Shown piece by piece: positions 1 to 64,000 of a stretch of 64,000 nt of DNA. A program made the position numbers and the translations under genes. Positions within the stretch are counted from its first letter, which is position 1; every line of letters begins with the position of its first letter. The notes beneath the pieces were generated by a model that was not told the origin of the DNA, did no database searches, and saw only the letters and a list, made by a program, of their open reading frames with translations. The stretch is from an uncultured Thermoplasmata archaeon (lineage in GTDB: Archaea > Thermoplasmatota > Thermoplasmata > RBG-16-68-12): assembly GCA_963768855.1 (NCBI GenBank), contig CAVYJM010000006.1, forward strand, positions 416,001-480,000. Reading direction: 5' to 3'.

Positions 1-237
1 GAGACGGTCAAGGCCGACAAGGTCGTGGACGCGAGGGGGACCTCGTGTCCCGGCCCGATCCTGGAACTGAAGAAGGGCATCACGACGGTTCCGGTGGACG
101 GGATCCTGGAACTCCTGTCCTCCGACGAAGGGACGAAGGCCGATGCCCCGGTCTGGTGCTCCAAGGTGGGGCACGAGTTCCTCGGCGTGATCATGGAATC
201 CGGGTACTACCGCATCCTCATCCGGAGGAAAAAGTGA
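1..237 (+). CDS. tusA: TusA/SirA-family sulfur carrier protein (5'-partial, begins before the window)
   Basis: Frame +1 is open from base 1: ETVKADKVVDARGTSCPGPILELKK...YYRILIRRKK; the DARGxxCPxP motif is diagnostic. Confidence 0.85.
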   Translation, partial: ETVKADKVVDARGTSCPGPILELKKGITTVPVDGILELLSSDEGTKADAPVWCSKVGHEFLGVIMESGYYRILIRRKK

Positions 238-268
238 GCCGAGCCCGACTCCCCAGCAGGCATCTGGT

Positions 269-724
269 ATGTTGGCGGCGCAGCGGCCGGTGGACGGCGG
301 CCCGAGCGGTCCTTTCCGGCCCAAGATCCTGATCCTATCGACGTCCCTCATCTCGGATCCTGGGATCGACTTCACGGGGCTCAACCATCTGCACTATCCT
401 GCCACCACGGCCGTCCTCCGCTTCCCCTGCTCCTCGATGATCCGCCCCGAGTTCATCCTCGAGGCGTTCGAGGAGGGCTTCGACGGGGTGTTCGTGGCCG
501 CGGACGGGACGGACTGCCCCTACCTTCCGGACTGCGTCAGCCGCACCGCGCAACGGGTGCAGGAGGCGTACGCGCTCCTGCAGGCGCACGGCATCGAGCG
601 CGAGCGCCTCACGATGTCCGGGATCTGCTCCGTCTGCGGCGAGGCGTTCGTCCGCGGCGTCAAGCACCTCGGCGAGGTCGTCCAGGAGCTCGGCCCCGCT
701 CCCCGGAGGCAGGAACATGGATGA
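269..724 (+). CDS. mvhD: MvhD/FlpD-like iron-sulfur subunit (hydrogenase delta-subunit family)
   Basis: PKIL...YP...RFPCSSMIRPEFILEAFEEGFDGVFV..DC...GIERERL pattern; directly upstream of hdrA. The usual N-terminal CxxC is absent. Confidence 0.75.
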   Translation: MLAAQRPVDGGPSGPFRPKILILSTSLISDPGIDFTGLNHLHYPATTAVLRFPCSSMIRPEFILEAFEEGFDGVFVAADGTDCPYLPDCVSRTAQRVQEAYALLQAHGIERERLTMSGICSVCGEAFVRGVKHLGEVVQELGPAPRRQEHG

Positions 725-2087
725 GCCCAAGGTCCTGCCGCCCGCGGAGGACCTTCCCCCGGAGACGCACGACGTCCTCGTCGTCGGCGGTGGGATCGCG
801 GGAATCGAGGCGTCCCTCGAGCTCGCGGACATGGGGTTCCACGTGCTCCTCGTGGAGAAGGAGCCGAGCATCGGCGGCAAGATGTTCCTCCTGAGCAAGG
901 TCTTCCCCACGCTGGACTGCGCGAGCTGCATCTCGACGCCGAAGATGGCCGCGGCCGCCCACCATCCCAACATCACCCTCCTGACCTACGCGGAGGTCCA
1001 AGGGGTCGCCAAGCGCGGCGAGGGGGACTTCGAGGCCACGATCGTCGAGACGCCCTGCTACGTCGACGCGTCCCTGTGCACGAGCTGCGGGCAGTGCGCG
1101 GACGCCTGCCCCGTCCTCGTACCGAAGGAGTTCGACTATGACCTGATCGGGCGGAAGGCCGCATACATCCCGTTCGACACGGCCGTTCCGAAGACCGCGG
1201 TGATCGACCTGGAGCACTGCATCCTCTGCGGCCAGTGCGAGCGGGCCTGCCCGGCCCATGCGATCAACTTCCTCCAGGTGCCGCGGGTGCATCACGTGCG
1301 GGCCTCGGGCGTCGTCCTGGCCACGGGCTTCCGGCTCTTCCCCGCGGAGCGGAAGAAGGAGTACCGCTTCGGGGAGAACCCCAACGTGGTCACCGCGATG
1401 CAGATGGAGCGGCTCCTCGGGCCGACGCGGCCGTACCACTCCGTCGTCCGTCCCTCGGACGGCAAGGAGCCCGGGAACATCGCGTACGTCCTGTGTACGG
1501 GCTCGAGGGACCATACGGTCGGCAACCCGCAGTGCTCCCGGGTATGCTGCATGTTCTCCATCAAGCAGGCCCAGCTGATCCTGGGCGCCCTGCCCATGGC
1601 GGACGTCACGATCTACTACATGGACATCCGCGCGTACGGCAAGGGCTTCGAGGAGTTCTACCAGCAGGCCCGAAGCATAGGCGTGAAGTTCGTCCGCGGG
1701 AAGGTCGCCAAAATCACGCCTGGAGAGAACGGTGACGTTACCCTCACCTACGAGTCCACGGACGCGGGCGGGGGCGTTCGCACTACGACCCACGACCTCG
1801 CGGTCCTCGCGGTCGGTCTCCTACCGAACCCCGAGGCGGGGCACATCCTGACGGGCGAGGAGCTGAAGCTCGGCGTGGGCGGCTGGGTCCAGTCCGCGGA
1901 CGAGAACCGCCACCCGACGCGCACGAGCGTCGGGGGTGTGTTCGTCGCGGGAACGGCCTCGGGCCCGAAGGACATCCCCGACTCGATCGTCGACGCCGCG
2001 GCCGCGGCCTCCGAATGCGCCGCCTATCTGATCCAGACGCGCCGGGAGAAGGCGCGCCCCGGGAGCGTGCTGACATGCCCCGCGTAG
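717..2087 (+). CDS. hdrA: HdrA-like flavoprotein lacking the N-terminal domain (FAD plus inserted 2x[4Fe-4S] ferredoxin)
   Basis: GGGIAG FAD motif, KVFPTLDCASC, CTSCGQCADACP and CILCGQCERACP, CSRVCCM, GVFVAG..SGPKDIPDSI. Confidence 0.9.
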   Translation: MDEPKVLPPAEDLPPETHDVLVVGGGIAGIEASLELADMGFHVLLVEKEPSIGGKMFLLSKVFPTLDCASCISTPKMAAAAHHPNITLLTYAEVQGVAKRGEGDFEATIVETPCYVDASLCTSCGQCADACPVLVPKEFDYDLIGRKAAYIPFDTAVPKTAVIDLEHCILCGQCERACPAHAINFLQVPRVHHVRASGVVLATGFRLFPAERKKEYRFGENPNVVTAMQMERLLGPTRPYHSVVRPSDGKEPGNIAYVLCTGSRDHTVGNPQCSRVCCMFSIKQAQLILGALPMADVTIYYMDIRAYGKGFEEFYQQARSIGVKFVRGKVAKITPGENGDVTLTYESTDAGGGVRTTTHDLAVLAVGLLPNPEAGHILTGEELKLGVGGWVQSADENRHPTRTSVGGVFVAGTASGPKDIPDSIVDAAAAASECAAYLIQTRREKARPGSVLTCPA

Positions 2088-3826
2088 GCGTCTACGTCTG
2101 CCACTGCGGCGGCAACATCTCCGACACCGTGGACGTCCAGAAGGTCGTCGACGCGGTGAAAGCGGAGCCCGACGTCGTCTGGGCGCGGGACGTGACCTTC
2201 GCGTGCGCGGACTCCTCGCAGAAGGAGATGATCGAGGACGTGAAGGCCCAGAAGCTCGACCGCATCGTCGTCGCCTCCTGTTCCCCGAAACTCCACGAGC
2301 TCACCTTCCGCGGCGTCGTCCAGCGGGCCGGCCTGAACCCCTATCAGTACTACCACGCGAACATCCGTGAGCAGGCCTCCTGGGCCCACTCGGACGACCA
2401 CGAGGGCGCCACGGCGAAGGCCATCCGCCACGTTCGCGCGGCCGTGGCCTACGCCCGTCTGGCGGAGCCCCTGGCCCGCACGAAGGCCGAGTTCGTCCCC
2501 AAGGTCCTCGTCATCGGAGGCGGGGTCGCAGGGCTGAAAGCCGCCATCGACCTCTCCTCCATGGGAGTCGGCGTCGTCCTGCTCGACAAGTCGCCTGCAC
2601 TCGGCGGGAGGACCGCGGACCTGCCGGAGGTCTACCCCTATGGGCGCTCCGGCGGAGAGGTGGTCCAAGGCCTCCTGGGCGAGCTCCGCCGGAACGACGG
2701 GGTCACGACGTTCACGAACGCGACCCTCGAACGGGTCACGGGCCACGTGGGCAACTTCGAGGCCACGTTCGTCGTGAACCCGGCCGACCCGGCCTCACAC
2801 GATGCGCGCCCCGCCCAGATCACGGTGACCGTCGGGGCCATCCTCGTCGCCACCGGCGCGGACACCTACGTCCCGAAGGCGGGCGAGTACGGCTACGGCC
2901 GACTCCCGAACGTCGTCACGCTTCCCGAGTTCCTCCGGCTCAAGGTACGGAGCGGACCGGGAGCCCTCATGATCCACGGGAAGCCGGTCCGGCGCCTCGC
3001 GTTCATCTACTGCGTGGGGAGCCGCCAGGTCCCGGCCGACGGCGGGCCGGTGAACGAGTACTGCTCCCGCTACTGCTGCAACGCGACGGTCTCCTCGACC
3101 CTCGCCCTGCTCCAGGACCATCCGGACCTCGCGGTCTACCACCTGTACCGGGACATGAGGACGTACGGCAAGAACGAGCTCATGTACGAGGACGCGAGCC
3201 GCAAGGGCGTCGTGTTCATCCGGTTCGACGGGGAGGAGCCCCCGAGCGTCGCCGAGGGGGGCGGGGGCCTCGTGGTCTCCGTGAAGGACCAACTCATCGA
3301 CGGCGAGCTCGTCGAGATCCCCGTGGACCTGGTCGTGCTCGTCACGAGCCTCGTGCCGCGAGCGAACAAGGACCTCGAGGGGATCCTCAAACTGCCCCTG
3401 GGCAAGGACGGCTTCTACCAGGAAGTCCACCCCAAGCTCCGTCCGGTCGAGACGAACATCTCCGGTCTCTACATCGGCGGCACGGCCCAGGGACCTAAGG
3501 ACCTCGGGGAGGCCGTCGAGTCCGGCTCCGCGATGGCGGCGAAGGCCGCGGCGTTCGCCCTCCGGGGCGGGCTGGAGCTCGAGCCCTTTGTTGCGACCGT
3601 GGACGCGGGCCGATGCACCGTCTCGCAGACGTGCGTTTCCGCCTGTCCCTACGGGGCCATCGAGGTCCGCGAGACGGATGGCGTGCGCCGCACCTCCGTC
3701 GACGCGACCCGGTGCAAGGGCTGCGGGGCCTGCGTCGCGGTCTGTCCGACGGAGGCCATCCAGCTCAAGGGATTCTTGAACGACCAGATCCGATCCATGA
3801 TCGCCGCTCTCGGGAGGGGAACATGA
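2075..3826 (+). CDS. hdrA: HdrA-like flavoprotein with N-terminal domain and C-terminal ferredoxin
   Basis: ATG 2075 gives MPRVGVYVCHCGGNI; VVASCSP, GGGVAG, YCSRYCC, HPKLRPVET, C-terminal CKGCGACVAVCP. Confidence 0.9.
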   Translation: MPRVGVYVCHCGGNISDTVDVQKVVDAVKAEPDVVWARDVTFACADSSQKEMIEDVKAQKLDRIVVASCSPKLHELTFRGVVQRAGLNPYQYYHANIREQASWAHSDDHEGATAKAIRHVRAAVAYARLAEPLARTKAEFVPKVLVIGGGVAGLKAAIDLSSMGVGVVLLDKSPALGGRTADLPEVYPYGRSGGEVVQGLLGELRRNDGVTTFTNATLERVTGHVGNFEATFVVNPADPASHDARPAQITVTVGAILVATGADTYVPKAGEYGYGRLPNVVTLPEFLRLKVRSGPGALMIHGKPVRRLAFIYCVGSRQVPADGGPVNEYCSRYCCNATVSSTLALLQDHPDLAVYHLYRDMRTYGKNELMYEDASRKGVVFIRFDGEEPPSVAEGGGGLVVSVKDQLIDGELVEIPVDLVVLVTSLVPRANKDLEGILKLPLGKDGFYQEVHPKLRPVETNISGLYIGGTAQGPKDLGEAVESGSAMAAKAAAFALRGGLELEPFVATVDAGRCTVSQTCVSACPYGAIEVRETDGVRRTSVDATRCKGCGACVAVCPTEAIQLKGFLNDQIRSMIAALGRGT

Positions 3827-4116
3827 GCGCGCCTGCCGGTAACACGATGAAGGTCTACCGGGACCGGACCGGCGCGAAGCCCTCCGAGGCGCTCCGGGAG
3901 CTGCGGAAGCGCCAAGCGGTGGAGACCGGTAAGATCCTGGGTGTGCTGAAGGCGGGTCCACGGACCATTCCCGAGATCGCGAAGGAGACGGGCCTTCCGT
4001 CCCGCCTCGTCGTCTGGTACGTCATGACGTTCTGCCGGGACAAGACCCTCGGCGTCGTGGAGAAGACCGGGGACGGGTTCTACCGGTACGCGCTCGCGCC
4101 GAAGGGAGGTCGGTGA
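3823..4116 (+). CDS. Small winged-helix protein embedded in the Hdr operon
   Basis: ATGA overlap with the hdrA stop, GGGAG SD; ILGVLKAGPRTIPEIAKETGLPSRLVVWYV HTH plus a wing ending YRYAL. Confidence 0.75.
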   Translation: MSAPAGNTMKVYRDRTGAKPSEALRELRKRQAVETGKILGVLKAGPRTIPEIAKETGLPSRLVVWYVMTFCRDKTLGVVEKTGDGFYRYALAPKGGR

Positions 4117-5264
4117 CGATGACGGCCACCGCCAATCCGGATCTCATGGCCACGATCCGCCGCTACGGGGCCTTCGACGTCTCGGCCTGTTTCAGCTGCG
4201 GCGTCTGCACCGCCAGCTGTCCGCTCTCAACGCCCTCCGCGAGCTTCCCGCGCAAGCTCATCCACTACGCCCAGCTCGGGCTGAAGGACAAGCTCGTCGG
4301 CCGACCGGATGTCTGGCTCTGCGAGTCCTGCGGCGAGTGCTCGGACACCTGCCCGCGGGACGCGAAACCCTCCGAGTTCATGATCGCCCTGCGGAAGTAC
4401 GAGATCTCGGAGCTCGGGGTCCCGGCGCTCTCCCGCCCGCTGCTGACCTCGCCCACCGTCGCCGGGTCGTTCCTGGTCGCGCTCTCCTTCGTCTTCCTCG
4501 GGATCCTGGCGTTCATCGAGCGCCCGCCGGACCTCACCTCCGTGGAGTTGTTCGGGTTCCTCCCGGAAGCGGGCGTCGAGATCATCGGCATCGCCGTCGG
4601 CGTGGTCGCCCTCGGGACAGCTTTCGTCGGGGTCCTGCGCCTGTGGCGCCGGATGGCCCGGGGCGCCCCACGTCCGAATCCGGGAACGGATACGGGGGCG
4701 GCTACGGACCCCGTTCCCTGGACGGGGACGATTGCTCCCACCTTGCGCGAGGTCCTCCTCCAGCGCCGGACGCAGAGCTGTGCCTCCGAGAAGGAACCGA
4801 CGACGTGGTGGACGAGCCGCTGGTTCGTCCACCTGGCGGTCTTCTGGGGATTCCTGGGTCTCCTCCTCGCGACGATCCTGCGGTTCGTCGCGGTGCCGAT
4901 TCACGGAGGTCTGGTCCCTCCCTGGGAGCCCGTGCGCCTCCTCGGGATCGTGAGCGGAGCGGCCCTCCTCTACGGCACCTCCCTCATGATCCTCCGCCGC
5001 ATCCGGAAGGCGGACCGGTACACGTCCCGGTCCACGTTCATGGACTGGGCGTTCGTCCTCCTGCTCTTCCTCGGCGGCCTCGGTGGCTTCCTCGTGGACA
5101 TAGCGCAGTACGCAGGCCTCCCGTTCTGGGCCTACGCCTTCATGCTGTTCCACCTGGTCGTCGTCTTCGATCTCCTGACCTTGATCCCGTTCACGAAGTT
5201 CGCCCATATCGTGTACCGGCCCCTGGCCCTCTGGTTGAGCCGAGTCTACGGATACACATCCTGA
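4113..5264 (+). CDS. QmoC-like membrane subunit: HdrC-type 2x[4Fe-4S] domain fused to a NarI-like heme-b membrane domain
   Basis: CFSCGVCTASCP and WLCESCGECSDTCPR; about 6-7 hydrophobic helices with His in FVHLAV, LFHLVV and KFAHIVYRP. Confidence 0.8.
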   Translation: MTMTATANPDLMATIRRYGAFDVSACFSCGVCTASCPLSTPSASFPRKLIHYAQLGLKDKLVGRPDVWLCESCGECSDTCPRDAKPSEFMIALRKYEISELGVPALSRPLLTSPTVAGSFLVALSFVFLGILAFIERPPDLTSVELFGFLPEAGVEIIGIAVGVVALGTAFVGVLRLWRRMARGAPRPNPGTDTGAATDPVPWTGTIAPTLREVLLQRRTQSCASEKEPTTWWTSRWFVHLAVFWGFLGLLLATILRFVAVPIHGGLVPPWEPVRLLGIVSGAALLYGTSLMILRRIRKADRYTSRSTFMDWAFVLLLFLGGLGGFLVDIAQYAGLPFWAYAFMLFHLVVVFDLLTLIPFTKFAHIVYRPLALWLSRVYGYTS

Positions 5265-5390
5265 TGTGCGAGGTAGGGACAGGCGGGGGACGGTGAGGAC
5301 CTTCAGTCGCGAATCGCCCGACAGGCTAGGGTCCAGAACTCGCGAGCCGCTGGGCCCTCCAACGGCTCACCGCCGACAGATCCCGGTTCG

Positions 5391-5396
5391 TTTTTT
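5391..5396 (+). terminator. Possible oligo-T terminator after the Hdr/Qmo-like operon
   Basis: T6 run ~125 bp after the 5264 stop, in otherwise GC-rich DNA between convergent genes. Confidence 0.3.
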
Positions 5397-5503
5397 GTCC
5401 CGGGAGCTGCTCCGCCTTCGCGTGCCGTGAATCCATCCATCTGCGGGGAAACCTCCCGGTCGTCTTGCCCACGGGAGCTGGATGCTCAACCGAAGATCGA
5501 CGT

Positions 5504-5812
5504 CTACGGAATCGGCGCCTGGGGCTGGCGCACCGGCATGCGGAAGCTGTCCGAGTCAAACTTCGTCATCGGCCGGACGTGGTCCAACGGGAAGGCTGGA
5601 ACCTCGGCGAAGACCTTCCGGACGGCCTCCTCGCTCTTGGCGTTCCACTCGCAGAAGATTCGGAGCGCCTTTCCCTCTTCGTTCGTCTCGGCCCATGCCC
5701 CTACCCAGTACGCGTCCAACGCCTCGTGCCGGAGCAACTCCTCGACGAGGGGCGTGATTTCCTCGGGAGTCGTCGGCTGCGGAAGCGTGTGGACGGCGAT
5801 GTATTTCGCCAG
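5504..5812 (-). CDS. DUF4242-like small protein, probable CTG start
   Basis: The frame extends above the ORF-track start: (M)AKYIAVHTLPQPTTPEEI...FCEWNAKSEEAVRKVF; GGGAG lies 4 nt before CTG at 5812. Confidence 0.6.
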   Translation of the reverse strand: MAKYIAVHTLPQPTTPEEITPLVEELLRHEALDAYWVGAWAETNEEGKALRIFCEWNAKSEEAVRKVFAEVPAFPLDHVRPMTKFDSDSFRMPVRQPQAPIP

Positions 5813-5938
5813 AACTCTCCCCCCTCGCCCCCCGCATCTCTCGCGGTTGGCATAATGATTCTCAGCGCTCGCTCATGAGCCCGCGACGACCGTTCCGCGC
5901 CCGTGGGCCGAATCGGGAACGAAATGGTGAGGGGCCGC

Positions 5939-6106
5939 TCAGTCCTCGATGGCGCGATAGGCCGACGCCCAGAACTCGCGGCACACGTCCGGTGGGCTCG
6001 GTGAGTTCCACATGCGCGAGGTCATCAGGATGGCGACCAGTCCCCCGTCCGGATCGTTGAACCAGGAGGTGCCCATGCCGCCCTCCCAGCCGCACCGGCC
6101 CGGTGT
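5939..6106 (-). pseudogene. 3'-terminal remnant of a serine hydrolase (beta-lactamase family) gene
   Basis: TPGRCGWEGGMGTSWFNDPDGGLVAILMTSRMWNSPSPPDVCREFWASAYRAIED* resembles the family C-terminus; upstream sequence is occupied by the cydB 3' end. Confidence 0.65.
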
Positions 6107-6174
6107 CGCGGCTCCTCGATGCCGGTCTTCCGCCGGAGGCTGCCCTCGCCGCGGCCAGGTCCGCCCCCCGTCCT

Positions 6175-7167
6175 TCAATACGTCTTCTCGGACCGGTACA
6201 GGTAGTTCAGGTAGAGCAGGGAGGGGACCACGATCGCCAGGCCGATCGCAAGAGTGACCGTCAGGACGTCCAGCATGGCGGGGCTCGCGAGTGCGTCGGT
6301 CGCGGTCACGTCTGGATAGATCAGGTAGGGATAGTGCGCCGCGGCGAAGGTCATCAGCGCCAGCGCGTCCACCCCCATGAGGATGAGGAAGGCGTAGGGC
6401 GCCTCCGTCCTCTTCCCGCGCCAGATGAGGAACCCACCCAAGGTGAACAGCAGACCCGTCCCGACCATGACGGGCGCGAGACCGACCATGTTGGTGTAGG
6501 CGTATCCCGCGTTGGACCGAAGCAGGGAGAGCTCCACGAGGCCGAGGGCCGCCACCGCCGCCACGGAGATGAGCACGGGCATGCGGTACAGTTCCGCGTC
6601 CTCCGGGTGCTCGTCGTAGAAGCGGCCGAGGGCGCCGCTCAGGAGAATCTGGCCGAAGAACGCGAGAAGGGCCGTCACGTACGTCACGGGACTGGATAGC
6701 GGCGAGAACACATCGAACGTGGGCACCCCGCCCGTGAGGACCACGGGGTTCGACACGATGAGCGTCAACACGACGGACAGCATCGGGAGGATGAGCAGGC
6801 CCGCGACGGCGTAGACGAGCCCGAAGAGGCGGTTCTCCCCCGCGAAGTAGTCGAACACGAGGAACGCGGCCCGGACGACGAACAGGACGACCACGAGCAT
6901 CACGGGGATCAGGAGGACCGTGCCGAGCACCGCGACGAGTCCCGGGAAGAAGGCCGCCGCCCCGACGACGATCATGATCAGGAAGACGTTCGTCACCTCC
7001 CAGCGCGGACCGATGTACGAACGTAGGGAGCGCCGCGCGTCCTCGCCGCGGGGTTGAGGCAGGGAGAGGAGGTGGTAGAACCCGCTTCCGAAATCGATCG
7101 AGGCGAGCAGGAAATACGCTAGGATGGCGGCCCACAGGACCATGTATGGGAAGAACGCGTCAGCCAT
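6175..7167 (-). CDS. cydB: Cytochrome bd ubiquinol oxidase subunit II
   Basis: SIDFGSGF, IGPRWEVTNVFL, YPYLIYP; polytopic; overlaps the cydA stop. Confidence 0.9.
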   Translation of the reverse strand: MADAFFPYMVLWAAILAYFLLASIDFGSGFYHLLSLPQPRGEDARRSLRSYIGPRWEVTNVFLIMIVVGAAAFFPGLVAVLGTVLLIPVMLVVVLFVVRAAFLVFDYFAGENRLFGLVYAVAGLLILPMLSVVLTLIVSNPVVLTGGVPTFDVFSPLSSPVTYVTALLAFFGQILLSGALGRFYDEHPEDAELYRMPVLISVAAVAALGLVELSLLRSNAGYAYTNMVGLAPVMVGTGLLFTLGGFLIWRGKRTEAPYAFLILMGVDALALMTFAAAHYPYLIYPDVTATDALASPAMLDVLTVTLAIGLAIVVPSLLYLNYLYRSEKTY

Positions 7168-8464
7168 GGGCCACCCCCGGGACGGTCGTCGGCTCGGGTG
7201 GGCGGGAGCCGTAGATTCGGCGCAGGACCACGACGGTCAGGGCGAGGAGCGCCGAATAGAAGATCACGAAGAAGTAGAACAGGGCGGGCACCGCATCCCC
7301 GGCCTTCGTGAAGCCTTGCTCTACGGTCATCACATGGTAGACGAGCCACGGCTGGCGGCCGACCTCCGTGACGATCCAACCGAGCATGAAGTTCGCGTAG
7401 GCGATCGGACCGGCGGCGACTAGCGCGTAGGTGGCCAATCGCTTGAGCCGCGCCGCTCCACGGATGCGGGACAGGAGAACCGTCCCGACGGAGACGATGA
7501 CCAGATAGATCCCGAACGTCACGAGGAGGTTGAACGCGGTGTGGACGATTCCGACATCCGGCCAGTCCGAGGCGGTGAAGGCGTTCAACCCCGTGACCGT
7601 CCCGCTGAACGAACCGGTGGTGAGGAAGCTCAAGAGCCCCGGGATCGGGATCGTGATGCCGAAGAAGACCTCGGGCGCGCCCGCCTGGGTGCGGTACAGG
7701 GCCTCCATGGCCGCGAACTTCTCCGGCTGGCTCGTCGCGACGAAGGTGGCGGAGAGGCTCCCGCTGATCGCCGCGAGGATTGCGACGACGGTGGCGACGT
7801 CGAGGGCGAGGTTGAACGCCCGCTTCGCGTAGTCGCTCGAATCCCCCTTGAGCCGTTTGTATGCGTAGATGCTCGCGAGCGCGAACGCCGTGCCAACGTA
7901 GCAGGCGATCAGGACGTGGCTCGTCTCGTAGGCCGTCGCAGGATTCAGCATGGCCGCGACCGGGTCGACCGCGACGATTTGTCCTCCGGACAGCGTGACG
8001 CCCGCGGGCGCGTTCATGAAGGCATTGACCGACGTGATCAGGAACCCGGACAGGGCGGAGCCGACGACGATCGGCAGGGAGGCGATCCAGTGCCGCCAGG
8101 GGTTCTTGAACCGGTCCCAGGAGTACATGTAGATCCCGAGGAAGATCGCCTCGACGAAGAACGCGAAGACCTCGATGAACATGGGGAGGATGATGATCTG
8201 GCTCGCGACCGCCATGAAGCTCGGCCACAGCAGGTAGAGCTCGACGGCCAGGGTCACGCCGGTGGCCGCCCCGACGGCGAACAGGAGGACGAACCCGCGG
8301 GACCAGGAGCGCGCCATCCGCAGATAGTCCTCATTGTGCTTCCGGAGCCCAAGGAACTCCGCCGCCGAGATGAACAGGGCGAGCCCGATGCCCACGATCA
8401 GGAAGAGCGAGTGGACGGTCAGGGTGAAGGCCATCAGGAGCCGCCCGTAGTCGAGGGGCGTCAT
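7160..8464 (-). CDS. cydA: Cytochrome bd ubiquinol oxidase subunit I (short Q-loop)
   Basis: TLTVHSLF, GAATG..LAVEL, FFVEAIFLG, QPEKFAAMEA, GWIVTEVGRQPW; start taken at ATG 8464 (MTPLDYGR). Confidence 0.93.
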   Translation of the reverse strand: MTPLDYGRLLMAFTLTVHSLFLIVGIGLALFISAAEFLGLRKHNEDYLRMARSWSRGFVLLFAVGAATGVTLAVELYLLWPSFMAVASQIIILPMFIEVFAFFVEAIFLGIYMYSWDRFKNPWRHWIASLPIVVGSALSGFLITSVNAFMNAPAGVTLSGGQIVAVDPVAAMLNPATAYETSHVLIACYVGTAFALASIYAYKRLKGDSSDYAKRAFNLALDVATVVAILAAISGSLSATFVATSQPEKFAAMEALYRTQAGAPEVFFGITIPIPGLLSFLTTGSFSGTVTGLNAFTASDWPDVGIVHTAFNLLVTFGIYLVIVSVGTVLLSRIRGAARLKRLATYALVAAGPIAYANFMLGWIVTEVGRQPWLVYHVMTVEQGFTKAGDAVPALFYFFVIFYSALLALTVVVLRRIYGSRPPEPTTVPGVAHG

Positions 8465-8711
8465 GGACCGGACGACCGACCTCATCCGTCATGCCGTTTG
8501 TTCAAAGACTGTATGTACGCGCGGCCGCTCTCGACGGGAAGCGACGAAAGCCGTAGGCGTTCCTGCGGGGAGGATGGGCACCCCCACGGACCCCGCCGCC
8601 AGCCCAGAGAATTTCGGACGTCCAAAACGGTGCGCCCAGGGTTTATCTACCCCTTTCACCGCCGTCCAAGAAAGGTCAACCCCGCCCCGCGCCTCGAACG
8701 CCCGGGATCCT

Positions 8712-9338
8712 ATGAAATCCACCGCCTTCGCGGTGTCGGTCTTGGCGATCTTGGTCGCCGTGGCCGGCGTCGCCGGATACATGGTCGTGGCCCATGGGAG
8801 CCTGCCCTTCGCCCCCGCGCCCTCGGGCGCGGGCGGCGTGGGCACGTTGAACGTGTACGTGATGGACACGCCTCCGGCCAACGCCACCATGGGGAACGGG
8901 ACCTCGGGGAACCAAGCCTCGGGGAACGTGTCCGTGGGGAACGTGACCTGGAGCCACATCTACGTCACGTTCACGGTGCTCCAAGCCCACGAAGCGAACG
9001 CAACGAACGAGAGCGGCTGGCACAACATCTCCGTGAGCCAAACGGTCGACCTGATGTCGCTCAAGACCGTGTCGGCCCTCCTGGGGTCGGCGAGCCTGCC
9101 CGCGGGGGAATACACCCAGCCGCGCATCGTCGTCGAGAAGGCCTGGGGCGTGACGTCGACCGGGAAGACGTACGACTTCACGGTCCCCTCGGGGGACCTG
9201 AGGACGGACGACCCGTTCAACGTCACGACGGGCCAGACGGCCAGCCTCACGCTGGACGTCAACCTGAGCCACTCGGTCGTGTGGACCGCCAACGGGTATC
9301 TCTTCACGCCCGTGATCGGTTCCATCCAGTCGAGCTGA
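8712..9338 (+). CDS. Secreted or membrane-anchored DUF4382-like protein
   Basis: N-terminal hydrophobic signal, GTLNVYVMD.P, VDLMSL, LPAGEYTQ.R; many N-x-S/T sequons. Confidence 0.7.
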   Translation: MKSTAFAVSVLAILVAVAGVAGYMVVAHGSLPFAPAPSGAGGVGTLNVYVMDTPPANATMGNGTSGNQASGNVSVGNVTWSHIYVTFTVLQAHEANATNESGWHNISVSQTVDLMSLKTVSALLGSASLPAGEYTQPRIVVEKAWGVTSTGKTYDFTVPSGDLRTDDPFNVTTGQTASLTLDVNLSHSVVWTANGYLFTPVIGSIQSS

Positions 9339-9392
9339 GCTCCCTCGCCCGCTCGTTCCGAGCGGGCCCTTTCCTCTTTTGCCGGCCCCGGT

Positions 9393-10616
9393 TCACAGGG
9401 TCGCGGCGCGAGGATCGGGTCGCCACGCCACCTTCCAAACCCTCCATAGTGCGGTGGGATCGTTCAGCGGGTCGCCGTGCACCAGGAAGAAGTCCGCGGG
9501 ACCGCCTTCGTGGATCCGCCCCGCCTCCGGTTCTCCGAGCAGTTCTCCTCCTCGGACCGTCGCCGAGGCGAGCGCCTCCCACGGCTTGAGCCCCGCCTCG
9601 ACGAGCGACTCGACTTCCCAGGCGAGATGATTCGCGCGGAGCGATCCGCCGCCGAAGTCGGTCCCGGTTGCGATTCGCACGCCCGCGTGGTGCGCCAGGC
9701 CGACGCTCTCGATGGCTCGCTCCCGTCGGCGCGCGACACGCTCGCGGCCCTCCTCCCCCACGAACCGGGGCAGGGTCGTGGTCTGGGCGAAGGATGCCCA
9801 CGACCGGAAGAGGGCCAGCGTGCTCACGAGGAACGTTCCCTGGCGCGCCATCTGGGCGGCCGCATCCGAATCCAACTCGAAGCCGTGTTCGAGGGAGTCG
9901 ATCCCCGCCTCGATTCCCACCCGCGCTCCGACGAGCGTGCCGGAGTGGGCGGTCACCTGCGCACCGCGAACGTGCGCGAGCTCGGCCACGGCCCGCACGT
10001 CCTCCGTCGACCAAGGCGCCTCCTCCTTCTTCGGCCCGTCCAGGTACAGTTTGAGGAAATCCGCGCCGTCCTCGAGCTGCTTCGTGGCGGCCGCGAGCAG
10101 CTGCGGGCCCTCGTCCGCTTCGACGGTCAGGCCTGCGGGCAGGACTCCGCTGTGGGCCAGCCACGTCCCGGCGACCCGCATCCGCGGCCGCGTGGGGTCC
10201 TTCTGCCATCGATCGCGCACCCGGAGCGCGAGGGCGCGTCGCTGGCCGTCCGCGGCATCGACCGCGGCGGGGGATCCGACATCCCGCGCCCACCTTACGC
10301 CGGCCTGACCGAGGAGGTCCCCATTGTGCTCGGCCACATCCAGCAGCTCCTCGGGGGCATCGAAGCCGCGGTCGATCCAGTGCGAGCCTCCCGGGAGCGT
10401 GACGTGGCTGTGCGCGTCGACCATGCCGGGGACGATCGTCGATCCGCCTGCATCGATCACCCGGACCCCTGAGGGAACGGGCCCCTCCTCCGCCGTCGGG
10501 CGGATCCAGACCACACGGCCGTTCTCGACGAGCACGCTCACGCCCTTCCGGAGGGTCGGACCGCTTCCGTCGGCGAGGGCGGCATCACGATACAGAACCG
10601 AGGGGGAAGGCGCCAT
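9393..10616 (-). CDS. Metal-dependent amidohydrolase (Xaa-Pro dipeptidase-like subfamily)
   Basis: TIVPGMVDAHSH, GADFLK, VTAHS, GIDSLEHG, IATGTDFG, ADFFLVHGDP. Confidence 0.88.
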   Translation of the reverse strand: MAPSPSVLYRDAALADGSGPTLRKGVSVLVENGRVVWIRPTAEEGPVPSGVRVIDAGGSTIVPGMVDAHSHVTLPGGSHWIDRGFDAPEELLDVAEHNGDLLGQAGVRWARDVGSPAAVDAADGQRRALALRVRDRWQKDPTRPRMRVAGTWLAHSGVLPAGLTVEADEGPQLLAAATKQLEDGADFLKLYLDGPKKEEAPWSTEDVRAVAELAHVRGAQVTAHSGTLVGARVGIEAGIDSLEHGFELDSDAAAQMARQGTFLVSTLALFRSWASFAQTTTLPRFVGEEGRERVARRRERAIESVGLAHHAGVRIATGTDFGGGSLRANHLAWEVESLVEAGLKPWEALASATVRGGELLGEPEAGRIHEGGPADFFLVHGDPLNDPTALWRVWKVAWRPDPRAATL

Positions 10617-10672
10617 CGTCCACCCGGATGCCTCACGCCCCTTAAGGGATGTGCCGATTCGCCGGGTGCCGG

Positions 10673-11122
10673 TCACGCCGAGTAAGAGGCCGACTCGAGC
10701 GTCCTACGGAGTCGTCGTGCGAGCTCGGCGACGGCCTCCGCGTTCCCGCGAGGCGCCTCGGGCCAGTCGCCTAGGTTCAAGCGCCAGTACTCCTCCGGCA
10801 CGCCACGGTACCGCGCGACGACGAGACAGTGGAAGTGGGGCACCTTCTCGCCGAAGACGTACGTGTACACCTTCTCCGCCCCGACGACCGCCTTCAGCGC
10901 GCGGGCGAGGCGGGTGGCCGTGAGGCCGACCGCTTGCGCCTCCTCGTCCGTCAGCTCGGCGACGCCTGCGGCATGGCGTTTCGTCTGGATGAAGAGATAC
11001 CCCAGGTACTCGGTCTCTTCGTCCATGTAGTGGCTCGCGTGGACGAGGTCGTCCTCGTAAATCGCGCCGCCGGGGATCGCGAGGGGATTCTGGAGCCGAT
11101 CGCAGAAGGGGCAGGAGGCCAT
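10673..11122 (-). CDS. HIT-family protein
   Basis: N-terminal CPFC, GYLFIQTKRH, GEKVPHFHCLVVARY (HxH plus a variant third position). Confidence 0.85.
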   Translation of the reverse strand: MASCPFCDRLQNPLAIPGGAIYEDDLVHASHYMDEETEYLGYLFIQTKRHAAGVAELTDEEAQAVGLTATRLARALKAVVGAEKVYTYVFGEKVPHFHCLVVARYRGVPEEYWRLNLGDWPEAPRGNAEAVAELARRLRRTLESASYSA

Positions 11123-11305
11123 GGGACGGTGGAAGCGGCCCGAGTCATAAACCTGCTCCCGCCCCAGGGGGGGGCCGGCACGACGGCGACGATCCGCATC
11201 GGGCGCGCAACCTTCTTAGTCGTCGCTCGATTTCAGGTCGGCGCACGGAGTGCCTCGGCCGAGCCGTTCGCGAAGGCCCTAGGCCCCCGCGCTGAGGTTG
11301 CGGAC

Positions 11306-11893
11306 GTGCCGGAAGACTTGCATCTGGATCCCAAGCGACTTGCCCTCGTGGTGATTGACCTGCAGAAGGGGATTGTGAGTGTGCCCGGGGCGCCCCACGG
11401 CACCGCGAGCGTCGTGGCGAACGCCGCCCGGCTCGCGGACGCCTGCCGCTCTCGCGGCGCGTACGTGGTCCTCGTCCACGTGGGACCTTCCCCCGACGGG
11501 AAGGATGCGTTGCACCCCGTCACGGATCCGCAGCCCGCGCGGCCGCCCCCGGCTCCCGGGTGGGACGAGATCGTCCCCGAGCTCGGTCCCAAGCCCGGGG
11601 ACCACGTCGTCCGCAAGAGGCAGTGGGGCGCCTTCTATGGCACAGACCTCGACCTCCAGCTCCGGCGGCGAGGGGTCGACACGATCGTCCTCTGCGGCAT
11701 CGCGACGAACTACGGGGTGGAGAGCACCGCCCGCGACGCCTACGAGCGCGGCTTCCACCAGATCTTCGTAGAGGACGCCTGCACGTCCCGAGCGGCCGAG
11801 GACCACGCGTTCACGTTCCGGGCCATCCTCCCGCGGATCGGCCGCGTCCGGAGCACGGAGGACGTGCTCAAGGCGCTCCGCCCGGCCGCCTGA
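11306..11893 (+). CDS. Isochorismatase-family cysteine hydrolase
   Basis: ALVVIDLQKGI, KRQWGAFYGTDLDLQLRRRG, GIATNYGVESTAR; GTG start inferred. Confidence 0.9.
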   Translation: MPEDLHLDPKRLALVVIDLQKGIVSVPGAPHGTASVVANAARLADACRSRGAYVVLVHVGPSPDGKDALHPVTDPQPARPPPAPGWDEIVPELGPKPGDHVVRKRQWGAFYGTDLDLQLRRRGVDTIVLCGIATNYGVESTARDAYERGFHQIFVEDACTSRAAEDHAFTFRAILPRIGRVRSTEDVLKALRPAA

Positions 11894-11930
11894 GTGTCGA
11901 CTCCTCTACGATTCATCCGGCACGGCGAGC

Positions 11931-14557
11931 TCACGTCTGGAGTTCGACGGGCAGGGGGCGGCCGCGGGGCCGGTGCGCCCCCTTCTCGAAGGGCGTGCGC
12001 CCGTAGAACCAGTGCTTCATGAGCTCAACGAGGACCAGATAGACGGCCACCATCGCGACGAGGAGTAGGAGGAACTCGGCAGGCAGCGGGATGAAGCCGA
12101 AGAGGGCGCCGAGCGGGCGTGAAGGGGATAACCCAGGCGAACGCCACGACGCCGATGCTCCCGGCCGCGAGGATGCGGCTCGGGCGGCTCTTGAAGAACG
12201 GAATCTTCCTCGTCCGAATCACGAAGATGACGAAGGTCTGCGTCGACAGGGACTCCACGAACCACGCGGTCTGGAAAAGGGCCGCCTTGTCCGGCGTTCC
12301 CGCGGAGAACAGGAAGATCATGATGCCGAAGGTCAGGAAGTCGAAGATCGAGCTGATGGGTCCGAAGGCGAGCATGAAGTTCCGGATGAAGTGGATGTCC
12401 CACTTCCGCGGCTGCTCCACGTACTCCGCGTCGACGTGGTCCGTCGGGATGCCTAGCTCCGAGGTGTCGTAGAGGAGGTTGTTCAGGAGGATCTGGGTCG
12501 GGAGCATCGGCAGGAACGGGAGGAAGACGGCCGCGCCGGCGGCACTGAACATGTTGCCGAAGTTCGAGCTCGTCCCCATCATGATGTACTTCATCGTGTT
12601 CCCGAACGTCCGGCGGCCCTCGAGCACGCCCTCGCCGAGCACCGTCAGGTCCTTCTTGAGGAGGATGATGTCCGCGGACTCCTTCGCGACGTCCACGGCG
12701 GTGTCCACGGAGATGCCGACGTCCGCCTCCTTGAGCGACGGCGCGTCGTTGATTCCGTCGCCGAGGAAGCCGACGGTGTGGCCGTTCTCCTTCAGGATCG
12801 TGATGATCCGATCCTTCTGGTCCGGCGTCACGCGGGTGAAGACGTTGGCCTCCTCGACGAGGAGGGAGAGCTTCTCGTCGGTCATGCCCGACGATCTCGT
12901 TCCCCGTGACGATGCTCTTGATCTGGAAGCCGAGCTGTGGGCACACGCTCTCCGTGACGAGCTCGTTGTCCCCGGTCAGGATCTTCAGTTCGATCCGCGC
13001 GCGCTTCAGGAGCGCGAGGGCCTCCTTCGCCGACACCTTGGGCGGGTCGAGGAAGGCCACGAATCCCAGGAAGACCATGTCGTGCTCGTCGTCGATCGTG
13101 TAGCTGGTCTCTTCGGCGGTCAGCGGTTTGTAGGCGATTCCGAGGACGCGGAAGCCCTGGAGACTCAGGTCGTAGTAGATCTCCTCGACCCGTCTGCGGA
13201 GGTCGGATTTCAGCACCACGATCTGGCCGCGCAGTTCCGCCTGTGTGCACACTCGGAAGATCTCCTCCGGGGCGCCCTTCGTCGCGAAGAACCGTTCGCC
13301 GTCGTGCTGGACGACGACGGAGACGCGCTTCCGGATGAAGTCGAACGGGATCTCGTCGATCTTGACGTACGCGGACACGTCCGGCACCTCATGGGCCAAG
13401 ACGGCTTCGTCGAGCGGGCTCTTGAGCCCCGTCTGATGGCGGCTGTTCAGGAAGGCGTAGCGGAAGACACGCTCGCTTTCGTTCCCCTCGACGTCCGGGT
13501 GGCGGATGAGCTTGATTTTGTTCTCCGTCAGCGTCCCGGTCTTGTCCGTGCACAGGACGTCCATGCTGCCGAAGTCCTGGATCGAGGCGAGTCGCTTCAC
13601 GATCACGTCCTTGTGGGACATGTTCACCGCGCCCTTCGAGAGGTTCACGGTGAGGATCATCGGCAGGAGCTCCGGCGTCAGTCCGACGGCCAAGGCGACC
13701 GCGAACAGGAGGGACTCCAGGACATCCTTCCGAAGGAGGGCGAGGATGAAGAAGACGAAGAGCACGAGGGCCATCGTGACCTCCATGATCAGGATGCCGA
13801 ACTGCCGCAGGCCGCGGGCGGACTCCGCCTCGCGATCGCGGGGCACGAGCTTCTGAGCGATCTGTCCGTACTCCGTGGCGCCCCCGGTCTTCACGACGAC
13901 CGCCGTGGCGGTTCCGCTCACGACGGAGGTCCCGAGGAAGGCCTCGTCATGCCACTCCGATAACCCGACCGAGGCGGAGGCAACCGGGGTCGCGGTCTTC
14001 TCGGCAGGGAAGGACTCCCCCGTGAGCGTGGATTCGTCAACGAAGAAGTCCCTCGCCGCGATGATGCGAACATCCGCGGGAATGAGGTCTCCCGCGGAGA
14101 GATACACGATATCGCCGGGGACGATTTCGGGGAGCGAGATCTCCTTCTTCGCGCCGTCCCGGAAGACGCTTGCCGTCGTGGTGATCCGCGCGGACAGGCT
14201 CTCCGCGGCCTTCTCCGCCTTCCGCTCCTGGTAGAAGTTCAGGCAAACGCTGACCAGCACCATGATGAAGATGATGATCGCGTTGATCTGCTCCCCGAGG
14301 AAGCCCGAGACCAGGCCCGCGGCCATGAGGATGATCACGAGCGGGTTGCGGAACAAGAGGGCGAAGGCCATCACGGCCGTGCGCTTCTTCCGGCGCGCTA
14401 GGGCGTTCGGCCCGTAGGTCTCGAGGCGCTTCCCCGCCTCCTCCGTGCTCAAGCCGCGCTCGGAGGTCGCGAGTCGCCGGTACAGCTCGTCGGTCGGCAG
14501 GCTGAGGAATTCCCTCGCATCAGGCGCTGGCTGGATCGCGCTGGTCGCCCGTCTCGT
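11931..14557 (-). pseudogene. mgtA: Mg2+-importing P-type ATPase interrupted by two +1 frameshifts
   Basis: DESTLTGES, PELLP, DKTGTLT, TGDN in one frame; MTDEKL..GDGINDAPSL..KYIMMGTSSNFGN in a second frame (shift near 12887); LGALFGFIPLP..LVELMKHWFY in a third (shift near 12115). The start is uncertain; only ACG at 14557 follows a GGTGA SD. Confidence 0.85.
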
Positions 14558-14713
14558 GCCCTCTCACCTACGTGTGTCGCCCCCGGACGGCTTAGAGGCC
14601 ATGCAGGTAAGGGGCGGTTTCAAGGCTTGGCTCTTACTGAAAGGGCTCGGGGGTCGTTGTAACGCGTGGATCGAAGCGTCAGGGTTTTGACGTCGTTCGG
14701 GGTTGACCCTGTC

Positions 14714-15181
14714 GTGCCCGAACCTGAAGTGCCGCCCGCGGGGAATCCGGCGCCCTCGGCCAAGACTGCTGTCCCGCGTGCCGCCGTGCTCGGAGACGCG
14801 AAGATCACGATCGATGCCCCGGCGTTCAAGGTGTTCGCGGCCCTCACGGAACCGGACCAGCTCGCCGCATGGTGGGGCCAGGATGCGCTCGTCGAGGCGG
14901 ACGAGGGTGGCCGCTATGAAACGACCCTCCCCGTCGGCCGCGTCGAGGGAACAATCATCGCGATCGACGGGCCCGGGACGCTGACGTTCACCTGGCCCCT
15001 CATGGCCGAGGGCATCTCCGTTGCCACGAGCGTCCATTACGCCCTGTCGCCAATGGGCCCGCAGACCGCGGTGCACGTCGCCCACCGCGCCCCGCGGGAG
15101 GTCCCCGGGGAGTGGACCGCGCTGTGGCAGTCCGTCCTCGAGTCGCTCAAGGCCTACGTCGAAGGAGTCTCAACCGGATAG
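14714..15181 (+). CDS. SRPBCC/AHSA1-like protein
   Basis: ITIDAPAFKVFAALTEPDQLAAWWG, GGRYE, PGTLTFTW, C-terminal W...LESLKAYVE. Confidence 0.85.
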   Translation: MPEPEVPPAGNPAPSAKTAVPRAAVLGDAKITIDAPAFKVFAALTEPDQLAAWWGQDALVEADEGGRYETTLPVGRVEGTIIAIDGPGTLTFTWPLMAEGISVATSVHYALSPMGPQTAVHVAHRAPREVPGEWTALWQSVLESLKAYVEGVSTG

Positions 15182-15277
15182 ACGCCTTGCGGTCCCCGCA
15201 AGGGCAACCTCTTAAGGGCAACCGAAGACTCCCGAATCGATGGGCCGGGCCTCGGTCGTTCACGGGAGACGTTGGGC

Positions 15278-15790
15278 ATGGAGAAGCATCGGTTGACGGA
15301 CGGACTCAATCGGATGGACGTGGCGGAGCTACGGGAGGAAGTGGACCAGTTCAAGGAGAACCCGGAGAAGTGCAACATCGTGCGCACGATGACCGCCGAG
15401 TGGCTCGGCGGGACCCGCGCCCGCATCGCAGGCAAGAACAAGGTGCTCCATGTCGGAGGGCCGGAGGATTTCGGCGCGATGAGCGTCGCCCTCGCGAGCT
15501 TCCTCGCCTGCGAGCTCGATGTGATCGCGACCCACGCGACCCTTCGCGGTATTGAGCTGGAGAAGCTCGCCGTGGAAGGGACGGGACGGTTCAACAACGC
15601 TCGCTATATGGGAATGGCCGCTGGGCCGCGTCCCGGGTACGAGAGTGTCGACTACACCGTGCGAATCAAGGCGAAGAACGCGACCCCGGAGCAACTGCGG
15701 GATCTTGTGAGCCTGTGCGAGACCGCCTCGCCGGTCGGGGACACGCTCGTCCGTCCAGTGAAAGTCAGCCTGCACACGGTCATCGAGTAG
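15278..15790 (+). CDS. OsmC-family protein
   Basis: ALASFLACELD..ATLRGIELEKLAVEG..G; CETASPVGDTL.RPV. Confidence 0.82.
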   Translation: MEKHRLTDGLNRMDVAELREEVDQFKENPEKCNIVRTMTAEWLGGTRARIAGKNKVLHVGGPEDFGAMSVALASFLACELDVIATHATLRGIELEKLAVEGTGRFNNARYMGMAAGPRPGYESVDYTVRIKAKNATPEQLRDLVSLCETASPVGDTLVRPVKVSLHTVIE

Positions 15791-15899
15791 GCGCGTCGCG
15801 ATCCCCGTTCTCGCGGGCGCTCCTCCGGAGGATGCGGCAAGGTGTCGCCTTTCTCCAGGGTCAGGTAACCCTAAATAACGGTAGCCCATACGGTCCACC

Positions 15900-16166
15900 A
15901 TGATCTTCGTCACCCTGGTGAAGTTCCGGAGGAAACCAACAAAGGCGGATCAGGCGGAAACGGCCAAGATGTTCGCGCAACAGGAGAAGCTGGGGGTCAA
16001 GAACCTGAGCATCTACTGGACGTTCGGCCGGTACGATGCGATTCGCATCTTCGAAGCCCCTGACGAGAAGGTTGCGATGAAGGCCCTCACGAAAGCGCCC
16101 GACTATGTCGTCACGGAGACGATGGTCGCCCTGCGCCGAGAGGACGCGGAGAAGCTGCTGGACTAG
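15900..16166 (+). CDS. GYD-domain protein
   Basis: GVKNLSIYWTFGRYDAIRIFEAPD, TETMVA; TAAATA box about 28 bp upstream, so likely leaderless. Confidence 0.88.
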   Translation: MIFVTLVKFRRKPTKADQAETAKMFAQQEKLGVKNLSIYWTFGRYDAIRIFEAPDEKVAMKALTKAPDYVVTETMVALRREDAEKLLD

Positions 16167-16252
16167 TGTAGAAGCCCCGTAGGCGTCGCGCCAGGCGACC
16201 CCTAGCGAGGTCAGCCTGCCCTCCCATCCCGGCTCGACGCGTGATCCTCGCT

Positions 16253-16882
16253 TCACGCGGTCGGGATCAGGTGGGTGCAAATGGAGTCTCCGTCGACGAT
16301 CCACTTCCCGCGGCGGACCTCCGGGGCGCCCGTCGCTGAACGAAGAATCTCTGAGTGGAGGGCTTGGCACACCAGCTCCCGATGCGCCTTGGCGGTGCGC
16401 AGGATCGGGCAGTTGTGGCTCGTGATGGTGCACGTGTTCCCGTGCTCGGACAAGGTCGGCTCGAAACCCAAGCCCTCCAGGCCCGCGACGAGCCTCCGCA
16501 GGTGCGCGCGGTCGGTGCCGGGCTCCGGGACTGCAGATCGGGCGAACCCCTGGGCTACGCGGTGGAGTGTCCGACGCGCGTGGGCTTCTCCCCCGCCTCG
16601 GACGATCTCCGCCACGAGGGCGTTGAGGACCGCGTCGTAGTGCCGCGGGAAAAGCTCCTGGCCCTCGTCCGTGAGGGCGTAGAACTTCTTCGGTCGCCCG
16701 GGTCCGGCCCGCTCGAACCGCTCGCTTACAACCCCCATCGCCTTCAGGCGTTCGAGGTGTTTGCGCGTCGCGCTGACCTGAATTCCCTCGAGAGAGGCAA
16801 GCTGGACCGCTGTCTGCGGTCCCTTGAGTAGATGTTTGACGATGTGTGTCCTCGTGGTTCCGAGGAGGGGGATCTTGTCCAT
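16253..16882 (-). CDS. ArsR-like HTH transcription regulator with C-terminal sensor domain (SufR-like architecture)
   Basis: TRTHIVKHLLKGPQTAVQLA..IQVSATRKHLERL..G.V, GPGRPKKFYALT, HNCP...VC. Confidence 0.8.
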   Translation of the reverse strand: MDKIPLLGTTRTHIVKHLLKGPQTAVQLASLEGIQVSATRKHLERLKAMGVVSERFERAGPGRPKKFYALTDEGQELFPRHYDAVLNALVAEIVRGGGEAHARRTLHRVAQGFARSAVPEPGTDRAHLRRLVAGLEGLGFEPTLSEHGNTCTITSHNCPILRTAKAHRELVCQALHSEILRSATGAPEVRRGKWIVDGDSICTHLIPTA

Positions 16883-16910
16883 GGTGGGCTCTCGGCGCAC
16901 TCAGGTGGTT

Positions 16911-16970
16911 TAGACACTGCAAGGTATTTAAACTTCGCATGCCATCTGCTTAGGCACCAAAAGGTGTCTA
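16911..16970. promoter_or_regulatory. Divergent promoter with two 20-bp palindromic operator boxes and a shared TATA
   Basis: TAGACACTGCAAGGTATTTA (16911-16930) and TAGGCACCAAAAGGTGTCTA (16951-16970), 40 bp apart; TATTTAAA at 16925-16932. Confidence 0.7.
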
Positions 16971-16971
16971 T

Positions 16972-17649
16972 ATGGTACGGGAAGGAAGAGAACGAAAGGG
17001 TTGGAGCGGGAGGCGCAAGGCCCTCGTCACCGCCGTGGCTGCTCTCCTTGCAGTCACCGCGATTGCGACGGCGGCCTACGCGAGCGGACCGAAGATGTCG
17101 ACGCTGGCCTTCCACGACGCGATGCGGAAGCTATGGGAAGACCACGTGACCTGGACGCGCCTGGCGATCGTAGACGTCGCCGCGGGCGCACCGGACACGC
17201 AACAGACCGTGGCACGGCTGCTGCAGAACCAGGTCGACATCGGGAATGCCGTGAAGCCGTTCTACGGCGACGCGGCGGGGAGCCAGCTCACGTCGCTGCT
17301 GACGACGCACATCGTGTTGGCGGCGAACATCCTCGTGGACGCGAAAGCGGGCGACACGACGGGCGTGAACGAGAACGTCACCGCGTGGTACGCGAACGCG
17401 AATGATATCGCAGCGTTTCTGAGCGGCGCGAACCCGAAGAACTGGCCCCTGGACGCGATGCAGTCCATGATGAAGACGCACCTGGACCTCACCCTGAAGG
17501 AGGGCGTCGCCCAGCTGACCGGGGACTATGCGACGAGCATCTCGACGTATGATCAGGTGCACTTGGAGATTCTCCAGATGGCGGACATGCTCAGTGCCGG
17601 GATCGTCGCCCAGTTCCCGAGCATGTTCAACGGTCCTCTCCCGATGTAG
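16972..17649 (+). CDS. Exported helical protein of unknown function (His/Met-containing, possible Tat signal)
   Basis: SGRRKAL, a hydrophobic stretch and AYA cleavage site; AFHDAMRKLWEDHVTWTR, MQSMMKTHLDLT. Confidence 0.75.
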   Translation: MVREGRERKGWSGRRKALVTAVAALLAVTAIATAAYASGPKMSTLAFHDAMRKLWEDHVTWTRLAIVDVAAGAPDTQQTVARLLQNQVDIGNAVKPFYGDAAGSQLTSLLTTHIVLAANILVDAKAGDTTGVNENVTAWYANANDIAAFLSGANPKNWPLDAMQSMMKTHLDLTLKEGVAQLTGDYATSISTYDQVHLEILQMADMLSAGIVAQFPSMFNGPLPM

Positions 17650-17771
17650 GGAGCGGACCGACTCATCTTTTTTCGGCTCTCTCTTTCATCCGGTTCGCCC
17701 GGCACCCATCCGTGTCAGCTGGCAAAGAGTCAAGTCTGACGAAGCTCTCGCAGGGCTCGAGCCGAGATACC

Positions 17772-18614
17772 ATGGCGACGAGCCTTGAAGGTCGCGTGTG
17801 CGTGGTGACGGGTCCGACCTCGGGGATCGGGAAGGAGACCGCGCACGGGCTCGCACGGCTCGGGGCCCAGCTGGTCCTCGCCTGCCGAGATGTGGCGAAG
17901 GGCGACGCGGTGCGTCAGGAGATCAACGCCGAGTCGGGAAACTCGCGCGTGGAGGTCCGGAAGATCGACCTCGCGGATCCTGTATCCATTCGCGCCTTTG
18001 CCGAGGATTTCCAGGCGACCCATACGCGACTCGATGTCCTCGTCAACAATGCAGGCGTCCTGTCGTTCGGTCGGCGGCTGACCCCGGCGGGTGTCGAGAG
18101 CCATTTTTCGGTCAACGTCCTGGCCCCGTTCCTGCTCACCAACCTCCTGCTCCCCGTCCTGAAGGCGAGCGCACCCTCCCGCGTCATCAACGTCGGCTCG
18201 GCGACCCATTTCAACGGTCACGTGGACTTCACCAATCTCCAGGGAGAACGAGACTTCCACTTCCTCCGCGCCTACAGCAGCTCCAAGCTCGAGATTCTCC
18301 TCCTCACGTACGAGTTGGCACGGAGGCTCCAAGCGACTGGAGTGACCGTGAACTGCGTCCATCCGGGCACGATCCGCACGGATCTCTACAACGGCCTTCC
18401 CGTGGCGTTCCGGTTTGTCAAGTTCTTTCTGCGGAGCCCGGCCATCGGGGCCGCGCCGATTGTTTGGCTCGCCTCGGCCCCGGAGGTCCGGGACGTCAGC
18501 GGCCGCTACTTCGATCGGCTCAAGGAGGCCCGTTCCGCCGAGGAATCCTACGACGTCGACCTCGCGAGGAAGCTCTGGTCCGTGTGCGAAGGTCTCGTCG
18601 GCGCGGTCGGCTGA
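17772..18614 (+). CDS. Short-chain dehydrogenase/reductase (retinol dehydrogenase-like)
   Basis: TGPTSGIG, LDVLVNNAG, NVGS, YSSSK (YxxxK), VHPG.IRT. Confidence 0.92.
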   Translation: MATSLEGRVCVVTGPTSGIGKETAHGLARLGAQLVLACRDVAKGDAVRQEINAESGNSRVEVRKIDLADPVSIRAFAEDFQATHTRLDVLVNNAGVLSFGRRLTPAGVESHFSVNVLAPFLLTNLLLPVLKASAPSRVINVGSATHFNGHVDFTNLQGERDFHFLRAYSSSKLEILLLTYELARRLQATGVTVNCVHPGTIRTDLYNGLPVAFRFVKFFLRSPAIGAAPIVWLASAPEVRDVSGRYFDRLKEARSAEESYDVDLARKLWSVCEGLVGAVG

Positions 18615-18635
18615 CCGTCGGTTCGCACGGGGTGC

Positions 18636-19865
18636 TCAGCGGAACCGCCGATGGCCGCGCTGGTCGCGTCTCCCCTGCCCCGGCGGGCGTCGCCCGCCCT
18701 CACGGCCGTGCACCTTCGGCGGAGGCGGTGCGCGGTAATCGAAGTCCGGGAGCGTCACGCGCGGAATGGTCTTCCCGAGGGCCTTCTCGATCCCGCGCAG
18801 ATCGCCCTCGTCCTCCGGGGTGACGAAGGTGATCGCCTCGCCTTCCGCCTCGACCCGGCCTGTCCTCCCGACGCGGTGGATGTAGTCCGTGGGGACCATC
18901 GGCACGTCGTAGTTGATCACATGGGTGATCCCTTCGACGTCCAGGCCTCGTGCCGCGACGTCCGTTGCGACCAGGATCTGGTGACGCCCACTCCGGAACC
19001 CCTCGAGGGCTGAGTCCCGCTGGCTCTGGCTGCGGTCCCCGTGGATCCGCGCAACGGGAAAGCCGGACGCCCCGAGCTGGCGAGCGACGCGGTCCGCGCG
19101 CCGCTTCGTGCGGACGAACACGAGCACGGACAGCATGTCCTCCCGGCCTAGGAGCTCCGCGAGCAGCGCGGTCTTCAGGTGCTGGGGCACCGGGTACACC
19201 TCATGCCGGATCTTCGGCGGCGGACGGTGCGGCGGCGACACGGCGATCCGCGCCGGGTCCTTCATGATACTGCGCGACAGGGACTCGATCTCTTGCTCCA
19301 TCGTCGCCGAGAACAGGAGGGTCTGCCGCTCCCGGGGCAGCGCGGAGATGATCCGGCGCACATCCGGCAGGAAGCCCATGTCGAGCATCCGGTCCGCCTC
19401 ATCGAGGACGAGCACCTGGAGCCCGCGGAAGTCCACGTTGCGGCGGTTCATGTGGTCCAGGAGGCGGCCGGGCGTGGCGATGACCACGTCGACGCCGCTG
19501 CGGAGGGCGTGCTCCTGGGGTGCCATCCCGACGCCGCCGTACACGGACTGCCCTCGGATCCGCGTCCCCTTCCCGAGCTGACGGAACGCCGCCTCGGTCT
19601 GGGCCGCGAGCTCGCGGGTCGGAGAGAGGATGAGCGCGCGGGTCTTGCCCGAGGGCTGCTTCATCAATCGCTGGAGGATCGGAAGGACGAACGCGGCGGT
19701 CTTGCCCGAGCCCGTCTGGGCCGTTCCGATGACGTCCCGACCCTTGAGGATCGCGGGAATGGCCTCCCGCTGGATCGGCGTCGGGGCCTCGTAGCCCATC
19801 GCGTACACGGCCTTGAGGAGGACGGACTCGAGGCCGAGGTGGTCGAACGCTGCCTTATCTTGCAT
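18636..19865 (-). CDS. DEAD-box RNA helicase (RhlE-like)
   Basis: Q motif PTPIQ, AQTGSGKT, PTRELA, TPGRLLDH, DEAD, SAT, HGDRSQSQR, HRVGRTGR. Confidence 0.95.
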   Translation of the reverse strand: MQDKAAFDHLGLESVLLKAVYAMGYEAPTPIQREAIPAILKGRDVIGTAQTGSGKTAAFVLPILQRLMKQPSGKTRALILSPTRELAAQTEAAFRQLGKGTRIRGQSVYGGVGMAPQEHALRSGVDVVIATPGRLLDHMNRRNVDFRGLQVLVLDEADRMLDMGFLPDVRRIISALPRERQTLLFSATMEQEIESLSRSIMKDPARIAVSPPHRPPPKIRHEVYPVPQHLKTALLAELLGREDMLSVLVFVRTKRRADRVARQLGASGFPVARIHGDRSQSQRDSALEGFRSGRHQILVATDVAARGLDVEGITHVINYDVPMVPTDYIHRVGRTGRVEAEGEAITFVTPEDEGDLRGIEKALGKTIPRVTLPDFDYRAPPPPKVHGREGGRRPPGQGRRDQRGHRRFR

Positions 19866-19953
19866 CGGCTGCGGTAGGTCGTCCCTCTCTTAAGGGTATG
19901 TCTGGGATGTCGCCGCCGGGTCCTCGCGAGGCAGCGGACTTCGTGGAGCCCGC

Positions 19954-20415
19954 TCAAAGGGGATACTTCAGCTTGGGCCCCGTGAACGTGAACCCTTGCT
20001 TTTCATAGAACTGGCGGGACCGGGCCCACCGCGGATCTTCCGGCGCCGTGACGTCAATCCGGGTCCACCCCCTCTCCCGGCCGTACTCCTTGACGGCGTC
20101 CACGAGGCGGGCTCCGATGCCCTCCGACCGCGACGCGGGCGCGACGTACATCTCGTCGATGACCCCGTAGTTGCCGTTCGCGTAGATGGCGAACGTCTCC
20201 GTCAATGTGAGGACGCCCACGATGGAGCCGCGTTCATCCGTCGCGACGAAGGCCTGGAATCGATCCCCCATTTCCCTCCACGCCTGGAGGACCTTCGTCT
20301 CGTCGAGGCGACCGAGGTCCTCCGCCTCGTCGCCCAACTCCACGAGGAGCCGCGTGACCCAGTCAAACACGATGGGTGCCTGCTCGATTGTGTATCGCTC
20401 GATGTGGATGGCCAA
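19954..20415 (-). CDS. GNAT-family N-acetyltransferase
   Basis: IDEMYVAPASRSEGIGARL, FYEKQGF; TTG start at 20415 inferred. Confidence 0.85.
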   Translation of the reverse strand: MAIHIERYTIEQAPIVFDWVTRLLVELGDEAEDLGRLDETKVLQAWREMGDRFQAFVATDERGSIVGVLTLTETFAIYANGNYGVIDEMYVAPASRSEGIGARLVDAVKEYGRERGWTRIDVTAPEDPRWARSRQFYEKQGFTFTGPKLKYPL

Positions 20416-20565
20416 GTCCGCAGGTCTCTCTCGCCGGAACGGGGTTCGCTGCCTTAAAGCTGCAAGGGGGATTCCGACCGGAGGCAAGGCCCGACCGATA
20501 GGGGCCCCGCCATCGGGAAAAGGGTTATCCACGGCGCGTCCGTCGCCCTCGCTGGACGGAGGGCG

Positions 20566-20880
20566 ATGCCCGCGAAGAAGTCGGTAAGTCCCAAGATCGT
20601 CGTCGAGAACGTGAACGTCCCAGGCTACACGGTCTCGGTGGACGCGGCTCATTATGAGTCGATGAAGAAGGTCCTCCTCCGGATCCTCCCGAAGGAAGGC
20701 CCCGGGCTTACACAGGCTGAGATGTTCGCCAAGGCGGCCGCCGCCGCGGATCCGGAGTTGTTCCCGGCTCCAGGCAAGGTGGGGTGGTGGGTGAAGTGCG
20801 TCCACCTGGACCTCGAGGCGAAGGGCTTGGTTGCGCGGGACAAGAGCGCAAAGCCGCTGCGCTGGCGACGGCTCAGGTAG
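20566..20880 (+). CDS. Small conserved protein (DUF6958-like)
   Basis: VENVNVPG...VDA..YE.MK, WWVKCVHLDLEAKG, KPLRWR. Confidence 0.75.
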   Translation: MPAKKSVSPKIVVENVNVPGYTVSVDAAHYESMKKVLLRILPKEGPGLTQAEMFAKAAAAADPELFPAPGKVGWWVKCVHLDLEAKGLVARDKSAKPLRWRRLR

Positions 20881-20892
20881 CGATGCGCGCAC

Positions 20893-21087
20893 CTATTCCG
20901 GCCTAGGCGCGACCTTCTTCTCGTGAAGCTTGAGGCGGCCCGGGGCGGAGGACGTCTCGGACGTGTCGACGACGATCTGCTCGAGGTGATCTTTGAGGTA
21001 CTTCGCGCTCGAGGTCTCCGATTCGCCGCTCATCCCGTCATTTGTATCCGCGGCCCCGTATAAAGGCTTGTCCACCGGATCAGCCAC
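20893..21087 (-). CDS. Small hypothetical protein (64 aa) coupled to the upstream membrane protein gene
   Basis: GTG start overlaps the upstream TGA (GTGGCTGA); G/C-ending codons; fills the gap exactly. Confidence 0.45.
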   Translation of the reverse strand: MADPVDKPLYGAADTNDGMSGESETSSAKYLKDHLEQIVVDTSETSSAPGRLKLHEKKVAPRPE

Positions 21088-21988
21088 CGAGGACGAACCA
21101 CCGGAGCCACGCGATCGCCGCGACGGCGAAGACGGGCAGGAGGAGCTTCAGGTACCGGGAAGCCCAGGCGTTGCGTAACCCGAGGAGGAGGCCTGCCGAG
21201 GTCGCGGACAACCCGCCCGCGATTGCGAGCATCTCCTTCACCGTCGTGGCCCACGCACCGGCCGCGAAGGAGGTCGCGAAGACCCAGACGCCTCCAATCG
21301 CCGCGAGGAACAGCCAGCTGGTCAGGATGAGCTCCTCCATGGGGGTCGGGCCCATGTGATAGTTCGCCCGCCACACGTAGGGCTCGTCCCCGGGCGGAGG
21401 CAGGTACGCGTTGAAGTGGTAGTCGATGTCCTGCGGGGGCGTCGCATGGTAGTGCTCCCGGCTCCGCACGGTCTCGTCGTCCAGCTCGACCTCGAGCTGC
21501 GTGTCCGGAGGCGCATTCACGGCGACGTGGATCCCGTACGGCTGGCCGACATGCCGCACGTGGGCGATGTGATACGACGGGAGGGTCAGGGCCCGCAGGA
21601 GGAGGTACCGCGGCTTCTCGCCGTCCGTGTGGACGAGCCGCAGGGTCCGCATCTCCCCGGGGCCGAGGGGCGCGTCCTTCGGGAGGACGATGCTGATCCG
21701 GTACTGCGGGTGCGGAGTCGACGCCACCGCACGCTCGTACGCTGCGGGGCTCTCCTTCTTCACCTCCTGGAGCGCCTGTTCGACCTCGCGATTCGGGAGG
21801 TAGTTGAGTTCCCTCCCGTTCTCGTCGAGGACCTGCAGGTTCGCGAGGAAGGCGTTCAGCGGGAGGAAGATCTGGAAGAGCTCGTCGGGCCCACTGTTCC
21901 GGACCGTGTACTCGAGTGTGATGGAGCGGACGTCCGGGGCGACGTGGTCGAAGATCCAGCGCTCGCGGACGAGGTCGACCTGGCTCAT
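21080..21988 (-). CDS. Hypothetical membrane protein (soluble beta-rich N-terminus, 3 C-terminal TM helices)
   Basis: 302-aa ORF with typical codon usage; hydrophobic C-terminus from LILTSWLFL onward. Confidence 0.75.
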   Translation of the reverse strand: MSQVDLVRERWIFDHVAPDVRSITLEYTVRNSGPDELFQIFLPLNAFLANLQVLDENGRELNYLPNREVEQALQEVKKESPAAYERAVASTPHPQYRISIVLPKDAPLGPGEMRTLRLVHTDGEKPRYLLLRALTLPSYHIAHVRHVGQPYGIHVAVNAPPDTQLEVELDDETVRSREHYHATPPQDIDYHFNAYLPPPGDEPYVWRANYHMGPTPMEELILTSWLFLAAIGGVWVFATSFAAGAWATTVKEMLAIAGGLSATSAGLLLGLRNAWASRYLKLLLPVFAVAAIAWLRWFVLGG

Positions 21989-22143
21989 TGGCGGGTACGA
22001 GGTCCAGTCGCTGGCATATTCCTTTCGGAGGGGGGTCGGCGAATGGCGGTGTGAGGGCGGCCGAAACCGTCGCCTGCGTGGCGTCCCAAAAGACTATGCT
22101 TGAACTCGGCTCCTTCGGGCCGCGGAAGAGGGCGGCCGTGGTC

Positions 22144-22830
22144 GTGTCTAAGGGGACGTCGCATGCGGATCGCGCGCCGGTCCCGCGCCGTCGCGTCTCC
22201 GCCATCGTATTGGCGGCGGGGACCTCGTCGCGGATGCGGGAGTCCAAGCCGCTAGTGAGACAGGCAGGTCGCCCGCTCCTGGTGCACGTCCTCGAAGGTC
22301 TCCGGAAGAGTTCCGTGCGCGAGATTGTCGTCGTCCTCGGAGCCGAGGCCGACCGTGTCCGTCGCGAGATCCCATTGGACGCGATGCGCGTGGTCGAAAA
22401 TCCGGACTACGCACAGGGGATGAGCACCTCGATCCGTGCTGGGCTGCGCGCAGCCGACCCGGCCGCGGAGGGGTTCCTGATCGTCCTCGGGGATCAGCCC
22501 TTCGTGGCGGCGTCCACAATCGACGCGCTCCTTGGGGGCCCGGCCGAGCGCGAGGCGAGAATCTGGATTCCGACCTATCACGGGGTCCGCGGGAACCCGG
22601 TCCTCTTCGACCGCTCCCTTTCGAGGGAGATGGAGTCGGTTCGTGGCGACACCGGATGCCGCGGCATCATCGAAGTCCATCCCCGCGAGGTCGTCGAGGT
22701 CTCCGTCGGGGACCCGGGCATCTTGATCGATGTCGACACCCCGGAGGACCTTCGGCGGATCGAGGCGGCTCTGGACCACGGTGGCTCCCTCGAGGCCTTG
22801 GCGGAGGAGCGTGTGCGAGCGACACGTTGA
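22144..22830 (+). CDS. MocA/MobA-like nucleotidyltransferase (molybdenum cofactor cytidylyltransferase family)
   Basis: AIVLAAGTSSRM..SKPL, NPDYAQGMSTSIRAG, LGDQP, GNPVLF, GDTG.R, DVDTPED; start approximate. Confidence 0.85.
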   Translation: MSKGTSHADRAPVPRRRVSAIVLAAGTSSRMRESKPLVRQAGRPLLVHVLEGLRKSSVREIVVVLGAEADRVRREIPLDAMRVVENPDYAQGMSTSIRAGLRAADPAAEGFLIVLGDQPFVAASTIDALLGGPAEREARIWIPTYHGVRGNPVLFDRSLSREMESVRGDTGCRGIIEVHPREVVEVSVGDPGILIDVDTPEDLRRIEAALDHGGSLEALAEERVRATR

Positions 22831-22873
22831 CGGCTCGCAGACGGCGGTCGGCCCTCCCGACCCGTGCCGCGGC

Positions 22874-23314
22874 TCACACCTGCTCGAGCCTCTTGCGCGC
22901 GTTCTCGAAGAAGGCGTTCGTCTTCTTGTCGATCGTTCCCTGGAGCAGGCGCGCCCCCATGCTCGCGATCGTCCCGCTCATCAGGACGTTCGCCTTCCAG
23001 CGCACGGTGCTGACCCCTTCGTCCTCAGATACCTCGAGGGTCGCATCGATGTCGAACCCGCTACCCATCCCCGAACCGTGCACGCGGAGTCGGGCGCGCC
23101 CCGGCGGTGATCGTTCCGCGACCGTCGCGGACCAGTTGAAGGTTCCCTTGATGAGCCCGATACCTGCGCGGATCGTCCCCTTGAAGTGGTCCTCGTCCTC
23201 GACCTCGATCGTGTGCGGGTCGTCGACGCACGCGGAGAGGTCCTTGGGGTTCAGGAAGAAGGCGAACGCGCGGTCCCGCGGGCCCTTCACGCTGAACGTC
23301 CCCTCGTACTGCGT
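22874..23314 (-). CDS. coxG: CoxG-like SRPBCC protein, probable ACG start
   Basis: (M)QYEGTFSVKGPRDRAFAFF..P..L..C, IRAGIG.IKG.F, GTIASMGARLL; GGGAG lies 4 nt before ACG at 23314. Confidence 0.8.
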   Translation of the reverse strand, partial: TQYEGTFSVKGPRDRAFAFFLNPKDLSACVDDPHTIEVEDEDHFKGTIRAGIGLIKGTFNWSATVAERSPPGRARLRVHGSGMGSGFDIDATLEVSEDEGVSTVRWKANVLMSGTIASMGARLLQGTIDKKTNAFFENARKRLEQV

Positions 23315-23584
23315 GGTCCTCCCTCGTCGGCCCGAGCCAGGACCGGGCTATGACCGGTTCGGCTAAAACGCTTTCCAGACATAGGATCCATCGAGGGATG
23401 CTGTTGCGGGAGAGGCTCGGCTGCCGTCTCGACTTCGCCGCGTCCCGGGCTCTCGGGCCCACTCCGTCTCCTGCGGAGCACGACCGCCGTTCACATTGCC
23501 ACCGCCTCTGGAGCTCCACCGCCAACCGGATGAGCGGCTCGGGCACCTGCGCCGGGCGAATCAGGCCGCGCGTCTCTCCGATTG

Positions 23585-23905
23585 CTACGCGGCACCCTTC
23601 TTCGCGGCTTCCTGCGCCTTCTTCCCCCGCTCCTTCGCGGTGTAGCCGGTCGCGGCCTCGAGGAATCGGTTGTTCCGGGAGATCGTCTCGGTGGCCTGCG
23701 CATCCGGGACGCCCGTCTTCATGACGAAGTCGACAAAGAGCTGCTTGCCGTCCGTCCACGCGGTGAGCCTCTCGATCGCCCCGAACGACGAAACGACCTT
23801 CCCATCCTCCACGGTCGCCGAGCCGAAGGCCGTTTCGGCCAGAACGCGGAGCTTGTCGCCCTCGAGGTTCTTCCCATGGCCGCGTCGCAACTCGTAGGCC
23901 CGCAT
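23585..23905 (-). CDS. DUF5611 / TA0095-like small protein
   Basis: MRAYELRRG, SFGAIERL, NRFLEAATGYTAKER.KK. Confidence 0.75.
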   Translation of the reverse strand: MRAYELRRGHGKNLEGDKLRVLAETAFGSATVEDGKVVSSFGAIERLTAWTDGKQLFVDFVMKTGVPDAQATETISRNNRFLEAATGYTAKERGKKAQEAAKKGAA

Positions 23906-23962
23906 CGGACGGCGGGGAGCGGGAGGCGGCCTATGAATCTTGCGCCGTGGTTCTCCGCCCGC

Positions 23963-24703
23963 TCACTTCTCCCGCCATTGCGCCTTGAACATCGCGAGGA
24001 GCATGAACGCGGCCGTGAAGGCGACGAGGACGGCCGCGCTCCCGAGCCAGTTCACGTCGTTCGTGATCCCGAGGGCGCCCTGGATCAGCTGAGAAGCGTC
24101 TGCGGTCGGGGCCAGGTAGCCGAGCCACCGGAGGTTCTCTGGAATCAAGTTGATGGGGTAGTAGACCGGCGGCAGGACGGAGAGGACGAGGGAGAGGAGC
24201 GGGGCGATTGCGAACGTCTCGCGGATGTCCCGGAGGTACGTCGCCAGAAAGAAGCCAAGGGAGCAGCCCAGGGCCCAGATGAGGAGGAGAGTCGCCAGGA
24301 TGATCGGCAGTCCGAGGATTCCGGGGGCCTGCGTCGCGTATCCGACGAAGAGGAAAGCGACGATCCCCGGGGTCGCGAAGGCGAGTTCGGAGAGCGCCAT
24401 TCCGAGCACATACGTGGACGCGCGCATCGGCGAGGCGACGACCATGTCCTGGAGTTTCAGGTCCACGCGGAAGTGGGTCATGTCCGCTTGAAGACTCGTG
24501 CCGATGGAGAAGGTCGTGAGCACCAAGCCACCTGCCACCCCGAGGCCCACGAACCTGCCCTGGCTCACGATGTAGATGAAGAAGAGGAAAGAGAACGGCG
24601 CGCCCAGCGTGTTCACGAGGTAGAGGGGCATCCGTTTCACGGGGATGATCCCGTTGAGCACGATCAGGCCCCACGACGCACGGAGCTGCGTCCGCAGGCT
24701 CAC
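23963..24703 (-). CDS. ABC-2 type transporter permease
   Basis: Six TM helices, VLPPVYYPINLIPENLRWLGYLAPT; overlaps the ATPase gene. Confidence 0.88.
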   Translation of the reverse strand: MSLRTQLRASWGLIVLNGIIPVKRMPLYLVNTLGAPFSFLFFIYIVSQGRFVGLGVAGGLVLTTFSIGTSLQADMTHFRVDLKLQDMVVASPMRASTYVLGMALSELAFATPGIVAFLFVGYATQAPGILGLPIILATLLLIWALGCSLGFFLATYLRDIRETFAIAPLLSLVLSVLPPVYYPINLIPENLRWLGYLAPTADASQLIQGALGITNDVNWLGSAAVLVAFTAAFMLLAMFKAQWREK

Positions 24704-25647
24704 GCTTCCACCTCCTCGTCCTCATCCACGGGCTCCTCGTCGACCGTACCGCCGACGAGCTGCACGAAGAGGTCTTCCAGGGTCACAGGACCGGCGACCG
24801 CCCGGACACTCTTCGCCAGGGCGAGGCGCGTGAGGTCCTCCGCGCCGCGGCGGTCCGTGAAGACGATCTGCGAGTCTCCGATCGCCGCAGCGTCCCCGTA
24901 CGACTCGAGCTCTCCCGTCACGAAGCCGCGCCCCGTGAGGGCGACTCGGTACGGCCAGCGCACTCGCGCGACGAGCTCGTCCAGGGTGCCAAGTGCGAGC
25001 ACCTTCCCCTCGTTGAGGATTGCGATGCGCTTGCTCAGGAGCTCCGCCTCCTCGAGGTAATGCGTCGTCAGCAGGACCGTGCGTCCCTCCTTCGCGGCCT
25101 CCTGGACCGCGGCCCACACCTCCCGACGGGCAAGCGGGTCGAGCCCGGTCGTGGGCTCGTCGAGGAAGAGAAGCTCGGCGCCCGAGGCGAGGGCCATGGC
25201 GACGAGCACGCGCCGGCGCAGCCCGCCGGACTGCTTCCAGAGGACCGTGTCCTTTCCCTTGGCCAGCCCGAGCCGTTCGAGTGTCTCGAGCGCTCGTCTG
25301 CGCGCCTCAGAGGATGGAAGGCCCCGCAGGGTCAGATAATAGTAGACGTGCTCGTACGGGGTTGCATAGAAGAAGGGCCGCGCCTCCTGCGGGATCACGG
25401 CGACGAGATCGCGGACCGCGTTGGGCTGCGCGACCGCGTCATGGCCGAGCACCTCGATGCGCCCTGACGTCGGGAGGAGCTGGGTGCCCGCGATCCGGAG
25501 GAAGGTCGTCTTCCCCGCCCCGTTGCGGCCGATGAGCCCGAAGATCTCCCCCTTCCCGACCTCGAGGGTCACCCGGTCGAGGGCCCGCTTTCCCTTGCTG
25601 CCCTTGTACTCCTTCGTGAGGTCACGCGCGGCGATCGCGGCGGGCAC
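24700..25647 (-). CDS. ABC transporter ATP-binding protein (DrrA-like exporter)
   Basis: GRNGAGKT, QSGGLRRR, LFLDEPTTGLDP, LLTTHYLEEAE. Confidence 0.93.
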   Translation of the reverse strand: MPAAIAARDLTKEYKGSKGKRALDRVTLEVGKGEIFGLIGRNGAGKTTFLRIAGTQLLPTSGRIEVLGHDAVAQPNAVRDLVAVIPQEARPFFYATPYEHVYYYLTLRGLPSSEARRRALETLERLGLAKGKDTVLWKQSGGLRRRVLVAMALASGAELLFLDEPTTGLDPLARREVWAAVQEAAKEGRTVLLTTHYLEEAELLSKRIAILNEGKVLALGTLDELVARVRWPYRVALTGRGFVTGELESYGDAAAIGDSQIVFTDRRGAEDLTRLALAKSVRAVAGPVTLEDLFVQLVGGTVDEEPVDEDEEVEA

Positions 25648-25763
25648 GGCGCGGGTGAAGCCACGCGCCGCTTAAGGCCGTTTGGGCGGGGACGCCGTGC
25701 CGGTTGCCTCCGTCCTCGGTCTCAGGCTGAGGACTCGAGCCTTGCGAGGACCCGCATGGCCCG

Positions 25764-26699
25764 TCACGTGATCATCTTGCTCGGCTCCCCCACCTTGTCG
25801 AGGGCGAACGGGGTGGGCGCGTCCTTCGGATGCTTGCGGTACCATTCGGCCGGGGCTCCCTCCAGGTCGGGGTGGACCGCGTCGAGGTTCCAGCGGCCAT
25901 CGGACCGCCGTTTCTTCTTGAGGACGCCGACGGCGTGCTTCAGCCTCGGATCGTCCGTGTAGCCGAGGGCGGTCATGAAGTCTAGGCCCACGAGGAGATC
26001 GTAGTAGTAGTGGACCGGATAGTGGAAGCGGTACCAGGGTTCGTAGTGGTCCCCCTGGATGTGGAGCTCCCGCTGGAGGAAGAACTCGGCAGCTTGGTCG
26101 ACCGTGCGCTGCATCGCGGCGGTCCACTTCGGGCGCGGATAGACGGCGAAGGCGCTCATCGGCTCCCAGGAATCGAGGTTCCGCCCGCCGCCGAAGCAAC
26201 TCCATCCCCCAAGGTGGCTCGCGTTCTTCACCATCCACTCGAACGCGCTCTGCACTTTGGGGTGGTCCGCATAACCGAAGAGCACGAGCGCGCGGGCCGT
26301 GTTGCCAACGACGCACAGATGGCTCCGGGTGGATCCGTCCATGCCGAATCCGCCGTCCTCCTTGGCGAAGCGGTCGATCCACAGCCGGCACGCCTTCGCG
26401 ATCCGCGGGTCCTCCTTGGTCGTCCCGAGGTCGGCCAGGATGAGCAGCATCCAGTTCGCCGAGAGATACTTCGGCCGGTAGAGGCTCTTCTCGCCGACCC
26501 ACCACCCTTTCGGATCCTGCTTCGCGAGGATTTCCGCGGCCCAGCCCTCCTCCGGGATCCGCGCCTTGGCGGACTGGACGTCGGCGTCCCCTTCCGGCCG
26601 CTCGAGCAGCTGGGTCAGGGTCAGGTATCGGATGGAGGGCTGGCTTTCCTCCAGCAACCAATCGCGGGCCTTCTTGTCTTTCGCCGCCTCGGTTGCCAT
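25764..26699 (-). CDS. Prenyltransferase/squalene-cyclase-repeat-like (alpha/alpha barrel) hypothetical protein
   Basis: WLLEESQPSIRY..L..LL, QDPKGWW, Y.PKY.S..W, RFHYPVHYYYDLL, RRSDGRW; the frame continues 13 codons past the TGA to 25722. Confidence 0.72.
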   Translation of the reverse strand: MATEAAKDKKARDWLLEESQPSIRYLTLTQLLERPEGDADVQSAKARIPEEGWAAEILAKQDPKGWWVGEKSLYRPKYLSANWMLLILADLGTTKEDPRIAKACRLWIDRFAKEDGGFGMDGSTRSHLCVVGNTARALVLFGYADHPKVQSAFEWMVKNASHLGGWSCFGGGRNLDSWEPMSAFAVYPRPKWTAAMQRTVDQAAEFFLQRELHIQGDHYEPWYRFHYPVHYYYDLLVGLDFMTALGYTDDPRLKHAVGVLKKKRRSDGRWNLDAVHPDLEGAPAEWYRKHPKDAPTPFALDKVGEPSKMIT

Positions 26700-26800
26700 G
26701 GTTCTCCCGCCGGTCCCAACCCCGCATCGTTCCTAAACTTGTGGGAGGGGTCCCGAAATGCGGCCGATCAAATGGCCGCGCGAGCCCGGTCCGGATGCGG

Positions 26801-27473
26801 TCACTTCGACACGATCGCGAACACGCTTGATTCGTCGACCTCGCGGATCGTCGGCCGCAGGCCGAATTGGGCGAAGAGCCGCGTGAACTCCTCGCCACCC
26901 ACGGTCGTGGCTTGGAACCCGTCCGTGCAAACGATCGTGCCGTCCCCGGTCCTCTCCTCGTCGATGTCCCCGATGAGACCTTCTCGGGCCTGTGCGCGGA
27001 ACCAGTCGAGCCGGTCTTCCCAGATGCGCGGCGAGTAGCTCGAGAACAGGATCGACCCGCCGCTCCGCGTGACGCGAACCGCCTCCCCCACGAGTCTCCC
27101 GCGGTCGACCGCGAACGCGGAGATGCCGTTCTGGACGCAGAGCACGGCGTCGAAGGCGCCCGCGCGGAAGGCCATCCGTGATGCATCGACCCGGACGAGG
27201 CTGGACGTTGCGACGAGGCTCCAGGTAGGACTTCGCGAGTTCGAGACTCTTCCGGGACGTGTCGCACCCCACGATCCACCGCACGGACGGCGAGATCCTC
27301 TTCATGACGCGTCCGTAGCCGCATCCCAGTTCCAGCACGGACCCCGATCCGCGCACACCCTCGGTTGCGAACCGCACCTCCGCATCCAGGTATCGGCGGA
27401 TTCGGGGAGGAGCGATCTCGTAGCATGTCTGCAACGCTGCTCCCGAGAGCCTGCCGTCGTAGTAGTCCTTCAT
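26801..27473 (-). pseudogene. Class I SAM-dependent methyltransferase with one +1 frameshift
   Basis: VLELGCGYGRV..GCDTS in one frame; LVRVDASRMAFRAGAFDAVLC..G.ILFS in the next; shift near 27203. Confidence 0.8.
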
Positions 27474-27529
27474 CGATACGAACCGGGAACGAGGGAGTCG
27501 CCGCTTCAAGGTAGCGGCACGGTCCGAGG

Positions 27530-28546
27530 CTACGCGTCCAAGACCGCGAGCGGATCGGCGGGCGTCAGCATGAACTCCTGGAGGTCCAGATACTCCTGCC
27601 AGACCGACTTGCACCCGCACGTCAAGTCGTCGAAGTCCTTCCGCAGACCGAGGGAAAACTCCTCGATCGCGTCGATGACCTTGCGGTCGCACGCCCCGCA
27701 GTTGTGCGCCCCGCGGACCATGCCGCCCCCCGTGGGATGGGACTTCACATTTGCTTTCAGATCCCGCGTGCGCTCGAGGACCTCGACCACGGACCACAGC
27801 CACGGCGGTCGATACTCACCGCGGCGAAAGAGGCGGTCCACGAGCGTGCGGCCCTGGACGTTGACCGGGTTGAAGGAGATCGTGTCGCTGTACGGGTCGG
27901 CCTCGTGTCCAGACCGCACGGCGTCCTCGATCGCCTCGCGCTCCGTGAGGAAGGGCGGCTTGATTAGGAGGTACGTCTTGACCGTCGCGCCCGCGTCGTG
28001 GCAAAGGCCTGCGGCCTTCGCGTGTTCCTCAAGCCCCCACATCTTGTTCACGCTGTCCCGGAGCACCCGAGGGCTCGTCGACTCCAGGCCAAAGGCCACC
28101 TCGAGTTCGCCGACGTGCTGGGTCGCATGTTCGAGCTGATCGCGGCGCAGGAGGTGCGAGAGGGTCTCGACGATGACCTTGTCGCAGCGGTCCCCCAGTT
28201 CCTTGAGGATCGCCTCGCGCATCTCCGGCGCGACCTCGTGGTCGTCGAAGAAGTTGCCCGAGGTGTAGACCTTCACCATCGGCTGCCCGACATGCTTCGC
28301 GAGGACCGTCTCGAGCTGGTGGGTGAGGTCCGCGACGGAGACCTCGCGGGCCACGTCGTTCACGTAGCCGCACATGGAACATCCGGAGGCCTGCGCCCAG
28401 TAGCAGCCGCGCGTCCGGAAGATGATGACCCAGGCGTCCACGACCTTCCCGTGCAGGAGGTCCTTCTCGGTCCACGTGGAGATGTACTCGCGGGGATCGT
28501 AGTCGTGCGGGTGGCGTTCGTCCTTCACGATCTGCTGGAGGCGCAT
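27530..28546 (-). CDS. Archaeosine biosynthesis radical SAM protein RaSEA
   Basis: IIFRTRGCYWAQASGCSMCGY (extended CxxxCxxC), VYTSGNFFD, GLES, KTYLLIKPPFLTE, YRPPWLWS, RGAHNCG.CD; start approximate. Confidence 0.88.
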   Translation of the reverse strand: MRLQQIVKDERHPHDYDPREYISTWTEKDLLHGKVVDAWVIIFRTRGCYWAQASGCSMCGYVNDVAREVSVADLTHQLETVLAKHVGQPMVKVYTSGNFFDDHEVAPEMREAILKELGDRCDKVIVETLSHLLRRDQLEHATQHVGELEVAFGLESTSPRVLRDSVNKMWGLEEHAKAAGLCHDAGATVKTYLLIKPPFLTEREAIEDAVRSGHEADPYSDTISFNPVNVQGRTLVDRLFRRGEYRPPWLWSVVEVLERTRDLKANVKSHPTGGGMVRGAHNCGACDRKVIDAIEEFSLGLRKDFDDLTCGCKSVWQEYLDLQEFMLTPADPLAVLDA

Positions 28547-28684
28547 GGGCGGCTGCTCGAAGGGTGCGGAGGGGAAAAAGCTTTGGAGGCGCGCCTCAAG
28601 AGGTTTTATGCGGGGGAGGCCAGTGTAGTCCTCCGAGGGATGTTGATGGTGGCGCCGCGGATTCCTATTCCCATGGAGCCGTTG

Positions 28685-28870
28685 ATGGCGCAAGCCCTGC
28701 GGACCGACTTCCCTGCGTCTATGGAGCGGGAGATCGTGGACGGCGCGGTCCGCGAGCGACATCAAGAGTCCGCCCGTCTTCCTGGAATGGCTGGCCTGTT
28801 CTTCGTCCTGCTCTTGGGGTTGCTGGCCGCGTGCCTCGTCGTGAAGTGGCTGGTCTTCGGGTTCCCGTAG
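28685..28870 (+). CDS. Small single-pass membrane protein
   Basis: Ends in GLFFVLLLGLLAACLVVKWLVFGFP*; TTTTAT upstream; start uncertain. Confidence 0.4.
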   Translation: MAQALRTDFPASMEREIVDGAVRERHQESARLPGMAGLFFVLLLGLLAACLVVKWLVFGFP

Positions 28871-28954
28871 GTCTCGGGGAAGGAGGCCCCGCAGCGCTTC
28901 TCGGACGAGCATCGCCAAAAGCACTTGAGCGATTGCGGGGTTCAGAGCCATCTC

Positions 28955-29824
28955 ATGCCCACAGCAGCGGAGCTCGTCTCCCTGGTCAACGGATACACGA
29001 TTCGCGAGGGTTCCCCTAAGGCAATCGTTGTCCCCAACGCCTCGCACCTTGCCGGCCTGCAGGACACGACCGTGAGCGGGGCCCTTCTGAAGAAGCAGGT
29101 CATCGTCATCAACGCGAAGACGGGGGAGCGCACCGTGTCACGGGGGGCGAACGAAGGGGCCTATGGCATCGAGGTGGACGGGGACCTTCACTTCTGCCTG
29201 GGGGTCAAGCCGCTCCAGCCGCACATCACCTGCGAGGTCCAGCACGCCACACCGTGGCTGTCGGCGTTCCAGGCGTCCGTGGGCCGGCCGATTACAGCAA
29301 GCGGCTACTTCCGCTGCCTCTTCGAGCATCCGGGCTTCCAGGCAAACGACGACGCGCACATCTTCGAGATCCATCCCGTGAGCGCGGTCACGCTCGCGGG
29401 GCAGTCGATATCCTTCGACGTCGGGCTGCCCGACCCCGGATCGATCCACACATGGCTCGCTCCCCATCCGCTCAACGTCCAGGATGGGAAGATCCGCGTG
29501 GCGTACGACCGGGGCACGGACACGCTCACGTTCACGAACATGGACGGGCAGGATGAGAACTATGTGCGGGTCCCGGGCATCGTCGGCAACATCCACCTCG
29601 GCACGGGTGCGAGCAGCCCATCCACGTTCACCCTCGCGAGCTCCGATATCGGTCACCCCATCCAGGTCGTCGCCCTCGCGCGGACCAAAGCCGCCCGCCA
29701 GCTGGGCGTCCTAACCACGAACCGCATCACGCTCGTGGCCCTCCGTTTCATCGACCTCCCGAGCGCGTTGAAGAGCGAGTACGTCATCAGCCTCCTGGCG
29801 ATCGACCTCCAACCGGGACCGTGA
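28955..29824 (+). CDS. Hypothetical protein with DGDLH and EIHPV motifs
   Basis: 289-aa ORF; EVDGDLHF, CEVQH, EHPG, HIFEIHPV. Confidence 0.7.
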   Translation: MPTAAELVSLVNGYTIREGSPKAIVVPNASHLAGLQDTTVSGALLKKQVIVINAKTGERTVSRGANEGAYGIEVDGDLHFCLGVKPLQPHITCEVQHATPWLSAFQASVGRPITASGYFRCLFEHPGFQANDDAHIFEIHPVSAVTLAGQSISFDVGLPDPGSIHTWLAPHPLNVQDGKIRVAYDRGTDTLTFTNMDGQDENYVRVPGIVGNIHLGTGASSPSTFTLASSDIGHPIQVVALARTKAARQLGVLTTNRITLVALRFIDLPSALKSEYVISLLAIDLQPGP

Positions 29825-29828
29825 CCCC

Positions 29829-30761
29829 ATGAGCCATCTCTGCGTGACTCGAGCCCTGAAGAACGCCCGGCACCTGCAACGAACCGCACCCCACATCCTG
29901 CCTCGGGAGGAACCTCCCGCCGGATTCGGCAGCCGGGTGCCCGACGACCTGCTCGCCCGCCTGCACATGCATGTCCCGCCGACGGACCTCGACCGCGTTC
30001 CCGGACTCTCTGCCGCTTTGGCGCGCTCTCCCGTCCCCGTCCGCCGTGCGACGACCTCGGAGCCGCTGTTCACGGGCGCGCTCGTCTTCGCGCAAATCAC
30101 CTTCCGGACCCCGAACGGATCCCTCTCCGTAAGCAACGCCGATTTCGCGACCGCGATGGCCTTCTCCCGCCTCGCCGTGGCGCCCATCTCGGCCTACGCG
30201 GCCCAGTACGGACCGAACGGGTTGACGGTGGCGCCCGGCCCGGTGGCCTTTACCGCCGACGCACCCCGAGGTCGGTATAATGACCAGACGCTCCAGGGAT
30301 GGGTCAACGCGATCGTGAGCCAGAACGGCCTCCCCGCCGACACCTGCGTCGTGGTGTTGAACCCGCCCGGCGTCGTGAACACGGACGCGGACGCGAGCAA
30401 GGGCGTGGGCGGCTACCACAACCTTGCCAATGTCCCCTACGCGTTCGTGAATGTCATGGGGTCGAAGCTCACCATTAAGGATGAAGCGAACCTCTACGCA
30501 CTTGCCCTGAGCCACGAGATTGCGGAGATGACCGTGGACCCGCGCGCGGACCTCGTGAACCCTGAGATCGCGGATCCTTGCGGCCCGAATTGCCAGGCCG
30601 TGTGGATTGATTACTTCGACGCGTCGGGCACCTACCTCCGGACCGTCCAGTCGTTCCCGCCGCCCTTCGCCTACGGCTTCTTCATCAACGCGATCGTGCG
30701 CCCGAACGCTGCGACGCAGTGCCCCGCGCCGGGAAGCGCCTGCAACTACGCGCCGCCCTGA
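29829..30761 (+). CDS. Hypothetical protein with GGYH and SHEIAE..VDP motifs (metallopeptidase-like)
   Basis: 4 bp after the previous stop; VVLNPPG, GGYH, ALSHEIAEMTVDP, EIADPC. Confidence 0.72.
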   Translation: MSHLCVTRALKNARHLQRTAPHILPREEPPAGFGSRVPDDLLARLHMHVPPTDLDRVPGLSAALARSPVPVRRATTSEPLFTGALVFAQITFRTPNGSLSVSNADFATAMAFSRLAVAPISAYAAQYGPNGLTVAPGPVAFTADAPRGRYNDQTLQGWVNAIVSQNGLPADTCVVVLNPPGVVNTDADASKGVGGYHNLANVPYAFVNVMGSKLTIKDEANLYALALSHEIAEMTVDPRADLVNPEIADPCGPNCQAVWIDYFDASGTYLRTVQSFPPPFAYGFFINAIVRPNAATQCPAPGSACNYAPP

Positions 30762-30782
30762 ACCGTTCGGCGGGTGGCGGGC

Positions 30783-32228
30783 TCAGATCCGGTCGCGGAG
30801 GCTCGAGAGGCCCACCATGACGCCCGCGGCGAGCAGCAGGTACGAGACGAAGATCATGAATGCGCCGAGCGTCGGGTCGAACGGGTTGTTGATCCCCAGG
30901 TTGAGGATCGGGTTGAGCACCGCGAAGAACTCGTAGAGGACCCAGAGCGCGAGGCCTGCGCCGACGAGTCCGATGCCGAGAGCCGGACTTGCGTGGTGGT
31001 GGATGAGGATCGCGCGACGCGGCGCGGCCGAGGGAGCTGCCGCAGCGACCGGACGCGCTGCGGTGCCGTTCGCGGGCTTCGGCAGATCGGCCGGGGCATA
31101 TTTCTGGCAGGAGTCGCACCACCACCGCTCGTGCTGGTCGATCCAGCGCATCGTCGCGCCGCACGTCGGGCACGCGCCCTTTGCCCTTACCGACGGGGCG
31201 TACCGCTGGCAGGAGTAGCAGTAGTAGCGATCGTACTGGGAGATATACGTCAGTTCGCGAGCGCAGGTGGGGCAGGGATGCTCGGCCTTCGCAGGCTGTC
31301 GCGGGACCTCTGCGACCGCGGCCGCGGGCTCGGCAGCCGGTTCGGCCGCCTCGGGTTCCCCCGTCTCCACGGTAGAGGGTTCGACGGGGACGACGATGGC
31401 CGTGGCGGTCGGCTTTGCCGACGTCGCGACGGGCTCTGCGGGCGCTTCGAAGGTGGCCACCCCGACCCCAACAGGCTCGGGACTTGCCGCACCGGGTGCA
31501 GCCTCGGTCTCTTCGGGAGGTTCGGCCTCGGGTTGTTCCTCCGCCTCGAGGTCATGCAGGTAGCTGAGCAGGCGTTCCTGGACCTGCTCCTTCGTGCCGG
31601 AGGGGTCGAGGTTGTACGTTTTGCAGAGGTCGATTAGCTCGGACTTCTTGAGCGCGAAAATCTTCACACGGACGATGGCGGGCTTCGATGCCGCGAGCGC
31701 CTGGATCTCCTTCGAGGGCTCCGCGGGCTCTGCCTCGGCGGGTTTCGGAGGCGAGACCGGCTCGCTCGTGACCGCGGCCGGAGTCGGCACATCAGCGGGT
31801 TTCCCCTCGGGTCCTGCCAGCGGCTGGACGGCAGGCTCCGGGACCGGTTGCGCGACCAGCGCGGTGGATGCGGGCGTTGCAGCGGCGACCAAGGTCGCCT
31901 CCGCTGGAATCGGAGCGGGTTTCGGCTCGGGTTCCGCCGGCGTCCTCGGGATCGAGGCCGCAGGCGTCGGAGGGAGCGTCGCCGCGGGTCCTTCGACCTT
32001 CGCCGGGGTCGCGGCGTCCTCCTGCGCATAGGTGTTGCAGTGGTAGCAGTAGAATCGGTTGTACTGGGTGACGAACGAAAGGACTCCGCCGCATGTCACG
32101 CAGCGCCTGGCCCCTCGGTCCCCGTAGCCTTCCGGGGCGTACTGCCCGCACCGGAGGCAGTAGTGCCGTTGGTACTGCTCCAGGAAGGACAGGGGACTCC
32201 CGCAGTTCGGGCAGGGGAGATCGGCCAC
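30783..32228 (-). CDS. Membrane-anchored protein with four Zn-finger repeats, a SAP-like domain and Pro/Ala/Glu linkers
   Basis: CPNC..YCLRC, CVTC..YCYHC, CPTC..YCYSC, CPTC..WCDSC; LKKSELIDLCKTYNLDPSGTKEQVQERL; two C-terminal TM helices. Confidence 0.82.
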   Translation of the reverse strand: MADLPCPNCGSPLSFLEQYQRHYCLRCGQYAPEGYGDRGARRCVTCGGVLSFVTQYNRFYCYHCNTYAQEDAATPAKVEGPAATLPPTPAASIPRTPAEPEPKPAPIPAEATLVAAATPASTALVAQPVPEPAVQPLAGPEGKPADVPTPAAVTSEPVSPPKPAEAEPAEPSKEIQALAASKPAIVRVKIFALKKSELIDLCKTYNLDPSGTKEQVQERLLSYLHDLEAEEQPEAEPPEETEAAPGAASPEPVGVGVATFEAPAEPVATSAKPTATAIVVPVEPSTVETGEPEAAEPAAEPAAAVAEVPRQPAKAEHPCPTCARELTYISQYDRYYCYSCQRYAPSVRAKGACPTCGATMRWIDQHERWWCDSCQKYAPADLPKPANGTAARPVAAAAPSAAPRRAILIHHHASPALGIGLVGAGLALWVLYEFFAVLNPILNLGINNPFDPTLGAFMIFVSYLLLAAGVMVGLSSLRDRI

Positions 32229-32354
32229 GTCGGTTGGAGCTTGAGCGGGCGGGATAAAGGCTTTTCCGTAGTTCCCGATTTTGAGAGTATGGCCCGAGAA
32301 TCGTTGCCGCTCGGCGGCAAATCCTTTTACAGATGGCGACGATGGGCCGGCCGC

Positions 32355-32427
32355 GCCACCCTAGCTCAGTCGGTAGAGCAGCCGCCTTGTAAGCGGCAGG
32401 TCGGGAGTTCAATTCTCCCGGGTGGCT
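32355..32427 (+). tRNA. tRNA-Thr(UGU), intron-less, CCA not encoded
   Basis: GCCACCC/GGGTGGC acceptor, GCTC/GAGC D-stem, GCCGC-CTTGTAA-GCGGC, GGGAG-TTCAATT-CTCCC; TTTTA promoter upstream. Confidence 0.97.
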
Positions 32428-32447
32428 TCTTCCGATGCGGCGCGGAC

Positions 32448-33041
32448 TCAATCGTGGTTGCCGTTCCCGCGCATCGCGTTGTGGACCACGCGCGCGCCGA
32501 GGCGGCGGAAGGCCTCTTCGACGTTCGAGCCCGACTTCGCGGACGTCAGGAAGAGATCCGCGCCGAGCGTCTCCGCGGCCTGCACGGCCTCCGCGGTCGT
32601 GAACTGGGCCTCCCCGGTCAGGTCGGCCTTGTTCACCGCGACGACGATGGGCACCTTGCCCGTGACGCCCTCGACGGCCCGGATCCAGTTCCTCAGGTCC
32701 TCGAGCGTGTCCTTGCGCGTGAGGTCGGCAACCGCGAGCACGCCCTTCGCGTCGAAGAAGTAGGCGTCCTTGAGCATCTCCCGGAAGCCGGGCTGTCCCA
32801 TGATGTCCCAGATCATGAGGTCGATGTCCGCGTCGAGGTCCTGGGACGGGTCCGTCACGCGGACGGGCTTCTTGGACACCTTCGTGCCCACCGTCGTCAG
32901 GTAGCGGTCGTCAAAGGCGTTCGTCACGTAGCGGCGCACGAGGGACGTCTTTCCCACGGCGGGGTTTCCGACGAGGCAGACCTTCGCCTTGAAGTGCTTT
33001 CGGGCCCTCATCGCGGCCTCTTGCGGGATCGTCGCGCTCAT
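32448..33041 (-). CDS. Rab/Ras-like small GTPase 1
   Basis: G1 GNPAVGKTS, G2 YLTTVG, G3 WDIMGQ, G4 NKAD, G5 SAK. Confidence 0.92.
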   Translation of the reverse strand: MSATIPQEAAMRARKHFKAKVCLVGNPAVGKTSLVRRYVTNAFDDRYLTTVGTKVSKKPVRVTDPSQDLDADIDLMIWDIMGQPGFREMLKDAYFFDAKGVLAVADLTRKDTLEDLRNWIRAVEGVTGKVPIVVAVNKADLTGEAQFTTAEAVQAAETLGADLFLTSAKSGSNVEEAFRRLGARVVHNAMRGNGNHD

Positions 33042-33082
33042 GGCACCAACCTCTTCACCGTTTCCCCGAGCGTCCATGCGAA

Positions 33083-33331
33083 TCACTCGCCTTGGGACGC
33101 CGCCGGGGGCGTCAGCTGCAGGGACATGTACACCCACATCAGCTCCTCCCGCTCGAATTCTCCGAGTCGGGCGTCGCTCAGGTAGGCTTCGTAGAGCGGG
33201 GTGATGTCATTGTCCGCGCGGGCGCTTATGGACAGGTTCAGGACGTACTCCGTGAGTAGGTGCACGTTCTCCGACTTCACCCGTACACCGCCGGATACCT
33301 CGACCTGTGCAGGTCCGCGCAGGAACCGCAT
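33083..33331 (-). CDS. Small hypothetical protein upstream of GTPase 1
   Basis: Coding-like codon pattern over VKSENVHLLTEYVLNLS...EFEREELMWVYMSLQL; ends 41 bp before the GTPase start. Confidence 0.5.
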   Translation of the reverse strand: MRFLRGPAQVEVSGGVRVKSENVHLLTEYVLNLSISARADNDITPLYEAYLSDARLGEFEREELMWVYMSLQLTPPAASQGE

Positions 33332-33481
33332 GACTACACCTGGCTCCTGAGGGAGTCGTCACCGGAGGAGCACTTAACGGTTCCTCCGCGGTTCCTCGCC
33401 GTGAAAATACAAACACCGGGGGTCGGGCGTGGTTCCCGGGCGCAGGATTAAGGCCGGCGCACGCCTCCGGTCCCCGAGACC

Positions 33482-34429
33482 ATGGCTCCTGCCGTCGCCT
33501 CTGCCATCCAGACCGGGTCCACCCCTCGGGAGTCCGCCGGACGCGTGCACGTGATCTGGTACACGGACCCGATCAACGTGTGGTGCTGGGGCTGCGAACC
33601 CGCGATCCGCCGCGTCCAGGTGCGGTACGCCGGGCAGGTCGAGGTGGAGGTCGTCATGGGCGGGCTGTTCGAGGACTTCAGCCCGGTCCGCGAGAACTGG
33701 GCGCGGATGTCCGGCGGACGGTGGCAGGACTCCGTGAGGGCGTTCCTCGAGGCGGTCGCGGCCCACCACCGGATGCCCATGGACGTCGCGAGGATGATGG
33801 CGTCCGTCGAGGACCTGACGTCCACCTGGCCGTCCTGCATCGCGGTGAAGGCCGCGGGTCTCCAAGGGAGAGCTCGGGAGTACCCGTACCTGCGCCGGTT
33901 CCGCGAGGCGATGTACCTCGAAGGCCGTGCGACGACCACGCGGGAGGTCCAGGTCCAGCTCGCGTCCGAGATCGGGATCGAGCCCGACGCGTTCGAGCAC
34001 GCCCTGGAGGACGGCACGGCGGAGGCCGCGTTCCATGCGGACCTCGATCGTTGCCGCTCGACGGGCGTGACGGGCTTCCCCACGTTCGAGTTGCGACGCG
34101 ATTCGGCCACAGCGCGGCTCGATGGCTGGCAACCCTGGGATGCGTTCGAGGAGGCGCTCCAGGAATTCGCCCCGGATGTCCACGCGGCGGCGATGGACGC
34201 GACGCCCGAGAGCGTGCGCACGTTACTCCGTCGGTTCGACCGGTGCGCGACCCTCGAGGTCGCGGCCGTGCTGGGCGTGACGGACGACGAGGCGGAGATT
34301 CTCCTCGAGGACCTGGAGGCTCAGGGGGCGGTCGTGCGTCGCGAGGTCGGCACGGGCCTCTTCTGGGAAGTCGACACCGGGGCGCGGACCGGCGTGGACC
34401 TGGAGAAGGAAGGGGCGCCGGAACGCTGA
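33482..34429 (+). CDS. DsbA/FrnE (YjbH-like) thioredoxin-fold protein with C-terminal HTH-like extension
   Basis: WYTDPINVWCWGCEP, VVMGGL, STWPSCIAVKAA, GVTGFPTF. Confidence 0.82.
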   Translation: MAPAVASAIQTGSTPRESAGRVHVIWYTDPINVWCWGCEPAIRRVQVRYAGQVEVEVVMGGLFEDFSPVRENWARMSGGRWQDSVRAFLEAVAAHHRMPMDVARMMASVEDLTSTWPSCIAVKAAGLQGRAREYPYLRRFREAMYLEGRATTTREVQVQLASEIGIEPDAFEHALEDGTAEAAFHADLDRCRSTGVTGFPTFELRRDSATARLDGWQPWDAFEEALQEFAPDVHAAAMDATPESVRTLLRRFDRCATLEVAAVLGVTDDEAEILLEDLEAQGAVVRREVGTGLFWEVDTGARTGVDLEKEGAPER

Positions 34430-34530
34430 TACTCTCCGCGGCGGCGTACTCCCTGCCGATTCGAAAATCGTCACGGTTAAATACAGCGTTATACAGTAGG
34501 ACGTCTGGCCTTGCCTTCCCGGCCCTTTCC

Positions 34531-34917
34531 ATGCAGCAACCTCAAGAAGTCATCGTGGCCAAACTCTTGCCGACGATCCGTGCGCGGCTCGCGAAGGAGC
34601 TCCTGCGGGAATACAAGATGAAGCAGGTCGACGTCGCGAAGGCCATGGGGATCACCCAGGCGGCGGTCAGCCACTACAACACCCAGAGCCGCGGCGTGGA
34701 TCAGGACATGCTGCGCCGCTTCCCGGAGATCAAGGCTTTCGTGGACGAGCTCGCGGACCGGATCGCCCACGGCATGTCCATGTCCAAGCAGATTTCCACG
34801 ATCAACGAGTTCTGCGCGGGCCTCATGCAGACCGCCCGGTTCTGCGACTACCACAAGAGCCTCGGAGACATCGATCCGACCTGCACGGCCTGCTTCGAGG
34901 CGCCGCCGCGACCGTGA
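34531..34917 (+). CDS. Archaeal HTH transcription regulator with C-terminal Cys/His site
   Basis: PQEVIVAKLLPTIRARLAKELL..Y.MKQVDVAKAMGITQAAVSHY; FC..H......C..C. Confidence 0.85.
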   Translation: MQQPQEVIVAKLLPTIRARLAKELLREYKMKQVDVAKAMGITQAAVSHYNTQSRGVDQDMLRRFPEIKAFVDELADRIAHGMSMSKQISTINEFCAGLMQTARFCDYHKSLGDIDPTCTACFEAPPRP

Positions 34918-34983
34918 TGGTCCGCGACTGCCGAGTCGGTCCAGAGCCGGCCGTGGGAGACCGCCGCCGCACTTGGCGCGTCG

Positions 34984-37152
34984 TCATGCGTGCCGTTCGA
35001 TTGCCGCGCGCATCTTCTCGACGAACACGTCCTCATCGAACTCCCGGGCCCGGGCGACGCACGCCTCCCGCATGGCGTTCAGGGTCGTGTCGTCGAGCTG
35101 GCGGATCGTGCCCGCGAACGCCTCGGCGCTCGGCGGAAGGAGGTAGCCGGTCTTCGCATGGACCACGGTCTCGCGGTACCCGCCCTCGTTCGTCGCGAGG
35201 ACGATCTTCCCGGCCGCCATGGCCTCCACGGGCGTGAGCCCGAAATCCTCGTCGACCGCCGTCGTCACGAACCCGCGGCACCGGCCGTACAGGTCGACGA
35301 GCTCGTCGTCCGAGACCTCGCCGAGCATCGTGACGTTCTGCGGAACATGGAGGTTCGCGACGTACCGCTCCGTCAGGTCCCCTCTCGAGTATCCCCCCAC
35401 GATGACCAGCTTCTCCGATGGCAATTGACGGAACGCCTCGAGTTGGAGCTCGATCCGCTTCTCCGGATACAGGCGGCTCACGCTGAGCCAGAAGTCGCCG
35501 AGCTCCTTGAACTGCAGGCGAGACGTGCTCACCGGCGGATAGATGACGTCGGCCTCGCGACCGTAGTAGCGCCGGACGCGGTCGCGCACGTTCTCGCTGA
35601 TGGCGATAACGCGATCGCATCGGCGCACCGCCCGTTGGTCGAGCGCCGCGTGTCCGTGGATCCACGTCGCACCCAGGATTCGCCGCATCAGGGGCTGCCG
35701 TGCCAGCGTGGCGGCCCGCTGGTCGTAGAACATCCGCGTGGGCGTGAGGCAGTAGTACAGGTTGGGACGATGGCGCTTCGCGGCGAAATGCGCCCAGTTC
35801 CCGGTGAAGATGTAGAAGTCGTAACCGGAGAGGCGGGCTCGCATGAACCGCCAGGTCGCGTGGACCTGCTTCGCGGGCGGGCCCGGCCGCAACGGGCCGA
35901 GGGAGATCACGCGGACTCCCTCGAACCCCGCGCGGGCGGGCAGGCTCGGATCGAACTCCGTGGTGACGATGTCGGCCCCGAGCCGCTTCGCCAGGGTGAG
36001 GGCGACGCGTTCCCCGCCGCCGACGGTCTGGAGGTAGTCGTAGAAGACCGCAATCTTCCTGCCGTCCTTCGGGACACCCCGGTCCCGCGGGGCGACCGGG
36101 GGGGCACCCACTCCACTCGGTCCCTCGGAGGACGCTTCCGTCATCTGCCGAAGGGGCGCTCCGTAGCTCCGGAGCCACCGGCCGACCGCGGCCGCGTCCT
36201 CCGTCGCGGTCGCGTAGCGCTGCGCCCGTTTCTCCAGGGCCCGCCCGAGTCCAGCGTAGGCGTCGAGCCGTGCGCGCGCGGTTGCGCGGGCCATGGTTCC
36301 GAGGCCCACCGACCCGGGCCCGACGCTGCCCCCCGCAGGCGGGCGGCGTCGTCCGAGGGCTTCGAGGAGCTTCATCGCGTTCCACGAGGCTCCGCTCGCC
36401 ACGAACCGCCAGGGATAGTTCTGGATGAGCGTCCAGATCCGGTTCCTCTCGCACATGTACGTCTTCCACGCGTTCCGGACTCCGATGGACGCGGAATACT
36501 TGTGGTAGACGACGGCCCGGGGCGCGAAGCGCGCGGTCCACCCGACGAGGCGAGCCCGCCATGCGTGGTCGAGATCCTCGCCATACGCGACGAAGTCCCC
36601 GTCGTAGAGGCCCACGTTCTCCAGGAGCTCCCGGCGGTACAGCGCCGCGCCGCCGGACGGGCCGAAGACGTCGGTCTGGGAATCGGCGCGGCCGTCGTCC
36701 GGTTCGTTCCAGTCGCGGTCCATCCCGCCCCCATCCGGCGCGGGGGAGAGGCCCGTGGAGTTCAGGACCGTCGGCCGGTCCATGAACAGCATCTTGGATG
36801 CGACCATGCCCACCCGGGGTGCGTCCGCCGCGGCGACTAAGGAGGCCACCCACTCCGGGTCCACGCGGACGTCGTTGTTCAGCGCGAGGACAAACGCCGC
36901 GTTCGGGTCTTCGAGCGCCCTCGCGAATCCTGCGTTCATCCCGCGGGCGAAGTGCAGGTTCTCGCTCATGCGGAGCAGCGCGGCCTCGGGGAACTCCTCC
37001 TGAACGATCCGCCAGGATTCGTCGGGCGAGGCGTTGTCCACGACGAGGACCTTCGTGTCGGGGTACGTCTGGGCGAAGAGGGACCGGAGGCATTCGCGGA
37101 GGTAGTCGCGCCCGTTCCAGTTCAGCACGACCACCGTGGCCTGGGAGGCCAT
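34984..37152 (-). CDS. Fused GT2 + GT4 glycosyltransferase
   Basis: N-terminal VVVLNWNG, VVDNASPD, LNND, FVAYGED.D; C-terminal GGGERVA, RL.PEKRI, EDFGLTPVEAMAAG. Confidence 0.9.
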   Translation of the reverse strand: MASQATVVVLNWNGRDYLRECLRSLFAQTYPDTKVLVVDNASPDESWRIVQEEFPEAALLRMSENLHFARGMNAGFARALEDPNAAFVLALNNDVRVDPEWVASLVAAADAPRVGMVASKMLFMDRPTVLNSTGLSPAPDGGGMDRDWNEPDDGRADSQTDVFGPSGGAALYRRELLENVGLYDGDFVAYGEDLDHAWRARLVGWTARFAPRAVVYHKYSASIGVRNAWKTYMCERNRIWTLIQNYPWRFVASGASWNAMKLLEALGRRRPPAGGSVGPGSVGLGTMARATARARLDAYAGLGRALEKRAQRYATATEDAAAVGRWLRSYGAPLRQMTEASSEGPSGVGAPPVAPRDRGVPKDGRKIAVFYDYLQTVGGGERVALTLAKRLGADIVTTEFDPSLPARAGFEGVRVISLGPLRPGPPAKQVHATWRFMRARLSGYDFYIFTGNWAHFAAKRHRPNLYYCLTPTRMFYDQRAATLARQPLMRRILGATWIHGHAALDQRAVRRCDRVIAISENVRDRVRRYYGREADVIYPPVSTSRLQFKELGDFWLSVSRLYPEKRIELQLEAFRQLPSEKLVIVGGYSRGDLTERYVANLHVPQNVTMLGEVSDDELVDLYGRCRGFVTTAVDEDFGLTPVEAMAAGKIVLATNEGGYRETVVHAKTGYLLPPSAEAFAGTIRQLDDTTLNAMREACVARAREFDEDVFVEKMRAAIERHA

Positions 37153-37180
37153 GGTCCCGGCCGGGTAGGGAGGGAGAGCA

Positions 37181-38287
37181 TTAGAACTTCGCGGGGGTCG
37201 GGATGTTGCTCGACCCGACCTCGGCGACGAGCGCCTTCATCCGAGCCGCGAACACGGACGTGTCGAACGCCCTCGCCCGCTCTTCGCACGCGCCGCGCAT
37301 GGCCGCAAGGGTCTCTTGGGGGGCCTTCCGCACGGCGGTGGCGACGGCCGTCGCGGTCGCGGGGACCAGCCAGCCGGTCCGTCCCGGGACCACGGTCTCG
37401 CGGTACCCGCCTTCGTCCACCGCCACGACCGCCTTCCCGGAGGCCATCGCCTCGACGGGCGTGAGCCCGAAGTCCTCGTCCTGGGACGTTGCCACGAAGC
37501 CGCGGCAGGTCGCGTAGAGCTCGCGCAGCTTCGTCTCCTCCACCTCGCCGACGAACTCGACGTTGGACGGCGCCTTCAGGGAGCGCTGAAACGCATGAGC
37601 GTCCACCCCGACCTGAGGGCCTCCCGCGATCAAGAGTCGTTCCTCCGGCAGCTTTCGGAAGGCCTCGATCTGGAGCCCGATCCGCTTCTCGTGGCTCAGC
37701 CGGTTCACGGAGAGCCAGAACTCCCCGACCCGGGCGAAGCGGTATCGGGCCACGTCGACGGGCGGATACACGACCTCCGCGGTCCGGTGGAGGTACCGCC
37801 GGACCCGGTCCGCGACGTTCCGGCTGTTCGCCACGATCCGCTGGACATCCGCGACGTTCGCCTCGTACTTCGGGCGGGTGCGTCGGATCCAGGCCCGGGC
37901 CGCAACGCGCTTCGCGGGACTCAGCCCCGCCAGGAAGGTCGCCTCAAGGTCATAGAACACCCGCGCAGGGGTGTGGCAGTACCAGAGGTTGGGCTTGTGC
38001 GTCGCCGCGGCAGCGATCGCCCAGTTTCCGGAGAAGACGTACGCGTCGTACGCCGGGATTTCGGCGTGGTGGAACGCCTTCGCCTGCCGCGTCTGACGGA
38101 TCAGCGGAGTCTTCGGGGCCTTCTTCAGCTCCGTCACGCGGACGTCCGCGAAGCCTGCCTTCCGCGGGATCTCGGGGTCGAGGTCCGTGACGTACACGTC
38201 GGCATCGAGCGCACGCGCGAGGGTGAGGACGAGGCGCTCGCCCCCGCCGATGAAGCTCATGTGATCATGGAGGATCGCGACGTGCAT
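37181..38287 (-). CDS. GT4 glycosyltransferase
   Basis: HDHMSFIGGGERLV, NRLSHEKRI, EDFGLTPVEAMASG. Confidence 0.92.
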   Translation of the reverse strand: MHVAILHDHMSFIGGGERLVLTLARALDADVYVTDLDPEIPRKAGFADVRVTELKKAPKTPLIRQTRQAKAFHHAEIPAYDAYVFSGNWAIAAAATHKPNLWYCHTPARVFYDLEATFLAGLSPAKRVAARAWIRRTRPKYEANVADVQRIVANSRNVADRVRRYLHRTAEVVYPPVDVARYRFARVGEFWLSVNRLSHEKRIGLQIEAFRKLPEERLLIAGGPQVGVDAHAFQRSLKAPSNVEFVGEVEETKLRELYATCRGFVATSQDEDFGLTPVEAMASGKAVVAVDEGGYRETVVPGRTGWLVPATATAVATAVRKAPQETLAAMRGACEERARAFDTSVFAARMKALVAEVGSSNIPTPAKF

Positions 38288-38329
38288 GGGTCGCGGCCGG
38301 ATGAGGCGGTGGACCATAAAGGGTTGGCC

Positions 38330-40024
38330 TCAGCAGGTCCCGTCGCAGCCCCAGGCGATCCAGTAGGCCTGGGCGTAGCCGTCGTCGTACAACTTGATGA
38401 ACGGCGACTCCCCGAACTTGGCGATGGCGGCCGGCGACATGGGCATCGCGGGCTCCCACACGCGCAGCTCGACGCCCTGCGTCTCCGTCTGGTCCAGCCA
38501 GACGACGCTCACGTTCTGCACGCCGGACGGCGCGCCCACGCCCACGAGCCCGGGTCTCGCGTCCGCGAACGTCGCCGCGAAGAACGGAGCCACGGTGGTG
38601 TCCCAGGTCGCGTTCACTCCACTGAACCCGAAGAGGTTCGTGGAGGCCATGTGGTCCGCCGCCACGAGGCCCGCCAGGTGTCCGTCTGCCCAGTAGACCC
38701 CGTTCATCGCCATCGGCTCCGTGGACTCGTTCCACCCTGCCACGAAGCTTGGCGGCGGGATGGCAAACGCGAAGTTCCCCGCGAGGAGGGCGCAGCCCGC
38801 GGCGACCGCCGCCATGCGGCGCAGTCGTGTCGGTGAGGCGAGGTCCAGGATCCGGAAGAACCCGACGCCCGCGAGGATCGCGACGGGGACGACGAGGTAT
38901 TCGACGTGGCGGTAGGGGATGAGGACCCGCGTCGCGACGACGCTCCCCGCCAGCGCGGAGGCCGAGAGGACGAGGAACCAGGCCGGGGTCGCGCTGCCGG
39001 TCGACAGGAAGTCGAAGAACTTCCGGCCCGCCGAGGAGAAGGCGACGAGGATGAGAAGCGGGGCGAAGTCGACGAGGACGACGGGCGGGAGGGCGACCGA
39101 AGTTCCCGGCACCGCACCGAAGATGGTCGCCGCGGCGAGTCCATAGACGAAGGCCAGCGCGAGGCCGAACATGGTCACGGAGTGTCGCAGGTCCGGATAC
39201 CGCGGCCGATACCGCCACGCCACGCGGCGGCGTGCGATTACGAGGAGCGCGAGGAGCATTAGGAGTCCCGCGAACGCGACGAACAGGAGCCACCAAGGCT
39301 GGATGTTCACATCCACCAGGATGTTGTCGCGGAACGGAATCGCGTATCCGAACCAGCATGCGAACGTGGCGACCAGGAGGAACCCGGCGTATCCGACCTC
39401 CCTCCGGGCTGCGGCGTTCCATTCGAACGGCCGGATCAGGCCCCGGAGCACGAGCGTGCTGAGGACCATGAGGATGAGGAAGTACGTGCTCAGATGGTGG
39501 GTCGTGACGAGCGCGGCCGTGACGAGGACGAGCGGCAGCATGACGCGCGGGTCCCGGCGGAGCCGGACGAACAGGAGGAGCGCTGTGAACGCCAGGAGGT
39601 CCCCCAGCGTGGCGGGAGCCGTGTGGGAGGTCGCGTAGACGTGCGGCATGACGCCCGCGACGAACGCGGCGACAAAGAGGGCGACCCGGTCATCGCGGAG
39701 GACCTCCCCGGTGAGCAGGAAGAGGGGGAGGATCGCGAGCGCGCCGAGAATCGGGACGAGGAGGTTCAGGACGGTCGGCAGGTCGAGCCCGCCCAGCTGG
39801 ACGAGCGCGTCTTGGGCGAAGAACATCCCGGGGAACCAGGGGTAGGTGCTTCCCCATCCGACGTAGTGGGTGGGCACGGCACCGCGGAGCGAGAGGGTGC
39901 GGAGAATTCCAAAGTACTCCCCGAAGTCGGAGCCCCAGTAGAGGGACGTCAGCAGCGGCGAGAGCCGGATCACGATCGCGGCGACGACGATCGCCGCGAG
40001 GGCGAGGGCCGTGGACCTCCTCAC
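38330..40024 (-). CDS. Polytopic membrane protein, GT-C-like
   Basis: About 13 TM helices, YWGSDFGEY acidic loop after TM1, soluble C-terminal domain; adjacent to GT genes. Confidence 0.65.
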   Translation of the reverse strand: MRRSTALALAAIVVAAIVIRLSPLLTSLYWGSDFGEYFGILRTLSLRGAVPTHYVGWGSTYPWFPGMFFAQDALVQLGGLDLPTVLNLLVPILGALAILPLFLLTGEVLRDDRVALFVAAFVAGVMPHVYATSHTAPATLGDLLAFTALLLFVRLRRDPRVMLPLVLVTAALVTTHHLSTYFLILMVLSTLVLRGLIRPFEWNAAARREVGYAGFLLVATFACWFGYAIPFRDNILVDVNIQPWWLLFVAFAGLLMLLALLVIARRRVAWRYRPRYPDLRHSVTMFGLALAFVYGLAAATIFGAVPGTSVALPPVVLVDFAPLLILVAFSSAGRKFFDFLSTGSATPAWFLVLSASALAGSVVATRVLIPYRHVEYLVVPVAILAGVGFFRILDLASPTRLRRMAAVAAGCALLAGNFAFAIPPPSFVAGWNESTEPMAMNGVYWADGHLAGLVAADHMASTNLFGFSGVNATWDTTVAPFFAATFADARPGLVGVGAPSGVQNVSVVWLDQTETQGVELRVWEPAMPMSPAAIAKFGESPFIKLYDDGYAQAYWIAWGCDGTC

Positions 40025-40130
40025 TGCGCCGCCAACCGAGGCCGGCTACTTGAGCGTTGGCTCAGCCGTTTCCCGAGGCGGCTCCCGCGGACGAAAGGTA
40101 TTTGTCGGTCCGTCTTCTAGCCCGGCCCGC

Positions 40131-40460
40131 ATGACGCGCCGCTGCCCGCGCTGCTCCGCGGAACTCCCGGAGGACGCGGTCTGGGTCTGCCCGAGCTGCG
40201 ACTACACCCTCCGCACCCCGGCGGTCTCCAAGGTCGGAATCCTGTTCATGCTCCTCGGCCTCGTCCTCGTCGGCGCCTACGTCACCGGTCCGGACAGCCT
40301 CGGCCTGACGTCGGGCCTCATGCCCACCGACCTCGCGAAGCTCCTCATCGCGAACTTCGCCGCGATGGTCGTCGGCACGTTCGCCTTCGGGATGTTCCTC
40401 ATGTTCGTGGGGGCGCTCTTCGTGCGCCGCGAACGGAACCGGGTCGAGGCCGCCGCCTAG
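40131..40460 (+). CDS. Zn-ribbon plus two-TM small membrane protein
   Basis: CPRC...VCPSC followed by two hydrophobic helices. Confidence 0.72.
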   Translation: MTRRCPRCSAELPEDAVWVCPSCDYTLRTPAVSKVGILFMLLGLVLVGAYVTGPDSLGLTSGLMPTDLAKLLIANFAAMVVGTFAFGMFLMFVGALFVRRERNRVEAAA

Positions 40461-43400
40461 AAGAAGTCGTCGAGCTTCAGGTCCTGCGTCTTGTCGTTCG
40501 TGAAGAGCGAGGCGATCGCGTCCTCGATGAGGTCGATCCGCTGTCGCAGGTAGTTCGACACCTCGAACTGGCTGCTGATTTTCTTCGAGATCTCGAGGTA
40601 CTTCTTCACGGAGCTCTCGTGGACCGTCAGGGTGAGGTTGCCCCCGCACGCGAGGCATTTCCCGCGGAGGGGGATCCGGCGGAACTTCTCGCCGCACTTC
40701 GTGCAGCGCACGGACTGGCTCGAGAACGCCTTCAGGTTCCCGATCAGGTCGGGGAGGAAGTGGTGCACCACGATCCGGGCGACCACGTCGTTCGGGTCGA
40801 CCGCGCGGATCTTCAGCGCGAGCTCGAGCTGCTTGTCGATCTTCTCGACCATGGATCCCTCGCCGTACGCCGAGGCGAGCGGGCCCGCGGCCACGTTCGA
40901 GGTCTCATGCGTGTAGGAGAACCCCTCATACTGCAGGACCGTCCCGATCCGCTTGCTCACCGTGTCGATCAGGGGCTCGACCTCCTTCGGGTGCGCGAAG
41001 CGCTCGGCGGCCTGGTAGAGCGCGAGCGGATACATCGACATGAGATCGAGGTTGTGGGCCTCCTTGTCGATCTCGTTCGGATCGATGCGCATCGTGAGGA
41101 CGAGGGGCGCGTCCATGAGTCCGCCTCGCTTGTCCGGGAGGAACGAGCGGGAGAAGTTGATCAGGCTGTCCAGGAGGAGGATGAGGGAATCCTCGTCCCC
41201 GTCGCAGTTACGGCGGCGGGCGGCGATCATGTAGGGATGCGCGAAGCACGCCTGGGCCTTCGTGAAGCCGACGATCCGCGCGAGGACGCCTCCGCTCGTG
41301 TGCGGGGCGAGGGTCACGACGAGCTGGCCCAGGAGGTCCTCGAGGGTCTGCGCGTTGTAGAACCGCGGGAGCCCGTAGTACTTCTCGAGGAGATCGTCTA
41401 CGAAGGCGGCGACCTGCAGGAGGTAGGTCCCGCAGCTGTCCGCGATGAGCACGTCCTGGGTCCGGAGCTCGAGCACTTGGTCTTCCCGCTCCAGCGGATT
41501 CCCGTGGGTGTCCCGCTCGTAGCCAAGCCTGCGCGCGCTCTCCACCGTGATGGCCGCCTCGGCAGGGGTGAAGTGCGTGAGGGGAAGGTTCGTCATGTCG
41601 TACCGGGTCGTGCCGTCCTTGAAGACGAAAATCTCGTGCTTCGCGCGGAGGATGCCCTTCTCGAGGGGCTCGGGCGTCTTCTGCCGCGAGATCATCCCCA
41701 TGACCGCCTTGATCTCCGGGGCCTTCGTCTCGCCGAGCCGGTCTAGGGCGAGCCGAAGCACATCGGCGAGGGGGATCTTCTGGCGCGCGGGCAGGCCCCG
41801 CGGGACCGTGTGGCCCCCGCAGGAGCACTCGGGGAGGAACCAGCGCTTGCCGCAGCGCGTGCACACGCGCAGGCCGACCTCGACCTCGAGGGCGCCCTTC
41901 TCGACCGCTTCGGAGACGAGGCGCTGGGCGCCGCCCTCATGCCCAATCGGGAACAGGGAGTGCGGCGCGGGCTGCATCTTCCGAGGGGCGGCCTTCTCGG
42001 GACGGGCCATGCGGGCGCCGATCCGCGTCGGGCCCCGGGCCTTCACTGGGAAGCCCGCGAGGGACGACACGAACGCGAGCGGGTCCGCCGCCGTGGGGTC
42101 GTCCCGCAGGACGAGTTGTGCCTCCTTCTTGTCGATGCCAAGGCACGCGAGGACCGGTTCGGAGTGGCGTTCCAGGACCACGCGGCCTTCCTTCAGGGAG
42201 AAGGGCGCGCCGAGGCGCACGAGGAGCTCTCGCATGTCCTCGTCCGGCGGGAGGCTGATTCGGTCGCCGACCCACGTGGCCTGGCCCGCGATGAATCGCC
42301 GCAGGGTGCGGAGCTCTTCGATCGTCAGGTCGTGCCAGAACAGGTTGTACCGGGGATGGAGGGGGATGCCATGGCGGCGCGACCAGTCCAGCGCCTGGGC
42401 CGCATCCACATCCGTCCACCCCTCCGGGAGGGCGGTGAGCTTCTCCTGGAGCAGCTGCCCGTACCACTCGAGGGAGAACGCCCCGGGCATCAGCACGTGG
42501 TTGTTCTCGAGAAACTCGCCGAACGGGATCAGGATCTCTCCCAGGTCCGCGATGACACGGACCTCCGGCGCGAGGCGCTTCGCCGTCGCCGCGTCGTCAA
42601 CCTCGACGAAGTCTCCGGACTTCAGGACCACGAGGGGTCCCTCCAGCCGGTCGCACGAGGTGATTGCGCCGGCCTTGCCCGGCCGTTCCGTCTTGACCTG
42701 CGTGCCGATGGCGATGAAGTCATCGAGGATGTGCATCGTTGCGGGGTGCATTGCGAGGGCCGCGAGCCCGGTCGCGCGCGTCCGGCCGTAGCGGAGCCGG
42801 AGCCCCCCCGCGCGGCTGGGATGGCACAGGACCGGGCGGCCCGCGATGATGTTCTGGATGAACTTCTCGTTCGGCTCCACGCCGATGTCGTCCTTCATGT
42901 CCTCCGGATGGGTCGCCTTGCCGGTCAGGTAGGCGTCGATGAACTCCCAGCCATCGATCTTTAGTTTCTTCACATGTTTCTGGATCTTGGGCGCCTTGAG
43001 ACACAGGCCGTCTGCGATGACGAGGCACGCGCCGCCCCGGATCCGGTTCGTCTCGATCCGCGGGAGATCGCGGTAGCCGCTGATCTCGGCCTCCTCGGTC
43101 CCTTCGCCGTTGAGGCCCACAGGGCAGTTCGACACGATGAGGGTGATTTCCTCGTCGGAGGGCGTGTACTGCAGGTGTTGGATCTGCTTGTAGAGCGGGA
43201 TCTCCTCCTTGAAACGCTCGACCTCCTCGCGGGTCGGCTGGTAGCGTCCGATGCCGAGCTCGCGGCGGACGATGTCCGCGATGAGCACGCTCAGAGCCTG
43301 CCCCGTCCCGCCCGCGGACCGGATCGGTCCGGCGTAGAACAGGTCCACGTAGCTCGAGCCGTCGCGATTCTTCTTCACCTTCACGCCCGCGAGGCCTTCG

Positions 43401-43765
43401 AGGGGCGCGACGAGGATCCCTTCCGTCAGGATCGCGAGCCCGACGCGGACCGCGCGGTCCACGGCCTTCTCTTTGTTCGGGGCGGGCCGCTGGGCCATCT
43501 CCTTGGCGACCAGGATCGCGAGCTCCTCCCGGTCGTGGCGCTTCGCGAGTTCCCGGATGCGCCGCGCGACCCCTTCGACGTCGTACTCGTGCAGGAGCCG
43601 CTCCACGCGGGAGGCGAGGTCGTCCGTCAGGGGGATCTCCACGTCGAGTTCCGGGTCGAACCCCTTGGCCCGAGCTGCGCGGGCGACGCGGTAACTCGAC
43701 TCGACGCCGTCCTGCAGCTTTTGGAAGTAGGACCGCACGTCTTCCGATGCAATCGGAGAACTCAT
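40457..43765 (-). CDS. polC: DNA polymerase D large subunit DP2 (no intein seen)
   Basis: YAGPIRSAGGT, GG.RLRYGR, RIGARMARPEKA, FKDGTTRYD, RRNCDGDEDS, C-terminal CTKC..CLAC; start MSSPIAS at 43765. Confidence 0.97.
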   Translation of the reverse strand: MSSPIASEDVRSYFQKLQDGVESSYRVARAARAKGFDPELDVEIPLTDDLASRVERLLHEYDVEGVARRIRELAKRHDREELAILVAKEMAQRPAPNKEKAVDRAVRVGLAILTEGILVAPLEGLAGVKVKKNRDGSSYVDLFYAGPIRSAGGTGQALSVLIADIVRRELGIGRYQPTREEVERFKEEIPLYKQIQHLQYTPSDEEITLIVSNCPVGLNGEGTEEAEISGYRDLPRIETNRIRGGACLVIADGLCLKAPKIQKHVKKLKIDGWEFIDAYLTGKATHPEDMKDDIGVEPNEKFIQNIIAGRPVLCHPSRAGGLRLRYGRTRATGLAALAMHPATMHILDDFIAIGTQVKTERPGKAGAITSCDRLEGPLVVLKSGDFVEVDDAATAKRLAPEVRVIADLGEILIPFGEFLENNHVLMPGAFSLEWYGQLLQEKLTALPEGWTDVDAAQALDWSRRHGIPLHPRYNLFWHDLTIEELRTLRRFIAGQATWVGDRISLPPDEDMRELLVRLGAPFSLKEGRVVLERHSEPVLACLGIDKKEAQLVLRDDPTAADPLAFVSSLAGFPVKARGPTRIGARMARPEKAAPRKMQPAPHSLFPIGHEGGAQRLVSEAVEKGALEVEVGLRVCTRCGKRWFLPECSCGGHTVPRGLPARQKIPLADVLRLALDRLGETKAPEIKAVMGMISRQKTPEPLEKGILRAKHEIFVFKDGTTRYDMTNLPLTHFTPAEAAITVESARRLGYERDTHGNPLEREDQVLELRTQDVLIADSCGTYLLQVAAFVDDLLEKYYGLPRFYNAQTLEDLLGQLVVTLAPHTSGGVLARIVGFTKAQACFAHPYMIAARRRNCDGDEDSLILLLDSLINFSRSFLPDKRGGLMDAPLVLTMRIDPNEIDKEAHNLDLMSMYPLALYQAAERFAHPKEVEPLIDTVSKRIGTVLQYEGFSYTHETSNVAAGPLASAYGEGSMVEKIDKQLELALKIRAVDPNDVVARIVVHHFLPDLIGNLKAFSSQSVRCTKCGEKFRRIPLRGKCLACGGNLTLTVHESSVKKYLEISKKISSQFEVSNYLRQRIDLIEDAIASLFTNDKTQDLKLDDFF

Positions 43766-43895
43766 CCCGATCCCTTCAAGAAGGCGACGCGGGCGGCCGT
43801 ATCCCCGGGTCGTGTATATCTCTTTTGTACGTGCGTTGCGCCTGGCCGTCGGCAGTCGCCGTGAACGGCCGAGCAAGTTTATTCCCGACGACGGT

Positions 43896-44246
43896 GTGCC
43901 ACAAACCGTGCTCGAGGTGAAGGACGCGAAGGCGTTCCGGGCCCAAGTCCTCGAGGCGAAGGAGCCGACGGTCGTCCTGTTCTGGGCGACCTGGTGCCCG
44001 TTCTGTCGAAGGTACAAGCCCGAGTTCGACAAGCTCGCGGCCCAGCGACCGTGGCGCTTCGCGAGCGTCTACCTCGACGACGAGTCGAACCCCCTCTGGG
44101 ACGACTACGCGGTCGACGTGGTCCCGACCCTCGCTCTGTTCCGCGCCGGCCAACTCGTCGACCGGCAGGATGGCATCCTCGGATACGGCATCGACCGCAA
44201 GGCGACGGACGCCTTCGCGACGCGCGTCGCCCCCGGGCTCTCCTGA
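43896..44246 (+). CDS. Thioredoxin
   Basis: FWATWCPFC, VVPTL.LF..G; GTG start inferred. Confidence 0.9.
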   Translation: MPQTVLEVKDAKAFRAQVLEAKEPTVVLFWATWCPFCRRYKPEFDKLAAQRPWRFASVYLDDESNPLWDDYAVDVVPTLALFRAGQLVDRQDGILGYGIDRKATDAFATRVAPGLS

Positions 44247-44313
44247 GCCATGCCTCTCAACCCCGATTCTCAGGTCGGCACGCTTTTAATGCACATCCCT
44301 CGATGGAAACGCC

Positions 44314-45183
44314 GTGCGCAAGATTAAGAGCGGAATCTATGGGCTGAACCCGCTCTTGGACGGCGGCATGAACGAGAACTCGACCACCGTCGTGATCGGC
44401 CGCTCGGGCGCGGGCAAGACGACGCTCGCGACGCAGTTCATCCGCCGCGGACTGCAGGACGGCCAGGAAGGCGTGTTCGTCTCTCTCGACGAGAACAAGG
44501 ACCAAATCATCCGCGAAGCGGTCGAGATGGGCTGGTCCGACATCCTCGATTTCCTGGACGACGAGCTCCTCGTCTTCATCGACGCCTCGGGCCGCGAGTT
44601 CTCCAACTTCATCCGCAAGGAACTCCCGGCGTTCGTCGCGGACTGGAAGGGGAGCAACGCGCGGATCGCGATCGACCCGCTCACCCCGGTCATGTGGGCC
44701 ACGAAGGACCTGTACGAGCAGCGCGATCTGATCGGGTTCATGCTCAAGGAGACCCGCAAGGTCGGCACGGTCCTCTGCACCCTCGAGGAACACGGCGCCA
44801 CGGACCTCACCGGCCCGGAGACCGTGATCCCAATGTACCTCGCGGACTGCGTGATCCACCTTCGGTTCGACCACGGGGCCACGAAGCATACGCGGGAGCT
44901 GCAGATCATCAAGTGCCGGAACAGCCGACACGACCAGGAACCCCATCCCTACGAGATCCTCCGGGGCCTCGGGATCGTCCTCGAGGGCGTCGAGGCGCGC
45001 CGCCCCGCGACGGCCAAGGTGCCGTCCCAGCTCCGCCAGATGCTCCTGACTCGCGCCCTCCCCAAGGACGTGCGCGAGCGGCTCGAGAAGTCGCTCGACG
45101 GGCTCACGGACCAGGACTTCCAGGCCCTCAAGCCCGAACAGGTCCTCGAGCTGATCCTCCAGGAGTATCAGACGGGAGGCTGA
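44314..45183 (+). CDS. KaiC/RAD55-like RecA-superfamily ATPase with C-terminal helical extension
   Basis: IKSGIYGLNPLLDGG, GRSGAGKT, FVSLDE, RIAIDPL, LQIIKCRNSRH. Confidence 0.88.
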   Translation: MRKIKSGIYGLNPLLDGGMNENSTTVVIGRSGAGKTTLATQFIRRGLQDGQEGVFVSLDENKDQIIREAVEMGWSDILDFLDDELLVFIDASGREFSNFIRKELPAFVADWKGSNARIAIDPLTPVMWATKDLYEQRDLIGFMLKETRKVGTVLCTLEEHGATDLTGPETVIPMYLADCVIHLRFDHGATKHTRELQIIKCRNSRHDQEPHPYEILRGLGIVLEGVEARRPATAKVPSQLRQMLLTRALPKDVRERLEKSLDGLTDQDFQALKPEQVLELILQEYQTGG

Positions 45184-45184
45184 C

Positions 45185-45880
45185 ATGGCGCGGGGGTTGG
45201 GGCGGGCCCTCCAGACCGTGCTCGCGCAGGAGGGACCTGCCGAGAATCTGGAGATCGAGGGACCGAGCCTCGCGAACGCGAGGCGCCGGCAGGTCTTCCG
45301 GTACCTCTGTCTCCGCCCATGCGCCCGCGTCGGGGAGATCGGCCGGGTCCTCGGTATGTCCCACGCGACGGTCCGGTGGCACGAGCGGGACCTCCTCGAG
45401 AACGGCTACCTCGAGTTCGACACATCGCGCGTATTCCCCCGAGGGCTCATCGATCCGGAGGACGCGGGTCTCTTCGCGCTCCTGGCCGCACCGGGCCGTT
45501 CCCGCCTCCTGATGGCCTGTTACTCGGAGCCCGGGATCTCCCTCCTTGAGCTCGCGAAGGTCGTCGACCTCTCCCGGCAGAGCTCGAGCAAGATCGCCTC
45601 GGAATTCGGCGACGCCGGGCTCGTGACGCTCGTGGAGGACGGACGGTTCCGGCGGCACTATCCGACGGACCTCCTCGCACGGAAGCGCGTGGCGAACCGG
45701 CCCCGCGCCAAGGCGTTCGCCGAGGCATTCGTGAGGCGGCTCACAGACGAGGGTTTGTCGCCGGAGCCGCTTCGCGCGGACGAGTCCGTGATGATCGTTC
45801 GGTTCGGCTCGACCGCGAAGCGCGTCGTCTTGGATGTCCCGCTCGACCCGTACGTCACCGCGTGGAACGCCGAGCGTTGA
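45185..45880 (+). CDS. Tandem winged-helix regulator
   Basis: RRRQVFRYL...RVGEIGRVLGMSHATVRWH..L; second HTH PGISLLELAKVVDLSRQS; 1 bp after the KaiC stop. Confidence 0.82.
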   Translation: MARGLGRALQTVLAQEGPAENLEIEGPSLANARRRQVFRYLCLRPCARVGEIGRVLGMSHATVRWHERDLLENGYLEFDTSRVFPRGLIDPEDAGLFALLAAPGRSRLLMACYSEPGISLLELAKVVDLSRQSSSKIASEFGDAGLVTLVEDGRFRRHYPTDLLARKRVANRPRAKAFAEAFVRRLTDEGLSPEPLRADESVMIVRFGSTAKRVVLDVPLDPYVTAWNAER

Positions 45881-45965
45881 GCGAGACATGGTAACGGATT
45901 CGATACTAACCATGATACGCAGGATACAACGCCCTTAATGAGGGACGCCCAACGACTTGTCGAAC

Positions 45966-48900
45966 ATGGACGAGAGCTACCTCGAGTGGCTACGAGTTCT
46001 CCCCGGCTTCTCGACGGAGAAGGCCCGGAAGGTCGCGGAGCGGTTCCCGACCTTCGAGCACCTCCGCGCCGCCATGCCCGAGGAGCTCGCGTCCGTGGAG
46101 GGCCTCACCGCCTACGACCTCGAGGCCCTCCACCGCCTCGTGCGCGATCCCCGGGGCCGCGACGCGGACGGGCATCTCTTCCTCTGTCCGGAGTGCGGCT
46201 CCTTCGCCGGGCCGGCGTCCACGGAGTGCCCCTTCTGCGGCGTCTCCTTCGACGAGGCGGAGCAGGACGCCTCCGTCGAGGAGATCGATGCCTTCCTCAA
46301 GGACGAGGCGGACCCCGCCCTCCTCTGCACGGGCTGCGGCGCGGTCATGGCGCGCGGGTCCACCCGGTGCGACGTCTGCGGGCGCACCTACACCCCGCAG
46401 GAGGCGGCGATCCTTCCCGGCGTCGCCCCCGAGCTCGAGTCGCCTTCCCGGTTCTGCCCCCATTGCGGGGCCTACCTCTCCGCGGAGGTCCCGGAGTGCA
46501 GCGTCTGCGGATTCGACCGCCTCAAAGCTCCCGACGTGGCCGTGAACGGCCACAACGGCAAGGGCCTCGCGGAGGGCTTCCTGAGCCGCTGGCAGCGGGT
46601 CGCGGAGACGCCTGCGTGCACGGAGATGGACCGCCTCGGCGAAGAACTCCTGCAGTACGAGAAGATCCTCGAGGCGGACCCGGCCCTCGAGAAAGTCTGG
46701 GCGAAGCGCGGGCGCGTCCTCGCGAGGATGGGACGCGCGATCGAGGCGGCGGAGAGCCTCTCGAAGGCAGCGGAGCTGGAGCCCGCGAAGGACGAAGAAT
46801 ACCGCCTCGAGGTCCTGGACATACTGAAGGCCAAGGGCGACCTGTCCTTCCTGCCGCCCCGCTGGGGCGAGCCCCGCGCGACCGCCGCCCCGTCCGTCGG
46901 GGATGCGCGCCTGATCGAGGCGCTCCGCCACTACGAGGTCCTCCTCGAGCGGGACCCCGGGATTGTGGTCGCATGGCGGACGAAGGGCGAGATCCTCGAG
47001 CGCCTTGGGCGCGCGGACGAAGCCCGCGTCTGCTTGGAGCGGGCGGATTCCCTCGAGCGCCGGGAAGGCGACCTCCTGAAGGCCCGCGTCTCCGGCCTCC
47101 AGGCGCAAGGCATCGCCCCTTCCGCCTTCTCCCTCTCCGGCCGCACGAACGGCCTCGGTGCGGGTCACGTGAACGGCCGCACGAACGGTCGAACGAACGG
47201 GCGGGTCAACGGGCTCGCGGAAGGGCGCGTGAACGGCCTGACGAACGGCGCCGTGAACGGACTCGGCATGGGCCGCGGGGCGACGAACGGACTCGGTGGC
47301 TTCACGAACGGCCGGACGAACGGGCTCGTGAACGGGAACGGATTCACGAACGGCCGCCGCGGCCGGTACGGGCCCACGCGGATTCCCGCCCAGCCCCACT
47401 GGGCCCGGTCCCTCGTCGGGATCGCGGCGGTCGTGGCCCTCATGGTCCTCGTCCCCGTCCTCGCGAGCATCCTGTCCCCCTCCCCCGGCGCGTACGCGCC
47501 GATCGCGATCGACCACAACTTCGGCGAGTGGAACCGCTTCACGGCGTACGCGAACGCGCCCCCCACGAACCTGAACAACCCGGACATCAACCTCCTCGCG
47601 GTCAAGGTCACCACGGATCCCTCGAACCTCTACGTATACGCGAGGGTCCAGGGGCTCTTCTTCCAGGCCCCGTGGACGAACGGGACGGAGAGCCTCCTCG
47701 TCTTCGTCGACGCTGACCACAACCCGAACACAGGCTACCCCGTCGGGGGCCTGGGCGCGGACCTCCTGGCCGTGGTCACGGGCTGGGATGGCCAGATTCA
47801 GACCATGGGCCGCTACGTGTTCAACGAGACGGGCGTGGTCCGCTCGAACGACTTCCGTCGCTTCCTCTCCGCGGGCTCCGTGGACGCGGCGTTCCTCGGC
47901 GACCAGTCCGAGATGCGCATCCCCCTGGACACGGATCCGGCCCAGGCCCGCTTCCTCGTGTACGCGGCGGACAACCTCGGCAACCGGGACAGCATGGTCG
48001 GTCTGATCCAGCCCGCGCGGCCGACGATCGTCGTGTCCCAGACCACCGTGGCGCCCGACACGGTTCGCAGCCTCTCGAACCCCGTCCTCCGGGTCTCCCT
48101 CTCCGGGATGGGCGGCTCGCCCTCCCTCACCGCGCTCTCCCTCCTGCGACAGGGCACCTCCGCGGACCCCGCTAACGTCTCCCTGTACCAGGATGACGGG
48201 AGCGGGACCTTCAGCGCGAACGACCCGCTCCTCGCCACGGCCTCCTTGTCCACCCCGCTCACGCGCATCCCCCTGAACCTGAGCCTCGTCCGACCCGTGA
48301 CCATGTGGGCGGTCGTTAACTGGACGACCCTCACCGCCAACCGGACGTTCGGGCTCCAGGTCGCCGCGGCCGCGGGCAACGGCACGTCGAGCCTGACGCC
48401 TCCCGACACGAAGCTCGTGTACCTCGGTGGGGCGCCCGCGACGCCCACCGTGGACGGAGCCTTCGGGGACTGGAGCGGCCGGCCCTACGGCGTGGATCCG
48501 CTCGGTGATGTCGTGAACGGCACGAACAGCTACGTCTACAATGCGAACGTGGACCTGCTCGCCGTGGCCGTGGACCGCGCGGCGAACGTGACGGGCTATG
48601 CCCAGGTGGACGGCCGCATGCTCGGCGGCGAGGACATCCCGAACGAGGCGCAGCGGCCGAACCCGACCCCGCCGAACGGGACCCTCAGCAACGTGACCCC
48701 ACCGTACGTCCCCCAGGTCGGGTATGACGTCCTATACGCGTACATCGACGCGGACAACTCCTCCCTTACAGGCCTCCCGGCGTCCTCGGGGACCGCGGAC
48801 TTCGGGTTCGACTACGCCCTCGCGATCACCGGTCGGAACGGCACGGTCTCCTCGAGCGCTCTCTACCGCTACGCCCCAACTGCGAACGCGACGTGGCAGT

Positions 48901-50336
48901 ACGTCCGCCCGATCGCCGCCGCCCTGGACGCGCACCGCGTCGAGTTCGGCGTGGACGCGAGCGCGATGAACCCGTCGGCCGCCTACCGGGTCGTGTTCTA
49001 CTCCACGGACTGGCGGCTCCAGTATGACGTCGCCCTGCCGGACGCCGCCGTGCGCTTCTTCGCCCTCGCGACCCAGGCCGTCGCGAACTCGGTCGTGCTC
49101 AACGAGATCTCCCCGCAGCCGAACCCGGAGTGGGTTGAGGTTGCGAATCCGACTTCCTCGAGCGTGAGTCTGCAAGGGTGGACATTGAACGTCGTGAAGG
49201 CGGGCAAGTTCTCGGTCATCTACACGTTCGGTAACGTCGTCCTAGGTCCCTTCGGATCGGGAACGGAGTACTTCGCCCCACAAGTGGACAAGAACTCCCT
49301 CCCGAACGGACAGAACACGGTCTCTCTGAATAACGGCCCGGTGGTTATGGACCAGACGACGTACGACTCGAGTGTCGGTGGTGCCAAGACGTGGTCCCGC
49401 CTCAAAGACCCAGCCACGGGTCAGCCCATGTCCTCCTACAATGGTGGGAGCGCGTGGTACGTTTCCGCCCTCCCGACGCAAGGCCGGCCAAACGACCGCA
49501 CCCGCCCGATCGTCTCCATCGCAAAGACGGTCAGTGCGGCTCGCGGTACGCCGGGCGATCTGCTGACCTACACGATCTACTTCAACAACACGGGTGACGG
49601 AGTCGCGAAGCTCGTCTGGCTGAACGACACGATGCCGAGCGGCCTCACCTACGTCTCGTCGAGCGTCGCCCCGGCCACGGTCGTCGGTTCCACGGTGAAC
49701 TGGGTCCTGACGAACGTCGCCCCGGGGGCGCACAGCCTCACGGTCTCCGCGGAGATCAACGGCAACGGGGCCGACGGATCGCTCCAGGTGAACCGGGTCG
49801 CCATGACGTATACGGACCAGATCCGGCGGGTCCTCGGGAGCGGCCAGGCGTGGGCGAACGTCACGGTGACGCGGCCCCAGATCACGATCGTGAAGACGGT
49901 CACCCCGGCGAGCGCGACGGCCGGCCAGACGGTCACCTACACGATCTACTACAACAACACGGGCTCGTCCAATGCGGGGACGGTCCACATCGTCGACATC
50001 CTCCCGAGCGGGCTCACGTACACGGGCAGCAACCCGGCCCCGACCGCCGTCAGCAATCGCACCTACTACTGGAACTTCTCGGACGTGACGCCGGGTTCCC
50101 ACAGCATCACGCTGACCGCGGTCGTGAACGCGGGCACGCCCACGGGCAACCTCGTGAACTGGGCGTTCCTGAACTACACGTCCATCCGGGGGTTCGTGCT
50201 CGGAGGCAGCGCCGCGTCCGCGATCGTCGCCATCCCCGAGCTCAGCGACTTCCTCTTCGTCCTTGCGGTGCCCACCCTGATCCTCGGGATGCGGTGGCGG
50301 ATTCGCCGCTCGAAGGGAGAGAGCAAGAAAGGGTGA
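45966..50336 (+). CDS. Giant membrane-spanning multidomain protein (HhH, three double Zn-ribbons, TPR, NG repeats, TM, extracellular beta domains, LTD-like, 2x DUF11-like, PEF-CTERM-like tail)
   Basis: Single 1456-aa ORF. LPGFSTEKARKVAERF; CPEC/CPFC, CTGC/CDVC, CPHC/CSVC; VWAKRGRVL and AWRTKGEILERLGR; internal TM; VVLNEI..EWVEVAN; KTV...G..TYTIY.NNTG twice; IPELSDFLF-TM-RWRIRR. Confidence 0.85.
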   Translation: MDESYLEWLRVLPGFSTEKARKVAERFPTFEHLRAAMPEELASVEGLTAYDLEALHRLVRDPRGRDADGHLFLCPECGSFAGPASTECPFCGVSFDEAEQDASVEEIDAFLKDEADPALLCTGCGAVMARGSTRCDVCGRTYTPQEAAILPGVAPELESPSRFCPHCGAYLSAEVPECSVCGFDRLKAPDVAVNGHNGKGLAEGFLSRWQRVAETPACTEMDRLGEELLQYEKILEADPALEKVWAKRGRVLARMGRAIEAAESLSKAAELEPAKDEEYRLEVLDILKAKGDLSFLPPRWGEPRATAAPSVGDARLIEALRHYEVLLERDPGIVVAWRTKGEILERLGRADEARVCLERADSLERREGDLLKARVSGLQAQGIAPSAFSLSGRTNGLGAGHVNGRTNGRTNGRVNGLAEGRVNGLTNGAVNGLGMGRGATNGLGGFTNGRTNGLVNGNGFTNGRRGRYGPTRIPAQPHWARSLVGIAAVVALMVLVPVLASILSPSPGAYAPIAIDHNFGEWNRFTAYANAPPTNLNNPDINLLAVKVTTDPSNLYVYARVQGLFFQAPWTNGTESLLVFVDADHNPNTGYPVGGLGADLLAVVTGWDGQIQTMGRYVFNETGVVRSNDFRRFLSAGSVDAAFLGDQSEMRIPLDTDPAQARFLVYAADNLGNRDSMVGLIQPARPTIVVSQTTVAPDTVRSLSNPVLRVSLSGMGGSPSLTALSLLRQGTSADPANVSLYQDDGSGTFSANDPLLATASLSTPLTRIPLNLSLVRPVTMWAVVNWTTLTANRTFGLQVAAAAGNGTSSLTPPDTKLVYLGGAPATPTVDGAFGDWSGRPYGVDPLGDVVNGTNSYVYNANVDLLAVAVDRAANVTGYAQVDGRMLGGEDIPNEAQRPNPTPPNGTLSNVTPPYVPQVGYDVLYAYIDADNSSLTGLPASSGTADFGFDYALAITGRNGTVSSSALYRYAPTANATWQYVRPIAAALDAHRVEFGVDASAMNPSAAYRVVFYSTDWRLQYDVALPDAAVRFFALATQAVANSVVLNEISPQPNPEWVEVANPTSSSVSLQGWTLNVVKAGKFSVIYTFGNVVLGPFGSGTEYFAPQVDKNSLPNGQNTVSLNNGPVVMDQTTYDSSVGGAKTWSRLKDPATGQPMSSYNGGSAWYVSALPTQGRPNDRTRPIVSIAKTVSAARGTPGDLLTYTIYFNNTGDGVAKLVWLNDTMPSGLTYVSSSVAPATVVGSTVNWVLTNVAPGAHSLTVSAEINGNGADGSLQVNRVAMTYTDQIRRVLGSGQAWANVTVTRPQITIVKTVTPASATAGQTVTYTIYYNNTGSSNAGTVHIVDILPSGLTYTGSNPAPTAVSNRTYYWNFSDVTPGSHSITLTAVVNAGTPTGNLVNWAFLNYTSIRGFVLGGSAASAIVAIPELSDFLFVLAVPTLILGMRWRIRRSKGESKKG
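47145..47360 (+). repeat. Intragenic Asn-Gly repeat (about 14 (T/V)NG units; DNA unit ACGAACGG/GTGAACGG)
   Basis: TNGLGAGHVNGRTNGRTNGRVNGLAEGRVNGLTNGAVNGLGMGRGATNGLGGFTNGRTNGLVNGNGFTNGRR. Confidence 0.9.
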
Positions 50337-50403
50337 GTGGCTGACAGCGTTCCATGGATCGGCGGCCGTTAGAGCGGCACGGTTCGTCGTCCACCACAAG
50401 GAT

Positions 50404-50559
50404 GGACGGCTAGCGTACCTAGGTCGCCGGCCCAAGCCCCGGTCAGGCCGGGGCGGGCTTCCCACGGGCTCGCGCACCGTAGTACCGCAGGGAACGTGGG
50501 CGGGCTTAACTTCCGGGTTCGGGATGGGACCGGGTGTATCCCCGCCGCTTTGGCCGTCA
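50404..50559 (-). rRNA. rrf: 5S rRNA, stand-alone, about 156 nt with a ~35-nt expansion
   Basis: GACGGC/GCCGTC helix I; CACCCGGTCCCATCCCGAACCCGGAAGTTAAGCCCGCC core; GTAC..TGCGCGAGC..GGGAA; TTTA box about 27 bp upstream. Confidence 0.95.
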
Positions 50560-50609
50560 AACCACTGCTGACGACGCCCAGAGTAAACGCGCTATATCAG
50601 GGTTTTGGT

Positions 50610-51566
50610 CTATGGGTGCGGCAGGACGGCCGTCAGGAAGCCGAGCATCACGTTCCCGACGAAGAACGCGAGGAGGAACCCCGCGAACAGGGGCACGAGG
50701 AACGGGACCTTGGGCTGGACCCACACCCGGTCCGCGCCGGCCGCCCGCAGCTTCGCGACCTCCTCGGACTCGTCCTTCGCGCGGGAGGGGAAGAGAACCG
50801 TCACCCGCTCCCCGTGGCGGTCCACGCGCTCCATGAGCCAGACGTGGGGTGGGAGATGGTCCAGGGGCGCCTTGGTCCCGAACAGCGCCTGCGGGAGCTC
50901 GAAGTCACCCCGGATCGCATTCACGAGCAGATACGCCACGGGGATGGCGAGGAAGAGGACCGCGGCGTTGACGAACACAACCAGGGAGAAGGGGAACAGG
51001 GTCCCCATGGCGTTCGCGACGTTCGAGGGCAGGACGAGGACCGGGAAGGGTGCCAGGTCCGGATAGTAGGGCACGAGCAGGGTTAGGGCCATCATCGCCT
51101 TCGTATCCGCTCCACCCCGGAGCAGGCCCAGTTGGAAGAATCCTTGGTAGACGACGAGCAGGACGGGCATGGATGCCAAGGCCGACAACGGAATCGTTCG
51201 ACTTGGGAGGCCGGCATGCGGGAGGAAGGGGAGTGGGTTCTCCGGGAGCAGCAGCGCCACGACGAAGGAGACGGTCGCGACGCCCAGGACGAGGACCCGG
51301 ACGGGCCGGAGATGGATCCCGTCCTCGTCGAGGATGGGCTTCCCGTAGAACACGGCGAAGAACAGGATGGCCGCAGAGCCCAGCAGAAGCCACCGGTTCA
51401 GACCCGCTTCCATCGCCACGAGGTCGACGGCGAGGACCGCGAGCCCCACGCTCCCGAGCGCGATCCAGACCGGATCCCGGACCCGACGTGTGCGCACGTC
51501 GAGCACCGCCGCGATGGCGAGGAACCCCGCGCCCACGACGAGGCGTGCGACGGAGAACGCGTCCAC
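50610..51566 (-). CDS. A24-family prepilin/prearchaellin peptidase (PibD/FlaK-like)
   Basis: AAVLDVRTRRV, GGADTKA, C-terminal VWVQPKVPFLVPL..GF; GTG start inferred. Confidence 0.9.
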   Translation of the reverse strand: MDAFSVARLVVGAGFLAIAAVLDVRTRRVRDPVWIALGSVGLAVLAVDLVAMEAGLNRWLLLGSAAILFFAVFYGKPILDEDGIHLRPVRVLVLGVATVSFVVALLLPENPLPFLPHAGLPSRTIPLSALASMPVLLVVYQGFFQLGLLRGGADTKAMMALTLLVPYYPDLAPFPVLVLPSNVANAMGTLFPFSLVVFVNAAVLFLAIPVAYLLVNAIRGDFELPQALFGTKAPLDHLPPHVWLMERVDRHGERVTVLFPSRAKDESEEVAKLRAAGADRVWVQPKVPFLVPLFAGFLLAFFVGNVMLGFLTAVLPHP

Positions 51567-51779
51567 GCGCGCGCATCGGGCGCTCCTTATTTCAAGCGTT
51601 CGACTCGAGAATCTGGCGCGGGGTCGAAGTGATCGTGAAAGCGCGTCCGCTTCGCCTCGTCCCGCGCGGCTGGCATGAGGTCCATCCTCGCGATTCAGTC
51701 GCAAACGACTAAATACCGCCTGTCGAATTGCATCCCGCATCGGGAGGAATCGCGCGGTCCTCCCTGCGGTCCCACTGCC

Positions 51780-52331
51780 ATGAGCGAGCCCCGACGGATG
51801 AAGGTGAAGATCTGCCTCGTCGGCGAGCACGCCGTCGGCAAGACGTCCCTCATCAAGCGGTACGTCCTGAACGAGTACGACGACCGGTACATCGTCACCC
51901 TCGGAGCGAAGGTCTCCAAGAAGGAGATGCTCCTGCAGCCGAAGGGCCGCGACGCCGTCCAGATGGACATGACGATCTGGGACATCATGGGTTCCAAGGG
52001 CTTCCGCGAGCTCCTGCGGGAGGCCTATTTCCACGGCGCCCAGGGAATCCTGGCCGTCGCGGACATCACGCGCTACGACACCCTGGAGGACCTCGACTCG
52101 TGGGTCGAGTCCGTCTTCCGCACGGTCGGGGAGATCCCCGTCGTCTTCACGATCAACAAGATGGACCTGAAGGACCAGGCCGCGTTCAGCGAGGAGCAGG
52201 TCAAGCAGGCCACGGAGGCCTTCGACGCCCCGTACTTCTACGCGTCCGCGAAGACGGGCGAGAATGTGGAGTCCGTGTTCCGCATCCTCGGCGAGACGAT
52301 CGTCAAGGGCGGTCCGTCGGCCGAGGACTGA
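51780..52331 (+). CDS. Rab/Ras-like small GTPase 2
   Basis: G1 GEHAVGKTS, YIVTLG, WDIMGS, NKMD, SAK. Confidence 0.92.
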   Translation: MSEPRRMKVKICLVGEHAVGKTSLIKRYVLNEYDDRYIVTLGAKVSKKEMLLQPKGRDAVQMDMTIWDIMGSKGFRELLREAYFHGAQGILAVADITRYDTLEDLDSWVESVFRTVGEIPVVFTINKMDLKDQAAFSEEQVKQATEAFDAPYFYASAKTGENVESVFRILGETIVKGGPSAED

Positions 52332-52373
52332 GGCGTTCCATAGCCTCAAGTATCCGCCGCAAATTCTCCGGGC

Positions 52374-54680
52374 GTGGCTTCTGCACCCCGGGACGCCGGC
52401 CCGGTCCGCGTGCGCGTCACCCGTGACCTGGGGCTCTTCGATGTCACGATGGCCGCGGTCGGCGGCATGGTGGGCGCCGCGGCGTTCCTCCTAATCGGGG
52501 CGACGTTCCAGGTCGCGGGAGAGTGGTCCTTCGCGAGCGTGGGGGTCGCCGCCCTCGTGGCCCTTTTCGCCGGGATGGCCTACGGCGAGCTGGCCTCCGG
52601 GCGGCCCGATGCCTCGGGGGGCGCGTACGTCTGGGTGAAGTCCGCGCTGCCCCCGCCGAGCGGCTTCTTGAGCGGTTGGCTCTCGTGGAGCGGCGCGATG
52701 GCCACGGCCTCCCTCAGCGCCCTGGGCCTCGGCCTCTTCCTCCTGGAGCTCCTCGCTCCCGGCGACGCCTACTTCACCTCGAGCCCCGCGGCCGCTCCTG
52801 CCGTGGGGGCGATCGTGCTCGTCCTGGCGGCGGCGAGTCAGGTGGCCCGGGTGCACCTCTCCGCCCGGGCGCTCGGGCGGGTGACCTTCGCCAAGGTCGT
52901 GCTCATCGTGATCCTCCTCGGGGTCGGCCTGGCGGTCTTCCTGCCCGGAGGCACGTCGGGCCTCCCCGTAGCGGGCGGCGCGTCGCCCGGGGTCCTCGGG
53001 GTCATCCTGGGCGCGGGCATCTTCTTCATCGCGTTCCAGGGCTTTGAGACGGTCGCGCAGCTGTCGGACCAGGCGAAGCTCCCGGAGCGGACGGTCCCGC
53101 GCGGGATCTTCCTCGCGGTGGCCCTGTCCCTGAGTGTCTACCTCCTGTTCTTCCTGGTCGTTCTCGGCAACGCTCCCTCAGGCTACCTGAGCGGATGGCC
53201 CGCGTGCACGGCCTGCAGCGGCGCCTCGGAGGACCTGTTCTTCGCCGCCCTGGCCAACTTCGCGGCCGGCCAGCCGTGGATCCGCGTGGCCCTGCTCCTC
53301 CTCGGCATCGTCTCGATGTACGCCGCGCTCAACGCGAGCATCACGTCCGCGGTGCGCACCTCGTTCAGCATGGCCCGCGACGGCCTGCTGCCCGCCGTCG
53401 TCGCCCGGGTCGGGCCGCGGGAGGCGCCGCCTCTCGCGCTGATCCTCACCGCGGCCGGCGCGGGTGTCCTACTCATCCTGAACATCGAGACAATCGCGAT
53501 CCTGGCGGGCCTCTCCTTCCTGGGCCTCTTCTCCTTCGTCCACGGCTCCGTCGTCGCGCTCCGACGGAGGGAACGCCGGAGCCACCCGGGCTTCCGGATG
53601 CCGCTCGTGCCCGCCCTGCCCATCCTCGCCGTCGCGATCAACCTGGCCGTCGGGGCGCTCCTCGTGAACTACCCGGCGACGGGAGGCTCGATCGTCCCGC
53701 TCCCGACTGGCGACGTCGCGACCTACGTCGGTGCCCTATGGGTCGCGATGGGCCTCATCTATCACTACTTCGCCGGGGGTCGCCAGAGCCTCCGGACCCG
53801 CCCCACTCCGTCCCGCTCCGACGTGACGACGGTCCTCACGACGGCGGAGGACCACGTTGAGCTCGAACGGTACCGCGTCTTCCTGCCGCTCCGGGAGTTC
53901 GAGGACACGGAGCTCGTCGACTTCGGCGCGCGGGTGGCCCGTGCGCGGAACGGGGAGCTGAGCCTCCTGAACGTGGTCGAGATCCCCCGCAACCTTCCGC
54001 CGAAGGCGATCCGCTTCCGCTACGTCGATGACCGCATCCGAGGGCTCCAGCATCTCGCGAAGATCGGCGCGGACTACGGGGTCGACACCCGCCCCGTCGT
54101 GAAGATCGGATACAAGGTGTACGAGATCATCCTGGACACGATCCGCGAGGAGGCGGTGAACCTCCTCGTCATGGGATGGCGCGGGGAGCGGCTCGAGGGG
54201 GACCGCCGGATCCTCGGCAGCAACATCGACTACCTGATCGAGAACGCCCCGTGCGACATCGTCGTGTTCCGGACCAAGGGCCTCCAGCGCCCCCTGAAGC
54301 GGATCGTCCTCCTGACGTCACCCATCTGGAGCATTCGGGGGATCGGGGACCTCGCCTTGATCCTGGCCGAGGAGGACCGGCCCACGGTCGAGGTCGTGAG
54401 CCTCGTCAGCGAAGCGAGCGAGGCGGATCGCGTGAAGGCCGAGGCGATGTCCTTCCTCGACAAGTGCCACCAGATCGGGATCTCGGTCGATCACCGCATC
54501 CTGTACTCGCGCGCGTGGGAGCCCGTGGCGATCCAGGAGTCCTCCGAGGCGTCCCTCCTCCTGATCCAGGCCTCCTCGCCCGCCGGACTGCGGCGGTACT
54601 CCCTGAGTCCGGTCGAGGACCGCATCGTCAAGCTCGCAAAATGTCCGGTGCTGATCCTCCGGAAGGGCAGCACGCCCTAG
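52374..54680 (+). CDS. APC-family amino-acid permease fused to USP domains
   Basis: RDLGLFD...GGMVGAA, GGAYVW, FQGFE, FRMPLVP; C-terminal VNLLVMGWRG..ILGSNID..APCD and AKCPVLILR. Confidence 0.9.
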   Translation: MASAPRDAGPVRVRVTRDLGLFDVTMAAVGGMVGAAAFLLIGATFQVAGEWSFASVGVAALVALFAGMAYGELASGRPDASGGAYVWVKSALPPPSGFLSGWLSWSGAMATASLSALGLGLFLLELLAPGDAYFTSSPAAAPAVGAIVLVLAAASQVARVHLSARALGRVTFAKVVLIVILLGVGLAVFLPGGTSGLPVAGGASPGVLGVILGAGIFFIAFQGFETVAQLSDQAKLPERTVPRGIFLAVALSLSVYLLFFLVVLGNAPSGYLSGWPACTACSGASEDLFFAALANFAAGQPWIRVALLLLGIVSMYAALNASITSAVRTSFSMARDGLLPAVVARVGPREAPPLALILTAAGAGVLLILNIETIAILAGLSFLGLFSFVHGSVVALRRRERRSHPGFRMPLVPALPILAVAINLAVGALLVNYPATGGSIVPLPTGDVATYVGALWVAMGLIYHYFAGGRQSLRTRPTPSRSDVTTVLTTAEDHVELERYRVFLPLREFEDTELVDFGARVARARNGELSLLNVVEIPRNLPPKAIRFRYVDDRIRGLQHLAKIGADYGVDTRPVVKIGYKVYEIILDTIREEAVNLLVMGWRGERLEGDRRILGSNIDYLIENAPCDIVVFRTKGLQRPLKRIVLLTSPIWSIRGIGDLALILAEEDRPTVEVVSLVSEASEADRVKAEAMSFLDKCHQIGISVDHRILYSRAWEPVAIQESSEASLLLIQASSPAGLRRYSLSPVEDRIVKLAKCPVLILRKGSTP

Positions 54681-56034
54681 GCGGCGAGGTCCGCGCCGGG
54701 CGGCCGGATGCCGGCGCCGGCGAAGAGGTCTTGGATGTGGAAGACCAGGGCCGACTTGATCTCCTTCATCCGTTCGGGCTGGTCCGTGTACGCGAACAGC
54801 TGGTAGAGGATTGTTCGCCCCTGGAGCTCCTTGCCGAAGACCTCGGCGGGTCGCTCCTTGACGATGCCCTCCGTCTCCGAGGCAGCCTGGAGGAGCAGCT
54901 GCTGCACGCGGTCATGGCCGACCTCGAATCCGACGGCCACTTCGACGAAGATGGCGTAGGGTTTCGAGCGGGAGAAATTGACAATCGAGGTCTGGAGGAG
55001 GGTCGTGTTCGGGATCTGGACGACCTCGTTGCGCAGGGTGCGGACAGAGGTCAGGGAGAGGCTCATGGAGACCACGTCCCCGACGAGGTTCTCGCCGATC
55101 TTCACCCGGTTCCCGACGTCGAACGGGTCGGCCCGCATGAGCGTGAACCCTGCGAGAGCGTTCTGGACCGGGGCGAAGCCGAACAACGCCAGGACGATCA
55201 TGAGCCCCACGAAGCCGACGGCGAAGACGATTAGCCTGTCTCCCGAGAGCACGAGGGCCAGGATGATGAAGAGAAGGACGACCGCGCCGAGGATCCACAC
55301 CGCGTACCGCGCGGCGCTCTTCAGCTCGTCCACGGCGCGCGGGACGAACTTCGTGCTGTGCCGCTTCATGTCCTCGAAGATCGAGTCGACGAAGCGGTCG
55401 GCGACGGCGATGCCGAGGAGCCCGAACAGGATCCCGAGGACCGCGAGCGGCTCGATCCCCGGGATCACGCCGACCGTCTGCTGGATGTACGTCTGGTCGG
55501 CGGGCGGGAGGGCGCGCAGGCTCCCGAGGACGGCGATGACGAGCGAGACGATGTAGACGACGTACTTCAGGACGATCTCGGCGAAGGCCAGGGCGCCCGC
55601 GGGGCGACCCGCTTCGGCTTTGTCTTCAGCTCCCCTCGGAGGAACGCTCCGAACCGATGGAGCACCCGCACCACGATGGCCCCCGCGAAGAGCACGAAGA
55701 CGAACACGAAGATCGCGGGGACCCGGAGCACGAAGGCCACCAGGACCGCGTGCAGCGCGTCCGACTGGGTCTGAGCGGCGGCGAGGATGATGATCGCGAT
55801 GAAGGCGATCCACACGCTCTCGAGGACGCGCCGGACGAAGTCGAGCGTCTTCTGGTCGAGCCAGGCGTTCTCGATCGTCTTCAGGTACTCGAAGTAGCGG
55901 CCCACGAGCCCGAGGACCCACATCATGACGCCCGCGAGGACGACGATGAGCACGATGAGCGGCAGGATGTTGATGAAGACGGACAACGCGTCGCCCCCGA
56001 GCTGGAACGGGAAGACGGTCAAAAGCGGCTCCAC
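54677..56034 (-). pseudogene. MscS-family mechanosensitive channel with one -1 frameshift (possibly artefactual)
   Basis: N-terminal TM region in one frame; from about 55600, AGALAFAE..NALAG..DPFDVGNRVKIG..G.V..IPN in another; shift at the GGGG run 55601-55604. Confidence 0.8.
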
Positions 56035-56129
56035 ACCGCGGCAACCAGACGGCGCCGATATAGCTTTGATGGCGGGCCTTGAAATAGGTCGCCCCTCGGG
56101 TTTATACCCGCCTGCGAATTCCCGTCGCC

Positions 56130-57026
56130 ATGGCCTCGGGCGACATCACGAGATCGCCGCCGCCGTTCCCGCGATTCGCCCTGCAGTGGCGCGTCGCCTT
56201 TGCCCTTGCCGCGGTGCTCATCGTCGCGGGCCTCGCCTTCTCCGTCCAGTCGCAGACGGCCTCGTCGATCCTCCTCGCGACCACGACGAGCACCCGCGAC
56301 ACCGGACTCCTCGACTTCCTCGACCCGCTGTTCCAGGCGGACACGGGCATCCAGGTGCAGTACGTCGCGGTGGGCACGGGTCAGGCGCTCGACATGGCGG
56401 CCCGCGGCGACGCGGATGTCGCCATGGTCCACGCTCCGTCCCTCGAGCTCACCTTCATGGCGCAGGGGGAGGGCCTCTGCCGGAGTTCCCTCATGTACAA
56501 CCGCTTCCTGATTGTTGGACCCGCATCCGATCCGGCGGGCATCCGGGGGCTCACGAACGCCACGGACGCCTTCCGGCGGATCTGGCAGACGAACTCGACC
56601 TTCCTCTCCCGCGGGGACAACTCCGGCACGAACGTCAAGGAGCTCGCGATCTGGGCCCTCGTCGGCCACATCCCCTCGACGACGAACGACTCGTGGTACC
56701 TGGAGACGGGCCAGGGGATGGGCGCGACGCTCACCGTGGCGTCGGAGAAAGGTGCCTACACGCTGAGCGACGACGGAACGTTCTACGCCCTTGAATCCTC
56801 GCTGAGTCTACAGATTCTGGTGGCAGGAGACCCGTTCCTGTTTAACCAGTACCACATCATCGTGGTGAACCCCGTCCAGCATCCGAACGTCCGAGTGAAC
56901 GCTTCACTTGAATACGCGCACTGGCTCGTTTCTCCACGGGGGCAAGCCCTCATCGCCGGCTACGAGGTCGCAGGGCACCGCCTCTTCACGCCGAACTACA
57001 ACCCGAACGATTCCGGGGTGTGCTGA
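56130..57026 (+). CDS. tupA: Tungstate ABC transporter substrate-binding protein
   Basis: LATTTSTRDTGLLD, GTGQAL, HAP, MYN.F.IVGP..DPA, SRGDNSGT, YTLSD.GT, N.Y. Confidence 0.92.
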   Translation: MASGDITRSPPPFPRFALQWRVAFALAAVLIVAGLAFSVQSQTASSILLATTTSTRDTGLLDFLDPLFQADTGIQVQYVAVGTGQALDMAARGDADVAMVHAPSLELTFMAQGEGLCRSSLMYNRFLIVGPASDPAGIRGLTNATDAFRRIWQTNSTFLSRGDNSGTNVKELAIWALVGHIPSTTNDSWYLETGQGMGATLTVASEKGAYTLSDDGTFYALESSLSLQILVAGDPFLFNQYHIIVVNPVQHPNVRVNASLEYAHWLVSPRGQALIAGYEVAGHRLFTPNYNPNDSGVC

Positions 57027-57674
57027 CTGGACTGGAACGCGTTGCTGCAGATTGTCGCCCTGAGCCTCTTCGTGGCCGGCACCTCCACCCTGATCGGGGC
57101 CGTGCTCGGCGTGCCCCTGGGTACGATGATCGCCCTCCGCAGGTTCCGAGGGCGGAACTTCGTCCGGACGCTCGCGTTCACCTTCTACGGCTTCCCGCCC
57201 GTGCTCGCGGGCCTCCTCGTCTACCTCGTCCTGTCGCACTCCGGGCCGCTCGGATTCCTGGGGTGGCTCTACACGCCTCTCGGGATGATCCTCGCCCAGG
57301 CCGTCCTCGTCGTGCCGATCGTGGCGGGCGTGACGATCTCCGCGGTCCAGGTGGTCGAGAAGCGGCTCCATGAGACGGCCCTGACCCTCGGGGCGGACGA
57401 GCGCCAGTGGCGGTCCACCGCGGTCCACGAGGCGCGGCTCGGGGTGCTGACCGCGATCATGGTCGGATTCGGGCGCGCAATCTCTGAGGTCGGCGCCGTG
57501 CTCATCGTGGGCGGGAACATCGCGGGGCAGACCCGCGTCCTGACAACCGCGATCGTCCTCGACACCTCGGAGGCGAACTACCTCGAGGCGACGGTGCTCG
57601 GGATCATCCTGTTCGTGATCGCCTTCATCGTGTTCGCCGCGCTCCAGCGGCTGCAGGCGGAGGGGGTCGTGTGA
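57027..57674 (+). CDS. tupB: Tungstate ABC transporter permease, probable CTG start
   Basis: (M)DWNALLQIVALSL, PPVLAGL, GFGRAISEVGAV.IVGGNI.G.TRVLTTAI; CTG follows the tupA TGA directly. Confidence 0.88.
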   Translation: MDWNALLQIVALSLFVAGTSTLIGAVLGVPLGTMIALRRFRGRNFVRTLAFTFYGFPPVLAGLLVYLVLSHSGPLGFLGWLYTPLGMILAQAVLVVPIVAGVTISAVQVVEKRLHETALTLGADERQWRSTAVHEARLGVLTAIMVGFGRAISEVGAVLIVGGNIAGQTRVLTTAIVLDTSEANYLEATVLGIILFVIAFIVFAALQRLQAEGVV

Positions 57675-58405
57675 CGGTCCCCCTGGCCCTCGCCGGGGTC
57701 CGGAAGTCCTTCGCCGGGAAGGCGGTGCTGAAGGACCTCGATCTCCGCGTCGAGGCGGGAGAGATCTTCGGGGTCGTCGGGCCGAGCGGGGCAGGGAAGA
57801 CGACGGTCCTGCGTGTCCTCGATCTCCTCGAGGCTCCGGACGGAGGGCAGGTGCTCTTCGAGGACCGGGCGCTCGTTCCGGATTCGCGGGAGGCGCTCGC
57901 CCAGCGGCGACGCATGTGCCTGATCGCGCAGAACCCCTCCGTCTTCCGGGCGAGCGTGTTCGACAACGTCGCGTACGGCCTCCGGTTGAGGGGGGTCCCG
58001 CCCGAACTCGTCCGAGGCCGCGTCTTCTCCGCCCTGGAGTTTGTGGGCCTGCTCGACCGCGCGGACGAGGTCGCGGCCCGCCTCAGCGGCGGCGAGCAGC
58101 AGCGGGTCGCGTTCGCCCGGGCCACCGTGCTCCGGCCTGACGTCCTCCTCCTCGACGAATTCACCTCGAACCTCGACCCCGCGAACGTCCGGCTGCTCGA
58201 GTCGGCGACCCGGCGGTACCGCCTGGAGAGCGGCTGCACCGTCGTAATCGTGACGCACAACTTGTTCCAGGCCAAGCGGCTTGCCGATCGGGTGGGGCTC
58301 CTCTTGGACGGGAAGTTCCTCGAGGTGGCACCCACCCACGGATTCTTCGAAAACCCCTCGCGCCCCGAGACGCAGGCGTTCCTGAGCGGGGAGATGGCGT
58401 ACTGA
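57671..58405 (+). CDS. tupC: Tungstate ABC transporter ATP-binding protein
   Basis: GPSGAGKT, LSGGEQQR, LLDEFTSNLDP, VTHN. Confidence 0.88.
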   Translation: MTVPLALAGVRKSFAGKAVLKDLDLRVEAGEIFGVVGPSGAGKTTVLRVLDLLEAPDGGQVLFEDRALVPDSREALAQRRRMCLIAQNPSVFRASVFDNVAYGLRLRGVPPELVRGRVFSALEFVGLLDRADEVAARLSGGEQQRVAFARATVLRPDVLLLDEFTSNLDPANVRLLESATRRYRLESGCTVVIVTHNLFQAKRLADRVGLLLDGKFLEVAPTHGFFENPSRPETQAFLSGEMAY

Positions 58406-58408
58406 GCC

Positions 58409-58669
58409 TCAGATCAGGGTGACGTCGATCGCCTCGACGCTGCCGACCCCAGGGATCCCGGACAGCGCGCTCTCGATCTTCTCCCCTGCGCCGGAGGCGT
58501 CGTCCACGACGGCCAGGGCGAGGATCGCGCGGAGTCCGAAGGCCACATCCTTCACCTGCATCCCCTTCAGGGCGGGCCCGACCGCCTTTCGGATCCCCTC
58601 GCGGATGGGCTCCAGGTCTGTGGACACGTCCTCGGGCATGATGCGGTAGGTGATCGCGACGGATCCCAT
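58409..58669 (-). CDS. Translation elongation factor aEF-1beta
   Basis: MGSVAITYRIMPED, VAFGLRAI, IPGVGSVEAIDVTLI. Confidence 0.92.
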   Translation of the reverse strand: MGSVAITYRIMPEDVSTDLEPIREGIRKAVGPALKGMQVKDVAFGLRAILALAVVDDASGAGEKIESALSGIPGVGSVEAIDVTLI

Positions 58670-58678
58670 GGGACTCCC

Positions 58679-58849
58679 TCACGGGCCGACGAAGCTGCAG
58701 GTGGGGCAGTGATACGCGACGGACTGGTCGCGGCAGCGGGTGCAGCGGCCGATCTTGGTCTGGCCGCAGCTCGGGCAGGGGAACATCGTCGTGCCCTTGC
58801 CCAGCAGGACCGCGCCGCAGGAGGTGCAGCGGCTCTCCTCAGGGCTCAC
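58679..58849 (-). CDS. Small Zn-finger protein (DUF1610/HVO_2753 family)
   Basis: CTSCG..FPCPSCG..I.RC.RCR..Y.CP.C.F.GP; conserved position upstream of EF-1beta. Confidence 0.9.
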   Translation of the reverse strand: MSPEESRCTSCGAVLLGKGTTMFPCPSCGQTKIGRCTRCRDQSVAYHCPTCSFVGP

Positions 58850-59060
58850 GTCGCCTCGGAAGCAACGGGGTCTATAAAACGTTGTGGTCGCCCTCGAGTG
58901 GCCCGATTTCCATTCGCGGACATGGATAATTATCGACGGTCCGTCCGGACGGTCAAAAGCCGGACGGGCCGGGCCGCCGGGGTTCAACCTCCGACCGCCG
59001 CAAAGTTTAACTACACCCGCGGTTTTGGCAACGGTCCGCATGTCGCCGCCGCTAGCCCGA

Positions 59061-59224
59061 GGGCCCGTAGCTCAGCTAGGTAGGATGGCGATCCAGCCGT
59101 CCCTAGAAAGAGCATCCGGCTTTTAACCGCTTTTCGTCAAGAAGAGCGGAAAGAAACCGGGTGGTCCGGGGTTCGAACGGGCCCCGCGGCCCGCGCCGGG
59201 TCCCCGAAAATCCCCGCGGGCCCG
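59061..59224 (+). tRNA. tRNA-Lys(UUU) with three introns (59082-59108, 59126-59155, 59178-59210)
   Basis: Removing the three segments gives a 74-nt cloverleaf GGGCCCGTAGCTCAGCTAGGTAGAGCATCCGGCTTTTAACCGGGTGGTCCGGGGTTCGAATCCCCGCGGGCCCG; each junction forms a BHB-type motif. Confidence 0.92.
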
Positions 59225-59283
59225 TAGGGCTCCCGCGCGCGTGACATGCCAGGTCGAGAGAGGTCGCCCAGGGAGGAACCCCG

Positions 59284-59535
59284 TTGAGGTTCAATGTGCT
59301 GGAGCACCAGCTTGTACCAGAGCACCGCCTCGTCGCGGAGGAAGAGGCAGTGGAAGTCCTGAAGAAACTCCGGATCACGAAGGACCAGCTCCCCAAGATC
59401 CACCGGAGCGATCCCGTGATCCAGGTCCTCGAGCGAATCGAGGGCCCGATCGAGGAAGGGCGGATCATCAAGGTCACCCGCATGAGCGGGACCGCCGGAG
59501 TGTCCGTAGCGTATCGGTTGGTCATCGGGAGGTAG
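59284..59535 (+). CDS. rpoH: RNA polymerase subunit H (Rpo5)
   Basis: FNVLEHQLVPEH, QLPKI..SDPV, IKVTR.S.TAG...YRLV. Confidence 0.95.
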   Translation: MRFNVLEHQLVPEHRLVAEEEAVEVLKKLRITKDQLPKIHRSDPVIQVLERIEGPIEEGRIIKVTRMSGTAGVSVAYRLVIGR

Positions 59536-59538
59536 AGC

Positions 59539-62500
59539 ATGCGAGAGCTGATTGACGCGTTCTTCAGAGAACGCTCTATTGTGAACCATCACATTGCGTC
59601 GTTCGACGACTTCCTTCCGACGATTGACAACCCGAGCTCCCGGATGCAGCGGATCGTCGACAACCTACGGTCCTCGCCGGAGGACGACCGCCGTGGGATC
59701 ATCAAGCTCGACGAAGACCGGACGGAAGGGGACGTGATCGAGATCCGGATCGGCCGGAAGCGCGACGAACGCGGGCGGATTGACCTCGAGGCCAAGCCGA
59801 CGATCACCCTCGGCCTCCCCGTGGTCAAGGAGGCCAACGGCGCGACGCACCCTCTGACCCCCATGGAGGCGCGCCTCCGGAACCTGAACTACACGGCCCC
59901 GATCTACCTCGACTTCACCGTCATCGAGAACGGGATCGAGCGCGAGCCCGAACGCGTCCACATCGGCAACCTGCCGATCATGGTGAAGTCGAAACGCTGC
60001 CTCCTCTACAAGGAGAACATGGAGACGGAGGGGGAACTGACCCTCGAGGAGTACAAGCGGAAGCTGATCGAGGCGGGGGAGGATCCCTACGACCCCGGCG
60101 GCTATTTCATCATCGGGGGCACGGAGCGCGCCCTGATCTCCCTCGAGGATCTCGCCCCGAACCGGGTGCTCGTCGAGTTCAACGAGCGCTACGGGCGGAA
60201 GGTCGAGGTCGCGAAGGTCTTCTCGCAGAAGGAAGGGTACCGCGCCCTCACGCTCATGGAGAAGCGGAAGGACGGCCAGCTCATCGTCTCCGTCCCGACC
60301 GCCTCCGGCCAGATCCCGCTGATCATCCTGATGAAGGCCCTGGGCATGGAGAAGGACGAGGAGATCTACAACGCGATCGTCTCCACGCCCGAGATGGCCA
60401 ACATCGTCTACGCGAATATCGAGGAGTGCCAGAACAAGAAGAACTACCCGCCCAACGGGATCTTCACGAAGGACGACGCAATCAACTACCTCGAGAAGAA
60501 GTTCGCCACGGGCCAGGCGAAGGAATACCGGATCAAGAAGGTCGAGTCGATCCTGGACCGTTCCCTGCTCCCCCACCTGGGCGACACCCGCGAGGACCGC
60601 ATCAAGAAGGCGATCTTCCTCGGCCGCGTCGCGCGCACGATCCTGGAGCTGTCCCTCGGCAAGCGGCGCGAGGACGACAAGGACCACTACGCTAACAAGC
60701 GACTCAAGCTCGCGGGGGACCTCATGGAAGACCTCTTCCGCGTCGCCTTCGCGAACGTGATCAAGGACCTGAAGTACCAGCTCGAGCGGTCCTACGCCCG
60801 GCACCGGGAGCTCAAGATCTCCTCTGCGATCCGCCCGGACCTCCTGACCCAGCGGCTCCTGCACGCCCTCGCGACGGGGAACTGGGTCGGCGGCCGCGCC
60901 GGTGTGAGCCAGCTCCTCGACCGCACGTCGAACATGTCCGCCCTGAGCCACCTCCGCCGGGTCACGTCCCCGCTCACCCGGTCCCAGCCCCACTTCGAGG
61001 CGCGGGACCTCCATCCGACCCAGTGGGGCCGGCTCTGCCCGAACGAGACCCCGGAAGGGCAGAACTGCGGCCTCGTGAAGAACTGCGCCCTCGTAATCGA
61101 CGTGTCGGAGGGGTTCCCGGAGGACGAGGTCAAGCTCCTCCTGTCCGACCTGGGCACGAAGCAGGTGAAGGGCCAGCAGACCCAGCTCACCCGCGTCTAC
61201 GTGAACGGCGACCTGGTCGGCCTGCATGAGGACCCGAAGATGCTCGTCGCGGAGATCCGCGAACGGCGCCGCTCCGGCCTCCTCAGCCACGAGGTCAACG
61301 TCCGCCTCGACGAGAACATGGGAGAGATCATCCTGAACTGCGACGAAGGCCGGATCCGCCGGCCCCTGCTCGTCGCGAAGGATGGCCACCTCGTCCTGTC
61401 GCGCAAGCACACGGAAGACCTCAAGCTCGGTCGCCTCCGCTTCTCCGACCTCGTCCGCAACGGCGTCGTCGAGTGGGTCGACGCGGAGGAGGAAGAGGAC
61501 ACGTTCATCGCGGTCTACCCCTACGACGTCCCGGCGCGCTGCAAGGAGTGCAAGCACCCTCTGAGCCGGAACGACGTCACGTGGGTCAACATGGGGAGCC
61601 GCGACGAGGACAATGAGCTCGAGTGCAAGTTCTGCCACAAGACGTTCCACGTCAAGGGCTACATCTCGAAGGAGACGACCCACCTCGAGGTCGACCCGAT
61701 GATCATCTTGGGCGTGGCCTCGGGGGTGATCCCGTACCCGGAGCACAACGCGTCCCCGCGGGTCACGATGGGCTCGGGCATGGCGAAGCAGTCGCTCGGC
61801 CTCGGCCAGAGCAACTACCGCCTCCGCCCCGACACGCGGAGCCACCTCCTGCACTACCCGCAGCAGCCGCTCGTTCAGACCGACTCGATGAAGTACGTCT
61901 CGTTCAACGAGCGTCCGGCGGGGCAGAACTTCGTCGTGGCCGTCCTCTCGTACCACGGATACAACATGGAGGACGCGATCGTCATGAACAAGGCGTCCAT
62001 CGACCGGGGCCTCGGCCGCTCCTCGTTCATGCGGACGTACCGGGCGGAGGAACGCCGCTACCCCGGCGGCCAGGAAGACCACTTCGAGATCCCCTCTCCC
62101 GACGTGCGCGGCGCGCGCGCCGACCTGTCCTACGCGAACCTGACGCCCGATGACGGGCTGATCTCCCCCGAGGTCAAGGTCATGGGCGGGGAGGTCCTCA
62201 TCGGGAAGACGAGCCCGCCGCGGTTCCTCGAGGAGGAGACGGACTTCCTGACGCCGCAGAAGCGGCGCGAGACCTCCGTCACGGTCCGCCACGGCGAGGA
62301 GGGCTGGGTCGACTCCGTCATGCTCACGGAGTCGGAGAACGGCTCGAAGCTCGCCAAGGTCAAGGTGCGCGACCTCCGTATCCCCGAGCTCGGCGACAAG
62401 TTCGCCTCGCGGCACGGGCAGAAGGGCGTTATCGGTCTCATCGCGGAACAGGTGGAGATGCCCTTCACGGCCAACGGCATCATTCCGGACCTCGTCATCA

Positions 62501-63132
62501 ACCCCCACGCCATCCCGTCGCGGATGACCGTCGCCCACGTCCTGGAGCAGATCGGCGGAAAGGTCGGCTCCATGGAGGGACGGCCGATCGACGGCACGCC
62601 CTTCAGCGGCGAGCGGGAAGAGGCGCTCCGGAAGGGGCTCGAGGAGAACGGGTTCCGGTCGAACGGCAAGGAGATCCTGTACGACGGAATGACGGGGCAG
62701 ATGATCCCCGCGGAGATCTTCGTCGGCGTCATCTACTACCAGAAGCTCCACCACATGGTCTCCGGGAAGCTGCATGTCCGGAGCCGCGGACCGGTACAGA
62801 TCCTGACGCGGCAGCCGACGGAAGGGCGGTCTCGCCAGGGCGGTCTGCGGTTCGGCGAGATGGAGCGCGACTGCCTCATCGGGCACGGCGCGGCGATGGT
62901 GATCAAGGATCGCCTGCTCGACGAGTCCGACGGGACGATCCAATACGTGTGCGGGAACCCGGAGTGCGGCCACTTCGCGATCAAGGACCGCAAGGGCAAC
63001 CTTCGCTGCCCCGTCTGCGAGAACACGTCCAAAATCTACCCCGTGCAGACATCCTATGCGTTCAAGCTGCTGCTGGACGAGCTCCTGTCCTTGGGCGTCG
63101 TCATGCGGCTCCAACTGGAGGACATGCGATGA
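59539..63132 (+). CDS. rpoB: RNA polymerase subunit B (Rpo2, single chain)
   Basis: [49 protein letters not shown]; not split into B' and B''. Confidence 0.98.
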
Positions 63133-64000
63133 TGGCGATGCGAGGCGTCACGAAGCGGATCCAGGCGATCAAGTTCGCGCTGCTCAGCCCGGACGAGATC
63201 CGGCGGATGTCGGCGACGAAGATCATCACCGCGGACACGTACGACGACGACGGCTTCCCGATCGACATGGGCCTGATGGACTCCCATCTCGGCGTGATCG
63301 AGCCCGGCCTGCGCTGCAAGACCTGCGGCGGCAAGGTGGACGACTGCCCCGGCCACTTCGGCCACATCGACCTCGCGATGCCCGTGATTCACGTCGGGTA
63401 CGTGAAGGATATCAAGAAGCTCCTCCAGGCCACCTGCCGCCGTTGCGGCCGCCTCCTGCTCACGCGCCAGCAGGCCATGGAGTACATGGCGGAGATGGAG
63501 CAGGTGGAGGACCTCGGCGGGGACGTGACCGACGTCGGGCTCGTGTCGAAGGAGACCGCCCGGGAGGCCACGAAGCGCCAGCGCTGTCCTCACTGTGGCG
63601 AAGACCAGGGGAAGGTCACCCTGGACAAGCCCACGACGTTCCGCGAGGACGGCCACAAGCTCACGCCGAAGGAGGTCCGGGAGCGCCTCGAGCGCGTCCC
63701 GAACGAGGACCTCCGCGTCCTCGGCATGAACCCCGAGGTCGCGAGGCCGGAGTGGATGGTCCTGACCGCCCTGCTCGTGCCTCCGGTCACGGTCCGGCCG
63801 TCGATTACCCTGGAGTCGGGCGACCGATCCGAGGATGACCTGACCCACAAGCTCGTGGACGTACTGCGGATCAACCAGCGCCTCCGCGAGAACCGCGACG
63901 CGGGCGCGCCCCAGCTGATCGTCGAGGACCTGTGGGAGCTGCTCCAGTACCACGTCACCACGTACTTCGACAACCAGACGGCGGGCATCCCGCCCGCGCG
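63129..64000 (+). CDS. rpoA1: RNA polymerase subunit A' (Rpo1N), 3'-partial
   Basis: Absent from the ORF track because there is no stop in the window; [56 protein letters not shown]. Confidence 0.97.

Follow-up and report, generated by a model that had tools for sequence, protein, structure and literature searches.

An Expanded 5S rRNA Gene with a 101-Nucleotide Insert in an Uncultured Thermoplasmata Archaeon and Its Likely Relation to the Halococcus-Type Insert

The window analysed here, i.e., the whole stretch of 64,000 nucleotides, comes from a soil and sediment Thermoplasmata archaeon of the GTDB order RBG-16-68-12 (Ca. Angelarchaeales). Its single 5S rRNA match to RF00001 lies on the minus strand (50442-50561, 73.1 bits against a cut-off of 38; Rfam), and the sole other RNA gene in the window is a tRNA-Thr (UGU) at 32355-32427 on the plus strand (Rfam, ARAGORN). 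There are two neighboring genes: a convergent one on the plus strand (45957-50336), which encodes a 1459-aa DUF11/LTD/TPR surface-type protein and has its stop codon directly at the 3' end of the 5S gene, and one on the minus strand (50610-52349) upstream of the 5S promoter, the 579-aa product of which carries an archaeal peptidase A24 C-terminal domain. The initial annotation of this DNA had noticed extra sequence after the loop-E motif GGGAAG of the 5S gene, which is indeed present, but had described a gene of 156 nt with an insert of about 35 nt, whereas the actual gene has ~225-231 nt and the insert 101 nt. The features are as follows.

50336-50566, minus strand: whole expanded 5S rRNA, canonical core plus insert, with helix I formed by 50553-50566 and 50336-50348
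50592-50607, minus strand: BRE/TATA-like promoter CAAAACCCTGATATAG, ~26 nt upstream of the predicted start near 50568-50569
50553-50566, minus strand: helix I 5' strand AGUGGUUUGACGGC, partner 50336-50348, seven columns (3-9/254-260) paired in 66/66 sequences
50457-50552, minus strand: canonical 5S core (Rfam alignment), comprising loop A, helices II-III, loop C, helix V 5' strand, loop E, helix IV, loop D, and GGGAAG-C; helices II, III, and IV 98.7-99.8% paired in 66 sequences
50356-50456, minus strand: expansion segment of 101 nt, between pair G50488-C50457 and the U50489/A50355 position of helix V
50436-50454, minus strand: hairpin A of the insert, 7-bp stem GCCCCGG/CCGGGGC, 6/7 pairs with both-side changes in 66 sequences
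50422-50433, minus strand: P1 5' strand GGGCCGGCGACC, partner 50356-50367, 10/12 pairs with compensatory changes
50414-50419, minus strand: P2 5' strand GGUACG, after the near-invariant A50420, partner 50376-50381
50386-50410, minus strand: P3 hairpin, 5/6 basal pairs with compensatory changes, length and loop differing among families
50376-50381, minus strand: P2 3' strand CGUGCC, 96-97% of P2 cells paired, 5/6 pairs with compensatory changes
50368-50375, minus strand: conserved asymmetric bulge GCUCUAAC, G invariant and AA near invariant
50356-50367, minus strand: P1 3' strand GGCCGCCGAUCC, pairing with the P1 5' strand
50349-50355, minus strand: linker AU and helix V proximal 3' strand GGAAC (50349-50353)
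50336-50348, minus strand: helix I 3' strand GCUGUCAGCCACU (GCUGUCAGCC[ACU]); two RNA contigs stop at 50339
50325-50330, minus strand: U-rich UUUCUU, a possible archaeal terminator judging from its sequence, overlapping the end of the convergent ORF 45957-50336

The 3' border assigned by Rfam was rejected because helix I is mispaired at that border; the model ends at 50442, where insert sequence is aligned as helix I, and about half of the helix I pairs so assigned are flagged as non-canonical. The 5S loci of 40 relatives were extracted and read past this border, and ~100 nt downstream of GGGAAG were found to be conserved, ending in ...GGAAC-GCUGUCAGCC. Because the 3' strands of helices V and I come directly after GGGAAG in the normal 5S genes of sister families (GGGAAG-CAUGGAUC-GCUGUCAGCC), we assigned the true 3' strands of both helices in the window to 50336-50355, and the gene therefore measures ~231 nt with a 101-nt insert (50356-50456), which interrupts the helix V 3' strand a single base pair below loop E. 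The expanded gene thus runs from ~50336/50339 to 50563/50566 on the minus strand, with inferred ends (~225-231 nt). Over 86 loci, the 5' strand and the closing strand were separated by either ~115 nt or 206-228 nt, a bimodal distribution, and it is only the distal strand 50336-50348 that closes helix I. The helix V proximal part (GG-AA-C) pairs with G-UU-CC at 50491-50495 in 93.6% of cells and aligns with CAUGGAUC of the normal relatives. The strand TAGGTACGCTAGCCGTC (50404-50420), previously designated the 3' strand of helix I, is actually inside the insert, where it comprises the 5' strand of P2 and the beginning of P3; the true strands of helices V and I are ~65 nt farther downstream. Right after helix I, oligo-U runs are clear in low-GC relatives.

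The structure was tested on 66 distinct expanded genes belonging to 13 families, using the canonical core and five insert helices. Pairing was found in 92.1% of cells, compared with 83.1% in shuffles (0/500 reached the observed value) and 30-45% with the partners slid. Both-side changes occurred in 39 pairs overall, of which the insert contributes 26 (out of its 31 pairs), and the covariation score was 0.522 against a control of 0.235 in the model-fitted alignment of 64 sequences. The core helices are 93-100% paired among the 66 relatives, and every universally conserved 5S position is retained. The pair directly below loop E (columns 74-106) changes from G-C to C-G in family f7, and it follows from this switch that the insert enters one pair below loop E. 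The core of the hairpin described initially, GCCCCGG/CCGGGGC (50436-50454), is real, and the covariation expected of it is seen across the 66 sequences (e.g., CCCCGG/CCGGGG vs CCUCC/GGAGG), but it represents only the first arm of the insert; its supposed outer GCCC/GGGC stem is not supported, as pair 106-138 forms in 35/66 sequences only and C106 covaries with position 74 instead. Hairpin A is poorly aligned between families (55% paired in the model-fitted alignment A3).

The long arm consists, in order, of P1 (12 bp), the spacer U-A, P2 (6 bp), the internal loop CUA/GAAC, the P3 hairpin, and the 7-8-nt bulge GCUCUAAC. The two mismatches of P1 in the window are Watson-Crick pairs in relative L013, and the internal loop is similar to the loop-E core UA/GAA. 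Six unpaired residues are invariant or nearly so: A50420, A50384, A50383, G50375, A50370, and A50369. Other families have UUCG tetraloops or additional hairpins at P3. In addition, an extra hairpin within P3, with inserts of 109-113 nt, was observed in families f2 (L014-L016, L025, L073, and L074), f3 (L007 and L012), and f7 (L002 and L079), indicating continued growth of the arm at its end. Four pyrimidine-rich 2-nt linkers connect the distal part of helix V, hairpin A, P1, and the proximal part of helix V, and from them the site of the insert is predicted to be a four-way junction with inferred geometry. The borders of the insert are located in these junction linkers and are not paired with each other, and no bulge-helix-bulge (BHB) motif was found at them, in agreement with the initial annotation. 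A kink-turn, a possible L7Ae site, was considered for the P1/P2 bulge and rejected on inspection of the conserved residues: there is no GA after the bulge, UA is on the opposite strand, and the strand polarity is wrong.

The minimum free energy fold of the 225-nt RNA contains helix I formed via the distal strand as well as all insert helices (-104.5 kcal/mol, z -2.2), and the insert alone scores 90.8 bits with R2, a covariance model of the insert. The outer extension of helix I covaries between families (GUGG/CCAC, AAGGG/CCCUU, and GAGCAAC/GUUGCUC). The terminal stem of this 5S rRNA (50336-50348/50553-50566) is 13-17 bp long with a single bulged nucleotide; a long terminal stem as a specific character of the carriers was rejected, with means of 14.4 bp in carriers vs 12.9 bp in normal genes, some of which reach 16 bp.

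The host genome (G000; 93.6% complete with 7.7% contamination) gave one 5S match in a genome-wide search, on a 1-Mb contig that also carries the 16S and 23S rRNA genes, and the second, normal copy that had been proposed as a check was thus sought and not found. On this contig (C6), the 5S (466336-466566), 16S (582583-584049), and 23S (975029-978247) rRNA genes are not linked to one another, an arrangement known from Thermoplasma; the match to 23S rRNA extends over 3219 nt vs the 2987 positions of the model. One 5S match was also found in 73/79 genomes of the order, and every one read was expanded. The closed genomes G115 and G206 carry the expanded 5S type only, and both copies of G078, likewise a closed genome, are expanded. 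The promoter motif GAAAYCCTGAWATA is present at the same distance in all members of the genus, and A-rich/TATA equivalents are found in other families. Because of this conserved BRE/TATA-like element, ~26 nt upstream of the predicted start, the 5S gene appears to be its own, almost leaderless transcription unit.

The distribution of the module was determined with R2. In the sample of the class, the module was found in 59/151 genomes, with one match each, always within the 5S gene, and carriers were cleanly split by family: f1-f7 (16/17), f10 (15/15), f14 (9/10), f21 (15/17), f22 (1/1), and f28 (2/2) carry it, and f8, f9, f11, f12 (0/16), f15-f20, f23-f27, f29, and f30 are without it. A divergent copy (27.8 bits) was detected in family f13, and the insert is absent from the normal 5S genes of 17 sister families. 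In the sample of the phylum, the module was found in 14/151 genomes, and families of other classes were among the carriers (f42, 9/9; f62, 1; f63, 2). One genome of another class contains two expanded 5S copies ~2.5 kb apart on one contig (L217/L218; G325:C128:5780-8675). A pattern scan was conducted over 185,579 species genomes, and the named carriers among the matches listed include Ca. Sysuiplasma, Ca. Saliniplasma, Ca. Haladaptatiplasma, UBA10834, RBG_16_67_27, and the Angelo soil MAGs EA_19 and EA_23. EA_19 was placed in GTDB o__RBG-16-68-12, f__RBG-16-68-12 (Diamond et al.; PMC9038741 supplement). Pattern-scan matches in bacteria, Haladaptatus, Haloarcula pellucida, and Natronomonas were rejected as chance 3' matches beside coding DNA or normal 5S genes.

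The carriers were compared with a tree of a single gene, aEF-2 (57-61 genomes), whose deep nodes are poorly resolved. On this tree the carriers are clustered (9 changes vs ~20 in shuffles) but not monophyletic, and at least 4 changes are forced by well-supported branches. In the AU test, a single clade of all carriers was rejected (delta lnL 105.6, p 8.5e-5). The tree splits the GTDB order, which the AU test does not reject (p 0.3); with this split and the weak deep nodes, we rejected the aEF-2 tree as a species tree. These results suggest several losses or transfers of the insert, the number of which is not counted by this tree; several losses or transfers have likewise been proposed for the haloarchaeal genera. 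As a separate observation, the aEF-2 open frames of family f14 (e.g., L237-L239) are ~1050 aa long vs ~735 aa elsewhere, and the rows of f17, f48, and f53 are on very long branches. The odd loci (f14 and some of f17) may be fused, extended, or divergent EF-2 genes.

Expansions of archaeal 5S rRNA have been described in Halococcus, Halalkalicoccus, Halomarina, and Halodesulfurarchaeum only (Stepanov and Fox, 2021; PMC7812874), and our full-text literature search found no description of them in Thermoplasmatota. The Halococcus-type insert has 108 nt and is located between core positions 104.1 and 105, beside loop E (Luehrsen, 1981; PMC7812874). Cryo-EM of the Halococcus ribosome showed a four-way junction and a flexible arm, and the insert is mature and ribosome-bound (Tirumalai, 2020; PMC7530397). 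Adaptation to salt has been discussed as a possible role of the haloarchaeal expansion (PMC7812874). Our haloarchaeal comparison set consists of loci from the genome scan, in which Halococcus-type genes, among the matches listed, were found in Halalkalicoccus, Halodesulfurarchaeum, Salinirubellus, several Halobacteriales without cultured members, and a Marine Group IV (Hikarchaeia) MAG. Beyond the four genera known in 2021, these are L135 (Salinirubellus litoreus), L163 (Marine Group IV HikBin1), L111, L112, L115, L150, and L154. The haloarchaeal inserts (106-114 nt) come after GGGAAA and comprise hairpin A, P1, a spacer of 2 nt whose last base is A, P2, an internal loop, P3, and a bulge. Their P2 has 6 bp beginning with GG and shows compensatory changes, and their 3' bulge of 6-8 nt is GUUACAAC or GUCGAC.

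Evidence at the RNA level is available for this locus. The window stretch was found in 20 public runs from 13 studies, six of the runs being RNA libraries, and RNA contigs of four metatranscriptome studies were compared with 50200-50700. Being assembled contigs, they cannot give the RNA ends (including the 5' end), the stoichiometry, or the continuity of every molecule. Contigs of X16 (50339-50514) and X17 (50339-50515) cover the whole insert and both junctions with zero differences, and both stop at 50339 with no loose end; a contig of X15 extends over 50335-50543. In X20, insert contigs had a word depth of 1153-2238 and a contig at 50433-50568 a depth of 660, i.e., the depth within the insert is at least that of the core. 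The contigs crossing the insert and its junctions have 0-1 differences, and neither joints nor deletions were found in those of the four studies. Within 50200-50700, no RNA cover of the protein-coding flanks was found.

Taken together, it is very probable that the locus is a single functional 5S rRNA gene with a constitutive 101-nt expansion segment, yielding a one-piece mature RNA with a likely relative in the Halococcus type. The initial annotation had raised the idea of a precursor-only element removed in processing, and the insert might be excised as an intron or cut out as in a split 5S rRNA resembling the intervening sequences of bacterial 23S rRNA, leaving a mature 5S rRNA without it. 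While the RNA evidence comes from contigs rather than reads, it argues against removal: there is no joint in the four RNA studies, the contigs of X16 and X17 run without a break from the 3' end across the insert to the core, and the insert is no less deeply covered than the core in X20. The missing BHB, the position of the borders in 2-nt linkers of a predicted four-way junction, and the mature, ribosome-bound insert of Halococcus (PMC7530397) also speak against it, and unpaired residues as well as helices are under strong purifying selection across orders, which suits a part of the mature RNA. We therefore regard removal as very unlikely. It is even harder to believe that the locus is a decaying or non-ribosomal derivative and that a working canonical 5S gene escaped assembly. 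rRNA genes are often missed in MAGs, and this one is 93.6% complete, but the 73/79 genomes of the order have one expanded and no canonical gene, as do the closed genomes, and the locus itself has kept the universally conserved core positions and its promoter, and its RNA is highly abundant.

The question of origin is less one-sided. An expansion independent of the haloarchaeal one, as envisaged in the initial annotation, would have arisen at an insertion-tolerant, solvent-exposed site, and the similar shape would be convergence. The two host groups belong to different phyla, and the matches of covariance models across the lineages, although at the right place and of full length, are weak (10-22 bits, E 0.004-5). 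R1, a Thermoplasmata-only model, found the Halalkalicoccus insert at full length with 22.5 bits (E 0.0037 in 159 kb); R2 gave 19.8, 16.8, and 10 bits on three haloarchaeal inserts, while a tRNA reached 17.3 bits, which marks the noise border; and the two best matches of R3, a halo-only model, in 36 kb of Thermoplasmata loci were their inserts (18.2 and 16.2 bits). These scores are too weak for a formal proof of homology. However, the best matches of each model in the other lineage fall exactly on the insert, and the likeness goes further. As the initial annotation had supposed, the insert, coming here after GGGAAG-C, is at about the Halococcus site, beside loop E on the helix V 3' strand; the two sites agree within 1-2 nt. 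Both inserts measure ~100-110 nt and form two arms with the order hairpin A-P1-P2-P3-3' bulge on a four-way junction (seen by cryo-EM there and predicted here). They share a spacer of 1-2 nt with A at its end, a P2 of 6 bp that begins with GG, and a 6-8-nt 3' bulge G...A(A)C, i.e., GCUCUAAC here and GUUACAAC or GUCGAC in the haloarchaea. Motifs common to both are AGG..CG (CC-YA-GG..CG-C.A) and ACCGU.CC-GU..A(A)C-GG, and 14/18 residues from the P2 3' strand to the start of P1 are identical between the window and Halalkalicoccus. Judging from the same site, size, helix order, and motifs together with the weak cross-model matches, a shared origin is likelier than independence; homology with the Halococcus-type insert is thus likely but unproven, and independence seems doubtful.

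According to our preferred reading, an expanded and functional 5S rRNA, the gene would be transcribed from its own BRE/TATA promoter and the RNA would stay unsplit, so that the arm belongs to the mature 5S rRNA. By its entry into helix V, on the 3' strand and one pair below loop E, the segment would create a four-way junction, from which two arms would leave: the short hairpin A and the long arm, consisting of P1, the conserved 6-bp P2 closed by A.G, the loop-E-like internal loop, P3, and the bulge. By analogy with the Halococcus ribosome, the arm may project via this junction from the solvent side of the central protuberance, and neither the function of the 5S rRNA nor the contacts with uL5, uL18, and 23S rRNA would be disturbed. 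The P2 region and its two flanking loops are a putative docking surface for a protein or an rRNA element, as deduced from the conservation of the unpaired A/G residues. The conservation of unpaired residues across orders is difficult to explain by a neutral expansion that is simply tolerated, while the variable hairpins of the insert could still be of this kind. We offer one broader proposal as a tentative and rather improbable one: the Halococcus insert and the Thermoplasmatota module may be one ancient element, moved horizontally or lost repeatedly (Thermoplasmatota, Halobacteria, and Hikarchaeia) and kept for docking by its invariant A/G bulges. If this were true, the docking partner would be a ribosomal protein, a biogenesis factor, or a 23S element, and the insert would be a functional 5S expansion segment shared across lineages rather than a neutral peculiarity of halophiles.

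Large expansions of archaeal 5S rRNA were previously thought to be limited to a few haloarchaeal genera with one insertion site. Expansion at 104.1/105 is thus known; what is new is the lineage, the breadth, the habitat, and the distal architecture. A related-looking, strongly conserved module of 93-113 nt is present at the same site in hundreds of non-halophilic uncultured Thermoplasmatota species, with soils, aquifers, wetlands, acid mine drainage, and soda lakes as their habitats, and these carriers remove the link between 5S expansion and halophily. Standard annotation (Rfam and barrnap) systematically truncates expanded 5S genes. A deep alignment is now provided that allows the arm structure to be worked out, and the binding partner of the arm and the spread of rRNA modules between phyla have become testable.

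Compared with known systems, the present 5S rRNA is most like the Halococcus type, with which it also shares an untouched core and the status of sole 5S gene of the genome. Unlike the Halococcus type, its hosts are not Halobacteria but non-halophilic Thermoplasmatota of soil, sediment, and groundwater, and the conserved distal hairpin CUGGG-UYCGU-CCCGG is missing here, P3 being short and variable; the Thermoplasmatota insert is most conserved at P2 and its flanking loops. The expanded 5S rRNAs of bacteria (Thermoanaerobacterium, etc.), which include 14 further structural types (PMC7812874), are likewise structured modules on an intact core that standard annotation misses, but they are inserted elsewhere (helix III bulge, loop C, and helix IV), often exist beside normal copies, and are unrelated in sequence. 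With canonical archaeal 5S rRNA (RF00001), the gene shares the core helices and conserved nucleotides as well as the separation from 16S and 23S and the own promoter known from Thermoplasma, and it differs from it by the 101 extra nucleotides.

Follow-up and report, generated by a model that had tools for sequence, protein, structure and literature searches.

A tRNA-Lys(UUU) gene with three introns in a Thermoplasmata order whose splicing endonuclease lacks the broad-specificity loop

Four exons and three introns

The window considered here is a continuous stretch of 64,000 nucleotides from the genome of an uncultured archaeon. A gene for tRNA-Lys(UUU) lies on its forward strand at 59061-59224. 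Exon 1 (59061-59081, forward) covers tRNA positions 1-20, with the 5' strands of the acceptor stem and the D-stem and most of the D-loop. Exon 2 (59109-59125, forward) covers positions 21-37, with the 3' strand of the D-stem, the 5' strand of the anticodon stem and the anticodon UUU. Exon 3 (59156-59177, forward) covers positions 38-59, with the 3' strand of the anticodon stem, the variable loop, the 5' strand of the T-stem and the bases TTCGAA. Exon 4 (59211-59224, forward) covers positions 60-73, with the 3' strands of the T-stem and the acceptor stem and the discriminator G. Excising 59082-59108, 59126-59155 and 59178-59210, all on the forward strand, joins the exons into a canonical 74-nt tRNA-Lys(UUU).

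The preliminary description of this DNA had proposed the same structure, with bulge-helix-bulge (BHB) type introns at 20/21, 37/38 and 59/60. Its coordinates and motifs all agree with the sequence, and its identification agrees with ARAGORN and with the relatives. ARAGORN calls the joined exons tRNA-Lys(ttt) with a complete cloverleaf: 7 bp in the acceptor stem, 4 bp in the D-stem, 5 bp each in the anticodon stem and the T-stem, the T-loop TTCGAAT and a discriminator G. Reading the joined exons directly, one finds U8, A14, G18G19, U33, T54-T55-C56 and the discriminator G73. The exon 1 segment is 100% identical to the mature sequence in blastn-short. The bases after exon 4 are TAG and CCA is not encoded, so CCA would have to be added post-transcriptionally.

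There is a line of evidence for the exon boundaries that does not use the splice motif at all. Other Thermoplasmata families have an uninterrupted tRNA-Lys(UUU) that is 92-93% identical to the spliced product over all 74 nt. Since these intron-less orthologues align over the whole length, they fix the boundaries independently of the BHB rule. Two junctions are ambiguous to the base. Intron and exon share an A there, so cutting at 20/21 or 21/22, and at 37/38 or 38/39, yields an identical mature RNA. The BHB rule picks 20/21 and 37/38, as the preliminary description had done. Cutting after the second base of the bulge at both sites restores the canonical tRNA, again as proposed, and each of the three separate introns has a splice motif of its own.

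Standard callers were expected to miss such a gene, and they do. The unspliced locus gets no call from ARAGORN, with or without its intron mode, and none from the Rfam tRNA covariance model (Infernal) at the gathering threshold, whether the window or the whole genome is searched. In the window, standard tools report no RNA genes other than a lone 5S rRNA (50442-50561, reverse strand) and an uninterrupted tRNA-Thr(UGU) (32355-32427, forward strand).

Motif geometry was scored with a simple custom BHB detector script. Introns 2 and 3 are strict, with two 3-nt bulges and a 4-bp helix between them (hBHBh'). Intron 2 (30 nt, canonical position 37/38) has the central helix CTTT/AAAG, the bulges TAA and AAA, an outer helix of 7 bp and an inner helix of 9 bp. 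Intron 3 (33 nt, T-loop 59/60) uses the T-stem as a 5-bp outer helix and has the central helix TTCG/CGAA, the bulges AAC and AAT and an inner helix of 3 bp. Intron 1 (27 nt, D-loop 20/21) is only a relaxed, HBh'-like motif. It has a 4-bp central helix CTAG/CTAG, the bulges GTA and AAA and a 7-bp inner helix GGATGGC/GCCGTCC. Its adjacent outer helix has 0 bp, with A14 and G15 standing between the central helix and the D-stem. The 5' bulge is a proper one, and the 3' site lies inside a 3x2 internal loop beside the D-stem. A register that would turn intron 1 strict was sought and none exists. One relaxed and two strict motifs is also what the preliminary description had given, and both the script and the alignment of relatives bear this out.

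BHB-like candidates are frequent in the GC-rich DNA here, with 164 in 400 nt. The motifs alone are therefore weak evidence, and the case rests on the orthologues, the conservation and the covariation. A solution with four introns, scored by summed helix length, was discarded as a spurious over-split and replaced by a splice guided by the mature sequence. As a separate observation, the first bases of intron 3, CGGGCCC, repeat the acceptor 3' strand exactly, and CCCCGCGGCCCG within the intron nearly copies exon 4 (CCCCGCGGGCCCG). In DNA this rich in GC the likeness may be due to chance. It may also mean that the intron arose by local duplication, or that it offers the acceptor 5' strand another pairing partner.

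The flanks of the gene are also structured. A BRE/TATA-like element, CCGCAAAGTTTAACTACA, lies at 58998-59015 on the forward strand, ~45-63 nt upstream of the tRNA 5' end. Going by the archaeal BRE/TATA consensus, it would act as the promoter. In an alignment, all seven families of the order have the conserved block ccGCAAA(g/c)TTTA(a/t) upstream of this gene. Downstream of the element, GCATGTC (59038-59044) and AGCCC (59054-59058) in the 5' leader (59038-59060, forward) pair with GACATGC (59243-59249) and GGGCT (59228-59232) in the 3' trailer (59225-59255, forward). When 59032-59258 is folded, leader and trailer are predicted to form a long stem below the acceptor stem (z = -6.95). Leaders form duplexes of -30.4 kcal/mol on average with their own trailers, against -22.0 with trailers of other families and -20.9 with shuffled trailers. 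The pairing is kept with different sequences between families and is weak in family f2. The modelled stem may hold the four exons close to one another or help in processing the ends. It was also considered as a fourth BHB and rejected, since its 2x3 and 2x2 internal loops lie 5 bp apart.

Directly downstream of the tRNA gene is rpoH, starting at ~59284. The Pfam domains in 59284-63132 are those of rpoH (Rpb5_C) and then rpoB (Rpb2 domains), on the same strand as the tRNA. One contig from an RNA library bridges the tRNA and rpoH (59044-59324), which means the tRNA may share the transcript of the RNA polymerase operon. On the reverse strand, 58679-59041 is a 120-aa ORF with an HVO_2753-like small zinc-finger domain at residues 72-115. 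Its N-terminal extension would overlap the tRNA promoter and leader. Because the domain occupies only residues 72-115, this extension is probably untranslated.

Conservation of the interrupted gene

A 224-nt query around the gene has matches in 59 of 61 relatives. Seven families of the order supply 49 loci, with 44 distinct sequences among them, and each locus has its introns at the same three positions, 20/21, 37/38 and 59/60. These positions were set by the splice guided by the mature sequence, and one locus with a mis-set 3' end (L013) was left out. The exons are almost invariant, with only 7 distinct mature sequences among the 49 loci. The introns vary in length, from 26 to 40 nt for intron 1, 22 to 52 nt for intron 2 and 27 to 38 nt for intron 3.

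The helices are kept while the intron sequences change. In introns 1, 2 and 3, respectively, 88%, 86% and 93% of the central and inner helix positions pair, and a shift of the 3' strand by 1-2 nt lowers this to 27-68%. These figures come from sequences that share ancestry, and motif quality helped to decide where the introns end. Among the 33 distinct variants of intron 1 in the 49 loci, the central helix is paired in 33/33 at all four positions. None of them has an adjacent outer pair, since A14 and G15 lie between the central helix and the D-stem every time. The inner helix of intron 1 has pair changes of the type TG/CG/GC. In the 41 variants of intron 2 the outer helix is always paired and the central helix is 88-100% paired, with the compensatory types CG/GC/TA, GC/AT/GT and CG/AT/TA in the inner helix. 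Intron 3 (30 variants) has its outer and central helices 100% paired, and its inner helix changes as GC/AT/TG and CG/GC/AT/TA. This covariation in the relatives suggests that the splice motifs are maintained by selection.

A wider series appears across the class. We searched 201 genomes with the spliced sequence, then fetched and solved examples. Uninterrupted genes in this set match positions 1-74 with up to 93% identity, and families f24 and f12 (genomes G194 and G089) have tRNA-Lys(UUU) with no intron. The T-loop intron at 59/60 occurs alone in f21, f8 and f16, all solved; f15 may belong with them, going by a hit pattern of 1-60. The D-loop intron at 20/21 occurs alone in f19 and in one f17 genome (G102). 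D-loop and T-loop introns occur together in another f17 genome (G128, solved) and, by hit pattern, in f10 and f29. All three introns are found in the window's own order.

Other tRNAs of the same genome have introns at these sites too. There are 59/60 introns of 31-33 nt in five tRNAs: Lys-UUU, Lys-CUU, initiator Met, Leu-UAA and a CAU tRNA of the Ile2 type. In Leu-UAA and the CAU tRNA the central helix is mismatched, with 3/4 pairs. Lys-UUU and Pro-GGG both have a 20/21 intron, with identical geometry. Canonical introns are present in Gln-CUG, Trp, Tyr, elongator Met and Ser-GGA. Brute-force removal of BHB segments followed by ARAGORN yields false 'tRNAs' with 3-4 introns in coding regions, so the solver alone is not evidence, and we kept only good motifs that give canonical tRNAs. 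The solver missed Leu-UAA and the CAU tRNA because it required a perfect central helix, and both were verified separately. The tRNA-Lys(CUU) has two introns in the window's genome (37/38 and 59/60) and is uninterrupted in another family of the same order (locus L101, G041:C33:6970-7043). The intron content of this isoacceptor thus varies within the order, whereas Lys-UUU keeps all three. Lys-UUU is the extreme case of a lineage-wide intron pattern. The CAU tRNA with its 59/60 intron is present twice in identical form, on a small contig (G000:C16:1434-1525) and on a large one (C6:1074410-1074515). Either this is a true duplicate or the small contig is redundant, and the latter fits the 7.7% contamination of the assembly.

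One can imagine that the locus is a decaying pseudogene into which DNA has been inserted, with AAA codons read by another tRNA. The failure of the standard callers fits this, and so does the fact that no spliced RNA has been seen. The contigs of four RNA libraries from metatranscriptome studies contain no spliced joints and cover the locus in unspliced form only, but such contigs can prove neither transcription nor the absence of splicing, and contigs of short, modified tRNAs are not expected there. A decaying gene should not keep its exons near-invariant in seven families while its introns vary and hold their helices through compensatory changes. It should not keep its promoter box either, nor have its insertions exactly where BHB cutting gives a perfect cloverleaf. 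Nor was another tRNA-Lys(UUU) found to take over. A second copy, which could have told against the preliminary description, was sought in the assembly with ARAGORN, the Rfam covariance model, blastn-short and an anticodon-arm scan, and none turned up. The mature sequence hits only the four exons, in order, and fragments of other tRNAs, and no tRNA-like anticodon arm with UUU is present elsewhere in the genome. As the genome is 93.6% complete, there is a small chance of a second copy in unassembled DNA. We consider a pseudogene very unlikely.

Even less credible is an artefact of assembly or binning. The genome is a MAG of 24 contigs with 7.7% contamination, which is what such an argument would have to start from. 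However, the same architecture of 160-190 nt recurs in 49 other assemblies, so the independent assemblies clear the gene of the misassembly that would have undone the preliminary description. At least seven studies have public DNA runs that contain the stretch, and the runs come from wetland, soil and sediment. Single RNA-library contigs cross the exon-intron boundaries, such as the one at 59044-59324, and the locus is internal to a contig longer than 1 Mb, where it immediately precedes rpoH-rpoB. We argue that 59061-59224 is very probably a functional tRNA-Lys(UUU) gene and the only one found in the assembly. The three-intron gene is genuine and conserved, and is probably essential.

A loop-less endonuclease and a relaxed intron

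The route to the mature tRNA would be as follows. The precursor would be transcribed from the BRE/TATA promoter ~50 nt upstream, and its leader and trailer would pair. Each intron would fold with the neighbouring exon bases into a BHB-type motif. A single EndA would cut after the second base of each 3-nt bulge. RtcB would then join the four exons, the ends would be trimmed and CCA would be added. We infer transcription from that promoter, the cleavage and ligation, and the handling of intron 1 by a loop-less EndA from the sequences. The genome encodes both enzymes. RtcB is at C6:311586-312893, and EndA is a single ORF (P0001, 374 aa, G000:C17:~54944-55963) outside the window; no second EndA gene was found in the genome.

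EndA is a single fused protein of two units. Pfam finds two tRNA_int_endo_N and two tRNA_int_endo domains in its 374 aa. In the alignment the C-terminal unit keeps the Y/H/K triad, and the N-terminal unit has the Tyr and the His replaced. With two tandem units in one polypeptide and only the C-terminal one predicted to be catalytic, the enzyme would be classed as alpha'2-type. Its N-terminal unit is full length, unlike those of the Thermoplasma and Archaeoglobus enzymes. The best match of solved structure is the beta-alpha fused M. kandleri enzyme (PDB 5X89, E = 5e-37, full length), which is a better match than the alpha'2 enzymes of A. fulgidus or T. acidophilum. The close relatives of this EndA all come from MAGs titled Thermoplasmata, Methanomassiliicoccales or Thermoplasmatota, which agrees with the preliminary placement of the host in Thermoplasmatota.

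The architecture of EndA is expected to say something about the introns. Reviews place multi-intron tRNA genes and non-canonical positions mainly in lineages with an (alpha-beta)2 or epsilon2 EndA (PMC4090602, PMC5829648). In the reviews, the euryarchaeal alpha4 and alpha'2 enzymes take strict motifs, and such genomes have single canonical introns (PMC4090602, PMC4033280). The broad-specificity types are (alpha-beta)2 with the CSL/L1 loop, epsilon2 with the ASL/L2 loop and alpha4 with the L3 loop. Kaneta et al. tie the cleavage of relaxed motifs to the loops L1-L3, and an insert of the CSL/ASL type is likewise tied to it (PMC5829648). The preliminary description had framed the literature in this way, and the framing is fair (PMC4090602, PMC5829648, PMC8450103 Table S7).

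The EndA here has no such insert. The ~11 residues that follow GYYGQ in the A. pernix alpha subunit are missing, the protein is gap-free against M. jannaschii and M. kandleri at the loop site, and there is no C-terminal insert. An inserted loop with a conserved Lys is absent from the catalytic unit. Without a CSL/ASL-type insert in this fused two-unit protein, nothing in the sequence marks it as permissive. Among 18 Thermoplasmata EndAs there is no lineage-specific indel and none that tracks the D-loop introns. The preliminary suggestion of an unusually permissive EndA or an ordered splicing pathway is therefore only partly borne out, because the enzyme has no permissive mark and an order is not required. 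In the predicted minimum free energy fold of the precursor, the acceptor stem and all three intron hairpins form at once (z = -5.9). Since all three motifs form together there, an ordered removal is neither imposed nor needed.

Introns 2 and 3 are strict and should be acceptable to any archaeal EndA wherever they are placed. Intron 1 has its 3' site in a 3x2 internal loop and is therefore a demanding substrate. This leads to an alternative that concerns only the mechanism: EndA alone might not remove intron 1, and either the enzyme has a cryptic broad specificity or it is helped by the tRNA body, by modifications or by a protein partner. No adjacent outer helix exists in any of the 33 variants, and Pro-GGG has the same geometry. 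Loop-less EndAs are inefficient on an HBh' intron at 20b/21, yet M. kandleri matures such a tRNA in vivo (PMC5829648); the loop-less AFU enzyme and the fused MKA enzyme both cut the HBh' D-loop intron poorly in vitro (PMC5829648). The two 59/60 introns with 3/4 central pairs point the same way. The non-catalytic N-terminal unit has a conserved LPRGGxP(K/R)TPS(K/R)YW where the catalytic unit has Y..H. Lineages with D-loop introns preserve this stretch well, and some that lack such introns have a more diverged version, in a sample that is small and phylogenetically confounded. Against all this, a comparison with M. jannaschii and M. kandleri shows no insertion at the L1/L2 site or around the catalytic residues, and a family with an intron-less tRNA-Lys(UUU) (G089) has the same type of EndA. 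We find this alternative possible but rather unlikely, and simple cleavage of all three introns by EndA remains the reading we prefer.

A bolder claim can be made from the same evidence. The order may depend on a loop-less fused EndA that removes a relaxed D-loop intron from its sole AAA-reading tRNA-Lys, and mismatched T-loop introns from other tRNAs, through an undescribed recognition of relaxed motifs. We put this forward tentatively and consider it doubtful. If it is true, relaxed motifs might be recognised through the conserved basic stretch in the non-catalytic unit, through the folded tRNA body, which serves as a ruler in eukaryotes, or with a cofactor. The architecture of EndA would then no longer go with the intron repertoire as textbooks have it.

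Implications and comparison with known systems

Genes of this kind are known, but neither the lineage nor its type of EndA would have led one to expect one here. The most immediate consequence is for annotation. Common finders miss this tRNA-Lys(UUU) as well as Lys-CUU, initiator Met, Leu-UAA, the CAU tRNA and Pro-GGG. As a result, MAGs of a widespread soil and wetland lineage seem to lack essential tRNAs, and estimates of completeness from tRNA counts, or of codon capacity, come out wrong. For evolution, one orthologue within a single class has no intron, a D-loop and/or T-loop intron, or all three, and always at the same sites. This series of intron states is a clean natural setting in which to ask whether archaeal tRNA introns arise by gain, disappear by loss or are copied from gene to gene. 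For enzymology, a loop-less two-unit EndA must handle three sites including a relaxed one, and the genome shows no substitute for this tRNA. The rule that alpha4 and alpha'2 enzymes need strict motifs at canonical sites can be challenged directly with the precursor of this gene in vitro.

The tRNAscan-SE 2.0 census covers 217 genomes and places all 16 three-intron genes in Thermoproteales, with 0 in 144 Euryarchaeota (PMC8450103, Table S7). For the Methanomassiliicoccales it records 6 non-canonical introns and one two-intron gene in 3 genomes (PMC8450103 Table S7). Beyond this clade table, the searchable literature yielded no paper dedicated to tRNA introns in Thermoplasmata, Methanomassiliicoccales or the window's lineage. 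Nor did the searchable papers hold a description of the same architecture in close relatives, which would have lowered the novelty claimed in the preliminary description.

The three-intron genes of Thermoproteales are the obvious comparison (PMC8450103, PMC4033280, PMC4090602). They too have up to three short EndA-type introns per gene, in the D-, anticodon- and T-loops, with strict and relaxed BHB motifs mixed, and simple tRNA finders miss them as they miss the gene here. Their hosts have a heterotetrameric (alpha-beta)2 EndA with the Crenarchaea-specific loop, whereas here there is one fused two-unit EndA without it. Their insertions are scattered and variable, whereas here the same gene has the same three sites throughout an order.

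Closer in its enzyme is Methanopyrus kandleri (PMC5829648). Its pre-tRNA-Glu(UUC) has a relaxed HBh' intron in the D-loop at 20b/21, essentially the same site, along with a canonical one at 37/38, and both hosts are of euryarchaeal type with an EndA that lacks a specific loop. The MKA EndA consists of separate alpha and beta subunits that were fused artificially, whereas the fusion here is natural. Its tRNA has two introns and none in the T-loop, against three here. Splicing of the MKA tRNA in vivo is backed by RNA-seq, whereas for the gene described here it is predicted.

The T-loop intron has its counterpart in the pre-tRNA-Cys(GCA) of ARMAN-2 (Ca. Micrarchaeum acidiphilum), which also has a 59/60 intron with the T-stem as outer helix (PMC3239211; PMC5829648). 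ARMAN-2 differs in having a three-unit epsilon2 EndA with a specific loop of its own. The motif cited there is relaxed (hBH), but intron 3 here is strict. Finally, the Methanomassiliicoccales belong to the same class, Thermoplasmata, and non-canonical introns exist there at the level of the database (PMC8450103 Table S7). No three-intron gene is recorded for them, and the positions and the tRNAs concerned are not discussed. The lineage described here has more such introns, with all three sites occupied in a single tRNA-Lys(UUU) gene.
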